From positions 1-23,673 of the forward strand of contig JANRJA010000155.1 of the NCBI GenBank assembly GCA_033764315.1: a stretch of DNA of 23,673 nt. The letters run 5' to 3'. The translations under genes were made by a program, and so were the position numbers. The notes beneath the pieces were generated by a model that saw only the letters and a program-made list of their open reading frames with translations, was not told where the DNA came from and ran no database searches. The stretch comes from Oculatellaceae cyanobacterium bins.114. Its GTDB lineage: Bacteria; Cyanobacteriota; Cyanobacteriia; Elainellales; Elainellaceae. Shown piece after piece: positions 1 to 23,673 of this stretch; position 1 is the first letter of the stretch, and each line of letters opens with the position of its first letter.

Positions 1-133
1 AAAAAGTCATGAGATCGCAGGACAGATGTTTGATAACGAGTACGATTTAGCAATTGCTGTCATGAATGGAATGGAAGCTCGTAGCCAAGCAGGTAGTTAT
101 GCACTGGAGCGTTTTATATTTAATTACACCTAG
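1..133 (+). CDS. C-terminal end of an IS630-family transposase (5' truncated by window edge)
   Basis: Frame starting at base 2 reads KSHEIAGQMFDNEYDLAIAVMNGMEARSQAGSYALERFIFNYT* (TAG 131-133), which I recognise as the C-terminus typical of cyanobacterial IS630-like transposases. Not in the ORF track because it lacks a start. Confidence 0.7.
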   Translation, partial: KSHEIAGQMFDNEYDLAIAVMNGMEARSQAGSYALERFIFNYT

Positions 134-142
134 CTACTTATA
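1..142 (+). mobile_element. Right end of IS630-like insertion sequence
   Basis: Transposase stop is followed directly by CTACTTATA, ending in TA, the IS630/Tc1 target dinucleotide. The left terminal repeat lies outside the window, so the exact boundary (138-142) is uncertain. Confidence 0.6.
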
Positions 143-170
143 ACCTGCGGAGGCATGCTTTTGCCCGTGT

Positions 171-201
171 AGCGTTCGTCTGAGGCTCACGCCGAACGGC
201 T
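171..201. repeat. Short imperfect palindrome resembling cyanobacterial short dispersed repeats
   Basis: CGTTCG(173-178)...CGAACG(193-198) with inner TGAG-G-CTCA forms a near-continuous hairpin. Confidence 0.45.
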
Positions 202-361
202 GCAACTTGAGTCGCCAATGCTGCTTTATAGAGCACTTCCCAAGGGGTTTTAGTGATCAGCCTTGAATAAATTTGAGGACGGGTTATTAAGAAAGATGCA
301 AGATCTCAGGTAGCTTTAGCAGGAGATGCTTCCAGCGATTACCTAACCCATAACCCACACC

Positions 362-388
362 TATAGCAGTCCTGAATCAGTTGTGAGA
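362..388. repeat. Isolated MITE-like terminal sequence TATAGCAGTCCTGAATCAGTTGTGAGA
   Basis: Begins with TATAGC like the other two elements in the window and resembles a common cyanobacterial MITE terminus. Only a 9-bp complement (CAACTGATT, about 605-613) is seen downstream, so the element is incomplete. Confidence 0.4.
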
Positions 389-731
389 TGGGCGGGTTGT
401 AAGAGGTTGAAAAGTGGGTAAATGAGTAAGTGATTGAGCCAATAGGTGGGTCAATATACTCGAAAGTAGGGAAACGGCATTTAATATTTAAGCAACTCCT
501 CTGGTTTTCCGTGGCTATTTTCGTCTTTGTAAGCTCCTGAAGCCGTGGATAATGCAATAAGGGAGTAGCATAGAGTTTTTAGATTTGATCTCCTGGCTCA
601 AATTCAACTGATTAGTTGGGTGCGGTTACTGCAAAGTGAAACTCTGAAGGAATCGCAAAACGAGTTTTTAGCCCACTCCTAAGAGCAATCTTCAACGATA
701 AACTAGCTAAACGTGTTGCCTTCATCAGCTC

Positions 732-1919
732 ATGCGACATCGGCAAAACCTCATTGAACTCTTCTCAACCTTTATGCAATTTGCCGGTGATCGGTTTAGT
801 GGTTGGCTTTCAGATCCACGCCTAGAGCGAAATATGAAAGCCAACCTGCAACAACCTAATCCAGCTGTCAAAGAACTATCAGAATTTGTTTGGGCGTTGT
901 ATTGGCATGAGCGTTGGCGTAAATCTCCTCAAAGCCCTGCCGCGAGTCATCTTTCTGCTTATTTGCAAGAATCTTGCTACTGGGCAGCCTATAAGATGAT
1001 CAATCGTTTTACCAGCACCCCTTATAAACTGTCAGATTGCTTCCAAATTGCGATCGCAGACCTCCCTAAAATTCTCAATCGCTTTAGTGCGGCTCAAGGA
1101 TCTAGCCTCAAAGCTTATGCTAGTGCTGCTTTTGGCACGGCGATTCGAGACACCCTGCGACAACGACAAGAGGCAGATATTTGCTCTGACTGGGGGTTAT
1201 TACGCAAGCTGAGTCAAAAACGCTTTGTAGACGCATTGGGCATGGCAGGATTGCCTAATAGCAAAATTTCTCAGTATTCTCTCGCCTGGCTCTGCTTTAA
1301 GACTATTTATATTCCATCCAAGGGCACAGCAACACGACAACTGAGCCGCCCCGATCGAGCCACCTGGGAGGCGATCGCTGACCTTTATAACGGCGATCGG
1401 CTACAACTTAAAGACCCTGGGGTCGCATGCAGCCCTGAAATGATGGAACAGTGGCTAAAGTTTTGTGCCGATCGGGCACGCGCCTATCTCTATCCTCCAG
1501 CGTTGTCGCTCAATGCCCCAAAACCTGGATTAGACGATGGAGAATTGCAAGACGATTTACCCGACCCGACTGGAGAAGCACCTCTAAATTTGCTGATGGC
1601 GGCAGAAGAGGCTGAGGTTCGTGATTCGCAAAGAGAGCAAATCAATGCTGTGCTACTCAACGCTCTGCAAACCACCGATCCTGAAGCTCAACAACTGCTG
1701 CAACTCTATTACGGGGATGAGCTGACCCAGCTCCACATTGCTCAACAACTCGGAATTAAGCAATATGCTGTTTCCAGACGCTTATCCAAAACCCGAGAAA
1801 TATTATTACTGGCATTGGCAAGCTGGAGTCAGCAAGTATTGCATATTTCTCTCAGCTCAGACGTAGTTAGCCATATGAACGATGTACTAGAAGAATGGTT
1901 GTATAACCACTTTGAGTAG
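732..1919 (+). CDS. Atypical (group 3/4-like) sigma-70 family RNA polymerase sigma factor
   Basis: 395 aa. Region-2-like ILNRFSAAQGSSLKAYASAAFGTAIRDTLRQ; region 3/4 linker SLNAPK...ELQDDLPD; region-4 HTH LLQLYYGDELTQLHIAQQLGIKQYAVSRRLSK. Confidence 0.85.
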   Translation: MRHRQNLIELFSTFMQFAGDRFSGWLSDPRLERNMKANLQQPNPAVKELSEFVWALYWHERWRKSPQSPAASHLSAYLQESCYWAAYKMINRFTSTPYKLSDCFQIAIADLPKILNRFSAAQGSSLKAYASAAFGTAIRDTLRQRQEADICSDWGLLRKLSQKRFVDALGMAGLPNSKISQYSLAWLCFKTIYIPSKGTATRQLSRPDRATWEAIADLYNGDRLQLKDPGVACSPEMMEQWLKFCADRARAYLYPPALSLNAPKPGLDDGELQDDLPDPTGEAPLNLLMAAEEAEVRDSQREQINAVLLNALQTTDPEAQQLLQLYYGDELTQLHIAQQLGIKQYAVSRRLSKTREILLLALASWSQQVLHISLSSDVVSHMNDVLEEWLYNHFE

Positions 1920-1948
1920 AGCGTCGCTATTCACCACAAGGAGTGTAG

Positions 1949-3169
1949 ATGTTTTCGGGTTTTGAAACACCAAATCAATTTTGGTTAGAGATTCCGGCAA
2001 CGGTGCAAGCTGATGCTTGGCAGCAAAGCCAAGTCTTCTCTACCACCACAAGCCGTTGGAACGCTTATATCAATCAACTCTGTGTAGGAACGTTTTTGCA
2101 CTGGTGGCGTGATAACTCTCCATCTCAGTTGGGTGAAAAGGCTCAGGTAGCAGAACCCTCAACATCGCCTGAATTGTGGGAAGTGGTGAATGGTACTGCT
2201 CTAACACTCGATCACACTCGGTTGGTTCTAATTCCTTCAGAGGCGATCGACACGAGTGAACTGCGAACCCAGCAGGAATGGATCGATATTCCCAGTTGGG
2301 CAGGCGACTATTACCTCGCGGCTCAAGTCAATCCAGACGAACACTGGATTCGATTTTGGGGCTACACCAGCCATCAACACATCAAAGCGAACGGGCACTA
2401 TGAGGTGGGCGATCGCACTTATACACTGCCTTCTAATGCACTCATCGCAGATTTAAACGTGCTGTGGGTGATCCGCCAACTCAACGTTAAAGAAGAGACG
2501 CGAGGCGCGTTGACTCCTCTACCTGAATTAACCCTTGAGCAAGCCGAACTATTGTTACAACAACTTTCACGACCCATGTCTACTACCCATTCGTCTCGGT
2601 TCATGTTTTCATTTGAAATATGGGGAGCACTGCTGCAACATACCGAATGGCGATCGCGCTTGTTGAGCCAATACCACTCAACTCCGGTTGTTGCCACTCA
2701 ACCCACCACAGTCGCCGCCACTAGCCCAAGCCCAGTGCGCCTGAGCCAATGGTTTCAGGATGTATTTGAGGCAGGCTGGGAATCCTTGGAAACTCTGTTT
2801 GGAGAAGCCAACCTCGCTTACAGCTTCCGCAGAACTGAGACAGCAGAAGGCATTCGGCGGGTTAAATTAGTGTCGTTGGAAACTCCGTTGCAACCCCAAT
2901 TGGCAGTGCTGATGATCTCGTTGACGCCTGAGACTGACGGTAGAGTCGAGGTGCAAGTCCAATTGCGTCCTACCCCAGGGGATGTTTATCTACCCGCAGA
3001 CGTGTCGTTGAATCTCCTGTCAATCGCATCTCAACCATTACAATTTGCGCGATCGCGTCAACAAGATAACTACATTCAACTCAAGCGGTTTAAGTGCTTA
3101 CCAGGGTGGGAATTTATCTTGCAGATCGAGTTTAATGGAGCTATCGTCACCGAACACTTCATCAGCTAG
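1949..3169 (+). CDS. DUF1822 family protein (candidate anti-sigma/partner protein)
   Basis: 406 aa with AAGGAG RBS at 1938-1943. Family-like motifs WEVVNGTAL, QEWIDIPSWAGDYYLAAQV and LSQWFQDVFEAGW, plus a C-terminal beta-rich domain (DNYIQLKRF...EHF). Starts 29 bp after the sigma gene. Confidence 0.8.
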   Translation: MFSGFETPNQFWLEIPATVQADAWQQSQVFSTTTSRWNAYINQLCVGTFLHWWRDNSPSQLGEKAQVAEPSTSPELWEVVNGTALTLDHTRLVLIPSEAIDTSELRTQQEWIDIPSWAGDYYLAAQVNPDEHWIRFWGYTSHQHIKANGHYEVGDRTYTLPSNALIADLNVLWVIRQLNVKEETRGALTPLPELTLEQAELLLQQLSRPMSTTHSSRFMFSFEIWGALLQHTEWRSRLLSQYHSTPVVATQPTTVAATSPSPVRLSQWFQDVFEAGWESLETLFGEANLAYSFRRTETAEGIRRVKLVSLETPLQPQLAVLMISLTPETDGRVEVQVQLRPTPGDVYLPADVSLNLLSIASQPLQFARSRQQDNYIQLKRFKCLPGWEFILQIEFNGAIVTEHFIS

Positions 3170-3192
3170 ACCCACACTACAATGCCAACACT

Positions 3193-5586
3193 ATGGGGCA
3201 ATTAGTCGTCTTAAACTTGGGCAGAGGCAATTGGCAGCAGGGGTTTCCGACTGTGATTGCTCAACTTTGGGAGGCGGGCGCAGCACCCATGCAATTTACA
3301 GGCAGTTTGCCAGCCATACCAGAGTTAGAAACTCTTTATGAACAATGGCGATCGCTCTATGAGGCTCTATATGCAGGGCTGCATTGGCGACGGTTATCGT
3401 CTGATCCGGTGCCTGAGATTGAAATTTTAGAAGACGATGTCACCAATGTCTCAGAAACCGAGTTTTTCGCGCTTTGTCGAGACTTGCAAGTGCGGCTAAA
3501 CGCCTGGTTAGATTCTAGAGAGTTTCGCAAAATCGATCGCAGCTTAAGAACTCGTTTGCACCCCGGTGATGAGGTGAGGCTCATCATCACGGCTGAAGAC
3601 AACACGATATTGCGTCTGCCCTGGTGTTTGTGGCAATTTTTAGACGATTATCCTAACGCTGAAATCGCGCTTAGCCCGTTTGAATATCGTCGGTCGATCA
3701 AGTCTGGCATTTCCAGAACTCACGATCAGGTGAGAATTTTGGCAATTTTAGGTAATCCCGATGGCATCGATATAGAGCGGGATCGCCAACTGTTAGAGCA
3801 ACTCCCTAATGTAGAGCTGATTTTTTTGGTTGAGCCTGATCTGGAAACGCTCAACCAATATCTGTGGGGATCAAGCTGGGACATTTTGTTCTTTGCTGGA
3901 CATAGCTCCAGTCATCAAGGCGGGCAGATGCAACTCAACGCCACTGAGAGCATCAGCATTGAGCAATTACGCTATGGTCTCAAACAGGCGATCGCCAATG
4001 GGCTAAAACTGGCTATTTTCAATTCCTGTGATGGGTTAGGGCTAGCCCATGACTTAGCCGATCTACACATTCCACAAGTCATCGTCATGCGGGAACCAGT
4101 GCCCGATCGGGTAGCTCAAGAGTTCCTAAAATCTGTACTCCCTGCTTTTGCCAGTGGGCAATCTCTCTATAAAGCTGTTCGTCAAGCAAGAGAGCATCTC
4201 CAAGCGATCGAGCATGACTTCCCTTGCGCCACTTGGCTCCCAGTTGTTTGTCAAAACCCTGCCGAAGAACCTGTTTTTTGGCAAGATTGGTGCGTCCAAC
4301 CACGCCCCACTGAACCTATCACCGTCTGGCAACGCTGGATAAAACGCCTACCTACTCGCCGCCAACTAGGGCAAGGGCTAGCAGCTAGCATTATGGTCAC
4401 AGGGACACTGTTAGGAGTGCGTTGGCTGGGTTGGTTAGAACCGCTTGAACTCAAAGCATTAGATCATCTGCTGCAAGTCCGCCCCCACGAGAAGCCTGAT
4501 CCCCGTCTTTTGGTGATTACGATCGATGAGGCAGATATTCAAGCTCAAGGGCAAGATCAACGCCGCAGTTCACTGTCAGATGCAACCCTGACTCAACTTT
4601 TAGCCAAATTAGAACAAGCCGATGCCCAAGTGATTGGGTTAGATGTTTATCGAGATTTTTCGGTTGAGGCCGATCAACCCCAATTGGTCGATCAGTTGCG
4701 TCAGGGCGATCGCCTGATTGCGGTCTGCAAGAGCCGCGATCCAGAGGTTGACTCGTTTGGCGTTGCCCCACCCCCTGAAGTGCCTGAGACGCGGGTCGGC
4801 TTTAGCGATTTTCTCAAAGACGAAGATGGAATCGTGCGGCGACATCTCTTGTCGCTGACCCCTGATCCGCTTTCTCGCTGTGCCTCTGCCTATGCATTTA
4901 GTAGCCAAATTGCCTTTCATTACCTGGAAGCACAAGGCATTTCGGCGCAGTTTACCCCCACTGGCAATCTCCAGATTGGTCAGACTGAGTTTCATCGATT
5001 GCGCAACCGCTATGGCGGATATCAGTCGGTTGATGCTGGGGGCAACCAGATTTTGCTCAATTATCGTGCCCTGTCTCATCCTGATAAGATTGGGGCTCAA
5101 GTGACGCTCACCGAATTTTTGCAAAATCCAGTGCAACCCAACTCATTGCGAGACAAAGTTGTCCTGATTGGGGTGACTGCTGCTAGTGGTGGAGACTATT
5201 GGGCAACTCCCTATGGAGCAGATGCTTTTAGAGAACTATCAGGGGTGTTTGTGCAGGCTCATATGGTGAGTCAAATCATCAGTGCCGTGTTAGATGGGCG
5301 ATCGCTGTTGTGGGTCTGGTCAGGGTGGCAAGAGGGTCTGTGGATCTTGAGTTGGGCGATCGTTGGTGGAGGTCTTGCCCTTTGCCTGCGCCAAAAACAA
5401 CGGGTGATTGGGGTGATCGTAATGAGTGCGGCCCTTTATGGAACCTGTGTTGTATTGATTATTACAGGAGGATGGGTGCCCCTTATTCCTTCTGCTGTGG
5501 CGTTAGTGACCACTGGCGGCATTATGACCTACCTCAAAACAAAATCTCTTAATCCAGCCAGCTTCTCCGAAAAGGGATCAGCATGA
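3193..5586 (+). CDS. CHAT (caspase-like) domain + CHASE2 sensor domain membrane protein
   Basis: 797 aa. N-terminal CHAT motifs LPW, FFAGHS (His237, 3901-3903), IFNSCDG (Cys279, 4027-4029) and VMREPVPD. One TM at about aa 395-415, then CHASE2 motifs PDPRLLVITIDEADI, IGLDVYRD, DEDGIVRR, KVVLIG and GVFVQAHMVSQI, then three C-terminal hydrophobic helices. Confidence 0.9.
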   Translation: MGQLVVLNLGRGNWQQGFPTVIAQLWEAGAAPMQFTGSLPAIPELETLYEQWRSLYEALYAGLHWRRLSSDPVPEIEILEDDVTNVSETEFFALCRDLQVRLNAWLDSREFRKIDRSLRTRLHPGDEVRLIITAEDNTILRLPWCLWQFLDDYPNAEIALSPFEYRRSIKSGISRTHDQVRILAILGNPDGIDIERDRQLLEQLPNVELIFLVEPDLETLNQYLWGSSWDILFFAGHSSSHQGGQMQLNATESISIEQLRYGLKQAIANGLKLAIFNSCDGLGLAHDLADLHIPQVIVMREPVPDRVAQEFLKSVLPAFASGQSLYKAVRQAREHLQAIEHDFPCATWLPVVCQNPAEEPVFWQDWCVQPRPTEPITVWQRWIKRLPTRRQLGQGLAASIMVTGTLLGVRWLGWLEPLELKALDHLLQVRPHEKPDPRLLVITIDEADIQAQGQDQRRSSLSDATLTQLLAKLEQADAQVIGLDVYRDFSVEADQPQLVDQLRQGDRLIAVCKSRDPEVDSFGVAPPPEVPETRVGFSDFLKDEDGIVRRHLLSLTPDPLSRCASAYAFSSQIAFHYLEAQGISAQFTPTGNLQIGQTEFHRLRNRYGGYQSVDAGGNQILLNYRALSHPDKIGAQVTLTEFLQNPVQPNSLRDKVVLIGVTAASGGDYWATPYGADAFRELSGVFVQAHMVSQIISAVLDGRSLLWVWSGWQEGLWILSWAIVGGGLALCLRQKQRVIGVIVMSAALYGTCVVLIITGGWVPLIPSAVALVTTGGIMTYLKTKSLNPASFSEKGSA

Positions 5587-5751
5587 GGTGTTTTACAGAT
5601 CAGCAAAGGAGTTGTGCAGCCTGTTTTCATCTATACAATCTTGATGACACAGTAACTCAGATCTAACTCAGTAACAGGATAAGTCCTCTGTATGTTTTTC
5701 AAAGTACTGCCCCAAATGGCATAACCAATGGCAATTTCTTTCTAACTCAGC

Positions 5752-5847
5752 TATAGCGACTGTTAATACTTTTGATACAAAGGAGTGTAGGGGCTGTGCT
5801 CCCAACTAGGGGTTCACCCCATCCCAACCCACTCTTCAGTTGCTATA
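5752..5847. mobile_element. MITE-like element with 11-bp imperfect terminal inverted repeats
   Basis: TATAGCGACTG (5752-5762) and CAGTTGCTATA (5837-5847) match at 10/11, with TA at both ends and a GC-rich GGGG/CCCC core. Confidence 0.6.
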
Positions 5848-5939
5848 TCCAACGATTAAACAGATTGTTGACATTGGGCGATCGCGAAACAGTGTAAAAA
5901 TCTCAAGAAATTGAAGCCATTCTCAGCAAGTTAATTGTA

Positions 5940-5980
5940 TAGATGTGTCAATTTAGATCCGTAGATGTGTCAAATTAAAT
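5940..5980. promoter_or_regulatory. Direct repeat, candidate transcription-factor site upstream of DUF928 gene
   Basis: TAGATGTGTCAA at 5940-5951 and 5962-5973 (22-bp period; 17/19 identity when extended). Confidence 0.4.
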
Positions 5981-6246
5981 AGGTAGGTTATTTAGTTTTT
6001 ACTCTGTTTAATGTTCTTTAGTATTAGATTCCACTGGGGAAGCACTAACGATTCTCTGGTTCTAAGCAAAATGAAGTACATGCAGTGCAGAAACCCTATC
6101 TAAACACCTTTTTGGCTCTCCATTGGGTTTGGAACGACATCCATCCATTTGAAGCAATGCTCATCAGTGTCTTAACAGGCTGCAACCATTCAAGTCACGC
6201 CGATACCGATCCTCAAACCCAAATCCCAATACGCTAGAGGTCAACG

Positions 6247-7029
6247 ATGCTTGGAATTCAGCCCCCATCTCACTTTATGCGCTCTGTTTGTAGTTTTGGT
6301 TTACTAACTACGAGTCTTTTCACCCTTGCTTTTCAGCAACCTGCTCAGGCAATCGGTCATCAGCTCCACCTGAGCCAGATTGTTTTTGCAGCACCTCAAC
6401 CTCCTGCTGACCAAGGCGCGCCATCAGGCAGACGACAAGGGGGAGCAAGCCGTGGCCCTTGCCGTGACTATGAAAACCTGACTGCTTTGACCCCTGTCAC
6501 TTCACAAGGCAAAGTTTGGGGACTCACAACCCTCGATCGTCCAACCTTCTGGTTCCACATTCCCAACAATCTGGGAAATGACGTTCCGATCGAGTTTGTT
6601 TTACAAGATGAGGCTGATAACTATGTTTATCGCACAGCTTTCGATGCGCCTACAACGCAATCTGGCATTATCAACATTGATTTATCCTCCTCATCCGAAA
6701 CCTTAGAAGTCGGCAAAACCTATTATTGGACATTCTCGATTTACTGCGATGCGGCTCATCCCTCAGCATCTGTGTTTGTCAGGGGATCGGTAGAACGAGT
6801 CCCTCTGCCAGATAACTTGGAACAGCAACTCAGAACAGCTAACCCATTAGAGCAAGCTTTCTTGTATGCCGCTAATGGGATTTGGCACGATGCGTTAACC
6901 CAGTTAGCCCTTCTAAAGCAGACCAATCCCAATGATTTACGCATTAATACCGCTTGGGTTGAGTTGTTAGAACAAGCAGGTCTAGAGGCAACTGCCACGG
7001 CTCCGATCGTGCCCATGCTGCACCCTTGA
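6247..7029 (+). CDS. DUF928 domain protein, likely secreted
   Basis: 260 aa. Signal-peptide-like N-terminus (…LFTLAFQQPAQA) and family-like motifs PSGRRQGGASRGPC, PTFWFHIP, LEVGKTYYWTFSIYC and YAANGIWHDALT. Alternative start ATG at 6277. Confidence 0.85.
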   Translation: MLGIQPPSHFMRSVCSFGLLTTSLFTLAFQQPAQAIGHQLHLSQIVFAAPQPPADQGAPSGRRQGGASRGPCRDYENLTALTPVTSQGKVWGLTTLDRPTFWFHIPNNLGNDVPIEFVLQDEADNYVYRTAFDAPTTQSGIINIDLSSSSETLEVGKTYYWTFSIYCDAAHPSASVFVRGSVERVPLPDNLEQQLRTANPLEQAFLYAANGIWHDALTQLALLKQTNPNDLRINTAWVELLEQAGLEATATAPIVPMLHP

Positions 7030-7137
7030 TCAAATCTCTCATCACCCTGTATCTCAGCCGTAAGCGTTGCAATCTTGATAGGGCTTCACAAATCATAAAG
7101 TTGAGGATGAGGCTGTCCCCCTTCTCTTCCAGAAACC

Positions 7138-7845
7138 CTAATTGTTGAGAACCGAAACTAGTTCATCTGTTTGTAATTGAGTCATGCTGGCTTCTAGGGG
7201 TTGGTGTGACTCGATTTTTTTTAGCACATCAAACAGACGAGCAACCTTCTCAAGGTCTTTATCTCCGGGCGATCGCTCCACTCCACTAGAGAGATCAATG
7301 CCATCAGGTTGCACTTGAGTTAGAGCATCTGCAACATTATCAGGATTGATGCCACCTGCTAATAACCAGGGACAATGAGGGCGAAATGCCTGCAAACTGG
7401 CCCAATCTAGGGTCATCCCTGTGCCTCCTAACAAATGGGGATGGTAGGCATCTAGCAACAACCCATCAATCCAGGCTCGATAGAGGTCAGCCTGTTGTAA
7501 GTCTTGAACAGCACGAATGCGTAGAGCTTTGATCACCGCCACTTGAGGTAGAGTAGCGCGCAAATCAGCACAAAACTCAGGGGTCTCATTGCCGTGTAAT
7601 TGGATGACGTTGAGATCGGCGATCGCCACTACCCGCCTAATCTCTGCTAAAGAAGCATTGGCAAACACCCCTGCTCGATCGACAGTTTGATCCCCAGGCA
7701 GCATCTCAATGACCGCTTGAATCTGCTCAGGAGTGACAAATCGAGGAGATTGGGGGACACACATAAAGCCCAGTGCCGTTGCACCCATTTGAGCGATCGC
7801 TCTTCCCTGGCTTGGCTGAGTTATTCCACAAATCTTTACTTTCAT
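7138..7845 (-). CDS. trpF: Phosphoribosylanthranilate isomerase
   Basis: [32 protein letters not shown]...GGTG...[12 protein letters not shown] and GIDLSSGVE...PGDKD motifs. Confidence 0.97.
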
Positions 7846-7988
7846 TTACGGTTAATTACAAACATTTGCATCATTAAAAGAACAGTTTAGTCACTCAGTC
7901 AATGGCTGAAAGCAAAGATTGATAGGAACTATCGAGAGTTACAGCCAAAATTTAAGCGGATCGGAAATTACATAGATTTGTATCAGTT

Positions 7989-8049
7989 TTAACAGAATTT
8001 GTTAATTCTTCAAACAAAACGTAGTTAGTTACAGGTTACTTTTTATAAT
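7989..8049 (+). promoter_or_regulatory. Putative psaK promoter region
   Basis: Perfect TATAAT at 8044-8049, about 47 bp before the start. Palindrome TTAACA-N5-TGTTAA at 7989-8005 and a GTTAC repeat just upstream of the -10. Confidence 0.4.
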
Positions 8050-8095
8050 CCTTATGATTTCTTCTAATCATTAGTCAAAATCAGGAGAATAAACC

Positions 8096-8362
8096 TTGAT
8101 TCACTCTACTTTAGTATTAGCTGTCGCTTCTACCTCATCCTGGTCACCCAAAATCGCCTTTGTCATGGTTGCCTGCAATCTTTTTGCGATCGCCATTGGC
8201 TATTACGCCATTCAAAAACGGGGTGTGGGTCCTGCATTACCTGTAGAATTACCAGCTATGTTTACTGGGTTTGGCCTGCCAGAGTTGTTGGCAACAGCCA
8301 GTTTTGGTCATGTGCTAGGGGCCGGGTTCATTCTTGGGCTAGCTAACGCTGGCGTACTTTAG
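8096..8362 (+). CDS. psaK: Photosystem I reaction centre subunit PsaK
   Basis: 88 aa, TTG start with AGGAG RBS. WSPKIAFVMVACNLFAIAIG and FGLPELLATASFGHVLGAGFILGLANAGVL are PsaK signatures. Confidence 0.95.
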   Translation: MIHSTLVLAVASTSSWSPKIAFVMVACNLFAIAIGYYAIQKRGVGPALPVELPAMFTGFGLPELLATASFGHVLGAGFILGLANAGVL

Positions 8363-8412
8363 GCCAACTGTGCTCTAATCCAAATTCCTTCACCCATTCT
8401 ATAGAAGTCATT

Positions 8413-8448
8413 AGAGGCGCGAGATTCTCGTGCCTCTTTACGTTTTGC
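8413..8448 (+). terminator. Probable intrinsic terminator of psaK
   Basis: AGAGGCGCGAG-ATT-CTCGTGCCTCT stem (one G-U pair) followed by TTACGTTTT. Confidence 0.6.
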
Positions 8449-8466
8449 CTATTAAACTTCTTAAAA

Positions 8467-8571
8467 TATAGCTTTGGTCAGAAAGCTTACGGCAAAGGCA
8501 ATGACTCAAATCCTAATGCTGGGAAAGCTTCCTGACTCGCCTCCGCCTCATCGAATGTGGCTACGGCTATA
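8467..8571. mobile_element. Degenerate MITE-like element bounded by TATAGC/GCTATA
   Basis: Left end TATAGCTTTGGTCA versus reverse complement of right end TATAGCCGTAGCCA (10/14). 105 bp, intergenic, TA termini. Confidence 0.5.
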
Positions 8572-8655
8572 GAAGCAAAATGTAGCAACCTCTATAGTGT
8601 TGCCTGAGACTCTAGCTGTTATGGCGATTGAGTATCTGTTGTGGAGTAGAGCAGC

Positions 8656-9861
8656 ATGAAACTGGGCTGGCGTGTTGGTTCTATCTTTGGCATTCCGCTA
8701 TTTATAGATATCTCATGGTTCTACATTTTGGCATTGATCACCTTCTGGTATGGCGGTTGGGTTTGGCGCGATCGCGATTGGAGCACCCCCGTAGCATGGA
8801 GTGCAGGCTTTGTTATGGCTTTACTGCTATTTACCTCAGCCGTTTTGCATAAGTTAGGGCACAGTTTGGTAGCGCGATCGCAGGGCATTCCTGTCAACTC
8901 TATTACCCTATTTTTGTTTGGGGGAATTGCCGCCATTGACCAGGATGAATTCAAAACCCCTTATCAAACCTTTCAAGTGGCGATCGCAGGCCCAACGGTT
9001 AGCTTCGTCCTCTTCCTGCTACTCATCTCTATAGTGCGGTTGTTTGCTTTCTCCGATCCCACGGCTACCATTCTAGAAGAGCTAGCTTGGCTCAACTTAG
9101 TGCTGGCTTTGTTTAACATGATCCCCGGTTTGCCCTTAGACGGTGGGCAGGTTCTCAAATCTGCTATTTGGAAGATCACGGGCAGTCATCTCAAAGGCAT
9201 TCGATGGGCCGCCAGAATTGGACAGGCACTCGGTTGGGTTGCCATTATCCTATGTTCGATTGCCTTTTTAACCTCATCCAATCTGTGGTTTTTGTGGATT
9301 GCTTTTTTAGGTTGGTTTGTGATTCGCAATGCCACTACCTACATGCGAGTTTCTGACTTACATGAGGCACTGCTGCAACTGCATGCCTCAGCAGTGATGA
9401 CTCGTAATTTTCGAGTGGTCGATGCCAATTTGAGCATCCATGAATTTGCTCAAACCTATCTATCTCAAGAAACATCCTCTCCTTTATTTTTTGCCGTTTC
9501 TGATGGACGGTATCAGGGCATGCTAGCGGTCAATGAATTGGCTCATTTGGAACGAAGCACCTGGGATAGCCAAACCTTAGAGGCGATCGCCCATCCCTTA
9601 AATAAAATTCCGACTGTTACAGAAATAACCTCGTTAGCAGTTGTCATCCACTCTTTAGAGTTCCATCAATTACGCTCTATTCCGGTGCTCTCTCCAACAG
9701 GGTCAGTTGCGGGCGTGATCGATCGGGGTGATATTGTGCGAGCGTTAACTGACAAGTTGAATATTTCTATTTCAGAAGCCATCATCACCCGTGTAAAAGA
9801 CGAGGACAGCTATCCACCCGGATTGCCCCTGGCGGCGATCGCCAAGTCACTCGTCAGATAA
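8656..9861 (+). CDS. Site-2 protease (peptidase M50) with C-terminal CBS pair; HExxH altered to HKLGH
   Basis: Multiple TMs, ITLFLFGGIA, VAIAGP, FNMIPGLPLDGG and CBS-like C-terminus (VMTRNF, GVIDRGDI). The zinc motif reads LHKLGH. Confidence 0.92.
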   Translation: MKLGWRVGSIFGIPLFIDISWFYILALITFWYGGWVWRDRDWSTPVAWSAGFVMALLLFTSAVLHKLGHSLVARSQGIPVNSITLFLFGGIAAIDQDEFKTPYQTFQVAIAGPTVSFVLFLLLISIVRLFAFSDPTATILEELAWLNLVLALFNMIPGLPLDGGQVLKSAIWKITGSHLKGIRWAARIGQALGWVAIILCSIAFLTSSNLWFLWIAFLGWFVIRNATTYMRVSDLHEALLQLHASAVMTRNFRVVDANLSIHEFAQTYLSQETSSPLFFAVSDGRYQGMLAVNELAHLERSTWDSQTLEAIAHPLNKIPTVTEITSLAVVIHSLEFHQLRSIPVLSPTGSVAGVIDRGDIVRALTDKLNISISEAIITRVKDEDSYPPGLPLAAIAKSLVR

Positions 9862-9988
9862 AGGATATCTAATGGGATTGCAAAAAGGAGAAGAAAACTG
9901 CTACATCTTTTTCTAAATCAAAATTTGATCCAATCCAAAAAATTCGATCTAATCTGATTGTTTAGTCCAGATTTCTCCACCCAGTGCT

Positions 9989-10606
9989 ATGAAATTTCAA
10001 TCTGCATCTACTCCCTTTCGTTCTATAACCCGATCGTTGTGGTTTAAGGTTCTCAACCTTGCCGTTGTGCTCTCAGTGAGTGGTTGGGCATCTGAGGCGA
10101 TCGCCCAAATCTATCAGTTTGGCAGCGAGGGAGATGCTGTTGCAGACATTCAAAGAGCACTTGGCATCTCAGCCGATGGGGTCTACGGTAGCGATACCGA
10201 AGCTGCCGTTTTTCGATTTCAGCAACAAACTGGGTTAAGCGCAGATGGCATTGCGGGTCCTCAAACCTTGAGAGCACTCAATCTAGACTATTTAATCAAC
10301 ACTCCCGCACTCCCTTTCAATCAAAACTTTCCCTCTGGAGGCTCTCCAACTAGTTCTTTTGGCATCCCTATTGCCCGTTATAGCCCTCTAGTCGATGCCA
10401 ATAATCCCTATGTTGTGGTGATTCCCAGCAACAACCAGGCAGAGTTATTTCAGGCTCAACAACTTTCCCCAGACGCTTATATCACTCGTTCTCGGTTGGG
10501 AACCTTCATTCGAGCAGGGTCGTTTCCTCGACGCTCAGAGGCAGAAGACCTATCAAGAAGTTTACGAAGAGAGGGGTTAGATGCTCGTGTAGCCTATCGC
10601 CCTTAA
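9989..10606 (+). CDS. Secreted peptidoglycan-binding protein (PG_binding_1 plus SPOR-like C-terminus)
   Basis: Signal peptide ending AIA; GSEGDAVADIQRALGISADGVYGSDTEAAVFRFQQQTGLSADGIAGPQT; C-terminal AGSFPRRSEAEDLSRSLRREGLDARV. Confidence 0.85.
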   Translation: MKFQSASTPFRSITRSLWFKVLNLAVVLSVSGWASEAIAQIYQFGSEGDAVADIQRALGISADGVYGSDTEAAVFRFQQQTGLSADGIAGPQTLRALNLDYLINTPALPFNQNFPSGGSPTSSFGIPIARYSPLVDANNPYVVVIPSNNQAELFQAQQLSPDAYITRSRLGTFIRAGSFPRRSEAEDLSRSLRREGLDARVAYRP

Positions 10607-11439
10607 ATTCCCAAGGGGTCATGTTCAACCACAAATACATTGGAGTAAAGGTTGGCGATAATCTGCTTTCCCTGCTGCGTTAACTCCAGGTAATGCAGTC
10701 CGTCTTTAACATAGGGATAAACTCCACTCCAATAAAACTTGGGATAATTCTTTCGCAAATCTCCTGGATGGCGATAGCCTAACGCCTTATTGACTCCAGT
10801 TTCTTCAAATTCATAAAATAGTGCCCCAATCTTTTTGAGATAGCGGGGATCGCTCAGTTGCCCAATCAGATCCGAGGCACGCAATAGACCTGCAAAATTT
10901 ATGGTGTCGTTGTGGTCTTCGGCTTTTGGCACCGGAAAACGGGTTAACTCAATGTTAGATTTCACAATTTCGGCATTGATTAAACTATGTCCCCCAAACC
11001 GCTCATCCACAAAAAGTTTGGCGCGATCGACGTGATAAGGGGTCAACGCTGCATCTGAAGAGCCAGGTGGCAGGTTAATCATCTCACCGGCTTTGCCTGT
11101 TGCATACCAACCCTCTCGATCGTTGCGACAAACCCCTTTGACATAGCCAATGTCATGACATACCAAAGAAATAATGAAATGCAGCCAATCTTCACACGAC
11201 ACGCCCCCCTCTCGAATATGTTTTCCTCGAAGGATTTCTTGACCAACGAGCGTTACTAAAATCGTGTGCTCAACGTTGTGATAGAGCGCATCACTATTGG
11301 CAATGTTCTCCAACGCCATTGATCCTACCCAGCCAATGATGTCTTCATAATTTGACTTCCAGCCACCATAAGTACGCTGGTAGCCATCTTTAAGTTGTCT
11401 GACAAAGGCATCAATCAGTAGCTCAGTAGCGTTAAACAT
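10603..11439 (-). CDS. HD-domain metal-dependent phosphohydrolase (conserved cyanobacterial family)
   Basis: YHNVEHT, CHDIGY, HVDR and ASDLIGQ motifs. The ATG at 11439 (MFNATE) is preferred over the GTG at 11451. Its stop overlaps the convergent gene's stop in TTAA (10603-10606). Confidence 0.88.
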   Translation of the reverse strand: MFNATELLIDAFVRQLKDGYQRTYGGWKSNYEDIIGWVGSMALENIANSDALYHNVEHTILVTLVGQEILRGKHIREGGVSCEDWLHFIISLVCHDIGYVKGVCRNDREGWYATGKAGEMINLPPGSSDAALTPYHVDRAKLFVDERFGGHSLINAEIVKSNIELTRFPVPKAEDHNDTINFAGLLRASDLIGQLSDPRYLKKIGALFYEFEETGVNKALGYRHPGDLRKNYPKFYWSGVYPYVKDGLHYLELTQQGKQIIANLYSNVFVVEHDPLGI

Positions 11440-11646
11440 CCTAAAACTCACTTGTCACAACTCATCGGTCACAAACCAAAACAGGCGATCGCACACAACA
11501 CACCACTATTCCTTAAACACGTATTTGAGAGGTTGAGAGATAGCGTCAATCACTCAATACTCTGTTCTTGTACTGACGTAAACCCAAGCTTTGTGGATAG
11601 AAGTATGAGATTAAACCATCATACTCAGGAAACCTTGTAAAAGGCG

Positions 11647-13959
11647 TTACTGTGAGACTTGAGATAGCCTATCTTCATGATTGAGGCAAGCTTTGACCGG
11701 AATTTCAATGACAAATTCTGCTCCCTGACCAGGAGCCGAGTGGCAGTAAAGCTTACCGCCATGCTTCTCGACAATAATTTGATAGCTAATCGATAAGCCC
11801 AATCCAGTTCCTTGGCCAACAGGTTTGGTAGTAAAGAACGGATCAAACAATTTAGAGCGCACCTGTTCACTCATCCCAGCACCGTTATCAATGATATGGA
11901 TCGCAACCCAAGCAGCGTTAATCGCTTCGGTACGAATGCGAATGTGGCTCAAACTCGTCTTACCTGCATTACGCTCTTGTTCTCGATTTTGTTGATGAAG
12001 AGCATCAATTGAATTGGTGAGCAAATTCATAAATACCTGGTTGAGTTGACCCGCGTAACACTGCACTAACGGCAACTGACCATATTCTCGAATCACTTCG
12101 ATGGCTGCATAACCAGGTTTGGCTCTTAAGCGACTATGCAAAATCATCAATGTGCTATCAATTCCTTCGTGAATATCAACCTCTTTAACTTCTGCTTCAT
12201 CAAGGCGTGAAAAAACCCGCAAAGACTTGACGATCTCTCGAATACGATCGGCTCCAAGTTGCATCGAGTTCAACAGTTTTGGTAAATCTTCACGAATGAA
12301 ATCGAGATCGATCGCATCCATTTGGTCTTCAAGTCCAGGAAAAGAATTGATGCAATGCTTCTCACAGAAATCAACTAATTCCAATAAATCACGGGTATAT
12401 TGATGCGCATGACACAAGTTACCGTGAATAAAGTTGACTGGATTGTTAATCTCGTGGGCAATTCCAGCAATCATTAACCCCAAACTCGACATCTTCTCAG
12501 TTTGAACGAGTTGGGCTTGGGTTTGTTGAAGGTTGTTAAGAGCCTCTTTTAAGGCAACCGTTCGCTCTTCAACTCGTTGTTCTAGAGCTTCGTTAGTTTG
12601 TTCTAAAACTGTAAATGATTCACGAAGTTGTTTTGCCATGCCATTAAACGATTGGGCTAAAACATTCAGTTCTCTAATACCTTGAACCTCAACCATCTGA
12701 TTTAAGTCACCCAAAGTAATCGCACTACTGGCAGTGCTAAGTTTGCGAATCGGGGTTGTAATCCAGCGAGAGGCAAGCATACTCATTAACGTTGCTAACC
12801 CCAAGGCTGCTGACACCAACCCAACTGTTGTATTCGCATTAGCCTGGTTAATCCCTTCTAAATAGTTAGATTCTGGAATAACAGTGCCAACAACCCAATC
12901 TAAATAACCAATCGGGGCTAGAGAAATAAAATACTTTTCCCCCAATGGCCCATCTTGATACGTAAAAGTTCGCTCATCTGTGACACTGCTAATCGAGGCT
13001 TGATTGGTTCTCAAGGTTTGAACAGCTACTTGCAAATAAGAATTATTTGCCTCCTCTAATCGCTTTAACCGAACTGTGTCATTGATGACAATATAAGTTG
13101 ATTCTTGTGAGTCTGACGTTGCAATGATTTCACTTTTAGAATTAGCAATAAAAATAATACTTTTACCTTCTCGATCGAGCGTTTGAAGGTATTGTGAAAT
13201 TTGTTTTAGCTCAAACGAGATATTAATAACCCCAATAAACTTATTGTTTAGCCTAAGTGGCATAGATGAGCTAATCCCCGGTGTCCGCGTTGCCCGAAAC
13301 ATATAGACATCACTCCAAGACAATCGCTCTGGGTTTTGAGCTGCAATTTGATACCACGGTTGTCGAGGTGAATAGTATTGATCCACCATCTCTTGAGTAC
13401 CAGTTATACGAAGTTCTGAGCTGCCTTCTTGATAACTGACAATTCTATTAGACGAGTGCTGATCTTGAGGAATCCAACGACGATTAATGACATTGAGTTC
13501 ATCTTGTTGAGTATTTTGAACCCCAAAATAGTCCCCATTTCGATAGCCAAATTCAATGGCAGTAAAACTTGGATTAGCCTCCAACAAGCTGAGGTAGAAA
13601 GCTTCTCTCTCTCGTGGGTTTTCTAAATTAACAAGATTACGAGTAAAAGCTCTTTGAATAATGTTTTGAGTTGATGAAACACTACTAAAAATATTACCCA
13701 CTTCTTGAAATGTGCCTCGAGTGAGTTCTTTATTAACTTGAGTAATGACGCTGTCAACATTCCGCTTTGACAGAATCAACCAAGAAAAATGAACAACTCC
13801 AGCAGTGGCACTGATGGTAATCAGAATTGCCCCTATCAATGTTGCCCTCAGACCAAGCGTACTGGGTTGTTTCTCTGAGGTGCGATGTTTGCGTAGTGAC
13901 ACAATCAGGCGCATGTAAACTGAGGATTTTAAGCTTCGACTGCGATGAAGACGAGGCAA
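11647..13959 (-). CDS. Membrane sensor histidine kinase (TM-Cache-TM-HAMP-HisKA-HATPase)
   Basis: YSPRQPWYQ/WSDVY Cache motifs; HAMP ITTPIRKLS...RELNVLAQSFNGM; H-box GIAHEINNP; N-box QVFMNLLTNSIDA; DNGAGM; FDPFFTTK; GTGLGL. Start uncertain (TTG 13959 or ATG 13914). Confidence 0.92.
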   Translation of the reverse strand: MPRLHRSRSLKSSVYMRLIVSLRKHRTSEKQPSTLGLRATLIGAILITISATAGVVHFSWLILSKRNVDSVITQVNKELTRGTFQEVGNIFSSVSSTQNIIQRAFTRNLVNLENPREREAFYLSLLEANPSFTAIEFGYRNGDYFGVQNTQQDELNVINRRWIPQDQHSSNRIVSYQEGSSELRITGTQEMVDQYYSPRQPWYQIAAQNPERLSWSDVYMFRATRTPGISSSMPLRLNNKFIGVINISFELKQISQYLQTLDREGKSIIFIANSKSEIIATSDSQESTYIVINDTVRLKRLEEANNSYLQVAVQTLRTNQASISSVTDERTFTYQDGPLGEKYFISLAPIGYLDWVVGTVIPESNYLEGINQANANTTVGLVSAALGLATLMSMLASRWITTPIRKLSTASSAITLGDLNQMVEVQGIRELNVLAQSFNGMAKQLRESFTVLEQTNEALEQRVEERTVALKEALNNLQQTQAQLVQTEKMSSLGLMIAGIAHEINNPVNFIHGNLCHAHQYTRDLLELVDFCEKHCINSFPGLEDQMDAIDLDFIREDLPKLLNSMQLGADRIREIVKSLRVFSRLDEAEVKEVDIHEGIDSTLMILHSRLRAKPGYAAIEVIREYGQLPLVQCYAGQLNQVFMNLLTNSIDALHQQNREQERNAGKTSLSHIRIRTEAINAAWVAIHIIDNGAGMSEQVRSKLFDPFFTTKPVGQGTGLGLSISYQIIVEKHGGKLYCHSAPGQGAEFVIEIPVKACLNHEDRLSQVSQ

Positions 13960-14217
13960 TTAATCAAGTTAAGGTTAGCGTTGCGAGAATCAGAGTATTT
14001 GTAGATGACCGTGTAAACTCTATTCTTACCAGCCGCTTCACTCACCGGATTAGTGTGCCCTTTTGTGTAAATTTCCTATCAAAATCAATACTTTTGAACT
14101 ACTCAATGAACGCACAAACAGAGGAAAGGAATACGAGCTATAGAGTAGGCAGCAGCGATCGCCCCACTTGGCAATCATCACTTCACAGGTTTCGGCAGGT
14201 GCTATTCTTAAATTATT

Positions 14218-14289
14218 GCGGGTGTAGTTCAGTGGTAGAACGTCAGCTTCCCAAGCTGAATGTCGTGGGTTCGAGTCCCATCACCCGCT
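14218..14289 (+). tRNA. trnG: tRNA-Gly (anticodon CCC)
   Basis: Acceptor stem GCGGGTG/CACCCGC plus discriminator T; D-arm GTTC-AGTGGTA-GAAC; anticodon arm TCAGC-TTCCCAA-GCTGA (CCC at 14250-14252); T-loop GTTCGAG. CCA not encoded. TG-n-TATTCT extended -10-like element at about 14200-14208. Confidence 0.97.
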
Positions 14290-14646
14290 TTGCGATCAAC
14301 TGCCGATTTAAGACTATCCCTGTGTTGCCGCGGTCAGTTTGGCTTTTGGGTGGTTTAAAAAGCTCTATTAGACAGCACCGATCAATGGGTGAAGCCCAGT
14401 ACTAGAGCTATGTTGTAGAAACGATCGCATGGGTAAAGCAATCGCGATCGCATTCTTTAGAAGATGCACTTTCCCTAAGTATCATTATAAATTGACTATT
14501 ATGTCTGTGATCAATCACTAAGGTTGACGGTCAACTGCTGAATCAGCGAAGGTGTTTAGTGATCACCTAACTAATCCTTCCCTTTAGTTAGAGGAACAGC
14601 AGTACAGCGTGGCTTCACAATTGAAATGAAGCTTAGGGAAAAGAAG

Positions 14647-14832
14647 ATGAATCAAAATCAAATCACTTTATTAGGGATTAGTGTAGCAACTCTAATCTCG
14701 ATTTGGTTTGGGGTTTCTATTCTCAACCCGAAACTGATTGGGCGAGCACAATATGACTACTGTATCGGTGGTGCTATTGAGTCAGGAAATCTAACACCAG
14801 ATCTATCTAAAGTATGTAGTCATTTAAAGTAG
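14647..14832 (+). CDS. Small hypothetical single-TM protein
   Basis: 61 aa from ATG 14647 (68 aa from 14626). Hydrophobic ITLLGISVATLISIWFGVSIL followed by a short two-Cys tail; purine-rich upstream region. Confidence 0.55.
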   Translation: MNQNQITLLGISVATLISIWFGVSILNPKLIGRAQYDYCIGGAIESGNLTPDLSKVCSHLK

Positions 14833-15133
14833 TTTTGTGCTGCCAGAAGCAATCACAGAAGTCTTAACAGTTCTAAATAAACCTGTCATGCATACTCAAA
14901 AGATCAGATTACTTTGTTGAGTAATCATAAGAGCATCGTTTTGTAAAGCTGTCAGAGCCTTAATTGTAGTCGCTAAACACTTCAACATTGGTTGTGTCAA
15001 GGTAACAGTGGAAAGTGTTCTTTATTGCACACACTTTGTGACAAATATAACGACTAGAGCTGCATGAAAATACCCCATAATTCTTGTTACAATCAATACT
15101 TCAACTTAATTCCTTAAAGACACGTTTCAAAAT

Positions 15134-15328
15134 ATGAATCCTGACGAGTTTACTCAGTGCTTTAATCTGGCTAAAGCCCTTGGTTTAGTGGTATCTAGTC
15201 GAAGAGTAGAGGGGGTTTTTTATGTCTACACAATGAATGGAATAGCTCGTTCCTGGGATAGCTTTATTGCTGAATACCCGCTAGAAAGGTTACAGTCCTT
15301 AGTCAATCGAATGCAACCTTACCATTAA
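15134..15328 (+). CDS. Small hypothetical protein
   Basis: 64 aa ATG-started ORF with protein-like composition and TACAAT -10-like element at about 15088-15093. Confidence 0.65.
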   Translation: MNPDEFTQCFNLAKALGLVVSSRRVEGVFYVYTMNGIARSWDSFIAEYPLERLQSLVNRMQPYH

Positions 15329-15585
15329 TCGTTAGGGTGTAAAGCATTCACAGTAACTGTGTATAGAAAAGGGTTTGAGGTATAGTACGCCCCAAACCCA
15401 CTCATCTCAAGATGATTTACAGCCACTGCCTAACAATAGAGACTTTATCAATTTTGTTAAGGTTTGTGTAAGTTTCGCGCCCAGCCAAGGGTGGAACTCC
15501 TGCAACCGCCCAACCAACGCTTCAGTTGCGATAACAATCTTTAAGCGATCGCTTCAATCATCTATAGTCTTGTCCCTTAACATCT

Positions 15586-15990
15586 TTAAACACAATCTCG
15601 TTTAGAAATCGTTTTATCAGGTCCGATTGTGTTACAAATCTTTGAGCTGTCAAGGTTGACATTTTTTAAGGTTGCACCTTCTAAGGTTGCACCTGTTAGG
15701 TCAACCACGATTAAGTTAGCGTCACTTAAATCTGCACCCCTGAGATTGGCATTCTTAAAATTCACTGCCATCAGATCTGCACCTCTAAGATTGGCATGAC
15801 TTAAGTTAGCGTTGCTTAAGTTAACTCCTCTCAGATCAGTCTGCTTCAAGTCAGCCGTACTCAAATCACAACCCACACACGATCGTTGCTCAATTAGTTG
15901 CTTGACGTGATCAGGGTTAGCAGCTTGGGCAGGCGCGATGAAACAAAAAAGAGTCCAGAGAAAAGTGGCTGCTAGAGTGATCAATCTCAT
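15586..15990 (-). CDS. Exported pentapeptide-repeat protein
   Basis: GGAGG RBS before ATG 15990; signal peptide ending PAQA; ANPDHVKQL..CVGCDL cap; repeats ADLKQ/TDLRG/ANLSH/ANLRG/ADLSD/ATLEG. Confidence 0.92.
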   Translation of the reverse strand: MRLITLAATFLWTLFCFIAPAQAANPDHVKQLIEQRSCVGCDLSTADLKQTDLRGVNLSNANLSHANLRGADLMAVNFKNANLRGADLSDANLIVVDLTGATLEGATLKNVNLDSSKICNTIGPDKTISKRDCV

Positions 15991-16185
15991 ACTTACCTCC
16001 ACTGACGATTTTCTGTTTAATGATTAACTTTCCCCAGTTTTAGACATTTTTGATCAGGGTATCTTAAAAAATTCTATAGCACTTGTTCCTGGCTAAACCT
16101 CTTACATACGTCGGTTTTGGGGGGTATTAACCGTAGCAATTCATCGAGGTAGTCCAGTCGGTAGCCGTGAGATACTAGCCGATGT

Positions 16186-17715
16186 TCAATCTGCTTCTGT
16201 TAAAGGCTTGACGACACGGGCGATCGCAGTTTGTATAAATGTCTTCACAAATTCATCTCTGCGATTAAGTTGAAACTGGTTTTGCACAACCTCTGTTATG
16301 CCACCGTCTCCCCATTCCTGGTTACGACGAAAATATTCAATAAAACTTTTACCTGCAATACGGGTTAAATAAGCCGCTGTCACCCCTTGAATGGCTCTGC
16401 CAATCACAAAGGTACTGATATTCGTTTGCAGTACAATCGAAAAAAGCTCGACTGCCCCTCGAACTACCCCCAAGCTAACCAGGGTCTTAGCAAGAGAAAA
16501 CGCTAATTCCTTACCCCGTTCGATATTGAGTTCACATCCATACACTTGACCTAGCTCCACCACCATCTGAGCATTAACAGCGGCAGTTGCTAGCAAATCG
16601 ACTAGGGGTAAAGGCGTCACAGAGACAACTCCTGCACCGATCCACTGAAAGCGATCAACAATTTTTTCAGCTTGGCGCAATCGCTGAGCATCTAACAACC
16701 GACGGGCTTCTACGCCCAACCGTTGTGACTGCAACAAAATATTGTCAGCAATGAGATCTTCTCCTTCTAGCCGCAAAATCGCAGCGATACGCCGTAATAA
16801 GGGCAGAATGTCGGGTTCCGGTTGAAAGCGATCGCCTGCTTCTAAAACAACCTCTTGAGGATTGGCAGCGATCGCCACCACATCTTCGGCAGCCGCAACC
16901 GTCTGCACTCTGTGCCGTAGGCGACTCAAGATCAGATCACAGTCGGCATCGGTGTATAAGTCCCTTTTATTAAGGACAATGAGCGATCGCTTACCAATCT
17001 CTGCCAGCGACCGCAGCGGTTCATATTCTGACTGACGCAGGTCATTATCCAACACAAACAGCAGCAAATCTGCTTCCGTCGCTAATTGCTTCGCCAGAGA
17101 TTCACGCTCAGTTCCGGCTACTCCCGTTTCTAAAATTCCAGGAGTATCTGTAATCCAAACCTCTCGCTCTAATCCTTTGAGTTGAAACGCATACGTTTCT
17201 CCAATAGTGGTTGTTCCCATAGGTGCACCAACCTCACCAACCAAGCGTCCAATCATGGCATTCACGATCGAGGTTTTACCCGCTGACCCTGTGCCAAAAA
17301 CAACCAGACGCAAGGGTCCCTGAGATAAAGTCGCTTGAATCTCACGCGAGCGATCAAGCAATGCCTGACGCACTACCTCATCTTGAATCTGAGCAACCTG
17401 CTGTTCTACCGCTCTCAGTGCTTCTGCGGCAGCATCTGTTTTTTCTACAAACGGTTTTGGGGAGGGTTTACGGCGTTGAGGACGCAGAAACAGAACAGCA
17501 TAATAAATGAGGATTGCAATCAAAGTCGCTAAGAGTGCTAAGACAACCCCTAAGACCAAGTTGGCTAAAAGCGGTGAGATAAACGAGAGCCCCGAGTAAA
17601 GCCGAAGGAGAACGTCAACCAACCACAGCACCAACCCTAGACTTAGGATGATGCTAACAAGGATGACTAAGAGGCGCGATCGAGACATGAACGGATCTAA
17701 TTTCAATAGACCCAT
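16186..17715 (-). CDS. YcjF/DUF697 family membrane-anchored GTP-binding protein
   Basis: Two N-terminal TMs; G1 GTGSAGKTS, G3 DTPG, G4 NKRD; C-terminal PLPLVDLL...QGVTAAYLTRIAG. Alternative start ATG 17688. Confidence 0.88.
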   Translation of the reverse strand: MGLLKLDPFMSRSRLLVILVSIILSLGLVLWLVDVLLRLYSGLSFISPLLANLVLGVVLALLATLIAILIYYAVLFLRPQRRKPSPKPFVEKTDAAAEALRAVEQQVAQIQDEVVRQALLDRSREIQATLSQGPLRLVVFGTGSAGKTSIVNAMIGRLVGEVGAPMGTTTIGETYAFQLKGLEREVWITDTPGILETGVAGTERESLAKQLATEADLLLFVLDNDLRQSEYEPLRSLAEIGKRSLIVLNKRDLYTDADCDLILSRLRHRVQTVAAAEDVVAIAANPQEVVLEAGDRFQPEPDILPLLRRIAAILRLEGEDLIADNILLQSQRLGVEARRLLDAQRLRQAEKIVDRFQWIGAGVVSVTPLPLVDLLATAAVNAQMVVELGQVYGCELNIERGKELAFSLAKTLVSLGVVRGAVELFSIVLQTNISTFVIGRAIQGVTAAYLTRIAGKSFIEYFRRNQEWGDGGITEVVQNQFQLNRRDEFVKTFIQTAIARVVKPLTEAD

Positions 17716-17908
17716 TGTAGAGATGATTTCACGGAGATGATCTCAAACTATCTCTTTGCACGTTTTACGGGGTGCCTCAATTAACGCGATCGCTGCATCG
17801 CTTAATCTATTGAACAGAAATTTGTATGGATAATAGAACGCCAGAAACGCTCCCACCCAATTACACTTAACATGTCAACATTAACGTTAGTTAAAAGCCA
17901 TTAGAGTT

Positions 17909-17958
17909 TAGCAACAATAACGAGAACCTCCGAGTTAGGGCTCTCGTTATTGCTGCTA
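17909..17958 (-). terminator. Long stem-loop downstream of the RNA-binding protein gene
   Basis: TAGCAACAATAACGAGA...TCTCGTTATTGCTGCTA inverted repeat (16/17 in the outer arms), about 40 bp after the stop codon. Confidence 0.6.
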
Positions 17959-17996
17959 TGGTGACCTACTCAAATCAGGTATGGCGATTGGAGAAT

Positions 17997-18284
17997 TTAC
18001 TCTCTGGAAACGCCACCGCCACTTTTAGCACCGCGATAATTCTCACGAGGCTTGGCTTTATTGACTCGAATCTCTCGACCCAGCCATTCAGCCCCATCGA
18101 GTTCGGCGATCGCCTCATCCTCTTTTGATTCATCCTCCATTTCAACAAAAGCAAAACCTCGTTTTCTGCCTGTTTCTCGATCCGTAGGGAGGCTCACTCG
18201 ACTGACTTTGCCATACTCGGCAAAAACTTCGCGTAGATCCTCTTCGGTAGCCTGAAAAGACAGGTTGCCAACGTAAATAGTCAC
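17997..18284 (-). CDS. RRM (RNP-1) RNA-binding protein, cyanobacterial Rbp family
   Basis: GTG start at 18284 with GGAGAGG RBS gives MTIYVGNL (RNP2); RGFAFVEM (RNP1); short Gly-rich tail. Confidence 0.95.
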   Translation of the reverse strand: MTIYVGNLSFQATEEDLREVFAEYGKVSRVSLPTDRETGRKRGFAFVEMEDESKEDEAIAELDGAEWLGREIRVNKAKPRENYRGAKSGGGVSRE

Positions 18285-18524
18285 GATCCTCTCCAAACCA
18301 AATTTGATGTAGGGGCGAGTTTGGCAGTACCTTTAGGAACGTTAATAAAAGATCCTTCAGGTCATTACCAAACTTTACTTCGCTGTGATCATAGCTGATC
18401 TTCTGCCAAATGGCAGTAGCATATCAGCCAAACTGGCATGTGCTTTTCTAAAGCTTTTCATAGATTTACAAAAGCATTAGAATTTGCCTGTTTAATTTAG
18501 TTTTTTATATCTTTTTTAGGTGTT

Positions 18525-20792
18525 TCATCGCACCACTTCGCCCATATAGTTGCCCCAAAGTTCAGCCGCTTGAGCACTTGCCCCCGATGTTGGAGTATTG
18601 TCATCATTTCCAAACCAAATCCCTGTGACCAGGTTACGACTCGGAATATAACCCACAAACCAAAGATCGCGATTATCGTTATTCGTGCCTGTTTTGCCAG
18701 CTTCACCTAATCCTAGATAAGCATTCCGTCCGGTACCGTTACGAATGACTCCTTGCAGCAAATCAGTCATTGTATCTACAACTCTTGCTTCTAAAACAGC
18801 GACATTCATCTGAGGATCAGTCGCAACATCGTAAATCACCCGACAGGTCTCGAGATTATTAGGGTCAGTGCAATCACTACTATCTAAAATCCGATTAATG
18901 GCATGGGGACGGTTCCATGTTCCTTGATTGGCCAGCGTTCCGTAAGCTCCGGTGAGTTCTAATAAGGTAACTTCGCTTTGTCCTAAAACTAACCCTGGCA
19001 CCGGATTTAAGTCTGACTTAATTCCCATCCGGTGAGCGGTGTTGACTATCTGATTAAGCCCTACCTCTTGAGCAATTCTGAGTGCAATCACATTTTCAGA
19101 AAGGGCTAAGCCTGTGGCTACATCCATGCTGTTGACCCTAGAGCGGCATCCCTCAAAAGATTGCCCGCCCCAATCAAGACTCTCACAGGAGTAAGATTTG
19201 CCAGGTGAGATGCCCTGCTCAATCGCGGCAGTATAGGCAAACACTTTGAAGGTCGAGCCAGGTTGACGCAGGGCTTGAGTAGCCCGATTAAACTGGCTTT
19301 CTTGAAAGTCATATCCTCCTACCAGGGAGAGCACCCCACCTGTACTAGAGTCAAGCATCACCAACGACCCTTGAGAAAACCCAGAGGATGCCCCGTTGTT
19401 GTCGATCGCCGCTCGCAATGCCGTTTCTGCTCTCGTTTGAAAGCGAGGCTCTAGGCTGCTTTCAACGATAAAGTTGCCTTCTTGAGCCAGTTCTCGACCT
19501 AATAGAGCCTCTAACTCATCAAACACATAGCTATAAAAGTAGGGAGCAATAGTGCTTCGGAGTTCTTCAACCGCCGCTGGATTAATTTCAATCCGCGATC
19601 GCCTTGCCCGTTGAGCCTCTTGAGTACTGATCATGCCTTGAGCCGCCATCCGATTAATCACGCGATCGCGCAACTCTACGGCTGCGTCATAATCTTGAAC
19701 GGGGTTAAAGGCATTAGGGGCAGGCAAAATACCAGCGAGAGTCGCAGCCTCAGAGATCGATAAATCTTGTGCTGATTTACCAAAATAAAACTGAGCCGCA
19801 TCTTCAAAGCCATAGGTGCCATTACCTAAATAGACCCGATTGAGATACATCAACAACAAATAGTTCTTGCTGTAATAGGTTTCCAGCTTTAGTGCTACAA
19901 CTGCCTCACGCAATTTGCGTCCAGCCGAGTCATCCGTGCCGACATAGTCTCGAAAAATACTGCGCGCCAGTTGCTGGCTGATGGTGCTACCCCCCTCTCG
20001 AATCTCTCCTCCCCGAATATTGGTCAACAGGGCACGCAAGATCCCAATCGGATCAATGCCCATATGCCAGTAATAGCGAGAATCTTCAGAGGCAAGCACT
20101 GCCTGCGGCAAGTAAGGGGAAAAGTCTGAAAGCCGCTGCATCTCAATATGAGCGCGATTGCGTGGCTCTCGCAAAGGGGTTTGGCGATCGCGTGCATAAA
20201 CCACAACCGGACCTTGAACCGAAGTCGGCAACGGATACACAGCAAAGCGTTGCCATTGCACCGCCATCCACAACGCCACCAACGCACTGACCCCAGTGAA
20301 CCCATACAACCCATAGCGCAAAGCTTTAGCGTACCAAGGGGGTGGATCAACGTACTGCAACCGCACAGAAGCCGCTAACTCTGGTGGCCCTAAGGTCAAA
20401 ACATCACCATGTCGCAGTTCTAACGTGTTAAGACGACGCTTCCCCCGATAAATTCCATTGGTCGAGTTTTCGTCTTTAATCAAAAAGGGAGTTCTGCGCC
20501 CTCCCATGCGGGTCAATGAGAGGTGAACTTGGCTGACAACCGGATTTCGCACCACAATGTCACAGGATTTAGAACTGCGCCCCAGCAGATATCGCTCTCC
20601 TAACAAGGGGTAGTTATCTGCCTTGGGTGATTCTGCCTCCTGCACCAATAACTCTGGCACTCTTGCATTGGGCTTCAAAATCAGTTTAGAGAAATTGATT
20701 TTTGCCTGAACTGTTTGAACGGCTTGAGTAATCACGTTCAACAGAGTCTTGGGCTGATTGGGGGGTGGAGGAGGCGTTTGAGGTGAGGTCAT
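18525..20792 (-). CDS. FHA-domain class A penicillin-binding protein (transglycosylase/transpeptidase)
   Basis: FHA motifs LGR..., SQVH and STNG; one TM; glycosyltransferase EDSRYY.H.G, GGSTISQQL, RKLRE and YLNRVYLG; transpeptidase QPGSTFK (SxxK), SEN and KTG. Confidence 0.93.
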   Translation of the reverse strand: MTSPQTPPPPPNQPKTLLNVITQAVQTVQAKINFSKLILKPNARVPELLVQEAESPKADNYPLLGERYLLGRSSKSCDIVVRNPVVSQVHLSLTRMGGRRTPFLIKDENSTNGIYRGKRRLNTLELRHGDVLTLGPPELAASVRLQYVDPPPWYAKALRYGLYGFTGVSALVALWMAVQWQRFAVYPLPTSVQGPVVVYARDRQTPLREPRNRAHIEMQRLSDFSPYLPQAVLASEDSRYYWHMGIDPIGILRALLTNIRGGEIREGGSTISQQLARSIFRDYVGTDDSAGRKLREAVVALKLETYYSKNYLLLMYLNRVYLGNGTYGFEDAAQFYFGKSAQDLSISEAATLAGILPAPNAFNPVQDYDAAVELRDRVINRMAAQGMISTQEAQRARRSRIEINPAAVEELRSTIAPYFYSYVFDELEALLGRELAQEGNFIVESSLEPRFQTRAETALRAAIDNNGASSGFSQGSLVMLDSSTGGVLSLVGGYDFQESQFNRATQALRQPGSTFKVFAYTAAIEQGISPGKSYSCESLDWGGQSFEGCRSRVNSMDVATGLALSENVIALRIAQEVGLNQIVNTAHRMGIKSDLNPVPGLVLGQSEVTLLELTGAYGTLANQGTWNRPHAINRILDSSDCTDPNNLETCRVIYDVATDPQMNVAVLEARVVDTMTDLLQGVIRNGTGRNAYLGLGEAGKTGTNNDNRDLWFVGYIPSRNLVTGIWFGNDDNTPTSGASAQAAELWGNYMGEVVR

Positions 20793-21029
20793 GTACCGTT
20801 AGCGCAGAGCTATACAAAGGACTGAAATACCAGTCGTATTTAAGTTCCGAATTTGTTACACCTTATTCTACTCACTGCCACACCATTCGGCTTATCTCAA
20901 AAGAGCGATCGCTTCAAAGAGAGAACTGCTTCTCATTGCAATACATTAAGCGTACTGCAACATCTGTGATCAGTATATTTACTGAAGCAATCTTTCTCTC
21001 AATTAATCGTTTGTTGGTAGTCCTAAACA

Positions 21030-21068
21030 AGTAAGGATATGCGGCGCGGAGCACGGCATATCCTTACT
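21030..21068. repeat. Perfect 13-bp inverted repeat in divergent promoter region
   Basis: AGTAAGGATATGC (21030-21042) and GCATATCCTTACT (21056-21068) with a 13-nt GC-rich spacer. Confidence 0.65.
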
Positions 21069-21321
21069 CAAAAATCATTACTTTTAGAAGCCTACCTGTT
21101 TGTTTTGAGGGTTTTGGGCAGTACAAAACAACCTTTAAGAAACGGTGAAAGATAGGTTTAAGGAGATCTATCAGGGTAATTCCAAGAGAATACTGATCCG
21201 CCTCCTAATCTTACTCCACCCTGTTTGTAATCTAGGAAGTTAGGGAACTCTGGGGATACAGGATGATGATTTTAACCTGAGCAGAGAATTGCAATTGTGC
21301 GTATTGGGAGATGGGTTTGTG

Positions 21322-22821
21322 ATGTTAAGCCCTGAAGGAAGATTATTTTGCCGTTTAGATAATATGCCAAGTTTAGAGCAAGAACAACAACGATTACAGA
21401 CATTAAAAGAGCTGGGGTTACTAGATAACGGCAGTGTGCCTGTTTTTGAAGAAGCCACACAAACAGCCGCACATATCCTAAATGCAGCTATTTGCATCTT
21501 AGGCATCAGCGATCGCGATCGCCAGATCTTTAAGTCTGCGATCGGGTTATCTAGAATTGGGTTGATGAATGACCTGGCTTCTTCACGTCAACTCCCCCGA
21601 CAAGAAGCATTTTGCACCCATGTTGTAGACAACCATCAAGTATTAGTCATTGATGACACAACTCTTTATCCTGACTTTGCAAGCAGCATTTTAGCCCAAC
21701 GATATGGCATTCGAGCCTATTTAGGCGTTCCTTTGACCACATCAAGTGGACAATGCATTGGCACACTAGCCATCCTAGAGTTGGCTCCACGTCACTTTAC
21801 AGCCAAAGAGGTTGAGCTTTTAGAACTAGTGGCACGCTGGAGTATGAGCGAATTTGAACGCAATCGTTTTCTTAAAAACTCATCCTCGCCACCCGAACAC
21901 CACGAAATCCACTGTTCCTCAAACTCGCTGAATTCTTCTAACGACTCAGGGCTAGGGATAGTCAAGCTTGATCTGATTACTCAAATGACTCAAGAATTAC
22001 GCACCCCCCTAACCTCAATTTTGGGAATGGCAAGTGTTTTAAACCGAGAGATTTACGGGCCACTAACCGATAAACAAAAAGAATATATGGATATCGTTCA
22101 CGATAGTGGTCAGTATTTGTTGACCTTAGTGAATGAAATTTTAGAAGTTGGAGCACTGGCAACCAATCAACAACCCCTCAATCTCAGCCCTGTTGATATT
22201 GAGATGCTGTGCCAACAAGCTTTCAGCACTTTAGAGCAAGCGGCCCAGCGTCGAGAACAACAGATTCGCTTGACCGTCGAGCCTGGACACCGCATTTGGT
22301 TGCTCGATAAAGACAAAGTGCGCCAAATGCTCTATCACCTCGTGTTCAACGTGATCCAGGCTTCCAGCGCAGACAGCATTATTCGCATCCATGTTGCCCA
22401 CAAATATAACCAGTTGCACATCGCCGTTTGGACCTCTCATCCCTGGTTAGGCGACGGCTTACCCCAAGCAGAGCTAAGGTCTAATCAACTTCTTAAATCC
22501 CCTGGGATTGGGTTGGAGAGCATGAGTGGCGATCGCCTCTTGGAAAAAACGGCTTCGCATCGCTCTCAGTTTGGTGCGATCGATTTAGATCTGGCTAATG
22601 AGAGTGATATTAACAATCAACATAAAAACTTTAACGCCGCCGAGGAAAAGCCCGATACATCTCGGCAGAGTTTAGGGCTGATGCTGAGTCGTTGTCTGGC
22701 ACAAGCTCATGGGGGCGATATCACGATTCAAGGGTCAACAGAAATCGGCTATCGCTATGTGATCCAGTTGCCCCGGCTAACTGCACCCACTAAAGAGGAT
22801 CGCTCAGGGGAGGGACACTAG
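21322..22821 (+). CDS. GAF-domain histidine-kinase-like protein with degenerate H-box and ATP-binding boxes
   Basis: GAF motifs (EQQRLQTLKELGLLD, AFCTHVV, IRAYLGVPL..IGTLAIL..PRHF); HisKA-like TQELRTPLTSILG; degenerate HATPase-like C-terminus ending AHGGDITIQG. ATG 21322 preferred over TTG 21289. Confidence 0.85.
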   Translation: MLSPEGRLFCRLDNMPSLEQEQQRLQTLKELGLLDNGSVPVFEEATQTAAHILNAAICILGISDRDRQIFKSAIGLSRIGLMNDLASSRQLPRQEAFCTHVVDNHQVLVIDDTTLYPDFASSILAQRYGIRAYLGVPLTTSSGQCIGTLAILELAPRHFTAKEVELLELVARWSMSEFERNRFLKNSSSPPEHHEIHCSSNSLNSSNDSGLGIVKLDLITQMTQELRTPLTSILGMASVLNREIYGPLTDKQKEYMDIVHDSGQYLLTLVNEILEVGALATNQQPLNLSPVDIEMLCQQAFSTLEQAAQRREQQIRLTVEPGHRIWLLDKDKVRQMLYHLVFNVIQASSADSIIRIHVAHKYNQLHIAVWTSHPWLGDGLPQAELRSNQLLKSPGIGLESMSGDRLLEKTASHRSQFGAIDLDLANESDINNQHKNFNAAEEKPDTSRQSLGLMLSRCLAQAHGGDITIQGSTEIGYRYVIQLPRLTAPTKEDRSGEGH

Positions 22822-22852
22822 GGGGTGAGGTCAAGTGCTGCTTGACTACCCC
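22822..22852. terminator. Hairpin between convergent genes
   Basis: GGGGT-GAG-GTCAAG-TGCTG-CTTGAC-T-ACCCC bulged stem right after the stop. No U-tract. Confidence 0.4.
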
Positions 22853-22967
22853 ATCTGCGCATCTATTTGTTGTCTCTCAGGACATGAGCTTCCTGGCTCA
22901 AAGCCAACGCCCTTTGAAGAAAACTAGACCTGCGTTTTAGTCCATCAATGGAGGTTTAAAGGCAAGA

Positions 22968-23546
22968 TCACAATTCTCTTAACTGATTCTCAATCCAAGT
23001 GGAATTAAATACTTCTCGATAAATAGAGTTTTTAACTCGTAGAATACCTTCATGATTTTCGACCAAACCTGACAATAATAACTCTGTCGATTCTAGAGTG
23101 CAATCCATTGGAATATTAGGAGATTTCAATATCTGCTGATATAGCTCTAACAATCGTCGTGCTTGTTGTTTATTTCGCAACAGGTAATCACGAATAGTAC
23201 GTAGATGTTCGGGTTGATCTTGAGTTTCCCAATTTTGGATAATGTGCGATCGCACTAATTGTTCGACCCACAGCAACTCAGTACCGGGTGGAAAAAACCG
23301 TTGATTGACTGCAACTTGGCTGGCTTGCACAACAAGCTGGCAGACTTTTTGCGTCAGGAAAGGTTGTCCTCCAGTCCAGGCTAAAATCGACCGCAAAATC
23401 GCTTGAGGATTACATACCCACTTCAACAGCCCTGTAATGAGAGGTTGAGCTTCGCTCTCTTGAAAGCCTTGCAATTCAATTAAGCGTCCGATATCAGAAG
23501 GGGTATCAGGATAATCTAGAGGCACTTCGTCTAGGGAGCATGTCAC
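22968..23546 (-). CDS. Stand-alone C-terminal (post-P-loop) part of a cyanobacterial AAA_35-like domain; possibly a gene fragment
   Basis: TPSDIGRLIELQGF, ILAWTGGQPFLTQKVC, IIQNWETQDQPEHLRTIRD, ELLLSGLV and LRVKNSIYREVF..W motifs. No Walker A/B in the ORF; GTG start. Confidence 0.7.
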   Translation of the reverse strand: MTCSLDEVPLDYPDTPSDIGRLIELQGFQESEAQPLITGLLKWVCNPQAILRSILAWTGGQPFLTQKVCQLVVQASQVAVNQRFFPPGTELLWVEQLVRSHIIQNWETQDQPEHLRTIRDYLLRNKQQARRLLELYQQILKSPNIPMDCTLESTELLLSGLVENHEGILRVKNSIYREVFNSTWIENQLREL

Positions 23547-23673
23547 CTTTGTAGTGAGTAAAAATACTTAAGAGGTTGAGGTACTGGAAAATATAAGCGG
23601 TATCCGTCAGAATTAGAGCAATTAACTCTGCCAACAAGACCATGCAACCTGAACAAGAGCAAGCCCTCAAAGC

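Follow-up and report, generated by a model that had tools for sequence, protein, structure and literature searches.

The locus described here raises the question of how a cue received outside the cell could be relayed to a dedicated sigma factor in a filamentous cyanobacterium. The window, meaning the whole stretch of 23,673 nucleotides that was analysed, contains four genes on the forward strand that encode successively a sigma factor, a DUF1822 protein, a protein in which a CHAT domain is joined through a transmembrane (TM) segment to a CHASE2 domain, and a secreted DUF928 protein (Table 1). A first-pass annotation of this DNA had read them as a signalling cassette with a tightly spaced, co-oriented core. 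When the intergenic gaps were measured again they amounted, in gene order, to 29, 23 and 660 bp, and the observation of a four-gene cassette holds. The long spacer, which showed neither a terminator-like site nor an Rfam match nor any ORF of at least 60 aa, probably provides the DUF928 gene with its own promoter. The neighbours of this copy have housekeeping functions, trpF and the gene of a penicillin-binding protein among them, and no mobile-element, TPS or RTX gene was detected around it with Pfam.

Table 1. Coordinates of the cassette and of its subfeatures in the window.
Position	Strand	Feature	Basis
732..1919	+	sigma-70/ECF-type sigma factor, 395 aa	TIGR02937, Pfam Sigma70_r4
1949..3169	+	DUF1822 protein, 406 aa, candidate anti-sigma factor	PF08852
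2813..2830	+	conserved motif of the DUF1822 linker (family, LAF-x-F-R; this protein, AYSFR with Arg294)	conservation
3193..5586	+	CHAT-CHASE2 protein	ORF
3193..3792	+	N-terminal constant domain, residues 1-200; by position the 'EACC2' of Kaur et al. 2021	
3793..4302	+	CHAT (caspase-like) protease domain	PF12770
3901..3903	+	catalytic codon, His237	
4027..4029	+	catalytic codon, Cys279	
4375..4437	+	putative first TM segment, residues 395-415	hydropathy
4402..5370	+	CHASE2 sensor domain, residues 404-726, presumed periplasmic	PF05226
5332..5505	+	C-terminal hydrophobic segments, residues 714-771, putative TM helices	hydropathy 1.6-2.46
5587..6246	.	660-bp spacer ahead of the DUF928 gene	
6247..7029	+	secreted DUF928 protein, 260 aa	PF06051

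Profile searches recovered the CHAT, CHASE2, DUF1822, DUF928 and Sigma70_r4 domains that had been announced for these proteins; the exception was Sigma70_r2, which remained under its Pfam cut-off (16.4 bits for a cut-off of 24), while Sigma70_r4 reached 31 bits (cut-off 24.1). The sigma factor is nevertheless matched from residue 76 to 361 by the NCBIfam sigma70-ECF model TIGR02937 (102.3 bits, cut-off 42.9), as are all 44 of its 44 aligned relatives. Its layout comprises an N-terminal extension (about 1-75), region 2 (about 76-146), an insertion of about 150 aa followed by a linker (147-300), region 4 (308-360) and a C-terminal extension (361-395). The three blocks lying outside regions 2 and 4 (1-75, 147-300 and 361-395) are conserved in the 44-sequence alignment, where the motif R250-YLYP-x3-SLN261 is invariant and is followed by a variable acidic stretch (262-290). 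Two promoter-motif searches found no motif indicative of autoregulation.

The DUF1822 protein spans its family profile completely (PF08852, 309.9 bits, positions 1-370 of 370). Its AlphaFold2 model (pLDDT 85.6) predicts an alpha/beta domain at the N-terminus (1-245), joined by a variable linker to a beta-sandwich at the C-terminus (300-406). No fold match to this model was found in the PDB at E<=0.001, sequence comparison with the PDB gave nothing better than E=0.15, and no anti-sigma family was matched in Pfam or NCBIfam. Its assignment to a known anti-sigma domain, either the class I ASD or the zinc-binding ZAS, was consequently rejected for want of a family match and of a PDB fold match at that threshold. 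Within the linker, the residues 288-298 form an interdomain loop modelled with a pLDDT below 50, and Arg294 is at least 90% conserved among 44 sequences.

In the third protein, the CHAT domain scores 50.1 bits (cut-off 24, residues 205-356). The His237/Cys279 dyad was found intact where the first-pass annotation had placed it, and it is invariant in 74 of the 74 EACC2-CHAT proteins of related loci. The residues 1-200, which precede the caspase-like domain, are also conserved across these 74 proteins. The topology is deduced from hydropathy: the CHASE2 domain (224.5 bits) is bounded by two hydrophobic stretches, the first of which is only moderately hydrophobic (Kyte-Doolittle 1.28 over 19 residues) and is preceded by the basic stretch WIKRLPTRR, with five Lys/Arg in the preceding 20 residues, while the second is strongly hydrophobic. 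The sensor part is exchangeable, the constant domain and CHAT being kept with CHASE2 in 67 loci and with nSTAND1-WD40 in two. By position and description, this protein fits the EACC2-caspase architecture, i.e. conserved residues 1-200, a caspase-like domain and a variable C-terminal sensor.

The conservation of this arrangement was examined in the 80 closest DUF1822 loci of species-representative genomes. A sigma gene lies directly upstream of DUF1822 in 73 of the 77 loci where at least 1.3 kb of upstream sequence is present, and an EACC2-CHAT gene directly downstream in 70 of the 75 loci with at least 2.6 kb on that side; in 67 of these 70 it includes CHASE2. The three genes occur together in 64 of the 72 loci for which both flanks are available, with median gaps of 2 bp and 126.5 bp. 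This arrangement is far beyond chance. The conserved synteny concerns a three-gene core; DUF928 is linked to it in some clades only. In three loci (L038, L062 and L076), sigma and DUF1822 are kept without CHAT within 8 kb.

Binding of the DUF1822 protein to the cassette sigma is supported by structure prediction. The complex scored 0.87, 0.86 and 0.85 (median 0.86), against 0.00 for the best of three controls, with a contact agreement of at least 88% between runs and a pLDDT of at least 79 for the partner. Of 157 solved complexes 116 attain the pass mark, as do 2 of 215 mismatched pairs, counts that apply only approximately here, where own alignments were used. Since DUF1822 has no relative among solved structures, this result is unlikely to be the recall of a similar complex. 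The predicted interface involves the sigma residues 136-167, 191-225 and 326-387 and the DUF1822 residues 2-40, 97-106, 129-141 and 159-182. DUF1822 would contact region 2 and region 4 of sigma, including the recognition helix of the latter (343-360) and the end of the former, as well as the C-terminal extension, a placement which in the model is that of anti-sigma factors. The anti-sigma function proposed by the first-pass annotation is therefore backed as far as binding and the covering of regions 2 and 4 are concerned, and its effect on sigma would presumably be inhibitory. The prediction gives the binding, not the sign of its effect, and DUF1822 could conversely be a positive partner, a chaperone or co-activator acting on the stability of sigma or on promoter recognition. 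The tight coupling or overlap of the two genes (as the median gap of 2 bp attests) is common to many obligate pairs and would suit such a role. An activator must however leave free both the recognition helix and the end of region 2, which DUF1822 contacts in the model, and this explanation is very unlikely.

An experimentally studied parallel to the cassette is the HetF/PatU3/sigma-HetZ pathway of Anabaena sp. PCC 7120 (PMC9457339, PMC13342950). HetF joins a CHAT domain on the cytoplasmic side to a periplasmic domain by way of a TM segment, and it cuts, after Tyr116-Arg117, the PatU3 protein that sequesters HetZ (PMC9457339). PatU3 is described as the likely anti-sigma factor of HetZ, contacting i1, i3 and sigma-4 (PMC13342950), and its binding is lost in a HetZ lacking the residues 289-401 (PMC7377430). 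HetF and the cassette protease share a membrane-bound design, in which a cytoplasmic CHAT domain at the N-terminus leads through a TM segment, putative in the cassette protein, to a part that lies, or here is presumed to lie, in the periplasm; their catalytic cysteines occupy similar positions (295 in HetF, 279 here). Both sigma factors are of the ECF type, of comparable size (401 aa for HetZ, 395 aa here), and carry N-terminal, internal and C-terminal additions; the i1, i2, i3 layout of sigma-HetZ is present in the window sigma by comparison of positions with PMC13342950. In both cases the gene of the inhibitor, a candidate one in the cassette, directly follows the sigma gene, and PatU3, like DUF1822 in the predicted complex, contacts sigma-4 and the C-terminal part. 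The aromatic-Arg pair cut by HetF in PatU3 has a conserved counterpart in the DUF1822 linker which, by analogy with this cleavage (PMC9457339), may be regarded as a candidate protease site. The two systems differ in that hetF is unlinked to hetZ-patU whereas the cassette carries its own protease gene, in that the periplasmic part is made of TPR in HetF and of CHASE2 here, and in that the published residue numbers place region 4 of HetZ about 50 residues nearer the N-terminus than that of the window sigma.

The window CHAT protein is not HetF itself, the corresponding model (NCBIfam NF045509) giving 21.3 bits for a cut-off of 1200 and matching the residues 201-283 only. The relationship of the two other proteins was addressed with a language-model look-alike search (Atlas). 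DUF1822 pointed to 'PatU' clusters with 170-173 of 256 features and a score of 0.82, a value that a third of shuffled proteins reach by the tool's own statement, and sigma pointed to a 'HetZ-related' cluster carrying PF28104 (rank 5, score 0.90, 172 of 256 features). Profile searches started from the DUF1822 N-domain and from the linker plus C-domain returned no PatU-named protein, either among the 120 listed of 177 matches or, in the second search, among the 120 listed of 123 at E<=10; all those listed belong to PF08852. A published 15-residue HetZ fingerprint occurs in none of the best 150 sigma relatives (top match 6 of 15), no HetZ or PatU family appears among the Pfam and NCBIfam matches listed, and no HetZ chain was found in the PDB. 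The homologies between DUF1822 and PatU and between sigma and HetZ are leads to which the look-alikes point and for which the sequence searches gave no confirmation. The DIF1 motif TCCGGA was seen in none of 62 sigma, 25 DUF928 and 15 c4 upstream regions, and in one of 18 TPS upstream regions.

The first-pass annotation knew of no mechanistic description of this unit, a statement now outdated. Kaur et al. 2021 (eLife, PMC8195603) had described genes for EACC2-caspase-CHASE2 proteins that neighbour an ECF sigma and DUF1822. This is the gene neighbourhood of the cassette, and the authors proposed that activation of the protease is coupled to the ECF sigma and to transcription. In the accessible portion of this computational study (PMC8195603), DUF1822 is called a TPR protein without an assigned role, and DUF928 is not mentioned. 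The present model predicts for DUF1822 an alpha/beta domain and a beta-sandwich instead of TPR, and the complex prediction supports for it a binding role that the same source does not give. The activation envisaged there is autoproteolytic and does not involve the cleavage of DUF1822 (PMC8195603). On this 'autopeptidase activation' an alternative can be built, in which CHAT activates itself or else cuts sigma, for instance in the acidic linker 262-290, with DUF1822 as an adaptor or scaffold and an output that could be negative regulation or the release of a soluble protease. The invariant sigma motif followed by a variable acidic stretch would agree with this alternative, as would three loci (L039, L043 and L068) which keep DUF1822, CHAT-CHASE2 and DUF928 without a sigma gene within 8 kb upstream. 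An interface spanning regions 2 and 4 is on the contrary what inhibitors display, and the only CHAT protease of the same architecture with a known substrate cuts the inhibitor of a sigma factor (PMC9457339). This alternative is unlikely.

The three-gene core, the predicted sigma:DUF1822 binding, the invariant dyad and the adjacency of DUF928 to CHASE2 genes on plasmids lend partial support to the CHAT-gated release of sigma put forward in the first-pass annotation, which loses DUF928 as an obligatory part. The reading of the cassette as a sigma/anti-sigma pair under a membrane-bound sensor-protease is given about an even chance. Against it count the loci devoid of either a nearby sigma gene or a nearby CHAT gene, the lack of resemblance between DUF1822 and known anti-sigma domains, the unconfirmed homologies to PatU and HetZ, the failure to find an autoregulatory promoter motif and the autoproteolytic activation proposed by Kaur et al. 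(PMC8195603). The N-terminal domain of DUF1822 would bind the insertion-bearing ECF-type sigma and shield its C-terminal extension together with region 2 and, in region 4, the helix that recognizes the -35 element, so that sigma would be kept off RNA polymerase or promoters. In the third protein, whose cytoplasmic constant domain and CHAT would be followed by the TM segment and a periplasmic CHASE2, an extracellular cue may alter CHAT activity. CHAT would then cut DUF1822, most plausibly in the interdomain linker after Arg294, and free sigma.

A transmembrane route devoid of kinases, as emphasized initially, is not new in concept. RseA, a membrane-spanning anti-sigma factor, is cut by the serine and S2P proteases DegS and RseP, and there too an envelope signal reaches an ECF sigma through cleavage of its inhibitor without kinase or second messenger. 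RseA however spans the membrane, whereas the cassette would pair a soluble inhibitor with a protease that has its own built-in sensor. Protease-released ECF sigma factors are also known from type III CRISPR systems, with Csx29 (TPR-CHAT)/Csx30/CASP-sigma and CalpL/CalpT/CalpS. In both, a protease, which for Csx29 is likewise a CHAT protein, cuts a sigma-binding partner and alters transcription; activation comes from target RNA or cyclic oligoadenylate, and not from a membrane sensor as proposed here. The locus is not a type III-E Craspase module: Pfam detected no Cas domain in the 15 largest ORFs of the window, and the type III-E sigma model gave 15.7 bits for a cut-off of 100.

A role in conflict or kin discrimination is compatible with this sigma/anti-sigma mechanism and differs in its biology. 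CHASE2 would read envelope or exoprotein cues and sigma would drive a programme of defence or self-destruction, as immunity against invaders or as a response to toxins secreted by neighbours. Genes recurring near the cassettes suggest such a role, namely those for a TPS-domain exoprotein (20 loci), a standalone CHAT protein (26 loci), RTX repeats, an ABC/HlyD exporter and beta/gamma-crystallin. So do the occurrence of two cassettes in at least four genomes among the 80 loci, the copies borne by conjugative plasmids in Nostoc PCC 7120 and N. punctiforme, and the plasmid neighbours of DUF928, which include TIR- or AAA-linked CHASE2 genes, large CHAT proteins and ShlB/FhaC. EACC2-caspase proteins are moreover placed among conflict systems by Kaur et al. 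(PMC8195603). None of the four cassette proteins however matched a PADLOC model and the window copy sits in the housekeeping context described above, which makes this role quite unlikely.

The DUF928 protein covers its whole profile (195.3 bits, positions 1-184 of 184), and the signal peptide announced for it was recognized in a signal-peptide-like N-terminus (1-35) whose hydrophobic stretch ends in AQA (33-35). Its AlphaFold2 model (pLDDT 84.5) predicts a beta-sandwich (90-184) and four helices (189-243), with generic beta-sandwiches as the only fold matches. The motif G-x-P-x-G-R-x-x-G-G-x-S-R-G-x-C is conserved in an alignment of 33 sequences, most of which share a C-terminal Cys-Cys that the window protein lacks. 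DUF928 genes adjoin CHASE2 genes with varied cytoplasmic modules in five of seven plasmid loci inspected. Since DUF928 is missing from a Nostocales clade of 35 loci that retains CHASE2, it is not an obligatory part of the cassette. In one clade, it would serve CHASE2 sensors as a secreted accessory, and it may sense together with them, carry a ligand or be the product of a target gene.

The cassette is therefore not undescribed, its neighbourhood being already known from PMC8195603, to which the present analysis adds the predicted binding of DUF1822 to sigma. Its proposed logic corresponds to that of Anabaena, where HetF, a CHAT protease in the membrane, relieves sigma-HetZ of its inhibitor PatU3 by cutting it. 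The cassette looks like a widespread relative of the switch that governs heterocyst development.

The first-pass annotation described four co-oriented genes encoding a sigma-70 factor, a DUF1822 protein, a CHAT-TM-CHASE2 receptor-protease and a secreted DUF928 protein. The sigma factor is of the sigma-70/ECF type and has 395 aa, DUF1822 has 406 aa and DUF928 has 260 aa. The layout and domain content were confirmed by ORF and Pfam calls (see the table), with intergenic gaps of 29, 23 and 660 bp in gene order, and the His237/Cys279 pair of the CHAT protein was found at the positions assigned to it. Residues 76-361 of the sigma protein also match a general NCBIfam sigma-70/ECF model (102.3 bits; cut-off, 42.9). 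Membrane topology was judged from hydropathy alone: the CHAT-CHASE2 protein displays a moderate segment at 395-415, behind a basic stretch, and strong segments at 714-771, and the N-terminus of DUF928 is signal-peptide-like.

Features of the cassette and of its surroundings in the window
Feature	Coordinates	Strand	Evidence or remarks
Sigma ORF	732-1919	+	Pfam: Sigma70_r4, 31 bits; Sigma70_r2, 16.4 bits, below cut-off
DUF1822 ORF	1949-3169	+	Pfam: DUF1822, 309.9 bits
CHAT-CHASE2 ORF	3193-5586	+	Pfam: CHAT, 50.1 bits; CHASE2, 224.5 bits
DUF928 ORF	6247-7029	+	Pfam: DUF928, 195.3 bits
Peptidase_M50 (site-2 protease family) with CBS domain	8656-9861	+	1.6 kb downstream of the cassette, past trpF
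tRNA gene	14218-14289	+	Sole Rfam match in the window
Class A penicillin-binding protein (transglycosylase and transpeptidase) with N-terminal FHA domain	18525-20792	-	
192-aa ORF	22968-23546	-	Beginning aligns with the mid-part of the AAA_35 ('AAA-like domain') profile (positions 181-246 of 331)

The conservation of this neighborhood was studied by scanning a single genome for each species; at least 579 stretches were found to encode a DUF1822 relative. The best 80 loci were analysed with profiles built from the window proteins and run on their ORFs; since only these closest loci were examined, the linkage counts describe the closest subfamily only. Every DUF1822 relative among the matches listed (120 of 353) carries PF08852, the closest being that of Oscillatoria sp. 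FACHB-1407 with 80% identity. The sigma gene lies directly upstream of DUF1822 and on the same strand in 73 of the 77 loci with enough upstream DNA, and a protein combining the constant domain (residues 1-200 of the receptor-protease) with CHAT is encoded directly downstream in 70 of 75, 67 of these with CHASE2. The median gaps are 2 bp between sigma and DUF1822 and 126.5 bp between DUF1822 and CHAT. The three-gene core is present together in 64 of 72 loci. No variation was seen in the catalytic His and Cys across 74 of 74 CHAT proteins, and the 200 residues N-terminal to the CHAT core are well conserved. All 80 loci are labelled cyanobacterial, bar two 'uncultured bacterium' MAGs and one Crocinitomicaceae bin. 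The latter (JAKVAR010000137.1, a MAG labelled as Bacteroidota) nevertheless groups tightly on the tree with a unicellular cyanobacterium, and its label is probably a binning error, not a sign of gene transfer.

The exceptions to this arrangement are of two kinds. Three loci (L039, L043 and L068) combine DUF1822, CHAT/CHASE2 and DUF928 with glgC upstream and lack the sigma gene, as does a locus of Lusitaniella coriacea (L024). In this last organism, a CHASE2-adenylate/guanylate cyclase gene (4961-6895 of the locus) precedes DUF1822-CHAT/CHASE2, which is followed on the downstream side by DUF928 in two tandem copies (11802-13556). Conversely, the sigma-DUF1822 pair occurs in L038, L062 and L076 with no CHAT within 8 kb; considered as possible hetZ-patU loci, these three matched only generic sigma families in NCBIfam. 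In L001 (1733-6178) and L033 (9724-14331), CHASE2 is replaced and the CHAT protein, of 1481 and 1535 aa respectively, ends in nSTAND1 and WD40 repeats; both loci are devoid of DUF928. The surroundings of the cassette (loci L002-L080 and plasmid loci L081-L087) also contain recurring genes. A standalone CHAT protein of 464 aa, often encoded directly upstream of sigma, was observed in 26 loci, and a TPS-domain exoprotein was observed near the cassette in 20. RTX-repeat proteins recur as well, together with an ABC/HlyD exporter accompanied by beta/gamma-crystallin genes. The plasmid loci show ShlB/FhaC and large CHAT proteins in addition.

The physical association between the first two products was investigated by complex prediction, using our own alignments in which both partners came from the same 43 loci. 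The sigma:DUF1822 prediction scored 0.87, 0.86 and 0.85, against 0.00 for the best of three controls; the pass mark of this method, which 116 of 157 solved complexes but only 2 of 215 mismatched pairs attain in its calibration, is a rough guide with own alignments. The runs share at least 88% of their contacts, with a pLDDT of at least 79 for the partner. On the sigma side, the predicted contacts involve the last part of region 2 with the insertion behind it, the recognition helix of region 4 and the C-terminal extension; on the DUF1822 side, they involve the N-domain. The sigma alignment is conserved over its full length: both terminal extensions are included, and so are the roughly 150 residues that separate regions 2 and 4. 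This model supports the binding of sigma by DUF1822 in an anti-sigma manner. The partnership put forward in the first-pass annotation is favored by this prediction, which does not by itself demonstrate binding.

In the AlphaFold2 model of DUF1822 (pLDDT 85.6), an alpha/beta N-domain is connected to a C-terminal beta-sandwich by a variable linker, in which two loops are of low confidence. The model matches no PDB fold at E<=0.001, and the DUF1822 sequence finds no PDB match better than E=0.15. On the basis of this model, the TPR label given to DUF1822 by Kaur et al. was rejected. DUF1822 proteins of 225-270 aa reduced to the N-domain, the predicted sigma-binding part, were observed on long contigs (P0132, P0148, P0158, P0227 and P0241, for example) and seem to be true short forms, not fragments. 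Other proteins of 240-249 aa (P0395-P0401) join an XRE-type HTH (PF13443, PF12844, PF01381) to the C-terminal part of DUF1822. These fusions suggest that the linker and the beta-sandwich constitute a separable regulatory module.

The fourth gene is less constant. Of 64 loci, 22 have DUF928 no more than 1 kb behind the CHAT-CHASE2 gene and 30 have it at any position. When the presence of DUF928 is mapped on a DUF1822 tree, inferred by a quick maximum-likelihood search, it requires 7 changes against 25.8 in shuffles, none of 500 shuffles being as low. A clade of 27 rows including the window possesses DUF928 in 24, and two of the three exceptions are loci whose CHAT protein is without CHASE2; a Nostocales clade of 35 rows has kept CHASE2, with no DUF928 within 8 kb. 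The survey was extended to seven plasmid loci picked out of 27 records matching DUF928. There, DUF928 adjoins a CHASE2 gene in five of the seven loci with varying cytoplasmic partners (TIR, AAA-like or DUF1822 genes), and four of the seven have a large CHAT protein right beside DUF928. This clade-bound distribution, together with the adjacency to CHASE2, therefore indicates that, in some lineages, DUF928 accompanies CHASE2 sensors as an accessory. The AlphaFold2 model of DUF928 (pLDDT 84.5) shows a beta-sandwich followed by four helices, and its fold matches are limited to generic sandwich and carbohydrate-binding folds. The family displays the motif G-x-P-x-G-R-x-x-G-G-x-S-R-G-x-C just past the signal peptide; the window protein ends in PIVPMLHP, without the C-terminal Cys-Cys found in most of 33 aligned relatives. 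On a Planktothrix plasmid, an AAA-like gene lies directly ahead of the CHASE2 gene and DUF928. The 192-aa ORF of the window looks truncated, as its match falls in the middle of the AAA_35 profile.

The best-supported reading of the cassette is a sigma/anti-sigma pair under a sensor-protease. The sigma factor would be held by DUF1822, and CHAT, controlled via CHASE2, would remove DUF1822. The DUF1822 linker carries a conserved LAF-x-F-R motif within a low-confidence loop, and its arginine (Arg294 in the window) is a candidate cut site for CHAT by analogy with HetF, which cuts PatU3 after Tyr-Arg. The core inference of the first-pass annotation, in which CHASE2-activated CHAT cleaves a DUF1822 anti-sigma, is reasonable, being backed by the conserved synteny and by a controlled binding prediction. 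The same components may operate otherwise: the protease may process itself or cleave sigma instead of DUF1822, and DUF1822 may be a positive partner of the sigma factor. The cassette may also play a role in a conflict system. Genes for secreted proteins (TPS, RTX, ABC/HlyD exporter) and for the standalone CHAT recur nearby and some genomes hold several copies of the cassette, which would suit a system that senses invaders or other cells. Processing of anti-sigma factors is a classical function of site-2 proteases; the M50 protease of the window was set aside as a part of the system because no related locus has such a gene nearby.

The sensor-protease control of a sigma/anti-sigma pair proposed here has the same logic as the HetF/PatU3/sigma-HetZ pathway, studied experimentally in Anabaena, a member of the same phylum. 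HetF has its CHAT domain in the cytoplasm, its TPRs in the periplasm and a TM segment, and PatU3, which sequesters HetZ, is cut by HetF after Arg117 (PMC9457339). Binding to PatU3 requires HetZ residues 289-401 (PMC7377430), and PatU3 is the likely anti-sigma of sigma-HetZ, contacting i1, i3 and sigma-4 (PMC13342950). The window sigma resembles the description of HetZ in its layout, by position only. In Atlas, a language-model look-alike search that provides leads only, 'PatU' clusters are the nearest non-PF08852 neighbors of DUF1822 (score 0.82), and a HetZ-related cluster (PF28104) comes at rank 5 for the window sigma (score 0.90). Profile searches with DUF1822 residues 75-245 and 262-406 gave only PF08852 proteins and no PatU among the matches listed, and an NCBIfam scan of 44 DUF1822 proteins (E<=10) gave scattered single matches with no PatU model among those listed. 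When 44 sigma proteins were scanned against Pfam and NCBIfam, no HetZ family was among the first 25 families listed. A profile search with the sigma alignment retrieved 2624 proteins at E<=0.001, and the stricter limit of E<=1e-30 left 339 clusters; the published HetZ residue fingerprint was present in none of the best 150 sigma relatives and in no ORF of the loci. The NCBIfam model of HetF matches only the catalytic core of the window CHAT protein, with 21.3 bits against a cut-off of 1200. The heterocyst switch may be a relative of the cassette, a lead from Atlas that these sequence searches did not confirm.

An autoregulated promoter was also sought. The top bipartite 5-mer/4-mer pattern in 48 non-redundant sigma upstream regions occurred in 6 sequences, against 4 after shuffling. 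Enriched 6-mers in the regions preceding four kinds of gene (sigma, DUF928, standalone CHAT and TPS) were only A/T-rich or single-clade words, and TCCGGA, the -35 motif of HetZ, occurred in 0, 0, 0 and 1 of these regions, respectively. The words TAGTTGCT and AACTGCTT, located 8 or about 40 bp ahead of the start codon, are restricted to one Nostoc subclade.

The first-pass annotation knew of no mechanistic description of this unit. The neighborhood is in fact already in print and is not categorically new: Kaur et al. (2021, PMC8195603) describe a constant N-terminal EACC2, which corresponds by position to the constant domain above, followed by a caspase domain and a variable C-terminus, sometimes CHASE2, with such genes located next to an ECF sigma and DUF1822, and propose a stimulus-induced autopeptidase activation leading to transcription. 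Searches for CHASE2 with CHAT and sigma, for EACC2, or for ECF with CHAT and anti-sigma in cyanobacteria gave nothing further on the unit. The present analysis adds the predicted sigma:DUF1822 complex, the modelled folds of DUF1822 and DUF928, the clade-bound link between DUF928 and CHASE2, a candidate cut site and a lead by which the heterocyst switch may be tied to the cassette as a possible relative. A far broader reading is offered as speculation that we consider rather unlikely as a whole. DUF1822 would form a large unrecognised PatU-related anti-sigma class and the cassette a general sensor-coupled switch, in which CHASE2-gated CHAT would cut DUF1822 after the linker Arg and free a HetZ-like, insertion-bearing sigma. 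The external signal would be provided or presented by DUF928 and secreted proteins encoded nearby, and HetF/PatU3/sigma-HetZ would be one specialised descendant of a module present in hundreds of cyanobacterial copies.

Cyanobacteria commonly carry CHASE2, DUF1822 and DUF928, and we know of no function or ligand for any of them. The cassette is carried by the plasmids pCC7120alpha of Nostoc sp. PCC 7120 and pNPUN03 of N. punctiforme; both strains are genetically tractable, and each step is therefore directly testable. If DUF1822 is indeed an anti-sigma cut by the neighboring CHAT, this would provide a regulatory logic for a whole family of uncharacterised sigma factors, a readable output for CHASE2, and an evolutionary context for the recently defined heterocyst switch.
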